Virus record (IMG/VR): IMGVR_UViG_3300029288_000055
Span: 1 to 64,000 of that record
Direction: 5' to 3' (one strand)
Length of the DNA stretch: 64,000 nt
Origin: a virus
Lineage: Duplodnaviria > Heunggongvirae > Uroviricota > Caudoviricetes
Positions within the stretch are counted from its first letter, which is position 1. Each line of letters opens with the position of its first letter. Below, in pieces: positions 1 to 64,000 of the stretch. Under the pieces are notes generated by a model. That model was given only the letters and a program-made list of their open reading frames with translations, was not told the DNA's origin and did not search any database. The position numbers and the translations under genes were made by a program.

Positions 1-2
1 TG

Positions 3-839
3 TTTAAATAATTGTACTGTTTTTGCACCTATTGCTTTAGTAGCCTCTTTGGATTCAATAATTTCATTTTTGCCTTCACGATAAACATCTTCAATCATAG
101 CTTTAATTATATCACCCATAGATTCCATATTAACATCATTTGGAAATTTCTGAAGGATGTGCTGTAATCTGAGACTAACTACCCATTCTTCAGCAATTGC
201 TTTTGCGTCTTCAAGAATCTTTGCCTGTTCTGGACTTACTTCTCTCTTACTTTTGGTTTCCATTTGTTCATCTGGTTTGTATTTGCAGATAACCCTTTCA
301 CCATTATTAAGTCTCATTTCAACAAGTGGACGAAGAACTATACCTTCACGTTTCTTTGGTTCTGTAATACCATTGCGAACTGCCTGTACTGACGGTGCAT
401 CCCTTAATGCCGTAAGATTTTCAAGATTTACTTCAATTTTGTCGTAATGAACGAACTCCAAACCAAGTTTGGTACAAACGTCTTCAGCGTTTGGCACATT
501 GAGCCAATTGTCACCAACTTTAACATCAAAGCCAATGAATTTAAGGTCTTTGCCGTAAGTGTGTGACATGCCCTGCTGTTTGCCACCATATGCTTCACCA
601 AATATAACCACTTCAATATCTGGAAACATTTCAGTTAATTTATCTTTCAATAAACCGATATTGAATAAATTACAGAATTTTTCGTGACTTTCACCACCTG
701 CGAAAAAATGAAGTGTCTTTGTTTCAAATTTCCAACCAATATGACTCGAAGTTCCGTGGATTTTTTCCATTGCATAACATTCTTTAAATAAAAGAATTTC
801 TTGACTTTTGTAAAGATTTTGTATGTGTAAGTACCCCAT
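3..839 (-). CDS. RNA ligase, Rnl2 family (3' end runs off window; missing from ORF track)
   Basis: Hand translation from ATG 839: MGYLHIQNLY..AMEKIHGTSSH (motif I)..IFGEAYGG (III)..FIGFDV (IIIa)..REGIVLRP (IV)..VICKYK (V), matching T4 Rnl2-type motifs. Confidence 0.85.
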   Translation of the reverse strand, partial: MGYLHIQNLYKSQEILLFKECYAMEKIHGTSSHIGWKFETKTLHFFAGGESHEKFCNLFNIGLLKDKLTEMFPDIEVVIFGEAYGGKQQGMSHTYGKDLKFIGFDVKVGDNWLNVPNAEDVCTKLGLEFVHYDKIEVNLENLTALRDAPSVQAVRNGITEPKKREGIVLRPLVEMRLNNGERVICKYKPDEQMETKSKREVSPEQAKILEDAKAIAEEWVVSLRLQHILQKFPNDVNMESMGDIIKAMIEDVYREGKNEIIESKEATKAIGAKTVQLFK

Positions 840-850
840 AATTAATTGAT

Positions 851-1099
851 TTATAATTTATTATATAATTGATTTTTATGTTTCTGTCTTTCTTTATCTT
901 TTAATTCTTTACCGTTTCTACCAAGATGATATTTGTGGCAAACCTTGCATTTATATGGAACGATTTTATGAATAACATGATCTTGAGAATTTATAAATTT
1001 TGCAACATCAATGGCTTCATCCTGTGTATCATATGCTTTTTTCGGCACAAATACCGGCTGAAGATTTTCATCATATCGTTCAAGCCTTTGGCATTCCAT
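851..1099 (-). CDS. hypothetical protein with CxxC..H Zn-binding motif
   Basis: YKCKVCHKYHLG; start moved to ATG 1099, which overlaps the upstream stop (TAATG). Confidence 0.65.
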   Translation of the reverse strand: MECQRLERYDENLQPVFVPKKAYDTQDEAIDVAKFINSQDHVIHKIVPYKCKVCHKYHLGRNGKELKDKERQKHKNQLYNKL

Positions 1100-1272
1100 T
1101 ATTTTAACCTTAACATAAATAAACAATCCGACCTATGGATACCGTCATAACAGCCACAATATTCACATTTTTTACCCAACGATAATTTTGCTTCAGTAAT
1201 TACCTTTCTTAAAGGTTCAAAAATATCTTCGGTTTTTTTTGTGCCTGTGTTATCTTCTTTTTCCTTTTCCAT
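1099..1272 (-). CDS. 57-aa hypothetical protein (CxxC..H..C), not in ORF track
   Basis: MEKEKEDN..KKCEYCGCYDGIHRSDCLFMLRLK*; TAATG coupling to the next gene. Confidence 0.6.
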   Translation of the reverse strand: MEKEKEDNTGTKKTEDIFEPLRKVITEAKLSLGKKCEYCGCYDGIHRSDCLFMLRLK

Positions 1273-1277
1273 TATTT

Positions 1278-1487
1278 TTAATCAACAATTTCATTATTCA
1301 TTTCTAAATTATCATCAGGTGACAAATACATTGCTCTGCATTTAACCACATTTGAATATCCAGTAAAATCAATATAATTAGCACCTTTTGCTTTAATGTG
1401 ATTCAACCATTTTATCACATCATCGATTTTATGAAATTCATTAGTTTCAAATCTTTTACGGTTATTTTTATTAAATTCTTTTCTCAT
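1278..1487 (-). CDS. hypothetical protein
   Basis: ORF track; likely start MRKEFNK at 1487. Confidence 0.55.
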   Translation of the reverse strand: MRKEFNKNNRKRFETNEFHKIDDVIKWLNHIKAKGANYIDFTGYSNVVKCRAMYLSPDDNLEMNNEIVD

Positions 1488-1492
1488 AATAA

Positions 1493-1724
1493 TTTTAATT
1501 AAAAACAAGTTTAATCTTAATTATTTCAATATCGTTTATAGTTAATTCCCAATCCAAAGTTTCTTTCTCATATTCATTAATAATATTCCAAAGCCAAATT
1601 TTACATTCTTCTTTTGTTGGTTCTTTTTCAAAAGAAAATATTTTATTATTCTGAAAATTATTAAACAATATGTAATTAATTTTAAATTTTTCCATATTAC
1701 CAATTTTTAATTAAAAACAAGTTT
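1493..1724. repeat. 20-bp direct repeat TTTTAATTAAAAACAAGTTT at 1493-1512 and 1705-1724
   Basis: Exact copies bracketing ORF 1495..1695. Confidence 0.85.
1495..1695 (-). CDS. hypothetical protein
   Basis: ORF track, 66 aa. Confidence 0.55.
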   Translation of the reverse strand: MEKFKINYILFNNFQNNKIFSFEKEPTKEECKIWLWNIINEYEKETLDWELTINDIEIIKIKLVFN

Positions 1725-1918
1725 CATTTATCAAACTTGCAAAGTTAGGTTTAGTCGCCAACTTTCCTTTGTAACGGTGCTTCCTTTGCCAATCGTAAAA
1801 GTTCATGACCTTAAAGTTCATGAACTTATTACAATCAACCATTTTCCTGTGGCATGTTATTCGTCATTTGAACACGCAGCCATCGTGTTAGTAATCGAGC
1901 GCAAGATAAGGATTCGAA
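1715..1918 (-). ncRNA. tRNA 3'-end remnant followed by structured non-coding RNA and a terminator-like hairpin
   Basis: Minus strand: TTCGAATCCTTATCTTGCGCTC (T-loop plus acceptor-like end); hairpins AACACG/CGTGTT, AAGTTCATGA/TCATGAACTT, AAAGTT/AACTTT; then CAAGTTT/AAACTTG followed by TTTTT. Confidence 0.5.
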
Positions 1919-1953
1919 AATTAATATCCAAGTATTTATATAAAAATTTTCAC

Positions 1954-2787
1954 ATGAAACTAAATTTTACTGAAATTGAATATCAAAACACCAAATCAGA
2001 AGAATTATTATCTTGTTTATGCTATTCTTGTAATAAACCATTTAAAACATTTAAAAAAAATATAACCAGAGAATTAAAACACAATATGGGAATAAATAAA
2101 TTTTGTTCAAAAAAATGTCAAGGAGTATATTATACTAATAAAAACACAATAAAAACAAAGTGTAAATGTTGTAATACTGTAATGATTATACCATTATCTC
2201 AATATAAAAACTCTAAATCTGGAAATCATTTTTGTTCACGTAGTTGTGCAGCTACATATAATAGTCCACAAAGAATCTATAAAAATACTATTAAAACTAA
2301 ATGTAAAAATTGTAATAAAGAAATTAAAGTAATATTTTCTGCACATAAAAAATCTAAGTCTGGTAATCATTTTTGTTCACAGTCTTGTGCTGCTACGTAT
2401 AATAATAAACATAAAACTACAGGTAATCGAAGATCAAAACTTGAAAAGTATCTTGAAAAAGAATTAATTAATTTATATCCCAATTTAGAAATTAATTTCA
2501 ATGGAAAAATAACCATTAACTCTGAATTAGATATCTACATTCCTTCGCTTAAACTTGCATTTGAGCTTAATGGTATTTTTCATTATGAGCCAATATTTGG
2601 TCAAGAAAAATTATGCCAAATTCAGAATAACGATAATCGTAAATTTCAAGCCTGTTTAGAAAAGAATATTGAATTGTGTATTATTGATACTTCATCACTT
2701 TCCTATTTTAAAGAACATAATGCACAGAAATATTTAAACATTATTATAGCAATAATAAGCAATAAATCGAAAATAATTACTAAGTGA
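1954..2787 (+). CDS. putative free-standing homing endonuclease: CxxC..FCSxxC Zn repeats plus C-terminal PD-(D/E)XK (Vsr/DUF559-like) domain
   Basis: 47-aa tandem repeat KNTIKTKC..GNHFCSxSCAATYN (141-nt period); SKLE..ELDIYIPSLKLAFELNGIFHY; likely start ATG 1954, 14 nt after GTATTTATA. Confidence 0.8.
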   Translation: MKLNFTEIEYQNTKSEELLSCLCYSCNKPFKTFKKNITRELKHNMGINKFCSKKCQGVYYTNKNTIKTKCKCCNTVMIIPLSQYKNSKSGNHFCSRSCAATYNSPQRIYKNTIKTKCKNCNKEIKVIFSAHKKSKSGNHFCSQSCAATYNNKHKTTGNRRSKLEKYLEKELINLYPNLEINFNGKITINSELDIYIPSLKLAFELNGIFHYEPIFGQEKLCQIQNNDNRKFQACLEKNIELCIIDTSSLSYFKEHNAQKYLNIIIAIISNKSKIITK

Positions 2788-2957
2788 TTGGAACAGGATT
2801 CGAACCCGTACCTAATGGTTTCCAGAATTACTTCTTTTGTTCATCCATTAGCATGCTACATACTGACTTTGCTTCGTTTACACTGACAAGGTTCTGCGTG
2901 TATGTATCTTTGGAACGACTCTTCACAAGACATGGCACATCCACTTCGCTTCCAATC
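2785..2957 (-). ncRNA. expanded tRNA-like RNA (~173 nt)
   Basis: Acceptor GATTGGA/TCCAATC + A73; T arm ACGGG-TTCGAAT-CCTGT; long variable arm CTAATGG/CCATTAG; enlarged anticodon region with TACATAC/GTATGTA; no encoded CCA. Confidence 0.6.
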
Positions 2958-3260
2958 ATTTTGAAAAACCTTTCTGTCTGTTTCCATGCAGAATACCTAT
3001 ATGTGCCCAAACCCACATACTCCGTGCCTTGCGTGGCAAGTATCTGATAACAAACACCGTTCTTTAGAATAGAACATATAAGTGAAACGACTGTTTTCAT
3101 GGTGTAGGCTCTTATGAACACTCCTACGACCTATAACGCAGAACTTACTGTTTGGTTCTCAGCAGAAAGATTTAATCTTTAAAGTGATTTCTACCTCTGA
3201 CATGGGACTGTACACATCCACAACTTGCGGGCATCTTAACCTGATTCGGCAATCACTTTA
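2958..3260 (-). ncRNA. structured non-coding RNA region (possibly one ~475-nt RNA together with 2785-2957)
   Basis: GC-richer than flanks; helices TAAAGTGATT/AATCACTTTA, GTAGG/CCTAC, CTTATATGT/ACATATAGG, TGCC/GGCA, TTCTG/CAGAA with GAAA loop; GTTCTGCGT (3136-3144) is complementary to ACGCAGAAC (2891-2899). Confidence 0.5.
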
Positions 3261-3278
3261 GCTTTTCAAAGAACTTTG

Positions 3279-3384
3279 AGCGCAGTCTGGGATTTGAACC
3301 CACAAGACAGCGATACTTCGGTGCACCTTTTCTACTGTCTACCATCCCTTGTGGGGAGTGCTGTACCAATTGAGCCACCCACGC
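3279..3384 (-). tRNA. atypical/pseudo-tRNA (106 nt), anticodon not assignable
   Basis: GCGTGGG TG GCTCAATTGGTACAGC (D arm) ..TCCC-CACAA-GGGA.. AGACAG/CTGTCT 36-nt variable arm.. GTGGG TTCAAAT CCCAG ACTGCGC T; mismatches in several stems. Confidence 0.6.
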
Positions 3385-3394
3385 ATTTCAATTA

Positions 3395-3424
3395 CAAATA
3401 TACTACATTAAAGTAGATTCGCAA
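3395..3424 (-). promoter_or_regulatory. Bacteroidota housekeeping-type promoter driving the RNA island
   Basis: Minus strand TTGC-N18-TATATTTG, about 10 nt upstream of the tRNA-like 5' end. Confidence 0.65.
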
Positions 3425-3812
3425 TGTATTTTATACTTTTTTCTGCATTATCCATTTCTTTTTTTATGAACGGCAGAATTTTTGCTTTACTATTTTCGTC
3501 AAATAACCTGTCACCAGTTTCTGTGAAATAGATTCTCAATAAAGAAACTAAATTAAGTGGTGGACTAAGTTTGTTGCGTATATCAGAACCTACGGTATTG
3601 ATTTCAAATGTTTCAAATTCAACAAGTTCATAATCATCAAAATTAAAATCTGCTGGAAATTTACCTACATAAACTTGTTTCATTAAATCAATGGTAGCTG
3701 TTAATGGTTGTGGATTGGGTAATTCTGATGTAAAAACTACATTCATCCCACCGAATTCTTGTATTTCTACAAATTCTTTTGTTTCTTTTTTTCTAAGTGC
3801 TTTAAATTTCAT
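3408..3812 (-). CDS. hypothetical protein
   Basis: ORF track, operon packing. Confidence 0.65.
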   Translation of the reverse strand: MKFKALRKKETKEFVEIQEFGGMNVVFTSELPNPQPLTATIDLMKQVYVGKFPADFNFDDYELVEFETFEINTVGSDIRNKLSPPLNLVSLLRIYFTETGDRLFDENSKAKILPFIKKEMDNAEKSIKYIANLL

Positions 3813-3814
3813 AA

Positions 3815-4090
3815 TTAATCTTTTATTAATGGATTAAACATTGTATCAAATTCTTTTTCTGTCAAAAAATTATCTAATTTTGCATTATGAAATTTTATGG
3901 GAGTATCTGCATTGTGTGCAATAATTTCTCGTTCTTCCAGATCAATCTCATCGATTATCATTTTATGATATTTCACATCCATTCCTTTTCCCTGTTCATC
4001 ATAAATGGTATCACCGACTTTAAGTGCTCTCCAACGTTTATCTTCTTCGACAAACTTTGTCATAATTTTACTAAATTCTCTTGGTTTCAT
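3815..4090 (-). CDS. hypothetical protein
   Basis: ORF track, ATGA overlap with upstream gene. Confidence 0.65.
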   Translation of the reverse strand: MKPREFSKIMTKFVEEDKRWRALKVGDTIYDEQGKGMDVKYHKMIIDEIDLEEREIIAHNADTPIKFHNAKLDNFLTEKEFDTMFNPLIKD

Positions 4091-4308
4091 TCTGGTAAGA
4101 TATTTTTATATTTAAACACATCAAAAACTGTATTTTCTATGTTTTGTAGTGCTTCGCTTTGTGTTTTACCCTGTGATATAATATCAGGGAATTCTTTAAA
4201 GTATACTGTAAAGCCACCAACAACCTTATCTTCCACTAAGATTGGTGTAACAGGAATCTCGATATTAATCGGATTCATTTCAATTTTAACTGATTTAATA
4301 GAACTCAT
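4087..4308 (-). CDS. HicB-like antitoxin domain protein
   Basis: GGFTVYFKEFPDIISQGKTQSEALQNI matches the HicB N-terminal signature. Confidence 0.75.
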   Translation of the reverse strand: MSSIKSVKIEMNPINIEIPVTPILVEDKVVGGFTVYFKEFPDIISQGKTQSEALQNIENTVFDVFKYKNILPE

Positions 4309-4595
4309 TTTATGTCCTCCTTTTTTACTCTAAACGAATGCCCATTATCACGAGCATTGTTCTTTATTTCATCCTTTAATTTTTTTCCTATGCGTTCTGC
4401 AGCAATTCGTGCATTTACACACCAACGCAAATCTTCTTTAGTGTATGGTTGACCATTAAGAATTGCAATACCTTCCCAGACATTTCTACCTTTTGGTGAT
4501 ATACCTTCAACTTGCTTTAATTCAATAAGCAAATTCAAATCTTTTGGCTCTCTATCAAGAGTGTAAGATAATTTATAACTGCCTTTAAGTTCCAT
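4305..4595 (-). CDS. hypothetical protein
   Basis: ORF track. Confidence 0.65.
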   Translation of the reverse strand: MELKGSYKLSYTLDREPKDLNLLIELKQVEGISPKGRNVWEGIAILNGQPYTKEDLRWCVNARIAAERIGKKLKDEIKNNARDNGHSFRVKKEDIK

Positions 4596-4597
4596 AA

Positions 4598-5062
4598 TTA
4601 ATCGTCATTTATGTTGTTTAATTCCCAAACAAATAATAATTCTCTATTAAATCTACTGTCACATCTGGAGCATGAGATTGTTTTTCTTCGATGCCTTAAA
4701 ATCACTCTCCCACACCTTGGACAAGTACCTTTATATTTCGGCATAACATGTGCTTCACCGTGATATAATCTTTCACCATTACACCCAATTTCAATTGCTT
4801 TTTGTCGCCAAACATTATTATGACCATTTTTTCTACCAACGAGTCCATGTGCAATTTCATGTAATATGGTATCTCTGATTTCATCTTCGGTATATGAAGA
4901 AAGTTGTAAATAATTTTTTGACAACGAAATGGTTTTCTTTTTATGACTACAAAAGCCTAACCTGCTTCGAGCATTATCAAAAGCAAATCTCCAGACCAGA
5001 GTTGAAAGACCATGCTTTTGCATTAATGTTATTGCCAATATTTTTACTTCATTTTCAGTCAT
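4598..5062 (-). CDS. SprT-like zinc metalloprotease
   Basis: RLGFC..TILHEIAH..GH..W plus C-terminal CxxC/CxxC ribbon. Confidence 0.9.
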   Translation of the reverse strand: MTENEVKILAITLMQKHGLSTLVWRFAFDNARSRLGFCSHKKKTISLSKNYLQLSSYTEDEIRDTILHEIAHGLVGRKNGHNNVWRQKAIEIGCNGERLYHGEAHVMPKYKGTCPRCGRVILRHRRKTISCSRCDSRFNRELLFVWELNNINDD

Positions 5063-5066
5063 AACA

Positions 5067-6242
5067 TTATATATCTACTCTAAAGCGTAATGCAACTGGA
5101 AAACGTGGTTTTTTATTTTTTCTTGTATAACCCTGATATTGAACAGTAACAATTTTTCCAACAACTTTTGATTTATCATCGGCATATAATTTAAGATCAT
5201 CCATTTTACCTTTGAGTTTTACATCAAATGTCACTCCTTCAGGTAATTGCTGATCGTCTCTGGTTCTTTCACAAACAAATACAGCTTTACCCGCCATAAT
5301 GCCTTTATTACCAACTTTTATATCAACAATACGGAATTCATCATCATCAAATACTTTGACTTTCTGCAAGTCATATGAACGTTTATTCACATACTTTCCA
5401 TCGAAATTTCTAACAATAGCACCTTCATATCCCATTTCCATGAAATCTTCATATGCTTGCATCAATTCCTCTTTGCTGTTAACGATTCTTGTTTCAACAA
5501 TGTGAATTGGTGTATTTTCAAATTCAGGACGCATATTTTCCAGTATCAAATATCTTTCGTAATTAATCAGATTAGGGAGTGCCAAATCATAGACATGGTA
5601 TTGAATGTTTTCATAACCTTCTTGGGGTTCATCAGGTGTAATTAATGAAGTCAGGTCTTCAAAATTTTCTTTGTATTCATGATTGTAAAGTTCACCATCA
5701 AACCTGTCAGCAAGACTACAATTTTCAAGCGCATTTATGATATGCGGAATAGTCATAATTGGCTTACGAGTTCTTGACCACATGGTAATAGTACCGTTAT
5801 TATATTGGCTTGTGCACCTATGACCATCCAATTTTGGTTGTGCCAGTGCTGGAAATTTAATCTTATGCCCTTGCTCCCAAAACTTATGTGCAAGAATTGG
5901 GAATATACCGCCCTCAATAACACTATCGACTACACCTGCTTGAGCATCTTCAATAGTTTGAGCATAACCTTTTTTAAGCTGTTTTTCCCATCTGGCTTTA
6001 GCTTGTGCCAAGCCTTGTGTAATTGGTGTTGTTTCATTAGTTTTTCCAACATTTTTTCCTTCGAGAACTAATTCTCGACTGACCTGAATTTTACCACCTA
6101 CTTGTCCATATTGATTTATAATGTTTACATCACCATCAATGATAGCAACACTAACTTCCCATTCCTGAATTGCACCAGTAGTGGTTTTTTTGAAAAGTTT
6201 TGGTTCTGTTTTAAGGGGAATGCCCCAGATTTCATTATTCAT
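5067..6242 (-). CDS. ATP-dependent DNA ligase
   Basis: QPKLDGHR, FDGELY, YHVYD, GYEGAIVR, LQKVK, KPRFP. Confidence 0.93.
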   Translation of the reverse strand: MNNEIWGIPLKTEPKLFKKTTTGAIQEWEVSVAIIDGDVNIINQYGQVGGKIQVSRELVLEGKNVGKTNETTPITQGLAQAKARWEKQLKKGYAQTIEDAQAGVVDSVIEGGIFPILAHKFWEQGHKIKFPALAQPKLDGHRCTSQYNNGTITMWSRTRKPIMTIPHIINALENCSLADRFDGELYNHEYKENFEDLTSLITPDEPQEGYENIQYHVYDLALPNLINYERYLILENMRPEFENTPIHIVETRIVNSKEELMQAYEDFMEMGYEGAIVRNFDGKYVNKRSYDLQKVKVFDDDEFRIVDIKVGNKGIMAGKAVFVCERTRDDQQLPEGVTFDVKLKGKMDDLKLYADDKSKVVGKIVTVQYQGYTRKNKKPRFPVALRFRVDI

Positions 6243-7015
6243 ATTTCATTATTTTTAAGATACTGATTAAACCATTTATTAAGCATTGATGGATATTTTA
6301 TGTCATTAAAGCCATATAATCCGCAACTAAAAAAATCATGAGCTTCAATAACAAAAGTATGATAATCATTAACACCAATATCAAGAGTATATGCAATAGG
6401 CGCAGAATCACTTTTCTCAAATGCTGCTACCATTTCCTGAATTGCTTCAATTTTTGGAAACTTCATAAATTCACCGCTGTAATTTTGCAATCCAAGTATT
6501 TTACCTTCATATATAAAGGTGCGCCATTCGCTATCAATACTAATAAATTCAGATATCTGATAGTTACCTTTAGGTATTCCCCAGACATGATTTTTATCAC
6601 ATTGAAGAATTTCAGCAAAACCTTTAATTTTATCGTTACTTTTAACAAACCATTTACCATGAAGTTTTGCAATATCAACATCAGTACCATTAAATATTGG
6701 TCTATGTGAATATCGTGGTTCAAACAAACATTCAGGTACATTTATTGGCTTTGGTTTTAAACCATAGAAGTGACCCAAAAATTCTGTTACAAATTCAACA
6801 CTACCAACAGGCACGTAATTTTTGTGACAAGGCTTAAATTGTATTGGATATATATCATTAGGCTCAGTTATTTCAATATAATCAAGAAACTTAACCATGA
6901 TCTTATCTTTCTTGTCGTTACGATTTAGCCAATTCTTGAATCTTATAGACTCAAGCAAAGCAAAAGTGAAATCGTGTCTGATTTCTCCATTGATTTTTTG
7001 AATGAGAAATTTCAT
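6239..7015 (-). CDS. ATP-grasp domain protein (R2K/DUF4343-like)
   Basis: PVGSVEF, WFVKS..KGF, SEWRTFI, AYTLDIG, VIEAHDFFSCGLYG; start MKFLIQ at 7015. Confidence 0.75.
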   Translation of the reverse strand: MKFLIQKINGEIRHDFTFALLESIRFKNWLNRNDKKDKIMVKFLDYIEITEPNDIYPIQFKPCHKNYVPVGSVEFVTEFLGHFYGLKPKPINVPECLFEPRYSHRPIFNGTDVDIAKLHGKWFVKSNDKIKGFAEILQCDKNHVWGIPKGNYQISEFISIDSEWRTFIYEGKILGLQNYSGEFMKFPKIEAIQEMVAAFEKSDSAPIAYTLDIGVNDYHTFVIEAHDFFSCGLYGFNDIKYPSMLNKWFNQYLKNNEI

Positions 7016-7203
7016 AAGTATCCTGCTTGAGTTAATATGTCTTTTTCGTAATCTTCCCAAAGTTCAATATTACCTTTAATGTATTTTTTAACTTCACTGT
7101 TTTCAGTATCTGCTAAATCAGAATATAATGACTTAAGTATATCATTACAATTTACAAAAACTTGTCCGTCATTTACTTTTGAACCAATTCTCATATTTAT
7201 CAT
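7012..7203 (-). CDS. hypothetical protein
   Basis: ORF track. Confidence 0.6.
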   Translation of the reverse strand: MINMRIGSKVNDGQVFVNCNDILKSLYSDLADTENSEVKKYIKGNIELWEDYEKDILTQAGYL

Positions 7204-7260
7204 AATTAAAAGATTTTATGTGTAAAAAATTTTTTATGTTCTCTACTATGTTAAATTTAT

Positions 7261-7518
7261 TTATCTCTGGTTCAACCATTCTTTTGCTATTCTTGCGTCA
7301 CGTTCGTAAAATGTTTCAACATGTACTTCGCCACCACAATGATCGGTAAAAAGTGTCTTTAATTTATTTCTGAATGCTTCAAGTTCTTTTTCATTATCGA
7401 AATAAAAACCACCTTCAACATTATATGTTGTAGGGTTTTCACCACTAATAATTATGTGAAAACCATTAATTTTCATGATTTTTAAAAGATTGGTTAATAA
7501 TTTTTTTGTAATTTTCAT
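7261..7518 (-). CDS. hypothetical protein
   Basis: ORF track; start may be 7476. Confidence 0.6.
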   Translation of the reverse strand: MKITKKLLTNLLKIMKINGFHIIISGENPTTYNVEGGFYFDNEKELEAFRNKLKTLFTDHCGGEVHVETFYERDARIAKEWLNQR

Positions 7519-7523
7519 GCCCT

Positions 7524-7553
7524 TTATACGTATATGATTGATGAAAGGTTACA
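7524..7553 (-). promoter_or_regulatory. ECF-sigma-type promoter TGTAACC-N16-CGTATAA
   Basis: Identical boxes and spacing at 9077 and 13344. Confidence 0.75.
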
Positions 7554-7563
7554 ATATTTTATG

Positions 7564-7638
7564 CAAATATAACTAAATTATTATAATTGCAACTTTTTTC
7601 AAAAAAATTTGTTGATTAAATAAATTATATTACTTTTG
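7564..7638. promoter_or_regulatory. divergent Bacteroidota housekeeping-type promoters
   Basis: Plus: TTTG (7608)-N19-TACTTTTG (7631); minus: TTGC (7592)..TATATTTG (7571-7564); located at the strand switch. Confidence 0.7.
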
Positions 7639-7656
7639 TTGTTTAAAATAAACACA

Positions 7657-7872
7657 ATGGAAGAAATAAGAAATCATCTTGAAACGAAAGTGGAGTATAC
7701 ACAAAAAGAGTACGATGATATATACTATCATTGGTTAAATCTTAAAAATGAACTCCAAAGAATAAATGACAAATTCAAATCACTTGATGATTCGCTTGTT
7801 AAAGCAAAAAACAATCTGGATTATTATAGAAAACTATTAAAAGAATTAAACGAACACGAAAACATCCAATGA
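7657..7872 (+). CDS. coiled-coil hypothetical protein
   Basis: ORF track; start MEEIRNH. Confidence 0.6.
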   Translation: MEEIRNHLETKVEYTQKEYDDIYYHWLNLKNELQRINDKFKSLDDSLVKAKNNLDYYRKLLKELNEHENIQ

Positions 7873-8444
7873 GAGGTGATTTTACAAAAATTAGAGAGTA
7901 CGCAGAAAAATGTCATAAAGACGCTAATTGCAAATACGCTGGTGGAAGCTATATGATTCACGTTGATAAAGTGGTGTATGTTATTGAAACATATCAGGAC
8001 ATATTTCTTCGTCCAATCGATGCTGAAATTACTAAAGCTGCAGCCTATGGTCACGATCTAATTGAAGACGCAAAACAAACAGTTAATGATATAAGAGAAG
8101 TAATGGGTATTGATGCAGCCAGAGTTATTCTTAGAGTAACAGATGTACCTGCAGAAAATCGATTAATGAAACATTTACTCACAATGGGTAAAACTGTTGA
8201 AGATCATCGTGCTATCATTCTTAAAATGGCAGATATTTGGTCAAACGCAACATTCAGTAGAAATTCTCGTAATTCAATGTATGGTAAATATGTTGAAGAA
8301 TATAAATATCGTAAGTCAATATTTCAAATGGGATTAAAATGGCATACTGAATTTCTTGATCAGGAAATACTTAAACTACTATGGGCAGAATTAGATTTTG
8401 CTCATGGAGTAAAAGGAACTTATTTGAATTTAAAATTAGAATAA
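7869..8444 (+). CDS. HD-domain protein, RelA/SpoT hydrolase (Mesh1/small alarmone hydrolase)-like
   Basis: H..Y..H, AAAYGHDLIED, VILRVTD, ILKMADIWSN. Confidence 0.8.
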   Translation: MRGDFTKIREYAEKCHKDANCKYAGGSYMIHVDKVVYVIETYQDIFLRPIDAEITKAAAYGHDLIEDAKQTVNDIREVMGIDAARVILRVTDVPAENRLMKHLLTMGKTVEDHRAIILKMADIWSNATFSRNSRNSMYGKYVEEYKYRKSIFQMGLKWHTEFLDQEILKLLWAELDFAHGVKGTYLNLKLE

Positions 8445-8710
8445 TGAAAAAAACTGAAGGTGCAAATGCCAAGGCATTGGTATTACGAGAAATCGTAAAT
8501 CGTCTAAGACGTAGACGTGAAAAATTAAATAAAGATATTGAAGATAAAACCGAAGAAATGCATGTTGCATGTATTCATGATGAATATGAAATAAAAGATT
8601 CATATGTTGAAGGTAGTTATTATGATAGATGTCAATATATAAAGACATATATTTGCAAAATATGCGGTAAGGAAATTAAGAAAGATGTAACTTACGGTGG
8701 ATTTAATTAA
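8444..8710 (+). CDS. hypothetical protein with Zn-ribbon
   Basis: CxH..CKICG; TAATG overlap. Confidence 0.6.
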   Translation: MKKTEGANAKALVLREIVNRLRRRREKLNKDIEDKTEEMHVACIHDEYEIKDSYVEGSYYDRCQYIKTYICKICGKEIKKDVTYGGFN

Positions 8711-8722
8711 AAATAAATTATT

Positions 8723-9070
8723 ATGGAAAATTTAACGGCAGAAACCTTTAAAGAAAAGGTATACGATTTTAGTGGAACAGATAAAAAACTTCTTGGTACT
8801 AAGCCAGTTGTAATTGATTTTTATGCAGATTGGTGTAATCCCTGTAAAATGGTCGCTCCAATTCTGAAACAACTTAGCATCGAATATACGGGTATTGATT
8901 TTTATAAAATTGATACGGATGCACAGAGTGAATTGGCTGCAATATTTGGTATTAGAAGCATACCTTCTATTTTATTTATACCAATTGAAGGTATACCTCA
9001 AATGATGATGGGAGCACAGCCAAAGTCCAGATTTACAGAGGCAATAAAAAATATTTTTGGAATTGAGTAA
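8723..9070 (+). CDS. trxA: thioredoxin
   Basis: DFYADWCNPCK, GIRSIP. Confidence 0.95.
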   Translation: MENLTAETFKEKVYDFSGTDKKLLGTKPVVIDFYADWCNPCKMVAPILKQLSIEYTGIDFYKIDTDAQSELAAIFGIRSIPSILFIPIEGIPQMMMGAQPKSRFTEAIKNIFGIE

Positions 9071-9076
9071 GATTTT

Positions 9077-9106
9077 TGTAACCTTTTAAATAAGGACTAC
9101 GTATAA
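9077..9106 (+). promoter_or_regulatory. ECF-sigma-type promoter TGTAACC-N16-CGTATAA
   Basis: 10 nt upstream of ATG 9117. Confidence 0.75.
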
Positions 9107-9116
9107 TACGCACAGA

Positions 9117-9599
9117 ATGAAAAATGAAAAAAAATATTTATTTCTTGATCTTGATAGTGTTATGATAACAGAAAGAGAATTCGATTCAGCAATACAATTT
9201 ACGTACATAACAGAGCCATTTGACCCTAAGTGTGTTGCGGTATTAAATGAAATTATCGAAGCTGTTAATCCTTTCATTATCCTTACCAGTGACAGAAGAT
9301 TACGATTACAACTCAAAGAAATGAATGAGGTTTTTAAACATAATGGTGTTATTTCACCAGTTAAAGACTATACTCCTAATTTCTGGGGTACACAATTCAC
9401 TAAATTTCAAGATGCGAATATGTGTCGTGGATTTGAAATACTAAGGTATACCCGACAATATCAAATTGAAAATTATGCCGTTGTTGATGATATGAATCTC
9501 ACTGGTTGGGTTTCAGATCATTTTGTTTGGTGCACAAGTTCTACTGATGGACTTAATCAAGAAGGTGTTAAAGAAAAAATATTAAAATTTTTAATGTAA
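9117..9599 (+). CDS. HAD-family protein (Swiss-Army-knife RNA-repair HAD-like)
   Basis: LFLDLDSV, ILTSDRR, RGFEI, YAVVDD, DGL. Confidence 0.75.
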   Translation: MKNEKKYLFLDLDSVMITEREFDSAIQFTYITEPFDPKCVAVLNEIIEAVNPFIILTSDRRLRLQLKEMNEVFKHNGVISPVKDYTPNFWGTQFTKFQDANMCRGFEILRYTRQYQIENYAVVDDMNLTGWVSDHFVWCTSSTDGLNQEGVKEKILKFLM

Positions 9600-9603
9600 A
9601 ACA

Positions 9604-11043
9604 ATGTATAACTTTATTTTTATGAAAAACGACAAACTGGAATTATTACTGAACAAGGTTGTTGAGTACAACAATCCTACTGCCTATGATGGTAAAGGTT
9701 GCAATTTCAAAGGCTTTCTTTATAAAGACAGTCAAGGTTACTATATAAAAGTAATCGAACACATTAGCGGTACAGATATTGCTGTAAACGACAAAATTCG
9801 CTTCAAATTAGGTGATGATGAATTTATCATTCATGCTGAAAAACCCAAACTTATGGTAGTCGATAAAAATTCGTGGCACTATCAATTGGTAAAGTATGTA
9901 CTTGGTGATAATGCACCAACTCCACAGACAATGCAGAATGGTTGTCCATATTTCTGGCTGCTTATATTCTCATTGTTTGCTTGTTCATTTCTTGCAATAT
10001 TTCAGGTGTTGAAATATATTGTGTTATTATTTCCAAAAGGATTTGTCTGGTGTCTCGAAAAATCTGTTGATAACTGGATTCAGAGTCTTGATGACATTAC
10101 TGCTTATGAAATATATCAGAATCGTTACACAAGTAAGAAAGATGTTCAGAAACTTCCACTTACAGCAAAAGTATTTTTCGATACTAATGATGATGATTTT
10201 TTCAATTACTTTCTGACTAAAAAATACGGTGAAGGAGCAAAATACGATAAAGCAAAAAAAGATCAAATCTATGCTGATTGGGATATTTGGCGTAAGGAAG
10301 TTTGTGAAGCACGTGATAAACGTAAACAAGAAAGATATGCAAAAGAAGAAGAGCAGAGAAAAATCGAAGAAGTTCGTGAAGCAAAAAGAGCAGCAAAGAA
10401 AGCTATCTGGGATGCTCGTATGAAACCACTTAACGATAGTATAAATAATTTCTTTGTATCATTTCGCAAGGCATTCATTTTCAAAGGTGATACTAAAACG
10501 CTTATTAAGAGAACTAAACAAGTTATTGGTGCGCTTATTACTCTTATACTGCTTGTAGGAGCATTCTTTGTGGTAGAATATTTTGCATTGGCACTTATGA
10601 TAGCAATTGATGCATTGATTAAATTCTGGTATGTACTTGTTGCAATTATTATAATTGCAGCAGCATGTGGTTTATTATATTTTATCGGAGTATTCATCGG
10701 TGGATGGTTACAGAATGTTATTAACAAGTATAATGGTGGTAAAAAGGTGTGGTATGTTGAACCACTTATCTGGTTTGTATGGTATCCAGTAAAATATATT
10801 GGATTAGGACTGTTCTATGCAGTACTTTATATAATTGGCTATCCAGTTAAATTCATCTTCTATACCGTTCTTTGGAAACTTATAATAGTAAATGTTGCCA
10901 AATTAATATGGAGTGGTCTTTGTTCAGTAGGTCGTGGTCTGGCTAACAGTACTGGAGTATTTGGTGAATATGTACATGCTGACTATACTGGCTTATGTCC
11001 GGGTCTGGAATGGCGTGGATTTGACGAAGAAGAAGAGAAATAG
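9604..11043 (+). CDS. multi-pass membrane protein
   Basis: Several hydrophobic helices and a charged coil; start may be 9622. Confidence 0.75.
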   Translation: MYNFIFMKNDKLELLLNKVVEYNNPTAYDGKGCNFKGFLYKDSQGYYIKVIEHISGTDIAVNDKIRFKLGDDEFIIHAEKPKLMVVDKNSWHYQLVKYVLGDNAPTPQTMQNGCPYFWLLIFSLFACSFLAIFQVLKYIVLLFPKGFVWCLEKSVDNWIQSLDDITAYEIYQNRYTSKKDVQKLPLTAKVFFDTNDDDFFNYFLTKKYGEGAKYDKAKKDQIYADWDIWRKEVCEARDKRKQERYAKEEEQRKIEEVREAKRAAKKAIWDARMKPLNDSINNFFVSFRKAFIFKGDTKTLIKRTKQVIGALITLILLVGAFFVVEYFALALMIAIDALIKFWYVLVAIIIIAAACGLLYFIGVFIGGWLQNVINKYNGGKKVWYVEPLIWFVWYPVKYIGLGLFYAVLYIIGYPVKFIFYTVLWKLIIVNVAKLIWSGLCSVGRGLANSTGVFGEYVHADYTGLCPGLEWRGFDEEEEK

Positions 11044-11074
11044 TTTTATTGTCTAACCTAAAAAAATTAAAATT

Positions 11075-11725
11075 ATGTTAATATTTATTTTATCATTCAT
11101 TGCAACAGCAATCGTTTCGCTGTGCTTCTTCAAGAGTAAATTCTGGGAAAATAGATACCTTGTTTTATTAATTGGTTCTGGTGTGGCACTCGTTGCCACA
11201 CTTACCACCAATTTTATTGTGCGTGGACATTTAGAAACAAAAGTCGAAACTGTTTGGACTAAATCTTTATATACATTCTATATGCCTGACAGCATTCTAT
11301 TCAAAGACGGATTTCAACGTATAGACAGTCTTTTTCCTGAACAGGTAAAAATGAAATTCGCAATTAATTATGACTGGTATAACGATCATGAAGGCAAAGA
11401 ATTCTGGAAGGATAGTACTAAAAAACAAACACCAGTTAGTTTTGTACTCTATACTATAGATAAAAAGGGAAAGAACAAGTATTTCGGTGTATTCAAAACT
11501 GAATACAAGCAGACATACTATAATTATGATCTGACTTATGTTGCATCAAGCGGTAACGATACGCTTATATATATTACTAAAAGGAAACTTGTTTATAGTG
11601 TACCACCAAGTAACTGGATTACTGGCTTTAGTTTTCCAAGAGTAAAGACGGCTACCGTAATATACATACCGCCAAAAGAATATACAATGATACCAGATTC
11701 ATTAATCAAAAAACTTCCCTTCTAA
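11075..11725 (+). CDS. membrane-anchored hypothetical protein
   Basis: Two N-terminal hydrophobic segments. Confidence 0.7.
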   Translation: MLIFILSFIATAIVSLCFFKSKFWENRYLVLLIGSGVALVATLTTNFIVRGHLETKVETVWTKSLYTFYMPDSILFKDGFQRIDSLFPEQVKMKFAINYDWYNDHEGKEFWKDSTKKQTPVSFVLYTIDKKGKNKYFGVFKTEYKQTYYNYDLTYVASSGNDTLIYITKRKLVYSVPPSNWITGFSFPRVKTATVIYIPPKEYTMIPDSLIKKLPF

Positions 11726-11914
11726 TGGAATTGATACATTATATATCAAAATAAAAAAGGTATAACAATTAAAAAATTTTCACGCCAATCAGATAGATTG
11801 TTTTTGCCAAGAAAGGATGAATATGTTGAAATCGAAAATTATAACGGACAAGTTATAAAAATTACACATAATCTTTTTATTCCATGTGTTATTATTTTAA
11901 TTGAAATTAAATGA
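11725..11914 (+). pseudogene. frameshifted small gene (or non-ATG start)
   Basis: ATG 11725 stops after 9 codons; the +1 frame 11738-11914 is open (..LPRKDEYVEIENYNGQVIKITHNL..) and ends in an ATGA overlap with the next gene. Confidence 0.45.
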
Positions 11915-12156
11915 AAACTACATTATTACAAATTTTTTTAAAGAAAGAAAAAATCCATTGGAATCGTATCAAACAATTGTTTGGTAAATTCAATGGTTGG
12001 GCAAGTAAACTTACTTTTGGAGTGATTGTTGCATCATTATTAATTATAGTACATTATGCAATGACTTTTATGCATCTTCTTTATGAAGTTGGATTATTTA
12101 TTTTCGCTCGTGATATGTTTAGAGCAAACTTACAGAAACTTGCATTAAAAGTATAA
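11911..12156 (+). CDS. small membrane protein
   Basis: ORF track, hydrophobic segment. Confidence 0.55.
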   Translation: MKTTLLQIFLKKEKIHWNRIKQLFGKFNGWASKLTFGVIVASLLIIVHYAMTFMHLLYEVGLFIFARDMFRANLQKLALKV

Positions 12157-12159
12157 ACT

Positions 12160-12426
12160 ATGTGGAAAATAATTCTTTTTCTGGAAAAATGGTTTGTATA
12201 TCCTATAATATTTACAATATGTTTTATAGTATATTCTCTGACGTATATAATAATGACATTTGAACTTCCTGATATAAATTATATAAAAAAATATAAAAAT
12301 GAATATCATAAAGATGCAAGTATGGGTGATATTGCACATGGTTTATCGGGAATGGTATTTGCCATAGCATTTTCTTGTTTTATTTTTTACGAATTTTATA
12401 CTAAAACACATATTCATTTAAAATAA
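12160..12426 (+). CDS. small membrane protein
   Basis: Two hydrophobic segments. Confidence 0.55.
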   Translation: MWKIILFLEKWFVYPIIFTICFIVYSLTYIIMTFELPDINYIKKYKNEYHKDASMGDIAHGLSGMVFAIAFSCFIFYEFYTKTHIHLK

Positions 12427-12430
12427 TACT

Positions 12431-12559
12431 ATGACACTAAAAGAATTTTTAGAATATCTTAGTCAAGATCAAAACCATTTTTGGGGTTTTATCCTTGTAC
12501 TTATAATCATTGATAGTGTTATCACATCAATAATAAAATCCATATTCAGAAGAAAATGA
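12431..12559 (+). CDS. 42-aa membrane peptide (not in ORF track)
   Basis: MTLKEFLEYLSQDQNHFWGFILVLIIIDSVITSIIKSIFRRK*; ATGA overlap with the next gene. Confidence 0.55.
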   Translation: MTLKEFLEYLSQDQNHFWGFILVLIIIDSVITSIIKSIFRRK

Positions 12560-13074
12560 GTTTATTTGTAACAGATGTTGAATCAGACGGACAGATAATT
12601 GGAAGACACAGTATTGTGTGCTTTGGTGTAGTTAAATTAACACCTGAACTTGATACTACCTTTTATGGTCAAATGATGCCAATTTCAGATCAATGGATAC
12701 CTGACGCACTTGCTGTAAGTGGATTTAGTCGTGAAGAACATGAAAATTTTTCACATCCCAAAAGTGTTATGGAAAATTTTGCAAAGTGGCTTAATGAGCA
12801 TTCGATAGGTCAACCTGTTCTTATCTCAGACAATAATGGCTATGATGCTTCATGGATTAATTATTACTTTCATGTATATTATGGTAAAAATCCGTTCGGT
12901 TGGTCATCCAGACGTATTGGTGACCTCTATTGTGGTATGGTTAAGGATACATTTGCTCAATGGAAACAATTAAGAGTAACAAAGCATACACATAATCCTG
13001 TTGATGATGCGAGAGGTAATGCAGAAGCATTGCTCAAAATGAAAGAAATGGGACTTAAAATTAATACTAAATAA
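12556..13074 (+). CDS. DEDDh 3'-5' exo(ribo)nuclease, Rv2179c-like
   Basis: TDVESDG, NGYD, HTHNPVDDA. Confidence 0.85.
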   Translation: MSLFVTDVESDGQIIGRHSIVCFGVVKLTPELDTTFYGQMMPISDQWIPDALAVSGFSREEHENFSHPKSVMENFAKWLNEHSIGQPVLISDNNGYDASWINYYFHVYYGKNPFGWSSRRIGDLYCGMVKDTFAQWKQLRVTKHTHNPVDDARGNAEALLKMKEMGLKINTK

Positions 13075-13076
13075 TT

Positions 13077-13295
13077 ATGGCAAGATATATAAAGGATACA
13101 CCAAGACTTAAAGTCAAATTTATTGATGCAGATACTGAAAAAACAATACTTGAATTAAACGATAGAACTTGGATGAATATTGGTGAACTACTCAGCGATT
13201 ATTCAGTAGATGCTATTGTTAAAAGTGAATTGAAAGAAGATAAACTACCAACAAATTTAATGGTATTAGTAGTATCTGAATTTACTTTACAATAA
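13077..13295 (+). CDS. hypothetical protein
   Basis: ORF track. Confidence 0.65.
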   Translation: MARYIKDTPRLKVKFIDADTEKTILELNDRTWMNIGELLSDYSVDAIVKSELKEDKLPTNLMVLVVSEFTLQ

Positions 13296-13343
13296 TATTG
13301 AATTAACTACATTTAAAGTATATATACAAATATGTGCTTTTTT

Positions 13344-13373
13344 TGTAACCTTTTTAATGTTATTTCCGTATAA
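13344..13373 (+). promoter_or_regulatory. ECF-sigma-type promoter TGTAACC-N16-CGTATAA
   Basis: Third exact copy of both boxes. Confidence 0.75.
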
Positions 13374-13398
13374 GAAGCACATTAATAAACTCAAAATT

Positions 13399-14058
13399 AT
13401 GAAAAGAATTGTTTTAATTATCGGAATTATGCTACTCACAGATGTAGTATTTGCACAAACGTGGAAGCCATCTTTACTTGAGTATTTCGTGGAAAGACCT
13501 CAATATGCTCTGATGGAACATGAATCTCCAGAGTCCGTTGAGATATTGAAAAATAATGACATAAATAATCCTTATTATAAAACTGCTGTTGAATATTTTG
13601 ATAAAAGTGCATATTCGTTTATTGCAAATAAAAAACTGTATATGCTTTCATATGACACTTGCAAATTATGTATGACAAAATGGGTAAAAGATAATGAGAG
13701 AAGAGAAAGAGGTATCTATTTGTTCCGTTTGGACAAGACTGGTTGGGTTAAAGCATCTGATAAGCCTGTGCAGATTGATTACAAACAGATCAAAACCACA
13801 ATGCCAGAAGGTAGTAGTCTTGCAAGCAAAATCTGGTCATATTCCAGTTATTTTCCACAGAGTTCAATAAGCGAAAATGAACAGCAGGATTATGGTGTTG
13901 GGAGTAAAAATGGAAGTGTAACGATAGATTCTGATGGTACTGTTACCATAATAATTGTTAATCACAGTAAGAAAACACAATATCAGGGTAAAGTAGATTT
14001 TAGTATTCACAAAGTTGTACTCAAGCCAAGTAATGATGGCACTTATATCGTACAATAA
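13399..14058 (+). CDS. secreted/periplasmic protein
   Basis: Signal peptide MKRIVLIIGIMLLTDVVFA-Q (Gln after the cleavage site, typical of Bacteroidota). Confidence 0.7.
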   Translation: MKRIVLIIGIMLLTDVVFAQTWKPSLLEYFVERPQYALMEHESPESVEILKNNDINNPYYKTAVEYFDKSAYSFIANKKLYMLSYDTCKLCMTKWVKDNERRERGIYLFRLDKTGWVKASDKPVQIDYKQIKTTMPEGSSLASKIWSYSSYFPQSSISENEQQDYGVGSKNGSVTIDSDGTVTIIIVNHSKKTQYQGKVDFSIHKVVLKPSNDGTYIVQ

Positions 14059-14486
14059 TGTTAAAAGTAGTACCGTATATTCAGACAATAGGTTGCGAAA
14101 TGTATAAAAAATTCATTTCGCTTCCTTTCTCAATTAATTTACTGTATTCAACTACTAAAGAAGATGGCATTAATGTAATATTTGATGGATGGCATGGTAA
14201 AAACATGGAAACTTGGTGTAAATTTTATAATGAAGAAAATATTGTTCTTGAATTCTATGCAGGATATTATATCATTAAATTTCCAAAAAAAGATTCACAA
14301 AAATTACCGCTACCCAAAACTATTAATGACTTTATCAATGATATGAACAGATTTGGCATTCAACTTTTCTGGAGTCAATGGATGGATGACAATTTTGAAC
14401 CAAAGGATTATCTTGATGTAAATGAGATATCTATATACTTCACAAATCTATTAATCAGGATGAAGAAGGAGCAAGATTTAGACTAA
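14058..14486 (+). CDS. hypothetical protein
   Basis: ORF track, TAATG overlap. Confidence 0.65.
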   Translation: MLKVVPYIQTIGCEMYKKFISLPFSINLLYSTTKEDGINVIFDGWHGKNMETWCKFYNEENIVLEFYAGYYIIKFPKKDSQKLPLPKTINDFINDMNRFGIQLFWSQWMDDNFEPKDYLDVNEISIYFTNLLIRMKKEQDLD

Positions 14487-14489
14487 AAC

Positions 14490-14520
14490 TTGCATTTTTA
14501 AAAAATTTAACTTACATTTG
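14490..14520 (+). promoter_or_regulatory. Bacteroidota housekeeping-type promoter
   Basis: TTG-N20-TACATTTG. Confidence 0.7.
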
Positions 14521-14534
14521 ACATTTATATTACT

Positions 14535-15287
14535 ATGCAAATAGAAAAAAAATATTGGGATATTTGGGATAAAACAACATTTAAGACCATTTGTTATCAT
14601 AAAAATTTTGACTTAGTTAATGATGATGAAAGTCTTATTACTGAATATCGTGGGACAATATCTCTCATTAGGGTAAAAGAATATAAACCACCTGTACTTA
14701 TGGGTGAGTTTGAACTTTCAGAATGGAATATAGGGTTAGGTCTTAAGTTTGATGCAGATTTAATGAAACTCATGAAAAAGCACAAAGCAGAATTCTTATA
14801 TACTGAATTACTGAGTGTGATAAAAAACAAAGAGATCGATATAACCAAATACAAGAAGATCGTGTTTGTTACAAATCTTATAGTACGTCCAGATTTTAGA
14901 AAATTCGGATTAACTGAAGAGTTCGTTGAATTACTATACAGGGAACATTTTAATGAAAATGATGCTATCATTGCGTTGGTTAAACCACTACAGGATAATA
15001 AAATAGATAAAGATCATTATTATAAGCGGGAAATAATTGAAATAAAACTTTCGCTTGAAGACAACAAAAAACTTGAATTTGTTCCTGCTGTAGAGTATTA
15101 TAAATTAAATGAATTGCTTGAAAGGAAAGATACAGAAACAAATGAATATAAACTTTTTTCAATTGCAACCAAATGTGGTTTCAGCAGAATTGGTGAATCA
15201 TATTTATTCAACTATTCGCCTGAAAAGACAATTCAGCGAATGAGTGAAAAGAGAAATTATTCTATAAAAATAAATTCTTTTATTTAA
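14535..15287 (+). CDS. hypothetical protein, possible GNAT fold
   Basis: LIVRPDFRKFGL resembles acetyl-CoA-binding motif A; KCGF near the C-terminus. Confidence 0.5.
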   Translation: MQIEKKYWDIWDKTTFKTICYHKNFDLVNDDESLITEYRGTISLIRVKEYKPPVLMGEFELSEWNIGLGLKFDADLMKLMKKHKAEFLYTELLSVIKNKEIDITKYKKIVFVTNLIVRPDFRKFGLTEEFVELLYREHFNENDAIIALVKPLQDNKIDKDHYYKREIIEIKLSLEDNKKLEFVPAVEYYKLNELLERKDTETNEYKLFSIATKCGFSRIGESYLFNYSPEKTIQRMSEKRNYSIKINSFI

Positions 15288-15297
15288 ATCATTTATT

Positions 15298-15546
15298 ATG
15301 TCAAAGAAAAAGTCAAAAAAAATCGGAAAACTTGATGAAGGTTTTTATATTGAAGCAATTGATAGAGCATATATTGTAGCTAATATGATGGAAGATATAC
15401 TAATTGAGCATCCAGTCTTTATAAAACATAAAGAATTGCGCAAAAGAGTTAAAAAAGCACAAAAACTTGTTCTGGCAGCATATCAACTCATTGGTGGATT
15501 AGAAGTCAAATTATTTTCAGAAGGTAATATACCTGAAACTAAATAA
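15298..15546 (+). CDS. hypothetical protein
   Basis: ORF track. Confidence 0.65.
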   Translation: MSKKKSKKIGKLDEGFYIEAIDRAYIVANMMEDILIEHPVFIKHKELRKRVKKAQKLVLAAYQLIGGLEVKLFSEGNIPETK

Positions 15547-15589
15547 GTTGTAGTTTGTGAGATTCGAAAGTATTTATACTGAATAAAGA

Positions 15590-15775
15590 ATGAATAATAA
15601 TATAGAAATATTGACCACTGAAATTCGAAAAATCCCTTCTTGGAAGGTTGATATTGTTCAAAATTTGGTTGTACTAACTCACACACTACCCAGAAAAACT
15701 TACATTTCTGGGCATTTTCATTTAAAAACCATAAATAATCCAGAAAATTACACATTTAACTCACTGATTTTCTGA
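15590..15775 (+). CDS. hypothetical protein
   Basis: ORF track; GTATTTATA upstream at 15570-15578. Confidence 0.45.
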   Translation: MNNNIEILTTEIRKIPSWKVDIVQNLVVLTHTLPRKTYISGHFHLKTINNPENYTFNSLIF

Positions 15776-15795
15776 TAAATAACTTTATTAAAATT

Positions 15796-16506
15796 ATGAT
15801 TATGAAAAAAATTATGCTATTTTTCTTTCTTTTGTTCTCATCTTTTTTCTTCAGTAATATTACTGTTAGTAATGCTGAAAATACTGAGAATGGAGCTAAA
15901 AGAATGACTGAAATGATAGTTGACCGAGAAAAAGAAGAATATATCAGAATGTATAATGAGATATACCAGAAAAGTCTTATTCAACAAATTGAATTTGAAT
16001 CAGAAATTTTAATTCCAGATTATATTGATTTTAAATATGTTGAATATGCTTATAATCTTGCAAATCAATTAGGTTTTTCAACAAGAACTGTTTTTAGATT
16101 AATATTCAAAGAATCTTCTTTTATTGACACAATTAATTCACCTGCGGGTGCAAATGGACTTATGCAGTTAATGCCTGAAACCCGTATTTTATACAGAAAA
16201 AATCTTCGTACAGATACTTTAAATCTTGATAAGAACCAAGAAGATATTTATATTGGTTTAAATATATTAAAAAATCAATATGAATATTGGAGAGGAAGAG
16301 GTAATTCTGAAAATTATTCATGGAAATTATCGCTTGCAACATATAATGCAGGTATTGTTGCAGTGAATAAATATAAAGGTATTCCGCCATATAAAGAAAC
16401 AACAGATTTTATTACTTTTATACTTAAAACACATTCTAATCCGACATTTTATGCTAATATTTTAAAAAGAGAAAAAAATGAAAACACAGTTAAGATCAGT
16501 TCATGA
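15796..16506 (+). CDS. lytic transglycosylase (SLT domain) with N-terminal signal/anchor
   Basis: KESSF, SPAGANGLMQLMP, ATYNAG, PPYKET. Confidence 0.9.
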   Translation: MIMKKIMLFFFLLFSSFFFSNITVSNAENTENGAKRMTEMIVDREKEEYIRMYNEIYQKSLIQQIEFESEILIPDYIDFKYVEYAYNLANQLGFSTRTVFRLIFKESSFIDTINSPAGANGLMQLMPETRILYRKNLRTDTLNLDKNQEDIYIGLNILKNQYEYWRGRGNSENYSWKLSLATYNAGIVAVNKYKGIPPYKETTDFITFILKTHSNPTFYANILKREKNENTVKISS

Positions 16507-16774
16507 AGAAGCATACTCCGATGGGAGTAGAACGTTAGGAGTTATTATTAATTATACTGACGACAATTCATATAAAGAAAGTTTTACATTCATTTATCAT
16601 CAAAAAAATGCCATGTATATATTTTTTAACACAATGGTAGATTTGTTCGATTACTTATTATATGGTGAAAGTAAAATGAAAAGAGCATACTTGGAAGAAA
16701 TTGAATTTGATAATATCTATGATGCTGATTATGTGGATGGCAAATTTATTGATATATTAAAATGGCAAAATTAA
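16478..16774 (+). CDS. hypothetical protein
   Basis: ORF track. Confidence 0.65.
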   Translation: MKTQLRSVHEEAYSDGSRTLGVIINYTDDNSYKESFTFIYHQKNAMYIFFNTMVDLFDYLLYGESKMKRAYLEEIEFDNIYDADYVDGKFIDILKWQN

Positions 16775-16789
16775 TATATTTCGGTATTT

Positions 16790-17002
16790 ATGTATATGAA
16801 TACGGAAATGAATTTTAAAATTAAAGCATACTGGAATGCCTTATCGGGAGAAGATAGGACTAAATTATTGAATGAGCATAAGTTTTGGCAGGGTTTTAGC
16901 AATTATCGTTACGAATACATACCAGAAGACCTAAAAACTATTATTGGTCTTAAAATCGATTTAAACAACCAAATTGACACTAATATTACATTGATCTCTT
17001 AA
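16790..17002 (+). CDS. hypothetical protein
   Basis: ORF track. Confidence 0.55.
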   Translation: MYMNTEMNFKIKAYWNALSGEDRTKLLNEHKFWQGFSNYRYEYIPEDLKTIIGLKIDLNNQIDTNITLIS

Positions 17003-17927
17003 TTGGCATAAAGACTTCGGTTCTATTAACATCAAAAGCAGTATTATAACCTTCTTCCCACCAAGCACTCATTTCTTCTTTATTAAATACCATTGAGTTT
17101 ACACTTAACTTTCTGGGTAACCAATATACTGTAACCTTTGCACCTTGTTTATTAAGTCTTTTAATTCTTTCATAAAAATATTCGAATTCAATATCATATT
17201 GCATAACATTTATATTGGTATTAACATTTTCCATAAGTGTATTAATGATATTGCCTTCAAGTTTTTCTATCACACGTTCCTTATGTAATATAATATCAAT
17301 TTCCTTAAATCTTTTCATCATTAATTGATCTATACCAATTAAATCAGTTATTCCACCATCACTCCATTGACCAATATGAAAATTACCATCATTACTTTGC
17401 CAACTTTTCTTAACTAATGTTGTAAAGAAAGGAAAATTGGTACTACACCATATCCAATCTTTAAATTCTTCATATTCAATATCTAAAGAATTAAAATAAT
17501 GAATTTTTGATGGTATTTGTGCATAATTTTGTGCACTTACAAGAATTTCTTTATTTTGTTTACGTAGTTCATCAAAATATTTTTCAGGAAAAAAATTACT
17601 GATTGTATTTCTAAGTGCATTTGATGTGCATATGGTTTTTTGACCTAACATTAACGTTATGATTATAGCTAATTTATTTAAACTACCTCTTTTTGTAAAA
17701 GGCATAGGTTTATACCAACATTTATCAAACACATTATCATTATTTAATGAAGTATATCCTTCTTTTAAAACTTCCCATTCTTTTAATGCAATTAAAGGAG
17801 CTAAAAGACTGCCAGTTGAAACACCAACAATTGTATCATAATCACTATTAATTCTGGCAAGTGTACCACCACCAAATGCTCCCCAGCTACCACCACCTGA
17901 TATTAACAAACCACGTTTACTGCTCAT
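16986..17927 (-). CDS. patatin-like phospholipase
   Basis: SGGGSWG, GVSTG nucleophile elbow, DGG. Confidence 0.9.
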   Translation of the reverse strand: MSSKRGLLISGGGSWGAFGGGTLARINSDYDTIVGVSTGSLLAPLIALKEWEVLKEGYTSLNNDNVFDKCWYKPMPFTKRGSLNKLAIIITLMLGQKTICTSNALRNTISNFFPEKYFDELRKQNKEILVSAQNYAQIPSKIHYFNSLDIEYEEFKDWIWCSTNFPFFTTLVKKSWQSNDGNFHIGQWSDGGITDLIGIDQLMMKRFKEIDIILHKERVIEKLEGNIINTLMENVNTNINVMQYDIEFEYFYERIKRLNKQGAKVTVYWLPRKLSVNSMVFNKEEMSAWWEEGYNTAFDVNRTEVFMPIKRSM

Positions 17928-18035
17928 AACTAATTGAACTAAGAGTATTTGTCATAATATTTTGTTTTATATAAATATCAAAAAAATAAAGTAAATTATA
18001 ACAATTTACTTTACTTATAATAATACGAAAAAAAA

Positions 18036-18866
18036 TTAAATTTGTCTTAATTCATTCATGAGCTGAACGACAATATTTGTTTGTGTTGCTGATTGTAAAG
18101 ATACAAATTCAATCGCTTCTGCGGATTTCTCATTAGCAATAATAGTCCAATATTGTTTGGATACTTCACTATGTGTTTCAAGATCAACTTTCTTTTTAAG
18201 TCCGAGAAAATCAGCAATCAGCATTAATGGTGAATATTCAAACCCATTAAATTTCCAAACATTAACTGTATCAATTATGCCAGATTCCCAAGGCTTAATA
18301 TTGAGTGCCCTTTTTAGAAGATAAGGTAATTGTTTATTAGTTTGAAATTTTTCTCTATTAACAATAAATCTTTTAATTAAAAGCGGAAGATCATAAGAAA
18401 TTATGTTATGACCACATAATATTGAAAAAATTTGTGGCGATGATTTTGCATCATCACTTGAAATTTCATCTAATAAAGACATGAATTGCTCAATCACCAT
18501 GACTTCATCTTCATTTGCAATTGCTTTTAAATGTCTTTTAACCACACCATTTTCACTATAAAGTGTTGCATATGATATGGCAACAATTCTAACAAACTCA
18601 GGATGCATAACTGCATTTTCTTCATAAACATGATTTTGAATCAATTGTATTGCTTCTGGTACATTAGTAATAATTGTGTTAACTTTATGAACTTCATTAA
18701 TTTCACAATTATATTTAACTTTGGATAAATATTTCCATCGTTCAAACATTTGTAAATTTTTTATTTTAAGATCATCAAGTGTTGGATAAATCAGAACTGC
18801 CTTGATATTAAAAAAGAGCATTTGATATACGCTCGATTTATTAAAAACATCATCAAATAGTGCCAT
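18036..18866 (-). CDS. PolB-type 3'-5' exonuclease-like protein, probably inactive
   Basis: LCGHNIISYDLP and IDTVNVWKF present; ExoI DxE reads FFNIKA; ExoIII absent. Confidence 0.7.
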   Translation of the reverse strand: MALFDDVFNKSSVYQMLFFNIKAVLIYPTLDDLKIKNLQMFERWKYLSKVKYNCEINEVHKVNTIITNVPEAIQLIQNHVYEENAVMHPEFVRIVAISYATLYSENGVVKRHLKAIANEDEVMVIEQFMSLLDEISSDDAKSSPQIFSILCGHNIISYDLPLLIKRFIVNREKFQTNKQLPYLLKRALNIKPWESGIIDTVNVWKFNGFEYSPLMLIADFLGLKKKVDLETHSEVSKQYWTIIANEKSAEAIEFVSLQSATQTNIVVQLMNELRQI

Positions 18867-18898
18867 AGAATATTTTTTATTTAAAGATTAATATTTCA

Positions 18899-18930
18899 CA
18901 AATATATAGCAAACATATGTAACTTACAAG
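18899..18930 (-). promoter_or_regulatory. Bacteroidota housekeeping-type promoter
   Basis: CTTG-N20-TATATTTG. Confidence 0.65.
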
Positions 18931-18932
18931 AA

Positions 18933-19283
18933 TTATAAATTAAATATAAAATGAAAAAATTTACTAATAAAAGATTGTTTTTGTATTTTGAGTTCATTAT
19001 ATATGTCCAGTACATCATTATAGCAATATCCTTTTAATTCATCTATATCATATTTTTCATCACAATTCTTTAAAATATATGGAATCAATTTACTGCTTTT
19101 CTGTACTTCATTTCTTTTTTTTCTTTCAATTTCTTTAAGCAAATTTTCACCAATTTCATTAATTTCTTTTGCTGTTAAATTTCTTTTTCTTTTGGTGTCA
19201 TCTTCCAAATATTCAGAGAATGCTTTATAATTTTTATCATCATCATCTGAATCAATTGATAATATGTTCTTATCAATAGTCAT
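18933..19283 (-). CDS. hypothetical protein
   Basis: ORF track. Confidence 0.65.
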   Translation of the reverse strand: MTIDKNILSIDSDDDDKNYKAFSEYLEDDTKRKRNLTAKEINEIGENLLKEIERKKRNEVQKSSKLIPYILKNCDEKYDIDELKGYCYNDVLDIYNELKIQKQSFISKFFHFIFNL

Positions 19284-19289
19284 AAAATT

Positions 19290-19847
19290 TTATGCACTAT
19301 GTGATACATCTATTTTTATTGCGGATTGAACTTGCGTTTCTGTTGCACCACTTGTATTTGTAGTAGTGCTATTTACAATTTTTTCGACTTCCATTTCAGC
19401 CTTGGTTCTTCTGTGTCTTTTTTCTTTTTCACTATCAGGATGAATACTTTTTTCAAAGCTATCATTAAGATTTTTAAAAGAATTTTCTTTTAATTTGTCG
19501 AGTTCTTCATAATAGATTTTAACTTCCTTTTCCAAATTATCTCTCATTGCAGTCATTCTTTCAGTGAATTCTTTTTCTTTATCTGCAATTTTTTTATTAG
19601 TTTCCATTATAACACCAACAAAAGCAACAAGATCATCAATTACAATATCAATATTCTTTGGACTGATCTTAATTAACTTACCTGTTTCATTTTCATTAAG
19701 AACTTCACATTTAATTTCTTTATTTTCATTAAAAACCCATCCTTTAGGAATACCAAGTTCCATTTCATACCATCCCTCAACAGTGTTTCGGGTAATTGAA
19801 ATTAAATATCCAGTAATTGGTTCTAACAGTGCTTCAATTGTTTTCAT
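19290..19847 (-). CDS. hypothetical coiled-coil protein
   Basis: ORF track. Confidence 0.7.
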   Translation of the reverse strand: MKTIEALLEPITGYLISITRNTVEGWYEMELGIPKGWVFNENKEIKCEVLNENETGKLIKISPKNIDIVIDDLVAFVGVIMETNKKIADKEKEFTERMTAMRDNLEKEVKIYYEELDKLKENSFKNLNDSFEKSIHPDSEKEKRHRRTKAEMEVEKIVNSTTTNTSGATETQVQSAIKIDVSHSA

Positions 19848-19854
19848 TGTAGTA

Positions 19855-20052
19855 TTAAATTATATATGAAAAAAATATTGCTAATGATATCCAAAGCATT
19901 ATTTTTTCTGTATTACTTAAAACGAAAGTAAGTTCATTTTGTTTTAACGCAAATCTTCCATACATTTTTATAATTAAATTTCCAAGAGTATAAATCATAA
20001 AAATGATGGAAGAAATAAATAAGAACTGATATATTTCAGTTAATACTGTCAT
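19855..20052 (-). CDS. small 2-TM membrane protein
   Basis: Start MTVLTEIY at 20052; the upstream extension in the track is the shadow of the AQPA repeat. Confidence 0.6.
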   Translation of the reverse strand: MTVLTEIYQFLFISSIIFMIYTLGNLIIKMYGRFALKQNELTFVLSNTEKIMLWISLAIFFSYII

Positions 20053-20056
20053 ATCG

Positions 20057-20350
20057 TTATTCTGCAAAAGTTTGTCCCGGATGTGGTTGTGTCGCTGGCT
20101 GTGCTGCTGGCTGTGCTGCTGGCTGTGCAGTTTGTACAGGTGCTGGCTGTGCTGGTGCATCTGGAAAATATTGATTTGCCAACCCAATTTGTCCGTTCAA
20201 AACTGCAAGTCTTTCAAGTTTGAAAGCCATTTCAATAATTTTTTGTTCGTAATTCATGTTTGGGTCTGCTGCAAGACGACCTAATTCTAATTCTGCATAA
20301 TATTTGTCAGTTCCTAATTTATTTAAAAGGTCTTGTTTAACATTTGCCAT
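20057..20350 (-). CDS. hypothetical protein with C-terminal (AQPA)n tail
   Basis: 12-bp GCTGGCTGTGCT-type repeats at ~20080-20160. Confidence 0.7.
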   Translation of the reverse strand: MANVKQDLLNKLGTDKYYAELELGRLAADPNMNYEQKIIEMAFKLERLAVLNGQIGLANQYFPDAPAQPAPVQTAQPAAQPAAQPATQPHPGQTFAE

Positions 20351-20426
20351 AATTTTTCTTTAATTTAAATAATATTATTTTTGTGCTCGTAAAAATAGCG
20401 ATTATAAATACGATATGCAAGAGTTT

Positions 20427-20864
20427 TTATACAATCTCTAATATATTTTTTTCCAGATTGATAGATTTATCGTATATATTGTATATTTCAACAAGAATAT
20501 TTAAAATATTTTTGTTTTTTTGTGTATTAATTTCAAATATACCCTTCCAAAATCTTTCATAATATTCTAATGAAGTATTTTGGTTTATATTATTTTTATC
20601 AATTTTATAGAATTGATGATAATAATAATCATAATAATAATCTTTTAATTCACTATTCTTAGTAAAATCAATTTTTTCTAATAAAAATTCATCACAAACT
20701 TTTTTAAAACACCATGAGTAATGATTATAAATGTCTTCATCCTTACTCAAACTTTCTTTATCAAGATAATAATAATGAATGTAATATAAAAGATTTAATG
20801 CGAAATCTCTATATATTTCCACCCTATCTTTAATTATTAGAAATTTTTGACTGCTATTACTCAT
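20427..20864 (-). CDS. hypothetical protein
   Basis: ORF track. Confidence 0.65.
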   Translation of the reverse strand: MSNSSQKFLIIKDRVEIYRDFALNLLYYIHYYYLDKESLSKDEDIYNHYSWCFKKVCDEFLLEKIDFTKNSELKDYYYDYYYHQFYKIDKNNINQNTSLEYYERFWKGIFEINTQKNKNILNILVEIYNIYDKSINLEKNILEIV

Positions 20865-20865
20865 A

Positions 20866-21618
20866 TTATGCTAACGATTTTAACATTTGTATTAAATTAG
20901 GAGCAGGATGGCAATCCGACTTATCTTCTCTAAAGCTAACGTGTGTCCATACACCTGTTTGACCACTTAATGCCTTATTTGATAATGCCCACATGTCTTG
21001 ATTATATGTTAATGGTATGTTATACTTTTTATTCCAGAATACCAGAAGTTTTCTGACTGCTTCTATCTGGGCATCAGTATATTTTTCAAAACCATAAAAT
21101 CCTTTAAAACCTGCTGGATATAATTCAACATTTTGAATTGGTTTAACTGTAATATTTGGTATATTTTTTTTAAGATTAGCATCCCAAGTTGCGGGATACC
21201 ATTTGCCACCAACTTCTATCAAAGCACCCCAAGCATCAATTTCAATTCCAATCGAACCCATGTTTAAAACACCATTATTTGCTGCGTGAGTACCTAAATG
21301 ATGTGCCCAATAAAGTGTTGAAAAACATTGATATATCTTACCATCCCAACCAACAATAATTGCTGTGCCAACTCTATCAGCAGTTTGCCTCCACCAAGAA
21401 ATATCTCCATCTACACCTTGTCCACTGACTGTGTGATGTAATACTATTTGTTTTTTAGTTGTTTGCTGTTTGAAGTATTGATCTTCAGGAAAATCAACCT
21501 GTATTATTGTATTGAGGTCTAATTCTGCGTATGCTACCGCTTCACTATCCATTTGATAGCTTGCATATGCTTTACTATCGTTGAATAAGCCTAATGAATA
21601 TCTATTTAAACTAAACAT
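20866..21618 (-). CDS. N-acetylmuramoyl-L-alanine amidase (Amidase_2), probable endolysin
   Basis: IVLHHT, WAHHLG, SIGIEI, YTDAQ, WTH..KSDCHP. Confidence 0.88.
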   Translation of the reverse strand: MFSLNRYSLGLFNDSKAYASYQMDSEAVAYAELDLNTIIQVDFPEDQYFKQQTTKKQIVLHHTVSGQGVDGDISWWRQTADRVGTAIIVGWDGKIYQCFSTLYWAHHLGTHAANNGVLNMGSIGIEIDAWGALIEVGGKWYPATWDANLKKNIPNITVKPIQNVELYPAGFKGFYGFEKYTDAQIEAVRKLLVFWNKKYNIPLTYNQDMWALSNKALSGQTGVWTHVSFREDKSDCHPAPNLIQMLKSLA

Positions 21619-21631
21619 ATTATATATTTTC

Positions 21632-21640
21632 TATAAATAC
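21632..21640 (-). promoter_or_regulatory. putative late promoter GTATTTATA
   Basis: 14 nt from ATG 21618; recurrent motif (see findings). Confidence 0.65.
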
Positions 21641-21662
21641 TTTATAAAATACTATAAAATAA

Positions 21663-21694
21663 TTGTGGGGTACTAATTACTTAATACCCCACAA
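21663..21694. terminator. intrinsic terminator-like hairpin
   Basis: TTGTGGGGTA..TACCCCACAA. Confidence 0.65.
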
Positions 21695-21719
21695 AACTAA
21701 TAAATATATTTTAAATTAG

Positions 21720-22088
21720 CTAATAATATTTGCTAACTAAAGCATCATATTCGTCACTATTTATCCCAAGTTCTTTTTTAATTTTGTTTATCCTAATGTT
21801 ATTTAAAATAACTGCACTAAATAAATATAAAACAAGTGTAACTAAAATAACTGAATATGGAATAAGTGCTGCTTTAATTAAAGCTGTTGATACATTAAAT
21901 ATTGTGCCTAATAAGCCAAAAGTAAATAAAGTCCCTAAAATATATGCAATTGTATTTTTTAGCATTATATCTTTTTTCTCAGTATTCTTTGAAAAATATT
22001 TAAACGCAATTTTAATCCAACCACTTGGTAAATGTTTGTTATATGTTGCGTCAAATTGTTCTTTGGTTATTTTATCTATATTTGCCAT
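21720..22088 (-). CDS. 2-TM membrane protein (holin candidate)
   Basis: Two hydrophobic helices; adjacent to the amidase. Confidence 0.45.
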   Translation of the reverse strand: MANIDKITKEQFDATYNKHLPSGWIKIAFKYFSKNTEKKDIMLKNTIAYILGTLFTFGLLGTIFNVSTALIKAALIPYSVILVTLVLYLFSAVILNNIRINKIKKELGINSDEYDALVSKYY

Positions 22089-24721
22089 TAAAATCCCCTA
22101 TTTTTCTTAACATTACTTGTATCCGTAAATGAATTTGGTTTATAACCAGTTAAATGTTTCATTTTTTCGAATTGTTCATTTATTACTGGTTTTTGACTCT
22201 TTTGTTCATTTTCATTCAATTTCTGGACAGGTGTTTTAAATATGAACACTTCCATACCATTTGTATAGAATTTATTTTCTGACAAAATAGTATTAACATT
22301 TTCATTTACTATAACTCTATTGTTATACTTATTACCAAGTCCATCAAAATTTAATTCAAATAAATTCTCACCATCTTCTGCATGAACAAGTTGTTGTGCT
22401 TCATTTAATTTAAAATTGATAAGTTTTTTCTTACCAAGAAAACCGAAATACTTACCAGTTATAACATGTTCTTTAAGACCTTCTCTTTCATTCCAGCCAG
22501 TTTGTTCTTTATCAAACTGTACTTTTTTGGCTGTTGTATCTTCAACTGGTTGTGGGTCTTTGTTGTACATAGGTGCTTTACCTCTAAACTCAAGATTTGT
22601 TTGTCTTTGCTTATAATTAGTTTCGCCCATATCTGCTTTCATACGATCTTCAAATTTCTGATCTGGTTTGTTGTCATAAACATAATCTTTTAAACTAAGA
22701 CGATATTTATTAACTTCGTCCTGTTCTTCAGTTGTTAAATTACGTTTTGGAATTTCATCACCTTTATCATTAGTAGAATTACCAACATTTTTAAGTGCTT
22801 CGCCACTTTTTGCATCAGTAGCTTTAATTTCAGTATCTTCAATTTCAGTACCTAATTTTTGTGGGTCTTTACCAACTTCTGTCTGTTGATCTTTCCATTG
22901 TAATTCTTTTTCAACATCAATAATTTCTTTTGTACCACTATGTTGCAAATCTTTTTTAAAGTTTGCCTGATTTTCATCACCAAGACGATCTTTCAAGATT
23001 AATGATGAGGGTTTTTTATCTTCGCTCATATTTACTAATTTTTTATGGTGAATTGAATATGCTTTCAATTCGTTATCTAATTCTTCTAATAATTTTATAT
23101 CGCTTTCATTCATTGCACCGCCACCAATGTTCTGCAATCCTGTTGGAACATTACCAGCAGAACTAATTTGACTTGTAGGTGTCATTTTATTTGACATTGA
23201 ATTCGGATTGTCAACAATTATTGAACCTTCGGTTTCATCAACTTTTTCAGGTAATCCCTTATGCTTTGTTGAAGCAAAGTCTTCAGCATCTTTTTCTTTC
23301 ATTGTGTTAGCAGCTTTTGCTACTTTACCACCAACTTCACTCTTAGGTAATTCACCTTTTTGTACTGCATGAACCATACCCATGAATTTTTGTTGTGATT
23401 TTGATACTGATTTTTCTTGTATTTGTTTACTTTCTTCCATTGTTTGTAAATTTACTTTGTCTGGGTCGCCAGTGTTTATTGTGTCTATTTCAATAGATGC
23501 ATCTTGATCATTCCAGTTTTTTACTGTGTCGTTTGTAAAAGCAGTTGTTTTATTAATAATTTTATCATCAACTTCTTTTCTGCCTTCCATTTTTACTTTA
23601 TCCCATAATCCAACAGGTACTTGGGGTGCTGCAGGTTCAGAACTAATAATACTTTTTCCTGCTTCTCCATTATTATCCTGACCATTAAGAAATACGTCTG
23701 CTTCTTCGTTTAACGCATTAAAATATTTTTCAAAACTATTGGGTTCAATAAGATAATTGCTTTCTTGAATGATAGTACCACCTTTAATTGCTGGTTGTGT
23801 TTTTACTTTGGCTTTACCTTTAGTTTTCATAAGATCACCTGAACCCCATACAGCAGGACCGACATATGCACCTGATGAAGCTGAACCAGTTGTTTCATCA
23901 ATCTTTTCTTCTTCAGCTAATTCTCTTTTTACTATACCCAAAGGTGCACTAAAAGCACCTGAACTACCTGCTCCAGTTGTTTCTGCAATACCATTAATAA
24001 CCTCAAGGTTATAACCAAGACTTTCAAGTTCTGTTTTTAACGGAGCATATTCTTCTGGAGTAGCTGGACGACTTTCTTTTGCATAATTAGGATGTGCTGA
24101 CGAGTGCTGACCAACATGTGAGTATGCTGTTTTAAATTCTCCATGATGTGATTCATCTGGAAAATAAGCAAACAAATCAGGATTTTGTGGGTCTCTTTCA
24201 TTAACTAAGAATTCTACTCTTGTTAATGGTTCATCATTCTCAGCAACCACTGGTTTTAAGCCAGATGCTGCAAGTTTCTGTGGCTTTTTAATATCGATTT
24301 TGTGTTGCATAGTCTCTTCTCCTGCCTTTTTTAATTGATTAATACCGCTTGCATCTCTACGTTTTTTTTCTTTGGGAATTGCTTGCTTGTATTTCTGTAA
24401 ATACTTTGGACTATTAAGAACATAATCATTAAATAACATATTCTGAATAGTTTCATTATAATGATATCCATATTTTTCTTCACCATTTTCAGCCATTTCA
24501 TCATATTTTGCAGATAATTTAGGGTCTGAAAATACCAATGCTTCCATCTTAGCCAAACTAAAAATTTTTTTCTTTAATGACTGTTCTGCTTCACTCAATA
24601 AACCATCAGTTTCATTTAATTTAACTCCAAATTGATTACCAATTTTTTTAGAGTCTTTTTGAAACTTAGCACCCAATGGCGTTGGTTTACTCAGTGTTGG
24701 TTTAAATGTTTCTTCGTTCAT
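22088..24721 (-). CDS. large acidic head/core-associated protein with many [LIVM]-x-E sites and a DUF3008-like module
   Basis: EKSVSKSQQKFMGMV..DFASTKHKGLPEKV; repeats ETTGAGSSGAF/ETTGSASSGAY; start MNEETF 24721 (TAATG). Confidence 0.6.
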   Translation of the reverse strand: MNEETFKPTLSKPTPLGAKFQKDSKKIGNQFGVKLNETDGLLSEAEQSLKKKIFSLAKMEALVFSDPKLSAKYDEMAENGEEKYGYHYNETIQNMLFNDYVLNSPKYLQKYKQAIPKEKKRRDASGINQLKKAGEETMQHKIDIKKPQKLAASGLKPVVAENDEPLTRVEFLVNERDPQNPDLFAYFPDESHHGEFKTAYSHVGQHSSAHPNYAKESRPATPEEYAPLKTELESLGYNLEVINGIAETTGAGSSGAFSAPLGIVKRELAEEEKIDETTGSASSGAYVGPAVWGSGDLMKTKGKAKVKTQPAIKGGTIIQESNYLIEPNSFEKYFNALNEEADVFLNGQDNNGEAGKSIISSEPAAPQVPVGLWDKVKMEGRKEVDDKIINKTTAFTNDTVKNWNDQDASIEIDTINTGDPDKVNLQTMEESKQIQEKSVSKSQQKFMGMVHAVQKGELPKSEVGGKVAKAANTMKEKDAEDFASTKHKGLPEKVDETEGSIIVDNPNSMSNKMTPTSQISSAGNVPTGLQNIGGGAMNESDIKLLEELDNELKAYSIHHKKLVNMSEDKKPSSLILKDRLGDENQANFKKDLQHSGTKEIIDVEKELQWKDQQTEVGKDPQKLGTEIEDTEIKATDAKSGEALKNVGNSTNDKGDEIPKRNLTTEEQDEVNKYRLSLKDYVYDNKPDQKFEDRMKADMGETNYKQRQTNLEFRGKAPMYNKDPQPVEDTTAKKVQFDKEQTGWNEREGLKEHVITGKYFGFLGKKKLINFKLNEAQQLVHAEDGENLFELNFDGLGNKYNNRVIVNENVNTILSENKFYTNGMEVFIFKTPVQKLNENEQKSQKPVINEQFEKMKHLTGYKPNSFTDTSNVKKNRGF

Positions 24722-24927
24722 TATTTTATATCGGTTTTCCAAAAATCTTTTTTCTGCCATAACACTTTAACAACTGCTTCCATTGCATTCTTAATAGTAT
24801 TAACCATTTCTTCTCTTGTACGGCTATTTGAACTGCGAAGCACTCTTTTCATTTCTTTATCAAATGAATCATTAACAAATTTCTTAATTTCATCGTTAAC
24901 AATCTTTTCAACTTCTGTTTTCTCCAT
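24721..24927 (-). CDS. hypothetical protein
   Basis: ORF track; GTATTTATA upstream at 24947-24955. Confidence 0.7.
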   Translation of the reverse strand: MEKTEVEKIVNDEIKKFVNDSFDKEMKRVLRSSNSRTREEMVNTIKNAMEAVVKVLWQKKDFWKTDIK

Positions 24928-24974
24928 GTTACGTTTATTCGTTGTTTATAAATACTTAGCAGGTACAAAAAGAA

Positions 24975-25003
24975 AGAACGCATACTATATTTAATATGCG
25001 TTC
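24975..25003 (-). terminator. intrinsic terminator-like hairpin
   Basis: GAACGCATA..TATGCGTTC with T-rich tail on the minus strand. Confidence 0.55.
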
Positions 25004-25040
25004 CTTAGTGATATGAACTGTCCCCCTCTTGCGGAGTATA

Positions 25041-25865
25041 TTATTTCACGAAATAATGATAAGCAGCAGCACCACCAAGTCCACCTATTCCAATATATAG
25101 TACTGTTTTACCATTTTTAACAAAAAAATTACCTATTTTTTGCCAACCAGTTGGATTTAATTTTAATTTATCAAGTGGTGGTATAGCATAACTTTCAAGA
25201 CCAGTAACCTTAATATATTTATTTGAATTGCTTATACTAAATGAAATAGGATAACCTTTTTTCTTATCATTTTTCCAATGAAATTCCGCAAATTGTTTGT
25301 TTGGAATCTCAATAGATTTAAATAAGAAATATGGTTTAATTGTTAAAAATGCAGGTAAAACATTATTTACATCAATATCATATACAAATGAAGTATCTTT
25401 TGATGCTAAATTATTAATGTTAACCAGTTTTTTTGTGGTATCAACAGTTACCACATTACCATTCTGTTTATCTTTTGCTAATAATGAATCAATTTTTACA
25501 TCAGTTTTAATAAGTGCTGCAGCAATAACTTCATTTTTATTACCCAATTCTTTTATTCTTTGTACTAATTCTTTTTGATTTTCTGTAAGCTGTCCATACA
25601 TTTTTTCGAGATTCTTTACAGTTTCTTGTATAGTAAGTTTTTCAGCAACGGCTTCATCACGTTTATTCTTATAATATTTTGCACTATCAAGTAAAGCATC
25701 TTTTAGTTTTACTTCAGTAGTATATTTATCATTAAGATCAGCGATTTTATTATTCTTTAAACGAATAATACCATATTGACCCAAAATAATTAAGATAACC
25801 AATACTATTAACCATCTGTTTTTCTGTTTCAGAAAATCCCAGATTTTTTTTAATATAATATTCAT
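25041..25865 (-). CDS. membrane-anchored coiled-coil protein (spanin-like candidate)
   Basis: N-terminal TM, coiled coil, hydrophobic Gly-rich C-terminus. Confidence 0.5.
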   Translation of the reverse strand: MNIILKKIWDFLKQKNRWLIVLVILIILGQYGIIRLKNNKIADLNDKYTTEVKLKDALLDSAKYYKNKRDEAVAEKLTIQETVKNLEKMYGQLTENQKELVQRIKELGNKNEVIAAALIKTDVKIDSLLAKDKQNGNVVTVDTTKKLVNINNLASKDTSFVYDIDVNNVLPAFLTIKPYFLFKSIEIPNKQFAEFHWKNDKKKGYPISFSISNSNKYIKVTGLESYAIPPLDKLKLNPTGWQKIGNFFVKNGKTVLYIGIGGLGGAAAYHYFVK

Positions 25866-25906
25866 ATTATAATTTTTTATATAAATAGTTAGATATTAGA
25901 AAATGA

Positions 25907-25933
25907 AAATGCCTGATTGTTCGTCAGGCATTT
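25907..25933 (-). terminator. intrinsic terminator
   Basis: AAATGCCTGA..TCAGGCATTT. Confidence 0.7.
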
Positions 25934-25937
25934 AAAA

Positions 25938-26453
25938 TTATTGCTGTTCAGCAGATTTTTGAATTACACTATCAATCCAATATTCATAAAATTTATCATA
26001 ATATGATTCAACTCTTTTAATAATTTCATCATTTTTCGGGTCATCTTCATTATATCCTTCAAGATAATTAAATTCAACACCACTTGTGTTTTCATCAGGA
26101 GTTACCTTATAAACAAATTGAATCAATCCATTAATTGTACCACCCCAAAAAACATATTTATCTGTTACTTCCAATTCAATAAAATCTACATTAATATCAT
26201 AGCCAGTAGGAAAAGTATCTTTAAACTTTTGTTCTTCATTTGCCTGATCTTGATCAGTCTTTTTGTTTACTGGCTTACTTTGATCAACATCAGTTTCTAT
26301 TCCAATGTCTTCATTTAATTTACGAGTGATTTTTAACATATCATGCACTGTTAAGTCTTTCTTTGGCGCAATATCTTCATTTACAATGTATTTTTCACCA
26401 CGCATTCTACGTAGTAAAGTTTTCATATCAATTGATGCGGTTTTATTGTTCAT
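25938..26453 (-). CDS. hypothetical late protein (VNED/LNED motifs)
   Basis: ORF track; GTATTTATA at 26467-26475. Confidence 0.7.
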   Translation of the reverse strand: MNNKTASIDMKTLLRRMRGEKYIVNEDIAPKKDLTVHDMLKITRKLNEDIGIETDVDQSKPVNKKTDQDQANEEQKFKDTFPTGYDINVDFIELEVTDKYVFWGGTINGLIQFVYKVTPDENTSGVEFNYLEGYNEDDPKNDEIIKRVESYYDKFYEYWIDSVIQKSAEQQ

Positions 26454-26476
26454 ATTTTCTATTTTATATAAATACT

Positions 26477-27091
26477 CTATGTGAGTTCATTGTGTAGCAT
26501 TTCATTAAATTTTGGTATATCAAATAACGGATTGATATCGCTGCTGTCTTCAATATAATTACTCCTAAAAAGAATGCCTTTATATCTTACAACATCTTTA
26601 TTATAATGATGAAAATCAATACAATTATTTGGTATTCCATGTTCTACACATAATAATTTACATAATAAAACAACATTTTCTATTTGTTTATCTGTAAATT
26701 TTTCCCAAAAAGAGTATCCAAGCCAAGTTTTTTCAACAACATTTTCAATATTACAAATTTCATTTAACCAATTAATATGATTACCATTAGGTGCTTGAAA
26801 TAATGCACCCATATTTTCAACCACAATTGATATTAATTTTTTGTCTGCTTCTTTAATACCAAGAAAATCACTATGAAATTTACTATCAAAATGCTGAAAC
26901 ACAGTACCATCTCTGGCAATAGTAAATGTATTCCATTTTTTTGTATTGCCATGTTCTTTATGCTGTAATCTGGTAATATAATAATCATTTTTTCTTAAAC
27001 TTGTTGCAAGAACAATCTGTGTCTTTACACTTTGAGATTTATGATGATTAATATCTTTAACTTTATATGTTTCACTATCTATCTTTAGCAT
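26477..27091 (-). CDS. Amidase_2-like protein lacking Zn ligands
   Basis: Aligns by eye with 20866..21618, but IVLATS replaces IVLHHT and LFRSN..SDINP replaces WTH..SDCHP. Confidence 0.75.
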   Translation of the reverse strand: MLKIDSETYKVKDINHHKSQSVKTQIVLATSLRKNDYYITRLQHKEHGNTKKWNTFTIARDGTVFQHFDSKFHSDFLGIKEADKKLISIVVENMGALFQAPNGNHINWLNEICNIENVVEKTWLGYSFWEKFTDKQIENVVLLCKLLCVEHGIPNNCIDFHHYNKDVVRYKGILFRSNYIEDSSDINPLFDIPKFNEMLHNELT

Positions 27092-27094
27092 AAA

Positions 27095-27535
27095 TTAATT
27101 TATAAATTCAATAATAATGTTTGCTTCATTAAATATTTGATATGATATTTTCCAATTTTCGCCCCATCTTTCATCATTTAGGTCTGGCTTATTCTCACAA
27201 ACCAATCTAACAATTCCAGCATTAACAATTAAACCAGCACAATTAGAGCATGGAAAAAGTGTTACATACATTGTGCATCCTTCAGTTTTTTGACCGTTTT
27301 TTGCTGCTTGAACTAATCCATTTGCTTCAGAATGAACTGTGTATAAATACTTTAGAGGGCGTTCATGTCTTTCTGAAATTTCATCGTTTGTTTTTGTTGG
27401 AAAACCATTAAAACCCATAGATATTGGATTTTTATCATACACTATGCAACAACCTACTTTGGTAGTATCTTTTGACCAAGATGCTACTTCTTTTGCAAGT
27501 GACATAAATCTTAAGTCCCATTTATTTATTGTCAT
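27095..27535 (-). CDS. dCMP deaminase
   Basis: SKD..KVG, GFNG, VHSEAN, PCSNC. Confidence 0.92.
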   Translation of the reverse strand: MTINKWDLRFMSLAKEVASWSKDTTKVGCCIVYDKNPISMGFNGFPTKTNDEISERHERPLKYLYTVHSEANGLVQAAKNGQKTEGCTMYVTLFPCSNCAGLIVNAGIVRLVCENKPDLNDERWGENWKISYQIFNEANIIIEFIN

Positions 27536-27538
27536 ATT

Positions 27539-28429
27539 TTATTTAAAAAATTCGTTTAACCAATTATTTTTACGTGCATTATAATATGCGCCACCATACA
27601 TTTTAGCAAATTCAGTTTTTGTTTTGCATTGTTGTGCTGCATCAGCACATCGTTCCTTAATCCAATAAATGGTATTGTATGGTAATTTTTGCATGTGTCC
27701 ACAAATTTTATCAATCCATCCATTTTTAACCGAAGTACTATATATACTACTTGATTTCGTACTAAATTCTTTTTTTGTGTTATATTTTAACGCTTCTTTT
27801 TCACAAATATCAAAACTTAAAATAATTTCACGTTCATATTTTTTCATATGCGAACAAATTTCATTAAGCCATAAGTTTCTTTGTGCTGAATTATATGCAC
27901 TACCTGAATTAATTCTAAAATCATTTCTTAAATTATATTTTAAGGCTTCGTTTTTACATTTATCAAAAGTCCAAATTAAATGATTTCCCCCAATACCACC
28001 CGTTTTTGCTACATTAAGTAATTTCCAACCATTATTTTTATAATTTTCAAGAAAAACGCCTTCCATTTCAGAAGCATCATTAATACTTAAATAATCAGTT
28101 AATTGAATAAATTGTGGTGATAAACCAGTATTATTAATATGCTTAGTGACGGCATCTTTTGAATTATTTTTTCTCCAAATCATTCTTTTTTTGATATTGC
28201 AAGTTAATCCAACATAAACATGATTATCAGAAAATTCATATGCATAAATGCATCTTTTAGATATGTTTCCCAATTTAATCATATGTGAACAAATTTCCAA
28301 TAAAAAATCATTTTTTCTTGCACTACAATATGCAGATGGAGAATTAAATTTAAATTCACTACGTGTTGAGTATTTAAGTGCTTCTATCATACAATTCTCT
28401 TTACTCCAATAATTTCTATTTTTTCTCAT
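27539..28429 (-). CDS. GIY-YIG homing endonuclease with four repeated helical modules
   Basis: CIYAYEF..VYVGLT..R..E..LLN; repeats W..E.C..EALKY..R..F...S.SAY..A....WL.EICSHM; start 28429 after GTATTTATA (28444-28452). Confidence 0.8.
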   Translation of the reverse strand: MRKNRNYWSKENCMIEALKYSTRSEFKFNSPSAYCSARKNDFLLEICSHMIKLGNISKRCIYAYEFSDNHVYVGLTCNIKKRMIWRKNNSKDAVTKHINNTGLSPQFIQLTDYLSINDASEMEGVFLENYKNNGWKLLNVAKTGGIGGNHLIWTFDKCKNEALKYNLRNDFRINSGSAYNSAQRNLWLNEICSHMKKYEREIILSFDICEKEALKYNTKKEFSTKSSSIYSTSVKNGWIDKICGHMQKLPYNTIYWIKERCADAAQQCKTKTEFAKMYGGAYYNARKNNWLNEFFK

Positions 28430-28485
28430 AATATCTATTTTAATATAAATACTATGTTTTTTAAATTTTATTGTTTTTATGAAAA

Positions 28486-28674
28486 TTATTTTAATTTCCA
28501 TAATCGGCTCTTAGTGAGCCTTTTTGCTTCTTCAATTAAATCTTCCAATTCCTCTCTGTCGTCATCATTTGCGAAAATGTCATCTGCATCCATTTTAGCC
28601 AATTTATCGACAATAGTTAATGCTTCTTTAAGAATTCTTGCTGTTTCTTTTTCGTTTGCCATTTTATTACTCAT
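28486..28674 (-). CDS. hypothetical protein
   Basis: ORF track. Confidence 0.6.
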   Translation of the reverse strand: MSNKMANEKETARILKEALTIVDKLAKMDADDIFANDDDREELEDLIEEAKRLTKSRLWKLK

Positions 28675-28675
28675 T

Positions 28676-29827
28676 TTATTTAATATTTTCTAATATCATA
28701 TATATATCATCATAATTATCAATAATATTTAATGCTTCTTGATATGATATTGCAATAAATCTACGTTTACCAACAGTATTAAATATACCGATTTTATCCA
28801 TATCATGTAAAAAACTATCCGTAAATTTATTAGAATTTTCAATATTGGCTTTTTCTATCATAAGTTCTTTTAATTCTAAACCACTTATTACTTTATCTCC
28901 GACATTCGATTTACCATTATTATATATAAACATTAATAATGATTTATATCTATCCTTTTTTTGATATATCTTTTCGAATTTTTGTTTATTTAAAATATAC
29001 ATTTGATGCTGGTAAAATTCTCTGAAATAAACACCACTCATAATTATAAGTTCTGAAAATATTGCAATAATAATAAATAAAATGATATTTTTGGTGTCTT
29101 CTGTCGCATTATTTACAATTGTTGAATTAAGACTGGATTTCAATTCATTGACTCTTTGTTTTAATTGATCATCAATTTTATTGATCTCATTCTGATTGCT
29201 GTTGATTATTGTAGTATTTTTATCGATGCTTGACTGATAATCCCTACGTATAGATAGCCAACCAACTGGTGTTTGTGATAGTGTATTACGCAAATCATTA
29301 CTTGCATTTCTCAGTGACTGATTATCTGCCTCATATGTTTTTTTCTTTCTTTCATATTGCACAGTCAGGCTATCTTTCTGCATATCCACTTGTGTTGTGG
29401 CAATTGTATTTTGAGTAACGCTTGTAGTGGCAAGGTTCTTTGAACCAACCAGTGAGAGATAAAAACTTAATAATACTATTGCAATTGAGACTGTAAACCA
29501 ACCGAAAACAGCACCGTTTACTTTTTTATTATTTTTCACGTAATCACTGGAGAAATTTCTGAATAAATATCTCTTTATAATTTCGAAAATTGTTAAAAAT
29601 ACAAGAGTAAAAATAAATGCAATTGCTGTACCCCAAAAGCCAGTAACCAAGTTAATTGTAATTGCTTTTAAAAGTGCTGGATAAAGTAAAAAATATGAAA
29701 AGAATATAGAGCCGATGTTTCCCACGAATGAAAAGCCAAATAACCATTTATCTAAGGCTTTATTGCTGCCCTCAAAGTCTTTAATATTAATTTTTTTTCT
29801 TAACTTATCGTAATCTTTTAAATCCAT
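28676..29827 (-). CDS. membrane protein with coiled coil
   Basis: 3 TM, coiled coil, 1 TM. Confidence 0.7.
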   Translation of the reverse strand: MDLKDYDKLRKKINIKDFEGSNKALDKWLFGFSFVGNIGSIFFSYFLLYPALLKAITINLVTGFWGTAIAFIFTLVFLTIFEIIKRYLFRNFSSDYVKNNKKVNGAVFGWFTVSIAIVLLSFYLSLVGSKNLATTSVTQNTIATTQVDMQKDSLTVQYERKKKTYEADNQSLRNASNDLRNTLSQTPVGWLSIRRDYQSSIDKNTTIINSNQNEINKIDDQLKQRVNELKSSLNSTIVNNATEDTKNIILFIIIAIFSELIIMSGVYFREFYQHQMYILNKQKFEKIYQKKDRYKSLLMFIYNNGKSNVGDKVISGLELKELMIEKANIENSNKFTDSFLHDMDKIGIFNTVGKRRFIAISYQEALNIIDNYDDIYMILENIK

Positions 29828-29863
29828 ATATAATATTTATTAATAAATAGTAAAAAATATGAA

Positions 29864-32800
29864 TTATTCAATTGTTAGTGATGATATGCCGTTTTCATCT
29901 AACTGCACATTAATAAGATAATCGGGGTTAATTTCTTCTTTTGGTTCGATCACTAAAACCTTTTTCATACCTGCTTTTATCATTTGAAGTATTTCAATAA
30001 ATTCTTCAACACTATCATTAAGCAATTTACCCATTATTTCATCAAGTAAGAATATTGATGGTTTTGCTTTAACGTTGATTTGATTCAATGCATATTTCAT
30101 AACAATGCTGGAGAAAGTTCTTTCTTTACCGCTTGCGCTAATACAGTCAATAACTGCAGTTGGTCTGTTATTGTATGCCAGTTTAGGACGTAAATCTTCT
30201 TGATCGAGCCATACTTTAAATGAAGCCACTGATAATATGTCCTGAAGAGTTGCATTAATCTTAGGTAAGATATAGTTTGCAAGCATCTGTCTTGGTATGC
30301 CATCCCTATGAACACATTTTTTATAAAGTTCTCTCACTTTGTCTTGATGTTCTTGTATTTTAAACTCAGCAATTAGTAATTGATTACTTTTGATTTTTAT
30401 CTGTTTTTCACCAATGCTTGACTTTTTAATTAAAAGTGTTTCTTTTTCATCTGATTCTTCATCTTCGAGTTCGCTTAATTTTAACTTAGCTGCAGCAATG
30501 CCTTTCTCAATCTTCTGATTTTCTATAATTTGTTTCAAACTATTCTCGTGATTATCAATCTTCTGCTGAAGCAAAGTGATGTGTAGTTCTTCGTTCTGAA
30601 TCTTTGTTGGTATTTGATCTAACTCAGTTTGAAGTTCTTTACGTTTTTCAACATCATTCTTTTCGTTAGTAAGCGTACCGATTTCTTTTAAAACATTTTC
30701 CATTTCAAGAGAAGCAACCCTGATCTCTTCGTTAATTTTTGCAATTGCTTTATCTTCTTCCTCAATTTTATCCTGATGTGCCTTTTTATCAACGTTTTCT
30801 TTTGCTTTAATTTTATCAGCAAGCGGAAACATTTCATCTTCTTTTAACTTAACAGTGTTGAGAATGTGATCAATGTGTTCTTGTTTATTAATTGCCTGTC
30901 CACATTGACTACAAATTTTACTGTTTTTAAGATCAACAATTTCTTTTTTTAACTTAGCACCCTGTTCTTTTAATCTGAATATCTCACCATTAATAATTTC
31001 AATTGCATGGTCTTCGTTTGTTTTTGTTTGCTCATGTGTTTTAATAAGCATTTTTTGTTGATATTCATTACTTTTATGAGTATCTTTCTTTTCAATCAAT
31101 GTTTTCAGCTTTTCGGCATCATATGTTTCTTTTAATGGAACGATACTTTGTTCTATAACCGTTTTTAGTGCCTTTAGCTTATCGATCTCCTTGTTATGTG
31201 TATCAATAGTCTCTTTTGTGCTATCTACGTCCAGACCGTAAATTTCAGGGTCTATTTTAAATAATTTCTTATTTAAGTCTTCTACGTATTTTCTTCCCTT
31301 AATTATTTTCTCACGAATCTCTGGAAGCCTAATATTTTCAGTTGTCGAAACTATTGATTCAAGTATCATAATTTCTTCACCCAATGTTACGTTTTGCATT
31401 TCAGTTGTTTCGACATTACAACTTACTCTTGGTTTCTCATTAACTTTCTTTTCGTATGTTTTATATCCTGTCAATTTCTTATCAAAAATGTCCAGTCCGC
31501 TATCAAACAAAAGTGAATCAATAAACACAGCCATATCATTAGACAATATTCTGTTAAGTGTATCAGATGTTGTCATAACGATACGCATAAAATTTTCATA
31601 AGTGCCAATTATACTTTCTATTTTTTTCTGAGTAAGTTTTCTGCGATCTTCATCAAGTTTCTCCAGTGAAGTATCTTCATTCATTTCTTCATCAGGATTA
31701 GTAAGGGTATAATAGCTTAATGTCGTTGGAGCACCATTAATTTCTCCGCCTTTGGTTTTTGTAATTTCTGTCTTCTTTTTGATGCCGAAAAATTCACCGT
31801 TGGCTTCAACCACAAGATATCCTTCACAAAAAGCAGCACCATTTCTATTATTTACAAAACGTTGATCACCATATTTCATGCGTGTCTCAGTCTCTAAAGT
31901 CTTACCAAAAAGAATATAAGAAATAAGTTTCATTATTGTTGTTTTTCCAGCAGTATTTTCTCCTGTAATCTGAAACAACCCATCCATGTTACGCCAATCA
32001 ATTTCCAATTCTTCATATGACATAAAATTCTTGCCACCAAACTTAACAACATTCCATTCAATACTCTGATCTTCACTTGTATCAATTAACGCAAGTATTT
32101 CTTCATCAAGTGCAATAATATCTTCAATAAGTTGTGGGTTAGTACCAATTTTACTTAAATATTCTCTGAATATTTCGTGTTGAACGTTCTGGTCAGTTAT
32201 GTTTTGTAAAGTAATGTTCTCATTAATATCAATTTTTTCGCTTTCAATGAATTCATTCTTATGTGAAATAACAATACCCTTATGTAAACTCTTAACATAT
32301 TCGCTTAATTTTCTTTCAGCTTCTTTAACTCTTGTTTGTGGCAATGTACCCCAGATAAATCTTATTTTCATATATTTGGTTGGATTCGGTATTTCAAAAT
32401 CCAAATCATCAAAATCTGTAAATTGAGTAATTCGAATATTCTTAAATGAGTATTCGCTTTCAATTGGAATCTCCTGAATTGATTTGTTTTCAATATCCCA
32501 TAGTAAGTAGCCATGAAAATTATCGTCACCTTCTGTTACATCTTGTGCTATAAGTGAGCCACAATATGCTTTGGTTTGAGCTTTATCCAGATATTGAAAC
32601 TTATGTATGTCACCAAAGAATGAATATTGACCCTTAAAATCACTAAGTTTGTAATATGATTTGCTTTTCATTTCAAAGTTTGTGGTTGATTTACAACCAT
32701 TCACAGGGTCATGGAAAAGATCAATGAAAGTAAATTCAGGTGAGCCAGCAGGGTCAAGTTTTTTACCGTCCTTAGTTTTCCAAGGATTGTTTTTAGGGTC

Positions 32801-33190
32801 ACCATGATGCCAAACCATCCACATTATATTATCGTCAGCAAAAAATCTTGTTTGATCATAATAAATAACCTTTGGGTTATCCAGCGTTTCTACAATTGCC
32901 TTAACTGAATCAACTCTTTTAAGACTTTTCTTTCTGCAATCATGATTACCTCTGGTAATACGTACTGGTGCAATTTTACTCAAATCATTGAGTAATTTGT
33001 GTGCCATGATTAATTGTTCACCTTGTAGATCAAGATAATCGTGAACCAAGTCACCGACAATTACAATTCTATCGGGTTTTGTTTGTTGTAAAGATTTAAT
33101 TAAATTATCGAATACAATTTGATATTCTTCATTACGAGTGGGACTCTTACGGATATGAATATCGGCAATTTGGCATATGGTTTTAATCAT
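29864..33190 (-). CDS. fused SbcD(Mre11/gp47)-SbcC(Rad50/gp46) nuclease-ATPase
   Basis: ADIH, GDLVH, GNHD, GDIH; Walker A GENTAGKTT, Zn hook CSQC, signature ASGKE, Walker B LLDE. Confidence 0.92.
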   Translation of the reverse strand: MIKTICQIADIHIRKSPTRNEEYQIVFDNLIKSLQQTKPDRIVIVGDLVHDYLDLQGEQLIMAHKLLNDLSKIAPVRITRGNHDCRKKSLKRVDSVKAIVETLDNPKVIYYDQTRFFADDNIMWMVWHHGDPKNNPWKTKDGKKLDPAGSPEFTFIDLFHDPVNGCKSTTNFEMKSKSYYKLSDFKGQYSFFGDIHKFQYLDKAQTKAYCGSLIAQDVTEGDDNFHGYLLWDIENKSIQEIPIESEYSFKNIRITQFTDFDDLDFEIPNPTKYMKIRFIWGTLPQTRVKEAERKLSEYVKSLHKGIVISHKNEFIESEKIDINENITLQNITDQNVQHEIFREYLSKIGTNPQLIEDIIALDEEILALIDTSEDQSIEWNVVKFGGKNFMSYEELEIDWRNMDGLFQITGENTAGKTTIMKLISYILFGKTLETETRMKYGDQRFVNNRNGAAFCEGYLVVEANGEFFGIKKKTEITKTKGGEINGAPTTLSYYTLTNPDEEMNEDTSLEKLDEDRRKLTQKKIESIIGTYENFMRIVMTTSDTLNRILSNDMAVFIDSLLFDSGLDIFDKKLTGYKTYEKKVNEKPRVSCNVETTEMQNVTLGEEIMILESIVSTTENIRLPEIREKIIKGRKYVEDLNKKLFKIDPEIYGLDVDSTKETIDTHNKEIDKLKALKTVIEQSIVPLKETYDAEKLKTLIEKKDTHKSNEYQQKMLIKTHEQTKTNEDHAIEIINGEIFRLKEQGAKLKKEIVDLKNSKICSQCGQAINKQEHIDHILNTVKLKEDEMFPLADKIKAKENVDKKAHQDKIEEEDKAIAKINEEIRVASLEMENVLKEIGTLTNEKNDVEKRKELQTELDQIPTKIQNEELHITLLQQKIDNHENSLKQIIENQKIEKGIAAAKLKLSELEDEESDEKETLLIKKSSIGEKQIKIKSNQLLIAEFKIQEHQDKVRELYKKCVHRDGIPRQMLANYILPKINATLQDILSVASFKVWLDQEDLRPKLAYNNRPTAVIDCISASGKERTFSSIVMKYALNQINVKAKPSIFLLDEIMGKLLNDSVEEFIEILQMIKAGMKKVLVIEPKEEINPDYLINVQLDENGISSLTIE

Positions 33191-33205
33191 TAATAAAAAT
33201 TTTCA

Positions 33206-33237
33206 CAAATATATCAAAATGAACACTAAAAAGCAAG
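33206..33237 (-). promoter_or_regulatory. Bacteroidota housekeeping-type promoter
   Basis: CTTG-N20-TATATTTG. Confidence 0.65.
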
Positions 33238-33364
33238 GATTTTTTTAAATTGTCAGAATGTCAAAAATTATTAAACTCAACTGTAAATTTGTCAGAAAAT
33301 TTATTTTGGCATAATTTTTTATGTATGTGTTTAAAAAATAACTTTATATTAAAATTTTAAAATT

Positions 33365-33775
33365 ATGTTACCAGTAAGACGCACAAAATCTTCACTTAAT
33401 TTATTTGACAATTTTTTTGATGAATTATTCGTGTTCCCAACTTGGGATTTTCCTTCAATTAGCAATCCGCTTCATGATATTGTTGAAAATGAAAAAGAAT
33501 ATGTTGTTGAAATGGCATTAGCAGGAGTAAAAAAGGAAGATATTTCATTAAATATTGAATACGATGTTTTAACAATCAAAGCAGAACGCAAAGAAGTTGA
33601 AGATAAAAATTTTAATAGAAAACAAACTTTCTATGGTAAGTATCAAAAATCATTTACACTTCCTGAAGCTACCGATAAAGAAAACATTCAGGCTTCGTTC
33701 GAAAATGGCATACTTAAAATTACAGTACCAAAAATTGAAGAAGTTAAAACAACAAAACAAATCAAAATTAAGTAA
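33365..33775 (+). CDS. small heat-shock protein Hsp20
   Basis: LAGVKKEDI, YGKYQKSFTLP, ASFENGILKITVPK. Confidence 0.95.
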   Translation: MLPVRRTKSSLNLFDNFFDELFVFPTWDFPSISNPLHDIVENEKEYVVEMALAGVKKEDISLNIEYDVLTIKAERKEVEDKNFNRKQTFYGKYQKSFTLPEATDKENIQASFENGILKITVPKIEEVKTTKQIKIK

Positions 33776-33805
33776 AATGAGGTCACAATTTGTGACCTCA
33801 TTTTT
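33774..33805. terminator. bidirectional intrinsic terminator
   Basis: AAAATGAGGTCACA-ATT-TGTGACCTCATTTTT between convergent genes. Confidence 0.85.
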
Positions 33806-34472
33806 ATTCTAAAATGTCAGCATTTTGTTTCTTTAATTTGGTTTTAATATAATTTATTCTGTTGCTAACAGTACTACTGGTAAGATTAAATTCTTTACCG
33901 ATTTCACAATGGCTATATCCCTGCACATATTTCATATTTAACAAACTATAATCTGCTGGAGAAATTTGTGATGATATATAGTTTACTGCATTACAATTTT
34001 CAAATTCTGAACTATTACAAACAGTAAATGCTGCATTGTTTGTGGTCATTATTGTGCCACTTATTGCATTTGATATTGATGTGCTACCTGCTGCCCATGA
34101 AGTTGCTTCTCCACTAAACATTAAATTTTGCGCACTATTATTACTAATGCTTATACCACAATTATTAAATGTTGATGTAAATGTTATTAAATCTTTTCTG
34201 TATGTATCAATCATGAAGTGTTTTGCAATAACTAACGCCCATGTTTTAACGCTGCCTTTTTCTATATCAATTGTCTTAATATTTTCAAAGATTTTAATTA
34301 AAATCATTTGAACGCAATCATCGAGATCGTCTGGTTTTAATGTTGTAAATTTGCTTCTTAAAAAATCTTTAACTATTTTTTGATATTTCTTAAAAAATTG
34401 TTCCTCCGCTTGACGGTTTCCATTCAAAATATTTTGAATTAGTATCACGTCTTCCGTATCCTTTTCTATCAT
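33804..34472 (-). CDS. ECF-type RNA polymerase sigma factor
   Basis: Sigma2 (DDLDDCVQ..SVKTWALVIAKHFMIDTYRK) and sigma4 (YVQGYSHCEIG..STVSNRI); likely start MIEKDT 34472. Confidence 0.85.
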   Translation of the reverse strand: MIEKDTEDVILIQNILNGNRQAEEQFFKKYQKIVKDFLRSKFTTLKPDDLDDCVQMILIKIFENIKTIDIEKGSVKTWALVIAKHFMIDTYRKDLITFTSTFNNCGISISNNSAQNLMFSGEATSWAAGSTSISNAISGTIMTTNNAAFTVCNSSEFENCNAVNYISSQISPADYSLLNMKYVQGYSHCEIGKEFNLTSSTVSNRINYIKTKLKKQNADILE

Positions 34473-35466
34473 AGGGTTTCTGTAACTTATTAATAAAGTA
34501 ATCATCGACAGTTAAACTCCTTGCACCATATAGACTTTTTATAACTTCATCAATACCAAATTTTTTTCTAAGATTATCCAAGTCATCTATTGTAGGCAAT
34601 TTAACTATCTTTACCCTTTCTTCGCATCCAACATAAATATTATGTAGCTTATAATAGAGTTCAATACTACTTTTATATGCGTCAGGGTCTAACAATACAA
34701 CCACGTCAGGTTTTAATTCATTCAATTTTGTAAATAATGTGGTCGATAGTGTTTTTCCCAACATTGGTATTATGTTAACAGGAAATGACAGCATTTCAAA
34801 CGCACCTTCAACAAGGTATACAGTAGAATCCCAATTTACAAGACCCTCATTAAAAATAATCTTATCCTTATCTGATCGTGGATTGTCATACTTCTTTTTT
34901 TTCTCAATTTTCGGGTCATAAGTTCTTCCCACAAAATAATTTACTTCACCTTTTGCATCATATGAAGGAATTATTATTCTTTTTTCATATTTTCCAGTAG
35001 TACAAAAACCGAGCCGATATTTTAAAATTATATCTCTCGATATTTTTCTATCATTAACCATATAGTTATATGCTTCAAAATGTTCCAAATTACCTGCTTC
35101 CATTTGTGAAAATAAAATCATTTCAATTGGTAATTTAACAGGAACATATTCTTTTTCATCTTCATCAAATTCATAATCAACAAAAGAACCTGCATATGAC
35201 TTATATATTTCATAATCTATATATGAACCAAATGTTTTGATCAATCTTCCTAATGAACCTGAAAATTGAGGTTCATCGCATTTCCAACACCTAAACATGC
35301 GCCTTGCAGTGTTGATTTCAAGATTGAATTTACCATCTGGTTCAGACAGACCTTCACGTTCCTGACAATGAGGACAGTTTACCTGCAACTGTTCGGATTG
35401 CATTGCACCTTGAACATCACCAAAAATATTCTGAAGTATTGCATGAAATTCCTGCCCTCTAATCAT
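34390..35466 (-). CDS. DNA primase (Zn finger + TOPRIM)
   Basis: CPHC..CWKC, RIIIP, FVGR, KYDNP, LVEGAFE, LDPDA. Confidence 0.9.
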   Translation of the reverse strand: MIRGQEFHAILQNIFGDVQGAMQSEQLQVNCPHCQEREGLSEPDGKFNLEINTARRMFRCWKCDEPQFSGSLGRLIKTFGSYIDYEIYKSYAGSFVDYEFDEDEKEYVPVKLPIEMILFSQMEAGNLEHFEAYNYMVNDRKISRDIILKYRLGFCTTGKYEKRIIIPSYDAKGEVNYFVGRTYDPKIEKKKKYDNPRSDKDKIIFNEGLVNWDSTVYLVEGAFEMLSFPVNIIPMLGKTLSTTLFTKLNELKPDVVVLLDPDAYKSSIELYYKLHNIYVGCEERVKIVKLPTIDDLDNLRKKFGIDEVIKSLYGARSLTVDDYFINKLQKPYDRKGYGRRDTNSKYFEWKPSSGGTIF

Positions 35467-35491
35467 AATGAACCATTTTTATATATCATTA

Positions 35492-35517
35492 AAGGTCCGC
35501 ATATATTTGCGGACCTT
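35492..35517. terminator. stem-loop upstream of primase
   Basis: AAGGTCCGCA-TATATT-TGCGGACCTT. Confidence 0.5.
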
Positions 35518-35548
35518 AATTATAACTTAATTTAGTTCAAATATATAA

Positions 35549-36115
35549 TTAAAATCGTTTATGTTGTTCCAAAAACGGGAAGAACATAATTAATCTGTTC
35601 ATAAATCCAATAGGGAAAATTATAAAGTTTGGTTGACCTGTCATTGGATTAGTGCCCATTGAAAGATATTGTGCTTGAAGTTCATTAAATAGTTGAACTA
35701 CTTTTATTTGCAATGCATCATCATTGGTAGTAACTGTTTCTTGAATACCGCCATTTTTTAATTGCTGATATTGAACAAAAATTTTCTTATAATCCTCATT
35801 GGCAAGTAATAATTCACTTTTAATTCTTTCATTTTCTTCAGATAATTTAGTGCATTGTTCTTCAAGCCATTCGGTACTTTTTGGTTCATCATCATCCACT
35901 TCAAGTAGCTCTTCTTTTTCACCTTCGGTTTTTGGTGTTAACACAACGCCATCTAACAATTCATCAACCTTTGCTTTTGTTTTAAGGTCTCTTTCTTCTT
36001 CTGGAGTAAGTACCTTTTCAGGTGTTATATCCTCTTTTTTTTCTTTTTTAACAACAGGTGCTTTTGGCTTTTTTTCAGCACTCTTTGCTAATTTTACTAA
36101 GTTGTCTTTTTTCAT
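35549..36115 (-). CDS. hypothetical protein
   Basis: ORF track. Confidence 0.7.
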   Translation of the reverse strand: MKKDNLVKLAKSAEKKPKAPVVKKEKKEDITPEKVLTPEEERDLKTKAKVDELLDGVVLTPKTEGEKEELLEVDDDEPKSTEWLEEQCTKLSEENERIKSELLLANEDYKKIFVQYQQLKNGGIQETVTTNDDALQIKVVQLFNELQAQYLSMGTNPMTGQPNFIIFPIGFMNRLIMFFPFLEQHKRF

Positions 36116-36116
36116 A

Positions 36117-37574
36117 TTATTGTATTATTAAATTTGCATTTAAATGAGCAATCATACCTGCTTCATCATTCCATATAAAACCTTCACCAGCTTTAAGTGC
36201 ACCAATAAAACCTTTTTTATGATGCCATTCTTCCGTACCAGTAAGACTTGAAAGATATCTTACTGTAACACCTAAGTCTTCATCTGTCATTTTTGATTTA
36301 TCAAGAGTAACAGAATATTTTACATCTCTTTTTCTGTGTATATGTCCAACATGCCATTCGTGATATGTTGTTTCGCTCCACATTGGTTTTGATTCAATAT
36401 CACTTGCCATTATTAATGGTAATGAACCTTCTTTTTCTTCACTACCGTGAGTAATACCAAGTAATACCTTACCAAATCTATAATATTTTCTTGGTGAAGC
36501 ACCATTATTAATCTTTACCTGTGTATCATGATTATACCATGCTTCAAGATATGAACCAAGATAGAAACTGCGTTCAAAATCATGATTACCCGGGATATTC
36601 ACCACATCAATTGGTACTCCTATTTGTTTCAATAAACTAATTGCATCAATAAGAAGTCTTACACCGACATTAAATGTTTTTTGCCAACGTAAGTCTTCAT
36701 CCTGCGGAGTTCCTTTTGTAGTTGTATTAAAAATAGTATCACTATTAAAGAAATCACTACCAATTGGAAATAAAATTCTGTTATATTGAAATCCACTTGC
36801 ATTTTTTATAAGTGTTTGAATACAATTTAAAAATCTCTGACGTGCAATTTTAGTATCATAATTTTCACCAGTTTCACCACCCCATGCAAGTTTGCCTAAA
36901 TGAAGATCAAATATTGTTACTTCAAATAAATTGTTATCATCATCAATACCACGTGTTTTGGGATAAGTTGCAAGCACAGGTGGTTTATAATTTTTACACA
37001 TATCAAGAAACAATTCACCAATTGCTTTTTCTTTAACAACAGTAAGTTTCTTTTCCAGACGTGCCTTAACCTGAAAGTTCTGAAAAGTTCTTGGTGTTTT
37101 ATCAATAACTGCAGTAACATCCCATTTATTTACCCAATATTGAGCAACATCCCAAAGTTCAGTATCAACTTCAGTTACTTTAAGTAATTCAGGAAGTGTT
37201 TTTATGTGATCAGTAGGATAATTTGAGCCACTTTTCCATTCAATAGTTGCTTCATTGCCTTTTTCACTATATTTCAAGTCTTCACCATTTGTTGATGGTG
37301 GAATATCATCAGGTTTTTTTGATTCGGTTATGGCATCATCTTCTTTTATTCCAAAACCTCTGTAATATGCATATAATTTATATGCTTCATCAAATAATAT
37401 GTATAGTTCTTTTTCGAGTTCACCATCTTCATAAAGTTCATACACCAGAGCTTTAATATTTTTTACGTAAGTATCAGCAAATCCACTTTTTTTAGATGCT
37501 TCTTTAACTGATATTTGATTTTTGATTGCATAATTAATAATTTCTACTGCTTTTTCAATTCGTTCTTTTCTCAT
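36117..37574 (-). CDS. calcineurin-like metallophosphoesterase with N-terminal HTH-like region
   Basis: DLHLG, GSD, PGNHD, THG, GHIH. Confidence 0.85.
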   Translation of the reverse strand: MRKERIEKAVEIINYAIKNQISVKEASKKSGFADTYVKNIKALVYELYEDGELEKELYILFDEAYKLYAYYRGFGIKEDDAITESKKPDDIPPSTNGEDLKYSEKGNEATIEWKSGSNYPTDHIKTLPELLKVTEVDTELWDVAQYWVNKWDVTAVIDKTPRTFQNFQVKARLEKKLTVVKEKAIGELFLDMCKNYKPPVLATYPKTRGIDDDNNLFEVTIFDLHLGKLAWGGETGENYDTKIARQRFLNCIQTLIKNASGFQYNRILFPIGSDFFNSDTIFNTTTKGTPQDEDLRWQKTFNVGVRLLIDAISLLKQIGVPIDVVNIPGNHDFERSFYLGSYLEAWYNHDTQVKINNGASPRKYYRFGKVLLGITHGSEEKEGSLPLIMASDIESKPMWSETTYHEWHVGHIHRKRDVKYSVTLDKSKMTDEDLGVTVRYLSSLTGTEEWHHKKGFIGALKAGEGFIWNDEAGMIAHLNANLIIQ

Positions 37575-37610
37575 GCTAAATATTTTAGATAAAATTATTT
37601 AAATTTTCGT

Positions 37611-37642
37611 CAAACTTATAACAAAAATGTCATAAAGACAAG
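37611..37642 (-). promoter_or_regulatory. Bacteroidota housekeeping-type promoter
   Basis: CTTG-N20-TAAGTTTG. Confidence 0.65.
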
Positions 37643-37645
37643 ACT

Positions 37646-37954
37646 TTATATAAATACATTATCATTTTTTTTAAGGAAATCAATAGTTTCTTCAATTTTT
37701 TGGCATTCTTGACGAAAACTGACTTCATTGCTTATTGACATATCAAACCATTCGCCTTCTTTACGAAGATGCGTATATCTTCTCTGTAAAGTTCTTTCAA
37801 TCTTTTCAGCAAATTTAGATTGATATGTTTCAATCAATTTTAATGGTGAAGGATTTCCAGTATTTAACTCTTTTATTCTTTTATTTGGGTGTTTAGATAC
37901 TCCTATTTTATAATAACCATCCTCCAGTGATTGTATTAAATAAACATACTTCAC
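37646..37954 (-). CDS. GIY-YIG/T5orf172-family protein
   Basis: YVYLI..YKIGVS..R..L.TGNP..E..GEWF. Confidence 0.85.
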   Translation of the reverse strand: MKYVYLIQSLEDGYYKIGVSKHPNKRIKELNTGNPSPLKLIETYQSKFAEKIERTLQRRYTHLRKEGEWFDMSISNEVSFRQECQKIEETIDFLKKNDNVFI

Positions 37955-37963
37955 TTTAAAATA

Positions 37964-38320
37964 TTATTTTGAATTTAACTGATTTATTTTACTGACACAG
38001 AATGCACGCACAAATTCGGCTTCTGGGTCTATTGAATTTGGCAATGTTGACGGGTCAAAGATTTTAAATCCAGTATATATTTCTTTACAAATAGTCAATA
38101 CTTCTTCTTCAGAGACATCAACCTCATTTGCAATTTTAACAATTACAGGTAGAACTATTGATTCTCTATAATCGTTAACATTTGTACTAATTGGCAATCC
38201 AATTAACCATTGAACACCAATATTCAAAGCATTAACAACCTTATCTTTTCGGTCTTCAAATGTAATACTTAATATTCCAATTGCTTCCCATTCTTCTTTA
38301 GTTTTAGTAAAATTTTTCAT
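37964..38320 (-). CDS. hypothetical protein
   Basis: ORF track. Confidence 0.65.
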   Translation of the reverse strand: MKNFTKTKEEWEAIGILSITFEDRKDKVVNALNIGVQWLIGLPISTNVNDYRESIVLPVIVKIANEVDVSEEEVLTICKEIYTGFKIFDPSTLPNSIDPEAEFVRAFCVSKINQLNSK

Positions 38321-38338
38321 ATCTTCTTTTATCTATTT

Positions 38339-38968
38339 TTATTTTAATATACCCAATTGTTTTAATCCAGCAATTCCAACCGCATAACTATCAGACATAT
38401 CAAAACACATATCTTTTGGTTCATTTGAGTCTTTCTTATAAAACCATTCGATTTGGGGTTCTAATTTACAAACTTTTTCCCAAATATACAACTTTTTTTC
38501 TTTTTTATATTCATCTGGAAATGAAAGCGTTTCAACAATATCAATTTTACCAGTCTTTCTATTTTTTACTTTTGAAGTGTGAACCAGTTCTGTACAGAAT
38601 GATTTACGTGAATCATAAACACTGATTTTTTTTGGATATATATTAAATATTCTAAATAAAATATATCTACATATACCATTAAAGCCATATAATAATGAAA
38701 CAGTATTTGCATTATTACTACCACCTAAAGGTTCTTCCACAACAATGTAAAGAATTTCACCATTTAATTCATATCTGATACGTTCTTTATAGTCTTCAAC
38801 ATACTTTCTGAATATTTCTGCTTTATGCATATCACGATCTTCAACAGGTATATCTTTACCAAGTTTTAATTCAAGATGTTTTAATTCAATAAGTTTGCCT
38901 TTTTTATCCCATAAGGCACTGCCAATGTTGGTAGTACTAATATCCAACGACCAAATATATTTTTCCAT
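38339..38968 (-). CDS. RuvC-like Holliday junction resolvase
   Basis: SLDISTTNIG, VVEEP, FDMSDSY. Confidence 0.75.
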   Translation of the reverse strand: MEKYIWSLDISTTNIGSALWDKKGKLIELKHLELKLGKDIPVEDRDMHKAEIFRKYVEDYKERIRYELNGEILYIVVEEPLGGSNNANTVSLLYGFNGICRYILFRIFNIYPKKISVYDSRKSFCTELVHTSKVKNRKTGKIDIVETLSFPDEYKKEKKLYIWEKVCKLEPQIEWFYKKDSNEPKDMCFDMSDSYAVGIAGLKQLGILK

Positions 38969-38975
38969 AAAAATT

Positions 38976-39185
38976 TTATTCTACTTGCTTAAAAATTAAT
39001 TTTTCGTCTTTTGATTCTTCAATCATTACCTGAATTTTCTTTGGATTCTGAAGGTATAACCTGATTAAATCTTCAATAACACCACCAATTTTCATGCTTT
39101 TGCCTTTACATAGTATTTTGAATTGACTATGTAATTTACCATCAATTATAATTGATTTAGGCTTTGTTTCTTCATTACTTCCCAT
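38976..39185 (-). CDS. ribbon-helix-helix-like DNA-binding protein
   Basis: KSIIID..LH..FKILC..VIEDLI. Confidence 0.6.
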   Translation of the reverse strand: MGSNEETKPKSIIIDGKLHSQFKILCKGKSMKIGGVIEDLIRLYLQNPKKIQVMIEESKDEKLIFKQVE

Positions 39186-39273
39186 ATATATTATAAATTT
39201 TAAATCATCATGATTTATAATAAATACTAAGAATTTATAAAAAAATATAAAATTTTATGATTATTTTGGATAA

Positions 39274-40017
39274 TTAAAAATCTAATGCAAATAAAATAGT
39301 TCTGGTAAGGGTTGAATCTTTTATTATTGGGTCATTTAATTTACCAATAGCAACCAAATTTTTATTTGCATCATATATACCAATTTCAGTTATTGCAACA
39401 GATGATAATCCATCCCAAGTAAGATTTGTACTTGAATTAAATTCATTCATATCCAAATTAATTGAAAGATCAGTTGTATAGACATCAGCATGAATATCTG
39501 TTGTAATATTACCAAGAAAATATGTTTCATCACCAAAAGATAAATCATCATTAGCATATAAATCAACATCAACTGATTTAGGATAATTTAAATATGTTAA
39601 AGTATATGATGAATATGTGCCATAAAGATTTAATGGAATTCTAAAAACAGTACTTACTAATTCAGTAGCAGTTAATGGTACTCCTGAAACATGCCCTGTT
39701 ATTTGAGAAGTAACATCGACCATTTTCCAATTTGCAGGGTCTGCTTTAGTTGCTCCTGTTGTACTATTAAGTACTTTTTGAATTACTGCATATATTTTAT
39801 GTACAGTAAATCCAGTACCATTTGTAATATTATCACTTAAAAATTTAAAAGTAGTTGCACCAGAAAAATTAATTAATACTTCCTGAATGTTAATATTATC
39901 AGTCTCTATTTGCATAGATTTGATATAATTACAATGTATAGCTTGACCATAACCATAGCCAGTATTACCACTTGGTGCTAAAAAATATGTTGCAAATATT
40001 GTATAATTTTGTATCAT
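39274..40017 (-). CDS. baseplate/tail structural protein
   Basis: C-terminal ITEIGIYD..LVAIGKL..PI.K motif; gene context. Confidence 0.7.
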   Translation of the reverse strand: MIQNYTIFATYFLAPSGNTGYGYGQAIHCNYIKSMQIETDNINIQEVLINFSGATTFKFLSDNITNGTGFTVHKIYAVIQKVLNSTTGATKADPANWKMVDVTSQITGHVSGVPLTATELVSTVFRIPLNLYGTYSSYTLTYLNYPKSVDVDLYANDDLSFGDETYFLGNITTDIHADVYTTDLSINLDMNEFNSSTNLTWDGLSSVAITEIGIYDANKNLVAIGKLNDPIIKDSTLTRTILFALDF

Positions 40018-40031
40018 AATAATTTATTTAT

Positions 40032-42866
40032 TTACTCTGTAGGAAGTACTCTACCCCTACCATTCGGTCCAGTATCAATTGCTACCAATGATGATGCTGC
40101 ACCAACACAATAATTAGCACCACCAGAATTCAATGCACATGTTAAATCAATAGATGCCGTATTTCTGAAATCTTGACCAATATCAGCAGTACTACTATTA
40201 GTTATTGCATGTAATATATAACAATTAATATTTGTACAATTAATATTAATTGAGTTACTTTTAATTTGTGAACAAGTAGTAGTTTCACCGCCAGAAAGTA
40301 CCATACTACTAACAAAATTACAACATACTGTAGAAGGACTACAACTTATCCATGAGCATGCGCCAATAGGATGTGTTAATGCTACATTTGATTCTGAAAA
40401 TGCTGTATCGGTAAAACATAATGTGATATTTTGTCCCGCAAGTAATGGTGTACTTACTCCAAGATGAGCACACATACAACTTCTAATGTCAGTATTTGAT
40501 GATAATTGACATGTGCCACAAACAAAAATAGTTTGTGTTGCAGGTGGTACTACAATTGGATTTGTTGTTCCATTTCCAATTTCACCATATCCAATACCTG
40601 CTGAATTTTGTGCAAATAATCTAAAATAAATTGGTGAACTACCAAGCAAATCAGGCATTGTCATAATAAATGACGTACCAACAGTAATATCAGCAATAAC
40701 AGATACTTTACTAATTCCAAGTCCACCATATACTAAATTACTACTATTATTTTTTGCTGGGTCTTGTGTATATAGTAAACCATATTCTGTAATTACAGTA
40801 CCACCATTATCATCAATAGTATTATTTCTTATTAGCATATCAATTAATTGTGTTGTAGTATTTGAAAGTTGTTTAAATATAATACCAGTTGTAACTTCGG
40901 GAATAAAAATTGTTGGTGGTGGCGATGATAATGTTGTAAGTGTTTGTGTTATACCAGAATATGTCACACCACCAACAGTTATAAATGCACGATAATCATA
41001 AGAAGTGCTTTCAACTAAACCAACTATTGTAGTAACAAAATTATTTACAGATAACGGTCCTGTCAATGGTACTGCAGGTGATAAATGCCAATTTTGAGCA
41101 ATATCTCCATCACTATGTAATTTATAAGCCATTCCATATTTTTCAACAGCAATAAACACATTGGCAGGTATAGTATTACCTCCAGTATTGTAAATTTGTC
41201 CAATTCCAGCAGTACCTATAATTGTTTGAACACTTGGTATAATAACTGGTGGTACAGGTGGTACTACTGGTGTTGGTAATGTAGTAATACTATATGATGT
41301 TGAATTATCAATATATTCATTATTACCTATTTTAACATATGAACGGTAATTATATGTTGCATTTGGAGTCGTGCCAGTAATTGTATAATTAAAATTATTT
41401 GCAGCAAGTGAAGTACCTACAACTATACGTGTCCAAGTAGTCGCACCAGTTAATTTATATTCTACACCAAATTCGGTAACATTTTCATATCCAATAATAT
41501 TTCTACCACCAGTATTCTTAATAGAACCGGGCGTACCAACTATTGTTTGAACAAATAATATTGATGGTGTTGGTGGTGTTGGTGAATTACCACCACTGCC
41601 ACCGCCCATTATAAATTCGGGAAGTGTCCACGATCTATTTGATTTATATGACATTGCAAATAATAATTCTTGATCTTCAATAAGAAATATTTTTAATTCA
41701 TCGAATATTTTACCAACAATAATAGTTGGGTCATTTACATCAACCAAATCATAATAATGTATACCCAGATTTGTTAATGTAAAACCATTTCCAGATTTAA
41801 ATTTAGCACCTAAAGTAGCAGTATTGTTTTTATGCCACATTATTGTTGGAATTTCTAAAAGGGGTGTTTTTAAATAAAATCCTTCACCATAAACATTGGC
41901 TGGTGATGAATTAGTATAATGAATTACACCTAATTTTTTATAATAAGGTTGTTGACTTTGAATATATGAAACAAAACCACCATATGCTCTACTATCGAAT
42001 TGACCAAATGTTTTATCTCCTAAAAGACTGGCTTGTACTCCTGCGATTTCTTCAGTGAAAATAATTGACATATTCCAAAATGGAAATACTATTGTTGGAC
42101 ACTGACTGTTTTGAAAGAATGATAATACACTTTCATCAATATAATCAGTTGAAAAATCATTAAAAATTGTACTACCACTATAATTGATAAAATTATAATA
42201 AATAAGTGCACCTGCATAAATACCAGCACCTGCAATGCCAGTAAAATTAGGTAAAGGTCTATCAACAGTTACAAATAAATTATTGGCAGCTAATGTACCA
42301 CTTTTTGTTGAAATTCTGTATATTAAATATGGCGTAGGATTTGTTTTATTAAGTGTATCACCTGTTGTATTTATATTTACTGCCCATTTAATTAAAATCA
42401 AATCCCCAATAGCAGGTTCTTCTGCACTTCTACCATATAATGGTGCTTTTTTTAAATATAATCCTGTACCACCTGTAATATTACTCATTAAAATCATGAC
42501 ATCAGGTTGTTTAACATGATTAGAATCGGTAATAAAAGACGTACAACCGCTTGTAAAAAAACCTATCGATTCTACTGAATTTGTAACAAGATACCATGAA
42601 GAAGGTATTGTTGGTATTTCATTATATGGGTCACCACTTATTGATCTTGGTATAAAAGATATTAAATTTGGATTGTTATCAGCAGGTCTTAAAATTTTAG
42701 AATCAAATGGTACTAAACCCGTTTCATTATTAAATTCATAATCAATTTCACTATCACCAATAGCAAAATATTTAAATGTTAAATTACCAGTAGAAAGTAA
42801 TTCTCTACCTTTTGTAGTTAATTTTATATTTAAAACTACAGGGTCTTTTTTTTCAATGAAAGCCAT
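40032..42866 (-). CDS. baseplate/tail structural protein with FN3-like repeats and Cys-rich C-terminus
   Basis: N-terminal LTTKGRELL..YFAIGDSEIDY; three FN3-like units (TYNYRSY, SYDYRAF, IYFRLFA). Confidence 0.7.
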   Translation of the reverse strand: MAFIEKKDPVVLNIKLTTKGRELLSTGNLTFKYFAIGDSEIDYEFNNETGLVPFDSKILRPADNNPNLISFIPRSISGDPYNEIPTIPSSWYLVTNSVESIGFFTSGCTSFITDSNHVKQPDVMILMSNITGGTGLYLKKAPLYGRSAEEPAIGDLILIKWAVNINTTGDTLNKTNPTPYLIYRISTKSGTLAANNLFVTVDRPLPNFTGIAGAGIYAGALIYYNFINYSGSTIFNDFSTDYIDESVLSFFQNSQCPTIVFPFWNMSIIFTEEIAGVQASLLGDKTFGQFDSRAYGGFVSYIQSQQPYYKKLGVIHYTNSSPANVYGEGFYLKTPLLEIPTIMWHKNNTATLGAKFKSGNGFTLTNLGIHYYDLVDVNDPTIIVGKIFDELKIFLIEDQELLFAMSYKSNRSWTLPEFIMGGGSGGNSPTPPTPSILFVQTIVGTPGSIKNTGGRNIIGYENVTEFGVEYKLTGATTWTRIVVGTSLAANNFNYTITGTTPNATYNYRSYVKIGNNEYIDNSTSYSITTLPTPVVPPVPPVIIPSVQTIIGTAGIGQIYNTGGNTIPANVFIAVEKYGMAYKLHSDGDIAQNWHLSPAVPLTGPLSVNNFVTTIVGLVESTSYDYRAFITVGGVTYSGITQTLTTLSSPPPTIFIPEVTTGIIFKQLSNTTTQLIDMLIRNNTIDDNGGTVITEYGLLYTQDPAKNNSSNLVYGGLGISKVSVIADITVGTSFIMTMPDLLGSSPIYFRLFAQNSAGIGYGEIGNGTTNPIVVPPATQTIFVCGTCQLSSNTDIRSCMCAHLGVSTPLLAGQNITLCFTDTAFSESNVALTHPIGACSWISCSPSTVCCNFVSSMVLSGGETTTCSQIKSNSININCTNINCYILHAITNSSTADIGQDFRNTASIDLTCALNSGGANYCVGAASSLVAIDTGPNGRGRVLPTE

Positions 42867-42882
42867 TTTTTATGAATTTAAT

Positions 42883-42891
42883 TATAAATAC
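42883..42891 (-). promoter_or_regulatory. putative late promoter GTATTTATA
   Basis: 17 nt from ATG 42866. Confidence 0.65.
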
Positions 42892-42926
42892 TATTAATTT
42901 TATTTATCTTTTTAATATTTAATTTT

Positions 42927-45900
42927 TTAACTCAGTCTGGTATCAAAAACTCTACCAGCAACATAAGTAATTCCCAAACTATTAATTGCATAAAATCTCC
43001 AAAACCAATATCCATGTGGTAATGCATCTACATCAGTTGCTACACTAAATATTCCTGCACCTGTACCAGAAGCAACATAACGATAATCTGCAATTGTTGG
43101 TTGATTTTGTAATGCCCAAACAGTACCACGTTCAGTAACTGGTAAACCGCCATCATTCGTTATATTTCCAACTGCCGTTAATGTAAGTGCAGGACTAAAA
43201 GAACCAATAGATGATACATAAATAATTGTTGGTGTTGATAGTGTTGTAAAACTTAATTCATCTCCATATGCAGTTCCTTGACTATTGGTAGCATATGCTC
43301 TTGCATAATATGTTGTACCCCCAATTAATCCTATTATTGAACCTGAAAATGTGCCAATATCAGTACCATTTACAGTATGACTACCAGCAATAGTTGGATT
43401 ATGTGATGTACTCCATGCAATACCACGAGCAGTAACAAATGCATTACCATCTGAAGTAACATTTCCATTACCAATTCCTGTAGTTTGTAATACATCAGTA
43501 ATATTTGTTGTTACAACTATTGGTAATGATAGTGGTAATGAAGTTGTTGTTGCAATAAGAGTATTTCCATAATATGGCATTCCACCCACCACAATGTATG
43601 CACGATAGTAATATAACGTACCTTCAGTTAATCCAGCAACAGTAATTGAATAATTATTAGCAGCTAACGGTCCTGCTAATGGCGATACTGGTGAATATAA
43701 CCAATTAATATTATCTATTGAATATTGTATTGCATATGATTCTACTATTCCAAACACATTGGCAGGTATACTATTACCACCTGTTGCAAATGAATTAAGA
43801 CCAATGCTTGTTGCTGATGTTGTTACAACCGAAGGATGGATTACAATTGTTGCACTTATAAAACTTACTTCATTACCATAAGCAATACCTTCATTATTAA
43901 TTGCATATGCTCTGACATAATATGTTGTGTTTGGACTTAATCCAGTCATTAGGCTTATGAATGCACCAGTTCCAGAACCATCTATTGTTGTACTATCAGT
44001 TGTTTCTGGATTAGGTGACGTACTCCAACATATACCTCTGGTAATAACAGACAAACCACCATCATTTGTTACATTACCGCCACCAGTAGCTGTAGTTTGT
44101 AAAATATTTGTTATTGCATTGGTTGTAACCGTTGGTACTGTAGTTGTTATTGTTATTATGTTTTGATTAATCAAAAATTGACTTCCATCATCACCAAAAT
44201 AATATAATATTGGAAAATTTCTTACATCGGTTGTTGTTGACCCGCTTGCAAGTAAGTTAACCCCTCTCTTATATGTAAATTTTTGCTTTGTAAATACGGT
44301 ATTTCTAACCAATAAGCCACTTTTTTTCAATATAACTGTTGCTGCTAATAATTGATCAACAAATTTCTGAAAAAATGAATTATATTTACTTAAAAATGGA
44401 TATAAATTTTCAAAAGTATAACCGTTTGAATGTAATGGATCATTTACTGGTAATAAACCTCTTTTAAGATACTCAATATATATTCTTAATAAAGAAGGAT
44501 ACCAACCACCTTTAAAATCTGATATAGTTTTTCTATTTCTTGCATTTATTAATCTTCTTTGTATTAATTCAATAAATTCAAGAAATGATAAATTACTTAT
44601 ATCACCAACACCAAAAGCATTTGCAACAATAGGATTAAAATATGCATTACCAGCAATAAGATAATATACACTAATTACTGTACCATATCTAATACCCCTT
44701 GGTAAGAAAATTTCATATTGATTTTGTACATTAACTGTGTAATCTCTAAATGGCTCTAAAGCAATACCGTCTATAAGCACTTTAATATTAGATGCATCTG
44801 TTGCTTTATAATTCATCTTATAAACATACTTATTTGCTGAAACATTAAAATATATTTTACTACTATTAAAACTATCAACTCTCACTATTTCACTTCTTGC
44901 ATTAAGTTCATTACTGCCATTAACTTGAACATATGCTACCATTATATTTGGATTAACTGCCAAATATGATATTATTTCTGGATTTTGAATAATAATATTA
45001 TTTGTTCCACCAGTTGAATTAGTTGGGTCAAGAATATAATCAGCAGTAAATTGATTAGTACCTTTTGTAAGAGCAATACCGTTTACAGTAAGTTGTACGT
45101 CACCACGTGGATAGCTTGGCAATGGTATTGCAGTTCCAGTTATATTTGCAGTAATTCTCATTACAATATATTGAACTGATATACCAGTTACAGGATGTGT
45201 TCCGCCAGAATAAACAAACGTTACTTGAATAACATCTCTTCGATTACCAGAATTTGTTGCAAAATTACTATTATTTAAATTAATAACATTACCGCCAGTA
45301 ATATAATAATCAATCTCTTCACCAATGCTTGTTGTTCCTGTAAGAGTACCATCATATTTATCTCTCGTAGTTAACAAAATACCATTATAGCGAACTTCCA
45401 AATAACCTTGAATTTTGTTTGGGTCATATGTAAATGGTAATGTAAAAGAAGATTGAGTACTTGTATAATCCAAAGAAATATTAACATATGAGAATGGTAA
45501 TGTAAAACCACTTGAATTTGCTGGAAAATCAACAGTTTTAATGTAATCATAAACATCAAATTCAATACCACGTGCAGTATCAAGTGCCACATCTACTTCT
45601 TTAGTATTTATAACTAATTTACTATCTTCTTGATAATATTGTGGTGTACTATAATGAACTCTTGTAGTTGCACCTGTTTGAATCCATGATTTTTTATTAT
45701 CAACATTTTGTTTTAAGTTGAACCCAGCCATGCGAAATACATCCAAATATTTCTGTCCTGCATCAGTATTACCAGAAATTTGGAAAAAGAAATCACTGGT
45801 TTCTAAAGGTGCTTTAGGATATCCATCACTATCATAAGGTAGTGAATTGCTTGGAAATTCGGATTGTTTTAACGGTACTGTATTGGGGTCTATTTTACCG

Positions 45901-47363
45901 TCAACAGTATATACATATTCAGTTATATTAATAAATGGTTCTGGAATACCAATCAAAAGAAACATTGATTTAATTGCTTCTCGTGTACCTTTAGATTTCC
46001 AAAAATAATTAGTATTCATTAATATTCTTCTCCAAAGTTCAATATCTATTTCTGCTGGCATTAAATCTGTATCAAGATTTCTTTCAGTATCGTCAATACT
46101 TAAAAAACTATTAACTAATTCGCTTTCATTAACCAAAGAAAAATAATTCCAACCAAATGTTTTTGAAAGATTTTTAATTAATTGATCGGGAATATTATTA
46201 GTTTTATTATAACTAACACGATTAATATTAACTAATGAATCAATAAATTGCCTTATTTGATCAAACTCTCTACCATATATTCTTAAAAGTTTTGTTACTT
46301 TACCATTTTCAGTTAAATCATATGTTTTAAGGGATGTGGGAGTAAGAAATCTTGCGATTAAATCAGTTTTAATGGTATCATATTTACTACCAATAGTCAA
46401 TACAATATTTAAAAAATTACGATATTTTGGAGTATTAATATCAATATTATAATTATCATTTGTTGCCCAAAGTATTGAAGAATTTGAATATGTGATTGAA
46501 CCATTATCAAGTAATGTTGGGTCTTTTAATATAAATTTAAATCCACTTGTTGTGCCACTCACTCTTTGTGACATAATATATTTTTCGTATTCAGGTAATA
46601 ATGCACGAAATTCTTCAAAAACCTCATTGTTTGGCTTAATATGAAAATCAATCTTACCTGTTGTCGAACCAGTAAGAGTAGGAAATGGATTGCCAATTGT
46701 CTTTATAATTAATCGCTTATAATTAGCTGCTGATGGGTTATTTGCAGTACATCCAGTAAATCCAACTATAGTATATGAATTACCAGTTAAATTAATTGCT
46801 GACCAAACAACATATTTATCATATGATAAATTTACATTTTTAAGTTCATTATTATCTGGTTTACTTACATTGCCAAAATTAATTGCAAGTCCAAATGTAT
46901 TAACAGTACAACCAGTTGGTATTCTAAACGTTGAAATATTTGTAATTGGGTCATATATAAAATCAGTAAAAGTATCAGGACTTGTCCTATTTAATTGTGA
47001 ATTCATGAATAAACTACCCGGATATGCTACAATGATATTTTCTATTGATATTCTAAGAAATTCATACGCTGAACCAAATCTTACAAAAGTATTTAAATCT
47101 GATCTATCTAAGTTTAATACTGCATTAGTACTATATAGTTGTATTATTTCTGATTGTGTTTGTGTCAGTCCCATTGTTTCTAATGTAACTGGACGCACGA
47201 ATGAACTCAACGTATTACTATAATCAATAGGTACTCTACCTTCAAAATTTGATGTAACAGCAAAACTACCAAACGAAAATATTGTTTCGGATGCAGTATG
47301 ATTAAAATTTGTTCCGTTTAAATTCTGGTCAAGATTTGTACCAACTACTTTTACTTTTGCCAC
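42927..47363 (-). CDS. large baseplate wedge-like protein with four C-terminal FN3-like repeats
   Basis: WRRI..N..YFWKSKGTREAI (P2 gpI/T4 gp7-like); GNVTxDGG..RGxxWS..YYxRAYA repeats; GTG start. Confidence 0.75.
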   Translation of the reverse strand: MAKVKVVGTNLDQNLNGTNFNHTASETIFSFGSFAVTSNFEGRVPIDYSNTLSSFVRPVTLETMGLTQTQSEIIQLYSTNAVLNLDRSDLNTFVRFGSAYEFLRISIENIIVAYPGSLFMNSQLNRTSPDTFTDFIYDPITNISTFRIPTGCTVNTFGLAINFGNVSKPDNNELKNVNLSYDKYVVWSAINLTGNSYTIVGFTGCTANNPSAANYKRLIIKTIGNPFPTLTGSTTGKIDFHIKPNNEVFEEFRALLPEYEKYIMSQRVSGTTSGFKFILKDPTLLDNGSITYSNSSILWATNDNYNIDINTPKYRNFLNIVLTIGSKYDTIKTDLIARFLTPTSLKTYDLTENGKVTKLLRIYGREFDQIRQFIDSLVNINRVSYNKTNNIPDQLIKNLSKTFGWNYFSLVNESELVNSFLSIDDTERNLDTDLMPAEIDIELWRRILMNTNYFWKSKGTREAIKSMFLLIGIPEPFINITEYVYTVDGKIDPNTVPLKQSEFPSNSLPYDSDGYPKAPLETSDFFFQISGNTDAGQKYLDVFRMAGFNLKQNVDNKKSWIQTGATTRVHYSTPQYYQEDSKLVINTKEVDVALDTARGIEFDVYDYIKTVDFPANSSGFTLPFSYVNISLDYTSTQSSFTLPFTYDPNKIQGYLEVRYNGILLTTRDKYDGTLTGTTSIGEEIDYYITGGNVINLNNSNFATNSGNRRDVIQVTFVYSGGTHPVTGISVQYIVMRITANITGTAIPLPSYPRGDVQLTVNGIALTKGTNQFTADYILDPTNSTGGTNNIIIQNPEIISYLAVNPNIMVAYVQVNGSNELNARSEIVRVDSFNSSKIYFNVSANKYVYKMNYKATDASNIKVLIDGIALEPFRDYTVNVQNQYEIFLPRGIRYGTVISVYYLIAGNAYFNPIVANAFGVGDISNLSFLEFIELIQRRLINARNRKTISDFKGGWYPSLLRIYIEYLKRGLLPVNDPLHSNGYTFENLYPFLSKYNSFFQKFVDQLLAATVILKKSGLLVRNTVFTKQKFTYKRGVNLLASGSTTTDVRNFPILYYFGDDGSQFLINQNIITITTTVPTVTTNAITNILQTTATGGGNVTNDGGLSVITRGICWSTSPNPETTDSTTIDGSGTGAFISLMTGLSPNTTYYVRAYAINNEGIAYGNEVSFISATIVIHPSVVTTSATSIGLNSFATGGNSIPANVFGIVESYAIQYSIDNINWLYSPVSPLAGPLAANNYSITVAGLTEGTLYYYRAYIVVGGMPYYGNTLIATTTSLPLSLPIVVTTNITDVLQTTGIGNGNVTSDGNAFVTARGIAWSTSHNPTIAGSHTVNGTDIGTFSGSIIGLIGGTTYYARAYATNSQGTAYGDELSFTTLSTPTIIYVSSIGSFSPALTLTAVGNITNDGGLPVTERGTVWALQNQPTIADYRYVASGTGAGIFSVATDVDALPHGYWFWRFYAINSLGITYVAGRVFDTRLS

Positions 47364-47379
47364 AAAATTTCTATTTTAC

Positions 47380-47388
47380 TATAAATAC
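47380..47388 (-). promoter_or_regulatory. putative late promoter GTATTTATA
   Basis: 17 nt from start 47363. Confidence 0.65.
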
Positions 47389-47436
47389 GATAAAAAAAAA
47401 TCTCAATTCAATATATTGAGATTTTTAATGTTAGAA

Positions 47437-48372
47437 TTATTGTACACCACTTGTTACGCTGTCAAAATTTTGCGTTTCATCAATATTGGTTCTTTCTTCT
47501 TTAACTTCAAATAATGGTACATTGGTTACATCATCCTTAATTTCATATAGATTATCTTGTTTTATGATTACTCTATTCTTATCAAAATATGTTAAAATGC
47601 CATTCTGAACATCTTTAATTTGTTCACCAGCAACATAATTTGTTAAAGTATCTATTGTATTTTCAACCATTTCAACTTCTAATACAAGTGGCGAAAAATA
47701 TGTATTGCTTATTAAAATAATACCACCAGTATTGCCAATAAAAGGTAATACGTTTGGTTTTACATCTGAAGAACTACTTGGAGTAAGCTGTAAAAACATC
47801 AACGTGCCTGAGTCATCAAAACGATATCTGACTGCTTTTTGTGAAGTATTTCCTATGTTTTCACTAACTGGAACTACTTTATTTGCTGTAACAACATATC
47901 TTACTGTATTTCTTAACTTAGTTCCATCAGTATTAAGATATTCAATCTTAAATCCTTGTAATGCATTATTTGCTTTTAAGTTATCTGGAAGTTGCGTTGC
48001 ATTAAGATCAATTACAATACCATTAATGGTAGGTAATGATGATAAAACTCCACAATCCACAATTGTTGACAAAATAAGTTTTGGTTTTATATAAATTGTA
48101 TATATACCTAACTGATTAAATATAGTTGCAGGTAATCTTAAATTATAAAGTCCCTCTAATAAATTACTGTTTTCAACTAAATTCGGGTCAGCAATAGATA
48201 TTGCGTTTGGGTCATCAGTTGGTAAATATGAATATGATAGTAATTCAATAGCATTTAATTTGATATTTGGATTAGGAGATGTTTGTCTGTCTGGTGCAAA
48301 ACTATAATACATATCAATATCATCGATATTAACGTCTGAAGGTCTCACTATACCATAAATTCCAGTTGCCAT
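47437..48372 (-). CDS. virion structural protein (baseplate region)
   Basis: Context and composition. Confidence 0.6.
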   Translation of the reverse strand: MATGIYGIVRPSDVNIDDIDMYYSFAPDRQTSPNPNIKLNAIELLSYSYLPTDDPNAISIADPNLVENSNLLEGLYNLRLPATIFNQLGIYTIYIKPKLILSTIVDCGVLSSLPTINGIVIDLNATQLPDNLKANNALQGFKIEYLNTDGTKLRNTVRYVVTANKVVPVSENIGNTSQKAVRYRFDDSGTLMFLQLTPSSSSDVKPNVLPFIGNTGGIILISNTYFSPLVLEVEMVENTIDTLTNYVAGEQIKDVQNGILTYFDKNRVIIKQDNLYEIKDDVTNVPLFEVKEERTNIDETQNFDSVTSGVQ

Positions 48373-48373
48373 G

Positions 48374-49021
48374 TTATGTGTTTTTTACTATGTTAAAAAA
48401 ATTGCCAGCAGCGTATGTTTCAAGATCAATTAAATTTTTTATAAATTCTAATCTATAATTTCCATCAAATGCTGATAATTCTTGTCTTACTATAAATACG
48501 TCATCACTAATTTTTGGGTTACTTATAATATTTTCTTTATTCGGGTCTTGATATATTGGTTTATTAATAAAATTAGGATTGGTATACCCTAAACTTGTAA
48601 AACTAAATGTTGAACCAGAAGTACTGCCAGTAAGAAGATCAACATATCTAATTCCGCCAAGAAAATATACAACACTTACGCCTGAAATAGAATTAGAATA
48701 ATCAACTCCATCAACAATATAATTACCATTACCAAAATACTGATTAGCAAACACATCAGTGACTGAATATTTTCTGAGTTCTAATAGTCTGCTTGTGCAT
48801 TGACCTGTTACCACATATGGAACATATGTTATTGTTGTGCCAGTAATTCCACTAAGCGGATATGCATCAAAAAACCCAACATTTTTTATTTCTTGATTTA
48901 ATAATAATTTAAAATTATATGTAGCACCAGTATCTGGAATAATCACACGACATGTTCCAGTACAACCAGTTGTTGTGCCAGTTGTCATTATTCGTAATAC
49001 TGTTTTTTGAATTAATTCCAT
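48374..49021 (-). CDS. virion structural protein (baseplate region)
   Basis: Context, Thr/Gly-rich. Confidence 0.6.
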   Translation of the reverse strand: MELIQKTVLRIMTTGTTTGCTGTCRVIIPDTGATYNFKLLLNQEIKNVGFFDAYPLSGITGTTITYVPYVVTGQCTSRLLELRKYSVTDVFANQYFGNGNYIVDGVDYSNSISGVSVVYFLGGIRYVDLLTGSTSGSTFSFTSLGYTNPNFINKPIYQDPNKENIISNPKISDDVFIVRQELSAFDGNYRLEFIKNLIDLETYAAGNFFNIVKNT

Positions 49022-50868
49022 TATCCAACACTTTTTCTTAAAAATACTCTAATATCTTTTTCGGGATATTTTATTTCAAACATTGAATCAGCAGTAGAAT
49101 GAATAGTATTGTTAATAACGGTTATTTCACCAGTAAGTGGATTAATTGTTTGAGAAACAACATTATTTGAATATTGACCACCTACTCTATTATATACTTT
49201 AATACTAATAACATTAATAACACCATTTGCAGTAAGTATTTCTCGCTGAAGCGGACCCAAAAATATATCCTGATTCATTTCATAATTATTAATATCCAAA
49301 TAATTTCTAACAAGTGTAATTATACTATTTGCAATCTGATTATCAGCAATATTATCAACATAAACATCAACATCAAATGCAAGATTAAATATTTTACCAT
49401 TTTTAATTTCAATGTAATCATTAATCATTCTGAATTGAGTAAGATATTCAGTAATGTTTGTCATTAAAAGTGTATTGCTTGAATTATCCAATTTACCATC
49501 TGAACCAATATCAAGTATTGGAATAACTACTTTATTATTTAGTTTAAAAGCATTGGCACGAAAGGGTGAACCAAACTTTCCGGGCATCTTATAAAGTTGT
49601 AATAAATAGTCAGTTAAACTAACATCTCTAAATTGACTTGCATAATTATATTTAATTAATTGTCTTATTTGTTCTACACTTAAACCATCATTACCGCCAA
49701 TTGCTGGAATTGGATTATTTACTGTTAAACTTCTTTGGACAGATTGATTAAAATCCTGACGAGAACCAGTTACTGTTAAATTATATCCACCAAGTTGTGT
49801 TAAAGTTCCTGCGCCCACATTTGAATTACTACCACCACCAGTTCTATATAAAACAAATAAAGTATAGTTTGATAATAATTTTTCACCCAAAGCAGTATTA
49901 TTTAAAAAATTTTCAAGAAAATATTTATTACTTACACCTTCTTTCAAGAAGCCATTTTTAAATGCATTTACATCAGCATCGCCAGAACCAAATGTTATCA
50001 TACAATAACCATTAGTTGTAAATTCTTTAATAAATTTTTTAGTTACATCAATCCAAGTAGCTGCTTTAAGTCCATTTGTATTATTATTAACTAACGAACT
50101 GCTTGTATCTTCAACAAACACTCTTTGTTGAGCAAGAAAGTCAACCTCATAATATTTAAAACCAATTGTATTAAAATCACTTGCTGAAGGAGTTGATGCA
50201 TAGTTAGTCCCGGGCATTAAATATATGGCAGTAATTTCAAGCACATCTGGGTCTGGCAATGTTACATTAAAAAATGGTACAATATCTGTTGAACTAATTG
50301 TTCTTTTAAATACACCAGAAGAACCATTAACAACTACTTCTCTTTTTGTGATACTATAATTAACTATAGTTCCGTTCGAATCAGTATTTGGTAAAATTGA
50401 ACGATTAGGGTCGCCTAAATTACTTACTGGTGAATTCCAATCAATTACATCAGTTGTTTCAAATATTTTACCACCGCCAAGAACCTGTGCGCCAGCACCT
50501 AATTTTGGATAATATGAAGAATCTGGACTATCTCCAAGAACAGGAACAACTACTGTAAAATCAACTACTGTTACTGAAGGTCTTCTTGCTGGAATATTAA
50601 ATCCCATATTCTTCGCTATATTCAATATTGATACTCTTTGTTGTGCATACTCTAATTGAGTTTCTTGAAATGCTCTATCGGTATTTACACTTAAATTGTT
50701 GGTTACACCTGCATTTAAATCAATAAGCATTGCTCCAACGCTTGAATCAGTAAAATCACTAAGTACATCTGGATATGCTTGTCTTATTAACGAAATTAAG
50801 TCAGTGCGTATTTCTCCAAATGTTCTGCTTCCGTATTGTATTACATTAGTTGCTGTATTTGTTGCCAT
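49021..50868 (-). CDS. baseplate wedge subunit, T4 gp6/BplJ-like
   Basis: F.EIR.DL..DFTDSS.G.MLID, A.NMG, ITFGSG, YRTGGG..SNV, GGND..SVEQIR, VSLTDY. Confidence 0.85.
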   Translation of the reverse strand: MATNTATNVIQYGSRTFGEIRTDLISLIRQAYPDVLSDFTDSSVGAMLIDLNAGVTNNLSVNTDRAFQETQLEYAQQRVSILNIAKNMGFNIPARRPSVTVVDFTVVVPVLGDSPDSSYYPKLGAGAQVLGGGKIFETTDVIDWNSPVSNLGDPNRSILPNTDSNGTIVNYSITKREVVVNGSSGVFKRTISSTDIVPFFNVTLPDPDVLEITAIYLMPGTNYASTPSASDFNTIGFKYYEVDFLAQQRVFVEDTSSSLVNNNTNGLKAATWIDVTKKFIKEFTTNGYCMITFGSGDADVNAFKNGFLKEGVSNKYFLENFLNNTALGEKLLSNYTLFVLYRTGGGSNSNVGAGTLTQLGGYNLTVTGSRQDFNQSVQRSLTVNNPIPAIGGNDGLSVEQIRQLIKYNYASQFRDVSLTDYLLQLYKMPGKFGSPFRANAFKLNNKVVIPILDIGSDGKLDNSSNTLLMTNITEYLTQFRMINDYIEIKNGKIFNLAFDVDVYVDNIADNQIANSIITLVRNYLDINNYEMNQDIFLGPLQREILTANGVINVISIKVYNRVGGQYSNNVVSQTINPLTGEITVINNTIHSTADSMFEIKYPEKDIRVFLRKSVG

Positions 50869-50878
50869 ATTTTATATC

Positions 50879-51277
50879 TTAAAAGTTTAAATCTAATTCA
50901 CCGTTTTCACTAAAAGCATCTTCACTAAAAGTAAATTTAATATTTACATTTAATTGATTTTCAGAAATTGTATTTCCTTGATCATCCGTGTTCCAATTAA
51001 ATGTTACCTTATTAATTGTAAGTGCAGGAATATATGCTGATACTATTCTTTTGATTTCTTGTTCAACATCATTTGCATCTAAATTATCATTTGGTTCAAA
51101 TATATATTTTAGTAAGTCAGTACCATAGTCTGGTTCATAATATCTTTCACCCTTTTGTGTCAATAAAAGCAATAATAAATCGGAACTAAATGCGTCTTTA
51201 GTTACTTTACTCATTAAAAAGTAACTATTTGTGCTGACATCATCACGTATCGGATAGGTAATATTATATGAAGCCAT
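50879..51277 (-). CDS. baseplate protein, gp25/GPW-like
   Basis: LLLTQKGERYYEPDYGTDL..FEP. Confidence 0.88.
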   Translation of the reverse strand: MASYNITYPIRDDVSTNSYFLMSKVTKDAFSSDLLLLLLTQKGERYYEPDYGTDLLKYIFEPNDNLDANDVEQEIKRIVSAYIPALTINKVTFNWNTDDQGNTISENQLNVNIKFTFSEDAFSENGELDLNF

Positions 51278-51359
51278 TATAAGATTTTCTAATAAATACT
51301 AATAAAAAAAAATCCCAACATTTGATTGTCAGGATTTGTCTGAATTTAAATAATTTTAT

Positions 51360-51818
51360 TTAAAAGGCTTTTTGAAAACTCTTTTTAGCTTTTTTTTCTT
51401 TCTTTTGAGCTTTCTCTTCATCCTCTTGCTGTTTTTTAGCGTCATAGAGACTTTTAAGAACAATGATTGGGTCATGTCCAAACTTCTCAAGAATGCCCCT
51501 GTAAGTACTGAAATTTGGTTTCTCCAAAGTTATTTTATCATTTTCATCAACCATAACACCTGCAAGACATTCGCTAATTGCGATTTCTTTCATATCATCA
51601 GGTAATTTATCAAAAATTTCTTCATTGAAGATAACTGCAAAATTAATACCATTGCTCAATATTTCTACAAGATCATTCGTTTTAACGATCTTATATAGTT
51701 CTTTCTGTTTATCATTACAAAGAACTTCAAATTCAAGCCAGTCTTTAATTGCTGTTTTTTCTTTAACTGTATCAAACAGTTTGATCATTTCATCAGATGC
51801 TTTTTCAATTTTTGCCAT
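51360..51818 (-). CDS. hypothetical protein
   Basis: ORF track. Confidence 0.7.
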   Translation of the reverse strand: MAKIEKASDEMIKLFDTVKEKTAIKDWLEFEVLCNDKQKELYKIVKTNDLVEILSNGINFAVIFNEEIFDKLPDDMKEIAISECLAGVMVDENDKITLEKPNFSTYRGILEKFGHDPIIVLKSLYDAKKQQEDEEKAQKKEKKAKKSFQKAF

Positions 51819-51829
51819 AAATAATTGTT

Positions 51830-52285
51830 TTAATTGTTAATAATAGAATTATATTTAGTTTTAATTTCTTCAAGTTTTGCAAGCAAATCTTTATATATTG
51901 GTTCAGCTTTGTCAAATTTACTTTCTAATTCAGCCACGAAAGTCATCATGTCACCGATACTTAACTTTACCATATCTTCAATATCAATTATTGTTGCTAA
52001 TTGTTGATTAGCTGCATCCTGTTTTTTTATTTCTTCCATTTTCTTTTCATATTGTGAATTAAGTTCTAATGCTTCTTCTTCGCTAATAATTTTAACACCA
52101 GCTTCTTTTATTCGATCATCTACTGATTTTGCCAAATCAGAATCTTCAATACTTTGACCAGTTTTTGTCAATGATTTTATTTTTTCTTCAGCAAGTTTAT
52201 CGATTTCAATTATTTTTTTTGCAGCCTCTGAATTAAATTCACCAGTTTCTACAGATTTTTTTAAATTTTCTAAAAATGTGCTCAT
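51830..52285 (-). CDS. hypothetical coiled-coil protein
   Basis: ORF track. Confidence 0.7.
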   Translation of the reverse strand: MSTFLENLKKSVETGEFNSEAAKKIIEIDKLAEEKIKSLTKTGQSIEDSDLAKSVDDRIKEAGVKIISEEEALELNSQYEKKMEEIKKQDAANQQLATIIDIEDMVKLSIGDMMTFVAELESKFDKAEPIYKDLLAKLEEIKTKYNSIINN

Positions 52286-52297
52286 ATTTTTTAAGTT

Positions 52298-53206
52298 TTA
52301 AGTTCTCATGTTCTGCATTTCAATTGCTTCGAATTTAAGTACATCATGAGTATCATTATATTTTATTCTTTTTATGAATTTAATCACTCCATAACCAATT
52401 AATTCTCCATAATCATCACGAAGATAAACCTCTTTAATATTAGTTAATTCCTTGAAAATATTAGTATCTTCTTCAAAATCATTTGTTTTATACTTTAACG
52501 GAATTAAAAATTCCAGTTGACGATAATCGAAACCAATTTTTTTTACATGCAAAAATTCAGTAAGTTGTTCGATCTTATTGACTACATTTTCATTTTCTCT
52601 AATAATCTTAATTGGAAATTCAAATGTTTTTGATTTTTCACTTATATCCATTACTTCAAATTCGAATTCCGTATTTTCTTTATCAGTTTTCTTAACTACA
52701 TTCATAATTTTTTCTAATCCAACTTCAATTGGTTTATTATTAAAAATGTGAAGTAGTTCATAATCATCATCCTTAAGTCTTCTTTCTTCAAACTCTTGAA
52801 CCAATACTTCGCCAATTGTTTTACCTGCATTTTTGTGTTTTTCATCATAAAAACCAAAATGTTCATATCTTCTACCATATTGATCTTTTTGAGCATAAGA
52901 AGAACCATGTCTGTCTGCTGCAAGTGCCATTTGGCGTGGAGTTGCGTTACGAATAAACTTATCAGCTTTTTTTAATATTTCATAATATTCCTGAACATAC
53001 TTTTCATCGGTTTTACCAGCATAGAATTTTTCAAGTGTTTGATTCCTATGAAGCATTCTCTGAATTCGCTTATCACCTTCTTGTATATTATTGGGGTCTG
53101 CTATCATGTCTGCTTCCGCCCTATACAACATAATACCGATATTTATTAAAATAGTATGTATCTTAATATATATCCAAAAATATATTCTCTTAAAAAAATC
53201 AATCAT
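52298..53206 (-). CDS. hypothetical protein with N-terminal hydrophobic segment
   Basis: ORF track. Confidence 0.7.
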   Translation of the reverse strand: MIDFFKRIYFWIYIKIHTILINIGIMLYRAEADMIADPNNIQEGDKRIQRMLHRNQTLEKFYAGKTDEKYVQEYYEILKKADKFIRNATPRQMALAADRHGSSYAQKDQYGRRYEHFGFYDEKHKNAGKTIGEVLVQEFEERRLKDDDYELLHIFNNKPIEVGLEKIMNVVKKTDKENTEFEFEVMDISEKSKTFEFPIKIIRENENVVNKIEQLTEFLHVKKIGFDYRQLEFLIPLKYKTNDFEEDTNIFKELTNIKEVYLRDDYGELIGYGVIKFIKRIKYNDTHDVLKFEAIEMQNMRT

Positions 53207-53615
53207 TAATTAATACTTTCTTTTTTACTTCAAGTTCCCTTACATCATCCTGAAGCCTTCTTTTTTCAATTTTTAAATCAGAAATTTTATTGGTTAATGT
53301 TTCTGCTTTAACCTGAAGTCCGTTGTTATATTTCTCAACCAGTTTTTTGAACTCAGAATATAATTCTTGAAAATATGATTCTTGCCATTTCTTCAACACA
53401 TCTTTATCTCTGTTCAACATTCTTTTGTTAAGAATAACTGATTTAGTAATTGCGTCAACAAGTTGATTACTTTTTTTATCATCCCGTTTATTAAAGCATT
53501 TACTGCTTTTTTTCTGTTTTCCAACTCTTTTATTAAATTCTTTATTTACAATAGAGTGAATTTTTTTCTCTTTTTTTGCTTGTTTTTTCTCAAATTGTTT
53601 TACTGTTTTTTTCAT
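53199..53615 (-). CDS. basic coiled-coil hypothetical protein
   Basis: ORF track. Confidence 0.6.
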   Translation of the reverse strand: MKKTVKQFEKKQAKKEKKIHSIVNKEFNKRVGKQKKSSKCFNKRDDKKSNQLVDAITKSVILNKRMLNRDKDVLKKWQESYFQELYSEFKKLVEKYNNGLQVKAETLTNKISDLKIEKRRLQDDVRELEVKKKVLIND

Positions 53616-53624
53616 GTTTTTAAA

Positions 53625-55007
53625 TTAAGATACCGCTAATGTTTTAGCAACAGCAGCTTTATAAAAGTCTGCACGTTTTTTTGTAACCGTTGCCAAGTTA
53701 TATTCCTCTTTAAAGTCCTCATATAGCTGTTCGCCAAGTTGTTTACGTAGATCAGCATCTAATATAAGTCTTTTGAGGTATTTCTGCCAATATTTTCTGG
53801 CATTTTTTTCTGCAGGAATAAGAACACAATTTTCCATGTGTCTACCGTGTACGTTATATGGTGGTATATCTGAACAAACTATTGGAAGTTTTCTTGTCCA
53901 ACATTCTACCTGTTTCAAATTTGATTTCATTCTATTGAAAGAATTGTCAGCAAGTGGTGCTATTACTATATCAGTTTCATCCAATACCTTTGCATATGCA
54001 TTTGCTTTTTCTGTCCAACGTCTGCCATAATTAAATTCATTTTCATATTTAACATTTCTTTCGAAATTTGAAAGCCATTGAATATAATCGGGATTATTAA
54101 TTATGTGATGCTTATCAGTCAATATCTTTTCATATATGAGATAGACACTTTCAGTTGATTTAATATCTCTTTGTTTTTGATCAAAAATTTTACCTCTGTA
54201 CTTTTCTTTTATTTCTGGTGATAATTTAGGTATTTGATCAACATCGCCTCTTGATCTGTTAATTGCTTTAACTGTTTGTGGTGTCCACAAACCTTTTTTC
54301 TGAAGTAATTCACCAAACTCTTGATTAAAAGTAATATCAGTTGTACTACCTTCAGTATCCCATCCAGCAAGAATTACTTTGAATTTATCCTTTAAAGCTG
54401 GGTCATTATAAAGCACATTAAATACCCCATCAAGTTGTTCAACATCACCCATGTGAGAAGACCCTGCCATATATGTTACCCTTACAAGTCCATCTGGGTC
54501 AGGTTTTCTATTGTCCTGAAATTGTTTCATCATAATTGGGTCAATAGAATTATAAAATACACCAACATTATCCCTGCCAGTTACCTTACGAATTGCATCA
54601 GCAAATAAGTCAGTTGTAGTTGTAACATAATCTGCAATTTTCAAATTCTCCAATATTGGAATATGCATTTTCTTTTCAAGATTCAAAGAATAAAACGGAT
54701 GTTTTTTATGTAATTGCCAGTAGTCATCAATATCTACCATTAATATTGTACCTGCTTTTCTTAATTCAGTTGCCAGTCTTAACATATCTTTTGTGTCGCC
54801 CAAAAATTGACGGTGATAATGTATAATATGAAATGTTTTAAGATAGTCAATATACTTAGGGTCATTAAAATCTATTTGTGGATTAATTTCAACATAAAAT
54901 TCATCTGAATGTTTTTTATCGAGTTCCATTGCTGGTGTTAATGTTCTAAAGTAGTTTACTCCTGCTGAGTCTAAGTTATAGAATAAAATTCTAATCTTTC
55001 CGTTCAT
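53625..55007 (-). CDS. glycosyltransferase (GT-B, GT4-like)
   Basis: GVNYFR..P, DIDDYW, GSSH.GD, IAPL..FN..KSNLK..E, SD.PPY. Confidence 0.85.
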   Translation of the reverse strand: MNGKIRILFYNLDSAGVNYFRTLTPAMELDKKHSDEFYVEINPQIDFNDPKYIDYLKTFHIIHYHRQFLGDTKDMLRLATELRKAGTILMVDIDDYWQLHKKHPFYSLNLEKKMHIPILENLKIADYVTTTTDLFADAIRKVTGRDNVGVFYNSIDPIMMKQFQDNRKPDPDGLVRVTYMAGSSHMGDVEQLDGVFNVLYNDPALKDKFKVILAGWDTEGSTTDITFNQEFGELLQKKGLWTPQTVKAINRSRGDVDQIPKLSPEIKEKYRGKIFDQKQRDIKSTESVYLIYEKILTDKHHIINNPDYIQWLSNFERNVKYENEFNYGRRWTEKANAYAKVLDETDIVIAPLADNSFNRMKSNLKQVECWTRKLPIVCSDIPPYNVHGRHMENCVLIPAEKNARKYWQKYLKRLILDADLRKQLGEQLYEDFKEEYNLATVTKKRADFYKAAVAKTLAVS

Positions 55008-55094
55008 ATAGTGTTTATAAATTATTATAAAATTATGTAATTAATTATAAATAGTCAAAAATAACTGAAAATCATCAAAGATGCCAGACATTTT

Positions 55095-55122
55095 AAAAAA
55101 AAAGCCAACAAAATGTTGGCAT
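55095..55122 (-). terminator. intrinsic terminator
   Basis: GCCAACA-AAA-TGTTGGC with T9 tail on the minus strand. Confidence 0.75.
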
Positions 55123-55148
55123 TAATCAATAATAATTAAAAAATTATC

Positions 55149-55496
55149 TTATTCTTTTTTCTTTTTATTCGATCTCCTTGTAGTTTCTTCTGTTGTAACT
55201 TCTTCAACAACTGCTACTTCTGCAACAGGTACTGCAGCAACTTTAAGTTTGCTTGCATTCATAACATTTTCCAATTCTCTTTGACTAATTTCAACAACAC
55301 TAATTAAGTTTTTAATTCTTAATTTATGTACTGAAACTGGTAATTCTGCAACAGTAAGATAAAGACTCTCACCCGGTTTTACGGTTACAGTCTTTCTTAT
55401 CATATTATCAACATAATCAATATCTAATGAAGAGTTGAATTTAAAATCACGCTTTGCTGCGGTATTTGTTAAGTTTGTAATTTTGTATGTGTTCAT
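55149..55496 (-). CDS. hypothetical protein
   Basis: ORF track. Confidence 0.7.
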   Translation of the reverse strand: MNTYKITNLTNTAAKRDFKFNSSLDIDYVDNMIRKTVTVKPGESLYLTVAELPVSVHKLRIKNLISVVEISQRELENVMNASKLKVAAVPVAEVAVVEEVTTEETTRRSNKKKKE

Positions 55497-55502
55497 AGTT
55501 TT

Positions 55503-56336
55503 TTATTTTAATCCTTGTATTAATGTATCTCCGTACTTGATTCCGTCATAACCCAATTTCATTGCTTTCTCGGCAATTGCTTTATTTTTCAGATTAATTG
55601 ACGGCATATCATATTGCTCGCTTATTTTTTCGAAATTTATATGTGGAAACCAAATCTTTGCCATAATATCAACAGGTTCTTGACCATCCTTATATGTAAC
55701 ACCCAACGAATGTAAATCAAGAAGGTTGTTAAATTCAATTTCATATTTATCAAAACCTTCAACTGGTTTTAATAAAAAGAAATTGCCAACTACTGAATTT
55801 TCTTTTATTGGGTCTTTTCGATAACCAATGATAACTTTACTATTTGTACCAGTATCTCCAGAAGGTTTAATTGCTATATTATCTTCTTCCAATGAATTTA
55901 AAAATTCACTATCACTAACTCCACTGCTTGCCTGATTATCTTGGTTAATAACATCCTGAGTGATCACTTCTTCCATCTGTTGTTTCTGCTGGTAGTCATA
56001 AATGTCTTGTATTTTATTAAGTAGTCTACAAGCATCTTTTTCATTCAATCCAAGTTTAACTCCTTTAATATTGACACCATCCAAGATTGCTTTAACCATC
56101 CTGTGATGACCATCACAAACCTTATTTTCGCCAGCAATCCAAATAGGATTACTATCAGCAAGATTAACCTTTTCTACTTCATCAGAAAATGTAACACCTT
56201 GTGATGCTTCAAGTTCATTAGGGTCTACTTCGATCAATTCATAATCCACACCTTCTTCTTCGAGCTTCTGCAATACAATTTCGTAAGGTGCATTTACCTG
56301 TGGAAGAAAAGCTGGCTTATAGCGCATGTCAATCAT
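55503..56336 (-). CDS. ParB/Srx-like domain protein with second C-terminal domain
   Basis: L.ASQ..PIWI..VCDGHHR; acidic linker; C-terminal LGYDGIKY. Confidence 0.7.
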   Translation of the reverse strand: MIDMRYKPAFLPQVNAPYEIVLQKLEEEGVDYELIEVDPNELEASQGVTFSDEVEKVNLADSNPIWIAGENKVCDGHHRMVKAILDGVNIKGVKLGLNEKDACRLLNKIQDIYDYQQKQQMEEVITQDVINQDNQASSGVSDSEFLNSLEEDNIAIKPSGDTGTNSKVIIGYRKDPIKENSVVGNFFLLKPVEGFDKYEIEFNNLLDLHSLGVTYKDGQEPVDIMAKIWFPHINFEKISEQYDMPSINLKNKAIAEKAMKLGYDGIKYGDTLIQGLK

Positions 56337-56349
56337 TGTGATAATTTTA

Positions 56350-56922
56350 CTATAAATACGACTGTTTAAATTTTTGAATTTCTATAATGATAATATCATC
56401 CAGCTTATTTACTGCTTCAGTTAATCTTAACTCACCATTATTTGCTGTAAATATTCGATATTTTATGTTTTCTGGTACTTGTGATTCGATTTCTTGATAT
56501 GAAATAATGTCAGTATCCCTGTCATCATAAACATTAACTTCTCTCAAATCAGGAAATTTTTTTATATAATCAAGAATTTTTTGACCCTTATTTCTTTCAT
56601 CGCCTTTCATATCAAGTTTATCAACATGGATATTATTAACATCCAATATTGCCTGAACCAAGGGACGTAACCTTACTACTCTTGAAGTTAATACAATAAC
56701 GTAGGTGGCAGGTGTTGAAACATCTTTATTTAAAATGCTTAATACCTTTGGAAATGGTTTAATGTCAAAAACATTTAAATCCAAACTTTCGGGTCTGCCC
56801 CACCAGCCTTGATATTTAAATGGTTCGCCCATTACTTCTGACCAAGTAATCTTTCCAGATTCTTTGTCAGGAGAATTTATGAGTGTTCCATCAAAATCAA
56901 ATGCACAAAATCTTGTTATCAT
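56350..56922 (-). CDS. HAD phosphatase, Swiss-Army-knife RNA-repair type
   Basis: FDFDGTLINSP, GWWG.PESL, LTSR, K, VYDDR. Confidence 0.8.
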   Translation of the reverse strand: MITRFCAFDFDGTLINSPDKESGKITWSEVMGEPFKYQGWWGRPESLDLNVFDIKPFPKVLSILNKDVSTPATYVIVLTSRVVRLRPLVQAILDVNNIHVDKLDMKGDERNKGQKILDYIKKFPDLREVNVYDDRDTDIISYQEIESQVPENIKYRIFTANNGELRLTEAVNKLDDIIIIEIQKFKQSYL

Positions 56923-56923
56923 T

Positions 56924-57307
56924 TTATTTATATTCTACTTCGGTTACTTTTCCTGTTAATGAAAGTGGTTTTCTGATTTTTTCCCAATTAGTGAGATTGT
57001 TAGACATTATTGGTTTACTGCCATTTGTCCTATTCACAGCCAGAGTTATGTGTGCTTTTGCATTATTCGTTTTAAATCCTGATACACCTATTGCAATTAC
57101 CTTATCATCCATTGCAATGTCTTCAACAGCTAATCGTACTGGCAATCCAAGATATTTTTCATACTCAGAGTCTATTTCACCCATATTAATAGTCATATGA
57201 TCAGCTATTACATTCCAGTTTTCAGGAATTATATTTTTAAATCTATTGATCAGTCTTTTTCTTGAATTTTCATCAAGAACAACTGCACTATAAGATATTC
57301 CAGCCAT
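56924..57307 (-). CDS. 2H phosphoesterase (2',3'-cyclic phosphodiesterase-like)
   Basis: DHMTI and AHITLA; SNNLTNW..L.G. Confidence 0.85.
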   Translation of the reverse strand: MAGISYSAVVLDENSRKRLINRFKNIIPENWNVIADHMTINMGEIDSEYEKYLGLPVRLAVEDIAMDDKVIAIGVSGFKTNNAKAHITLAVNRTNGSKPIMSNNLTNWEKIRKPLSLTGKVTEVEYK

Positions 57308-57963
57308 TAATATGTAAATTTTGTAAGTACATTATAATTTTTTCCCAATGCAGTTAATGCAATTTCAACTTCTTTAAAACATTCATTAATACCACCGCCA
57401 CATATTACCAATTTTCCTGAATATTTTTGTAAATATTCCATTAAATCAGGTATATTAAGAGCATCTTGTGCAGGTTGAAGAAAATCACGAACATCACTCG
57501 AATTGTAACCATATTCTTTCATAAAACCAAGCCACATTTCTTCATCAATATCTCTACTATCATTAATATTATTTCGAATCATGTATTTAACAAGATTAAC
57601 TATTTCTTCTTCATCATGACCACTATCCATGCAACTTCTGAAAAATGCATAACCTTTATCATAAAATCTGGCATAGTCGAGTATTGATTCTTTAAGACCG
57701 TTTTGAATTAACCACATTTTATATTCTTCTTCGCCCATACTGCCAACAGTATTTTCACCATTATATAAAAATGTAAGAGAATTCATTGTATCAAAATTTC
57801 TATTTAAAAATCGTATATAATCACCTAATACAAAACTAAATGCATTATGATATTCTGGTTGAATATCAACAGACAAGAGATTTGCATTTTGAACCAGATT
57901 AATGCCTGAATCTTCTAACAATTTATTACGTTGTTGCTCTTTAAGTAGTTTTTCTTTTTTCAT
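57307..57963 (-). CDS. isochorismatase/nicotinamidase-like cysteine hydrolase
   Basis: D-K-C triad pattern: SVDIQ, YDKGY, GGGINEC. Confidence 0.65.
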   Translation of the reverse strand: MKKEKLLKEQQRNKLLEDSGINLVQNANLLSVDIQPEYHNAFSFVLGDYIRFLNRNFDTMNSLTFLYNGENTVGSMGEEEYKMWLIQNGLKESILDYARFYDKGYAFFRSCMDSGHDEEEIVNLVKYMIRNNINDSRDIDEEMWLGFMKEYGYNSSDVRDFLQPAQDALNIPDLMEYLQKYSGKLVICGGGINECFKEVEIALTALGKNYNVLTKFTY

Positions 57964-60900
57964 TAACCAGTATTTTCAATAAAATTAATTTCTTTTATTG
58001 GTATTTTTTCAGGTGATTCATATGAATCCGAACGTGCTCTATGTGTATAAACAAAGAATCCATCTTTATCTGCACCCATGCTTACGCCTTCTGCTTTTAG
58101 CGTTTTATCCATTAATTCTTTTGGTTTAGTTAAACCATGTACATGACCACCTTCTTTATATGTCGAACCACCAGTAAAATATTTAAGAATCTTTTCTTTC
58201 ATTTCGGCACTAATAGATTTTGATCTCATTAATGCTGCTTTAGCATTTTCATAATCTGATTTGCCTTCATTTAATAATTCTCTATCTGTCAACGCCCAGA
58301 GTAATTCTTTTTTTAGTTTTTCATCATGTGTAAAGTCTTCATAATTATTTTGTATAAACTCAAGTACTGAAGCCTCTGAAGGGTCTTTATAACCACTATT
58401 TTCACCACCTTGATGATTCCATTCATCATATTTTTCAACAAAAAATGGTATGCCAACTTTCTGACCATTTATATCCCAAGTACTTATTTTTTCAGGCTCT
58501 AAAGCATCATATGAAAATTCTTTTAATAAACCTTTTTCATCAAGTGACAATATTTTACCGTCTTTTTTACCTTTATGACCTTTCCAAGTATAAACCAACT
58601 CATTACCTTTTAATATTCTTTCTTTTTCAAATGGTTTAACATATTTATCACCTTCACCTTTGTTAACATATGCAATAGTAATATGAGCATGATAGTCAGG
58701 AAATTTACTTGTATTTGGTAATTCTTTCATTATTCCATTTGCTTTTTTCAATACTTCTGAATCAACATCAAATTTAACTACGTCAAATTCAGGATTTTTA
58801 AACACTGAAATACCTTTAATACCTATTTCAATTGGCTTTAATGGCATTTTAGACTTGTAAAGCTCAAATACATCTTCTGCTGTTACTTCGTCATGAAAGC
58901 CATATAAAATTGTGGTATGTGGTTCGTTTTCAATACCATATCCTTCTTTATCATATATATCATTCTTGTCAATTATTGATGTTATCTTACTCCAGATAGG
59001 TACATCAAGAAATAACATTAAGCAACCATATTCAATTCTTTCTGGTATTTTTTCTTCATTAATTTCTTCTGCATTTGCAAATCCAACAATATTTCTTGCG
59101 TTTTGTAATGCATCATATTTTTTTATTGTTGTTAATCTTACATGCGAACCATTAATTGGATGGTTGTAATCAACTCTACCATTGTTAATAAATTCTTTAA
59201 GTTGTTCTTCAGTCATATTTGTTGTCCAAATATCGCCTTTAAATTTAGTGTCTAATGGACGCATTTCAATTAAATATGTGTTTGTTTCTTTATCAAAAAC
59301 AATTTTATTTAATATAACCATCATCATACCACTTGGACTGCCAAAATATAGTTTTTGATTACTATATTTTTTCCAACCCCAACTTTCGACATCTTCTTTA
59401 ATCATTGGCTTTTCTTGCTTTGCCAAAGATAATAATTCTTCTTTATTATTCATAGCCTTATTAGCATAAATTTTCAATAATAATGATTTTTGCATATCAC
59501 CAATTACTTTACCTTGTAAACCAAGTTGCATTAAATCATTACCATTTATTGCTAATTCATTAACTGTTTTTGGATATTTACCCTGCAGTAATTCTTGTGC
59601 TGCAGTTTTAATAACATTAGGTAATATCTGACTTTGCAATGAAGTTGGAGATATCACACACATATTATGAGCAACTGATCTTGCTTCAATCAAATTGGTT
59701 GCTTCACCACTTTCAAATGCTAATTGAAGTGCTTTTATTTCTCTGTATGCATTTTCGTCACCCTTTAAATTAGTTTTATAGAATTCTGCAGGATTATTAA
59801 CAAGATTTTTACTTAACAAGTAAACAAATTCACCCATTGTTCTGACTTTATCAAACGGTTCTTTTGTATTCCTGAAGTCATAATATAAACCTTTACCAAA
59901 TATTTCTTTTAATAAGCCAGTTTCATCCAATAATATAGCACCTGTCAAAATATTACCTTTTTTGATAATTTTATCAAATTCTGTCAAAATTCTTTCAGGA
60001 GCAATTTCTTTTACTCGACCAGCATTGTCTTGAATCATTTTCATTGTCTCTGGTTCAATAATAAAACCAAAACGACTTGCGAACTGTACGGCACGCAACA
60101 TTCTGAGTGGGTCATCACTGAATGCTTGTGGGTTAACAACCTTAATTATTTTATTCTTTAGGTCTTCCTGACCACCAAATGGGTCAACAACATTACCCTC
60201 AATGTCTTTTGCAATTGCATTTATTGTAAAATCTCTACGTTCCAAATCTTTTTCAATTGGTAATGCGTGATCTGATTTAACATCAAATCCTTGGTGACCG
60301 CCTTCACCAGTTGGTGTTTCAGTACGTGGAATTGCAATATCAATATCTTCAGTTGCTCCCTTTGGTTTAAATTTAAGAACACCAAATGATTTACCAACAG
60401 CATCTACACGACCATATTTGCCAAGTATTTGTTCAAGTTGTTCAAATGGCACACCAGTGATAAGAATATCTAAGTCTTTGGATTCTTTGCCAAGAAATTC
60501 ATCCCTGACAGCACCACCAACCGAATATATTTTACCACCAACTTCTTCAACATCTTCCCTGAACGGAAGATAATTTAATCCCATTATTTGTGCTTCATAT
60601 ATCATGCTACGCACTTTTTTATTTGAATATAAAAAATTATTTAAATTTTCTTTATCCATCGGTAATTTGAAAACGTAATTATATCCTTTAAATTCATCAT
60701 CAAGACCAACATCACCATAAATTTGTGATTCTCCACCCAATGAACTCGAATATGCATCAAGCAATATTTCTTTTAGTCTTTCTACTGTTGGTGCATGAAT
60801 ATCTAAAATATTTCCGATCTCTCCTTTATTAAAAATAATTCTTGTATAACCATCACCATATGCTTTTTCATATATTTCTCTTTGATTTTTTATCTCAGGA

Positions 60901-63900
60901 TATAATCGCACCAAATAAGCCAAATGTATATCAGAAGAAACAAATTTATTATCTGGTGTTATCCAACCTGAATGATCATAATTAGGCACAATAATTTTTG
61001 ATTCTGTCAACATTTCATTTACTGGTTCATGTTTTTGTTTACTCTTTTCTGGTTTAAAAGTTTTTACAAATGTATCATAAATTTTCTCAGCAATAACACG
61101 ATTTGCTCCATTTGGTATTTTTTTTCTGAACATCATTTCAATTTTGTTCGCAATCTCGTGAGCGTCATCATATTCGTAACCGTAATGTCTTATAATAAAA
61201 CTTTCAGTTCTTTCATGTAATAGTATTGCTTCAAAATCATTTGGCTTAATCATGAATACATCATCAATCCAATATTCATTTTCTGGAATATTTTTGGCAT
61301 ACTTTTGTTCATCTTCTGGAAGATCAGCATCAACCCAATGATTACCACCATCAACCCATTCAATAAATCCACTGTCACGAACCTGATCACCATTAACTAC
61401 AAAAACTTTATAAGTATTTTTTCCATCCTGATAATTTCTTATAAATTTTTTATCAAGTTCGTGAGTAATAATATCTTTTTCAATTTGTTTTTGAAATGTT
61501 GAAAAATCTTGTTCTGTTAAATCAAATTTATTTTCGGGACTAATGTTTGCAACATAGTCTGAGTAATTATCTGAATATATTTCAACAGATATTGTTTTTT
61601 CTTTATTCAAATATGCCTGTGCTACACGATGATATCCATCTTCAACTAAAAATGTTTTGTTTTCAATATTATAAAACACTAAAACTGGCTCATTTGTGGT
61701 AGTAGGTCTATCTTGTTTAATATCTTGAATTGATGCAATTATACCACGTTTACTAACTGTTAACTTGTTTAATGGAAAATCATTTACTGATATTGGTTCA
61801 TCTTTACTAACACCACGACTTAATTTATTTATATCAATTTTTTCATCTAAATCGTGTACATCTTCTTCGTTTAAATCCCAAAAATCAAATGAAGCCTGTT
61901 CAGCAAGATCATCAAAATCATCTGGTGATTTATCTGACATTATAGGTACTTTGCTGCCATATTTATTACGAATATAATTTTCAACATCACTTGATTTATA
62001 TTCTAATAATCGTCCAATCTCACGTGCTTCTTCTGGGGTTCTATCTGCAATATAACCATTGTTTCTTTTAACAATTTCATATAATAAATATGCATTAATT
62101 TTATCACGATATATGATTGCCATCATTGTTTGATGTGAAGTCATTCTCGTAGGAATAACACTAATTTTCTTTTTTTCTAATTTTTGAGCAATTGCTTTAT
62201 TTATTTCAGCAAAACCCACATTTCTTTTATTATTTAAAACCGATTTAATTGAATCAATATTAGTGCGAACATCTTTTACACTTATTTCTTCATTAATTTC
62301 TTCATTTTCTTTAAGCGGTTTTATATCCAAATTTTTAATATCACCTTGATTACAAGCAACGCTGGTATTACCAAGACCGCCTAATCTACATTTCTTTTTA
62401 ACATCAACAGTACTACTGCCAGCCATTGAAGATAATACTCGTTCAGATATTTCAAAATCATTAACTGGTGATGATATGTCAACAGCATTAATTGTTGATA
62501 TTTCTTTATTGAAAAAAGCAACTAATTTATGATATCCATCTATTAAAATTTTATCTGACACATTAACCACAAAATAGTCATTTAAATGTTTCTCAATATT
62601 TTCTTCATAATATTTTATTGTTTCTATTTGTTCTTTTTTTGCATAATCAAGACTATCCTCAATTTCACCATTATTGTAAAACAAATAAATATCTTTTACT
62701 TTTATTTGTTTAACTTCAAAATAATTATTATCATATTCATCAATAGTAATAAAATTCCATAATATTTCACGTTTGTCAGGCATTTCAGAATAAACATTAG
62801 ATAACTTAACGCCATTAATATGCTGAAATTCTTCACTCATTAAATATTCATCTTTGGTTGCATCATTCACATGATTATATTCTAAATCTTCATTATACAT
62901 TGATCTGTTTGCATTAAGATCATTTTGAATTGATGGCGAATTATCTGTATTATCATGTACAGGAAAATCATCTTGACCCATTGAATTATCGGTTGAAAAC
63001 TTAGCTGAACCATCTTCAGGTATGTATACAATATCCTGTGCGGTAAGTGTTGGTTCATTTGCTCTATAACCACCAATATCAAAGAATTTTAGTATCCCAT
63101 TTTTATATCCTAAATTACTTGGATTGCCATAATCATCTGATTTAATACCATATTTATATAATTCTTCCTGTATATTAATCAAATCAATTAAATAATCATA
63201 TGCCAATTCTCTATCTTCATTAGATATGTTTGTTTCAGGTTTATCTGTTAATATGTGCTTTGCAACTTCTGTTATTTCTGCAGGAGTTCTTTTACGCATT
63301 TTTAATAATATATCAATAAAATTTAAACCTGCTGGTTCAATTTTATTAATAATATCCATATATCTAAAAAATTCTGCTCTTGGTTTATCCTGAATGTTTT
63401 CTTGAAGTATAGCAAAAAATGCCAATTGTTTTTCAGTGTCAATTACTTTATAAAACGAATATATTTTACTAATATATTTTGGTTCTTCATTCATTAATTT
63501 ACCAGCAGCATCTGCTTCGCTTTTATCTGCTGTTAATTTAAAAATTACATTATCATTTACTGTAAAGGCATAACCATTTGCACCACCATCCAAATATTGT
63601 AATTGACCAATATTTAATTTTGCTGCAACAGCATTTGCCAATTCAATTGCATAGTTCTTATTCTCTAAAGTATATGGTTGAACTGCAGGTTTTGATGTAC
63701 TTGTTATTTCATTAATTTCATATTCTTCTTTAAGTAATGGTTCTCTATTATATAAATTTTGTTCAATAAGACATTCTTGAAGTGCTAACAAATTATTATA
63801 GAATTTCTTTTTCTCAGGAACACGTTTCAATACTTCTTTAAGATTATTTACACAGTTATGAAATTCATCAAGAACATATGGTGCACTTGGCAACTTTTTT

Positions 63901-63998
63901 GGATATTTATCTCTGGCAAGCACAAACGAAATGAAACCTTCATTAATAACGCCACCGCCATCACCAACACTATAGGGCATTTGCGCCCACATACCTCT
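57963..63998 (-). CDS. giant multi-domain (polyvalent) protein, N-terminus beyond window: kinase-like, 2x ParB-like, zincin-like, CCA-type nucleotidyltransferase, Acb1-like 2H phosphodiesterase, plus unknown domains
   Basis: GGANGYAF..FKLT..DYGN.SN..FFDIG; IDGYHK; EDGYHR; LHERTE..AH; VGGAVRD..DLD..RRDFTINA..DDPLRMLRA; YGCLM..PHTTILYG..HITIAY; the frame is open to the window edge. Confidence 0.9.
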   Translation of the reverse strand, partial: RGMWAQMPYSVGDGGGVINEGFISFVLARDKYPKKLPSAPYVLDEFHNCVNNLKEVLKRVPEKKKFYNNLLALQECLIEQNLYNREPLLKEEYEINEITSTSKPAVQPYTLENKNYAIELANAVAAKLNIGQLQYLDGGANGYAFTVNDNVIFKLTADKSEADAAGKLMNEEPKYISKIYSFYKVIDTEKQLAFFAILQENIQDKPRAEFFRYMDIINKIEPAGLNFIDILLKMRKRTPAEITEVAKHILTDKPETNISNEDRELAYDYLIDLINIQEELYKYGIKSDDYGNPSNLGYKNGILKFFDIGGYRANEPTLTAQDIVYIPEDGSAKFSTDNSMGQDDFPVHDNTDNSPSIQNDLNANRSMYNEDLEYNHVNDATKDEYLMSEEFQHINGVKLSNVYSEMPDKREILWNFITIDEYDNNYFEVKQIKVKDIYLFYNNGEIEDSLDYAKKEQIETIKYYEENIEKHLNDYFVVNVSDKILIDGYHKLVAFFNKEISTINAVDISSPVNDFEISERVLSSMAGSSTVDVKKKCRLGGLGNTSVACNQGDIKNLDIKPLKENEEINEEISVKDVRTNIDSIKSVLNNKRNVGFAEINKAIAQKLEKKKISVIPTRMTSHQTMMAIIYRDKINAYLLYEIVKRNNGYIADRTPEEAREIGRLLEYKSSDVENYIRNKYGSKVPIMSDKSPDDFDDLAEQASFDFWDLNEEDVHDLDEKIDINKLSRGVSKDEPISVNDFPLNKLTVSKRGIIASIQDIKQDRPTTTNEPVLVFYNIENKTFLVEDGYHRVAQAYLNKEKTISVEIYSDNYSDYVANISPENKFDLTEQDFSTFQKQIEKDIITHELDKKFIRNYQDGKNTYKVFVVNGDQVRDSGFIEWVDGGNHWVDADLPEDEQKYAKNIPENEYWIDDVFMIKPNDFEAILLHERTESFIIRHYGYEYDDAHEIANKIEMMFRKKIPNGANRVIAEKIYDTFVKTFKPEKSKQKHEPVNEMLTESKIIVPNYDHSGWITPDNKFVSSDIHLAYLVRLYPEIKNQREIYEKAYGDGYTRIIFNKGEIGNILDIHAPTVERLKEILLDAYSSSLGGESQIYGDVGLDDEFKGYNYVFKLPMDKENLNNFLYSNKKVRSMIYEAQIMGLNYLPFREDVEEVGGKIYSVGGAVRDEFLGKESKDLDILITGVPFEQLEQILGKYGRVDAVGKSFGVLKFKPKGATEDIDIAIPRTETPTGEGGHQGFDVKSDHALPIEKDLERRDFTINAIAKDIEGNVVDPFGGQEDLKNKIIKVVNPQAFSDDPLRMLRAVQFASRFGFIIEPETMKMIQDNAGRVKEIAPERILTEFDKIIKKGNILTGAILLDETGLLKEIFGKGLYYDFRNTKEPFDKVRTMGEFVYLLSKNLVNNPAEFYKTNLKGDENAYREIKALQLAFESGEATNLIEARSVAHNMCVISPTSLQSQILPNVIKTAAQELLQGKYPKTVNELAINGNDLMQLGLQGKVIGDMQKSLLLKIYANKAMNNKEELLSLAKQEKPMIKEDVESWGWKKYSNQKLYFGSPSGMMMVILNKIVFDKETNTYLIEMRPLDTKFKGDIWTTNMTEEQLKEFINNGRVDYNHPINGSHVRLTTIKKYDALQNARNIVGFANAEEINEEKIPERIEYGCLMLFLDVPIWSKITSIIDKNDIYDKEGYGIENEPHTTILYGFHDEVTAEDVFELYKSKMPLKPIEIGIKGISVFKNPEFDVVKFDVDSEVLKKANGIMKELPNTSKFPDYHAHITIAYVNKGEGDKYVKPFEKERILKGNELVYTWKGHKGKKDGKILSLDEKGLLKEFSYDALEPEKISTWDINGQKVGIPFFVEKYDEWNHQGGENSGYKDPSEASVLEFIQNNYEDFTHDEKLKKELLWALTDRELLNEGKSDYENAKAALMRSKSISAEMKEKILKYFTGGSTYKEGGHVHGLTKPKELMDKTLKAEGVSMGADKDGFFVYTHRARSDSYESPEKIPIKEINFIENTG

Positions 63999-64000
63999 AC

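Follow-up and report, generated by a model that had tools for sequence, protein, structure and literature searches.

A T4-like jumbo phage polyprotein with a head-protease-type motif at every joint between its modules

We found that a single gene of an uncultured T4-like jumbo phage encodes a polyprotein made up of 16 segments. Among them are a CCA enzyme, a 2H phosphodiesterase, an HExxE..H domain, kinase-type and ParB-like modules (two of each) and modules of unknown function. All 15 joints between the segments match [LIVM]-x-E, 14 of the 15 also matching L/I-x-E. Because every joint bears a signal of the T4 head-protease type, we consider it likely, judging from sequence, that the chain is packaged in the head and cut into separate enzymes by the phage's own protease.

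The window analyzed here is a 64,000-nucleotide stretch, positions 1 to 64,000 of IMG/VR record IMGVR_UViG_3300029288_000055, and belongs to a 363 kb contig (C1). The minus-strand ORF is uninterrupted over 57963-63998 and runs on to contig position 64706. Its start thus lies 706 bases past the window edge, and the ATG at 63992 is an internal one. Reads of the probable source run cover the stretch evenly at ~300x, with no listed difference. A preliminary description of the window had reported one uninterrupted ORF of more than 2009 aa, and the whole chain proved longer still, at 2,247 aa (257.5 kDa). The acidic motifs listed there are present in their places, and the proposals of [LIVM]-x-E at boundaries and of 10 or more domains both held, although the joints at E212, E256 and E564, as well as an extra kinase-type module beyond the window, had been overlooked.

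Table 1. Positions of the polyprotein modules and of related features on contig C1
Feature	Residues	Position	Strand	Remarks
Polyprotein gene, in-window part		57963..64000	-	whole gene C1 57963-64706
K1, kinase-type	1-212	64071-64706, beyond window	-	ends at E212
s2, acidic 44-aa segment	213-256	63939..64000, begins 64070 beyond window	-	ends I-N-E, retained in 24/24 relatives
h3, small helical module	257-333	63708..63938	-	two terminal motifs, E327 and E333
K4, protein-kinase/APH fold	334-564	63015..63707	-	ends I-P-E, motif retained in 13/13 relatives
a5, conserved acidic segment without confident fold	565-625	62832..63014	-	ends M-S-E
PB6, ParB/Srx-like	626-755	62442..62831	-	basis: DGYH motif only
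c7, short two-Cys module	756-806	62289..62441	-	~80 database representatives, motif on both flanks in most
u8, alpha/beta domain	807-947	61866..62288	-	fold leads only
PB9, ParB/Srx-like	948-1065	61512..61865	-	DGYHR motif and weak profile match
Z10, HExxE..H putative metallo-domain	1066-1235	61002..61511	-	motif
GW11, GWITPD module without named function	1236-1371	60594..61001	-	
Class II CCA-adding enzyme	1372-1771	59394..60593	-	Pfam and fold
u13, unnamed module	1772-1884	59055..59393	-	
2H phosphodiesterase	1885-2063	58518..59054	-	two HxT motifs, fold
t15, small helical module	2064-2147	58266..58517	-	
t16	2148-2247	57966..58265	-	matches PHROG 3666 (unknown function)
gp21-type (S77) protease		174117-174818, outside window		PF03420 E 6.5e-19
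gp23 capsid gene		170647-172323, outside window		
Upstream motif GTATTTATA		~30 bases before polyprotein start, outside window		

The placement of the motif at the joints is not due to chance. [LIVM]-x-E is permissive, and 42 of its 63 matches in the polyprotein lie away from joints, some of them conserved, so spotting it by eye near a boundary proves little. We also rejected the whole-protein count as evidence, since 63 matches against ~49 expected from composition are uninformative without position. The preliminary description had proposed measuring enrichment in the linkers, and at module boundaries set without using the motif we observed both enrichment and conservation. The motif Glu lay at -1 or 0 in 25% and 20% of alignment ends, against a background of 2.6%, and the xD and xK controls at these ends were flat. 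Independent upstream neighbors ended in the motif in 48 of 51 cases (33 of 36 without the query; chance 0.177). The reversed control E-x-[LIVM] was also raised at joints, at 21/51 far below the motif, as the acidic and hydrophobic residues following the site would lead one to expect. Among database representatives, which are non-independent, the motif preceded 189 of 218 module starts (chance 0.24). Furthermore, the main joints kept it in 92-100% of relatives, versus a median of 59% at internal matches (p 0.017). Proteome-wide, the loose motif was enriched neither in N-termini nor in late-motif genes as a class; a narrow II-x-EE leader, a pattern picked after the data had been seen, was tied to the late motif (8/13 genes, p 5e-4).

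The genome also encodes the T4-type prohead protease on which the preliminary description had made its reading depend. This gp21-type protein aligns to 5JBL (E 1e-10) and has its catalytic His, Ser and Asp all in place, His and Ser standing where the 5JBL chain reads Ala. The phage has no cultured relative, its best capsid match being at 33-42% identity. The capsid protein carries [IL]-[NK]-E at residue 60, at the expected propeptide end, and this site is invariant in 54 relatives. The upstream motif of the polyprotein gene is common to scaffold, portal and neck genes. At the polyprotein N-terminus, we observed the Y/F-x-x-F spacing of the T4 targeting sequence, in a stretch that the model gives as a K1 helix. 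L-x-E occurs near residue 13 in many relatives but not in the query, whose first motif falls at residue 83 and whose N-terminus is therefore without a clear cleavable leader, a point against the proposed processing.

Comparison of domain order, also suggested in the preliminary description, revealed that relatives gain and lose modules at the motif. The module sets of ~30 long relatives differ, and ART-PolyVal (over cut-off) and GNAT domains are found in relatives' chains. Three strain-level deletions each span one module between motifs. With joints having short sides (20-35 letters) disregarded, the stretch skipped or replaced in related strains runs from motif to motif for each of GW11, PB6 and u13: PB6 is exactly missing in one related strain, GW11 is exactly missing in one, and u13 is exactly skipped in one.

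We propose that the 257 kDa chain would be expressed late as head cargo and join the prohead core, and that the gp21-type protease would cut it after exposed hydrophobic-x-Glu (best L/I-N-E) during head maturation, yielding up to 16 pieces of 5-45 kDa. Matches within folded domains would be shielded from cutting; given the number and conservation of the off-joint matches, specificity would have to come from folding. The folded enzymes would then stay inside the head and reach the next host along with the DNA. Since each module ends in a site, modules could be swapped between phages as cassettes. We lean towards extending this to a widespread clade of T4-like jumbo phages, in which the head-maturation protease would double as a polyprotein protease and a fixed late locus would form a cassette array, such that any site-ended enzyme could be plugged in, share one targeting route and be set free as an effector before infection. 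What we infer from these features is packaging and cleavage, along with late expression, injection and any role in counter-defence or takeover. A "counter-defence kit" is plausible but less secure than the processing, for which the support is strong though indirect; among the modules, the 2H domain alone suggests a known anti-defence family, and it scores below the Acb1 cut-off.

We considered whether the chain might instead be an uncleaved polyvalent protein, its motifs being relics of leaders from fused, once separate packaged genes. Where the modules occur as stand-alone proteins, they often carry a short motif-ended leader (in relatives, t15 forms the start of a stand-alone gene with such a leader), Met is frequent at junction P3/P4 (15/48), and N4 virion RNAP is packaged unprocessed (PMC5512222). 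However, the old joints have held the motif (25/25, 24/24 and 13/13 relatives) although some of the positions beside it vary, and module C-termini carry it even where a stop codon follows, which leaves the relic reading a small chance. It is improbable that the motif, repeated along the chain, serves chiefly for binding or targeting to the prohead core or to some other partner and is cut at few or no sites. Such a role would suit the acidic residues (Glu or Asp) that often follow the junction Glu, where the capsid site has Ser/Ala instead, a difference that also weighs against our proposal, and the T4 targeting sequence and cut site share one 10-residue peptide; but the invariant elements match the gp21 consensus, and the motif occupies the modules' last residue as well as the expected end of the capsid propeptide.

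Cutting by the chain's own HExxE..H module or by a cytoplasmic host protease, without packaging, would agree with the zincin-like motif in Z10 and with the self-processing by embedded metallopeptidases proposed by Iyer et al. (PMC5512222). We regard it as very unlikely, as complete relatives without Z10 (L048, L050, L064, L038, L016 and L014) retain motif-ended joints and the motif is that of the capsid site. A DNA element, either a recombination hot spot or an overlapping stop/start, whose translation reads hydrophobic-x-Glu by coincidence is hardly credible: the strain-level deletions do fall at the motif and the N-E codons do contain ATGA, but 222 junction sites comprise 101 different 9-mers, and synonymous codon usage at the junctions equals background. 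The signal therefore lies in the protein, and we rejected a DNA-level motif on the codon usage.

The proposed cutting of a packaged chain by the head protease has partial counterparts elsewhere. In T4, gp21 cleaves after L/I-X-E and processes internal proteins (PMC9026906). Most T4 proteins with multiple cuts are scaffold and leave the head, and retained cargo loses only terminal propeptides, which speaks against our reading. As with T4 IPI-III and Alt, whose capsid-targeting sequence of about 10 residues is removed by the protease (PMC9026906), the cargo here accompanies a gp21/gp22/gp23-type head module, would be cut after L/I-x-E, packaged, trimmed and ejected, and has stand-alone module relatives with short motif-ended leaders. 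The T4 cargo, however, consists of single end-trimmed enzymes, whereas here 15 internal sites would split 16 unrelated segments. Polyvalent proteins, known from phages and conjugative elements (Iyer et al. 2017, PMC5512222), are likewise large mosaic chains of unrelated enzyme domains; their description, 2-15 unrelated domains in variable architecture, fits this chain with its 16 segments. From their repertoire (MPTase, ART, GNAT, 2H, ParB), 2H occurs in the query and ART-PolyVal and GNAT in relatives; MuF, ArdC-N and the other listed anchor domains were not detected in the polyprotein, where the CCA enzyme and kinases dominate. Their processing has been proposed to proceed via embedded zincin/assemblin-like peptidases, whereas here Z10 is only zincin-like and is absent from many motif-keeping relatives; no junction motif is described in the available part of that paper.

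The head proteases of the giant phages phiKZ and SPN3US (gp175, gp245; PMC5694885, PMC9026906) also cut many internal proteins after Glu, but the cuts described remove propeptides, at another motif and in another head type, and the available parts of these sources do not describe many enzymes freed from one chain. RNA-virus polyproteins offer an analogy only: a single ORF gives many proteins through one viral protease with a short site, but the proteases and domains are unrelated, whereas the protease here is a separate capsid-maturation enzyme. Our literature searches, which covered few subscription journals, found no report of such an arrangement. If true, head-protease cutting of the polyprotein would extend prohead-protease biology from propeptide trimming to the maturation of whole enzyme sets and give DNA phages a counterpart to RNA-virus polyproteins. 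For polyvalent proteins, whose cleavage has so far been a matter of conjecture, it would provide a processing rule. The motif offers a practical guide for splitting giant phage proteins of unknown function into units that can be tested, and the arrangement would point to a candidate protein pool that could act ahead of any phage gene transcription.

The earlier domain labels stood in part: those of the CCA and 2H segments are firm and that of K4 follows from its fold (Z about 8-10), whereas the ParB-like and zincin-like labels, like that of K1, reflect motifs or weak matches. K1 and K4 have no pairwise similarity. For u8, the fold leads are PDB 2GUK (Z 9.0) and the NleE methyltransferase fold (Z 8.0), with an NCBIfam match at E 0.006. 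PB9 matched the SbnI profile weakly (E 0.18), and PDB profile searches with PB6 and PB9 were weak or empty. In the Atlas, Z10 and u8 gave only unnamed or low-scoring clusters, the nearest named one for Z10 being Peptidase_M78 (0.78, a lead only). AlphaFold without alignment depth failed on PB6, PB9, a5, c7 and much of Z10 and GW11, and for lack of that depth the low confidence there is uninformative on linkers; joints adjoining well-modeled domains sit in low-confidence coil in the predicted structure.

Single-module queries of Pfam and NCBIfam named the 2H domain alone, below cut-off, its top Pfam match being Acb1 (25.9 bits vs a cut-off of 27). Its fold is well matched (Z 12), both HxT motifs are in place, and with Z 10.7 to Acb1 vs 11-12 to other 2H enzymes, it is not specifically Acb1. 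The CCA segment matches PF01743 (E 4e-23) and PF12627, both over cut-off, and superimposes on 1MIV with Z 28.9 across 378 residues. It has DxD, RRD and DxxR motifs and the head, neck, body and tail of class II CCA-adding enzymes, and its two joints coincide with both ends of the whole stand-alone enzyme (1MIV 1-404). This enzyme may work on the phage's own tRNAs.

The minus-strand reading frame on the phage contig C1 encodes a polyprotein of 2,247 aa (257.5 kDa). It had been described as a giant uninterrupted ORF, and the frame indeed runs unbroken from 57963 to the edge of the window and on to a start at C1 64706; coverage in the probable source run was even at ~300x across this stretch, so misassembly is unlikely. 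Comparison with relatives delimited 16 segments, and [LIVM]-x-E terminates all 15 joints, in two or three copies at several, where the preliminary description had an acidic motif at nearly every boundary. Its domain labels fared unevenly: the class II CCA-adding enzyme (PF01743, E 4e-23; Z 28.9 to 1MIV) and the 2H phosphodiesterase (fold Z 12) are firm, and the modeled fold supports a kinase/APH domain at residues 334-564, whereas the N-terminal kinase, both ParB-like modules, and the HExxE..H (zincin-like) module are identified at motif level only. Fold leads for module u8 were PDB 2GUK and the NleE methyltransferase fold. The two-Cys module c7 (45-50 aa) ranks with the most broadly retained portions of the locus and sometimes occurs in tandem copies.

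By count alone, the motif barely exceeds chance in the polyprotein (63 matches versus 49 expected, 42 being away from joints); therefore, a positional test blind to the motif was required. We examined BLAST alignment ends at which the neighboring module changes in a nonredundant set of 61 related proteins, almost all of which come from the same locus. The motif Glu lay at offset -1 in 25% and at 0 in 20%, against a background of 2.6%, and the corresponding alignment starts peaked at +2 to +4 relative to the Glu; the controls [LIVM]-x-D and [LIVM]-x-K were flat. Such breakpoints are not independent because they are common to kin. We also queried with single modules stripped of the sequence upstream of them, counting each distinct upstream neighbor once and allowing a 7-residue window. 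The motif ended 48 of 51 neighbors (33 of 36 without the query's rows, the sole fair test since module starts were placed by eye on the query), with a chance level of 0.177, bearing out the linker enrichment proposed earlier. The three exceptions were a CCA variant with an N-terminus of its own. Among 150 database representatives, the motif was present at 189 of 218 module starts (chance 0.24); as a negative control, homologs of the ParB-like module PB9 in more distant contexts mostly lacked it.

At nine main joints, 92-100% of the aligned relatives retained the motif, a level that two secondary copies did not reach; internal matches had a median of 59%. Joints 1371 and 1771 coincide with the termini of an entire free-standing CCA enzyme (model residues 307-708 aligned with 1MIV 1-404). 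The 2H match is contained within residues 1884-2063. In the structure model, joints adjoining well-modeled domains fall in low-confidence coil, and the internal matches of those domains fall mostly in helices or strands. Synonymous codons at the 222 junction sites were used as in the background and 101 different 9-mers occurred, showing that selection acts on the peptide; the preferred form has L or I at P3 and N, K, or D at P2.

The domain order of relatives, a comparison already proposed, showed cassette exchange at the motif: in related strains from other sequencing runs, single modules are gone motif-to-motif. Substituted modules in relatives include GNAT and ART-PolyVal domains, typical of conflict-related polyvalent proteins (PMC5512222); such rapid turnover would fit an arms race. 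In five relatives (L018, L021, L028, L047, and L059), the polyprotein terminates a few residues past the start of the CCA module, and a different CCA allele begins anew at an ATG of its own; L018 and L021 carry an inserted gene of ~320 aa after that stop.

Coordinates of features on C1, in the window, and in relatives
Feature	Coordinates	Remark
Joints	212, 256, 333, 564, 625, 755, 806, 947, 1065, 1235, 1371, 1771, 1884, 2063, 2147	polyprotein residues; from comparison with relatives
GW11 (GWITPD module) loss in related strain	60598-61014	replaced by 19 letters
PB6 (ParB-like module) loss in related strain	62441-62832	
u13 (unknown module) loss in related strain	59052-59392	shorter support, 40 letters
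c7	window 62289-62441	
Polyprotein ending in CCA module	L021 6618-10747	
Stop codon directly after motif Glu, ending polyprotein	L006 12283; L059 6326; L047 5238	
gp21-like protease	C1 174117-174818	
Capsid protein	C1 170647-172323	
II-x-EE leader genes	C1 261967-264059, 194144-194752, 210230-210682, 213429-214757, 244598-245464, 251304-251912	
Other large motif-rich proteins	C1 187163-189814, 113802-115964; window 22088-24760	may also be head cargo or core proteins
Stand-alone 2H gene and RNA-repair-type HAD gene	window 56350-57307	just downstream of polyprotein gene
tRNA genes and tmRNA	C1 195944-237385	CUA (amber) anticodon tRNA at 237313

C1 is a T4-like jumbo phage, encoding a gp23 capsid protein, a gp21 protease, and a T4-type portal, each above its own Pfam cut-off. 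The T4 protease gp21 cleaves after L/I-X-E; its substrates include gp23, which loses a propeptide of 65 residues, as well as the internal proteins and Alt, which it trims and which reach the host by ejection (PMC9026906). The protease sought on the strength of the preliminary description is present and retains His, Ser, and Asp when aligned to T4 gp21. In the C1 capsid protein, I-N-E ends at residue 60; 54 relatives all have [IL]-[NK]-E, with Ser or Ala next in 53, and this position and conservation suggest a cut site. Motif matches also occur in the scaffold, the portal C-terminus, and the protease.

As indirect evidence of packaging, the sequence GTATTTAT lies ~30 bases upstream of the polyprotein gene, as it does for the scaffold, portal, and neck genes, and precedes ~82 of 467 C1 genes. 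Stand-alone versions of modules often have short leaders ending in the motif (18 of 28), like the T4 capsid-targeting sequence. The query N-terminus resembles that sequence in its Y-x-x-F spacing but lacks the motif where many relatives have one. Small stand-alone ART-PolyVal genes on C1 combine II-x-EE leaders with upstream GTATTTAT, and this leader is a candidate capsid-targeting leader. It is common to unrelated small C1 genes, mostly behind GTATTTAT, two of them ART-PolyVal. TGTAACCT and CGTATAA form a further pair over-represented in upstream regions, probably the early or middle promoter.

Taking these sequence data together with the T4 analogy, we consider it likely that the polyprotein gene would be transcribed late, that its product would be assembled into the prohead core and cleaved by gp21 at exposed joints, and that the resulting 10-45 kDa enzymes would be kept in the head and ejected with the DNA. 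Strong sequence evidence and T4 biochemistry argue for the cleavage step, and analogy with T4 for retention and ejection; the main caution, from T4, is that multiply cut proteins are mostly scaffold departing from the head. Iyer et al. suggested embedded peptidases as processors of polyvalent proteins (PMC5512222). The zincin-like module probably does not process this chain because several complete relatives without it keep the motif. Both gp21-trimmed cargo and polyvalent proteins were known beforehand; in the literature searched, of limited coverage, we found no description of a separate prohead protease cutting a many-enzyme chain at each joint.

The counter-defense kit proposed earlier is plausible, but the specific claim is weak: the 2H domain scores below the Pfam cut-off of the anti-CBASS nuclease Acb1, its fold being no nearer Acb1 than other 2H enzymes. 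Moreover, an encoded CCA end is missing from at least 40 of the 55 tRNA genes of the phage, so the CCA module may work on these tRNAs or repair damaged ones. We give a mainly counter-defense role roughly even odds, and regard a mixed takeover and translation-support cargo as equally likely. In L010, L014, and L023, the counterpart of the stand-alone 2H gene is joined to the polyprotein end near a motif.

C1 (362,763 bp, 30.5% GC; the window is its first 64 kb) encodes 55 tRNAs and one tmRNA. No close cultured phage was found, the best capsid protein matches having 33-42% identity, and landfill and groundwater metagenomes were the best holders of its sequence. Its assembly bin has 37 further contigs and totals 1.27 Mb; the 363-kb phage contig, possibly with C6 (29.9% GC), stands against ~0.85 Mb of contigs mostly at 35-42% GC, and the bin composition is no evidence of host identity. 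Long C1 ORFs read through under code 11 despite the amber-anticodon tRNA.
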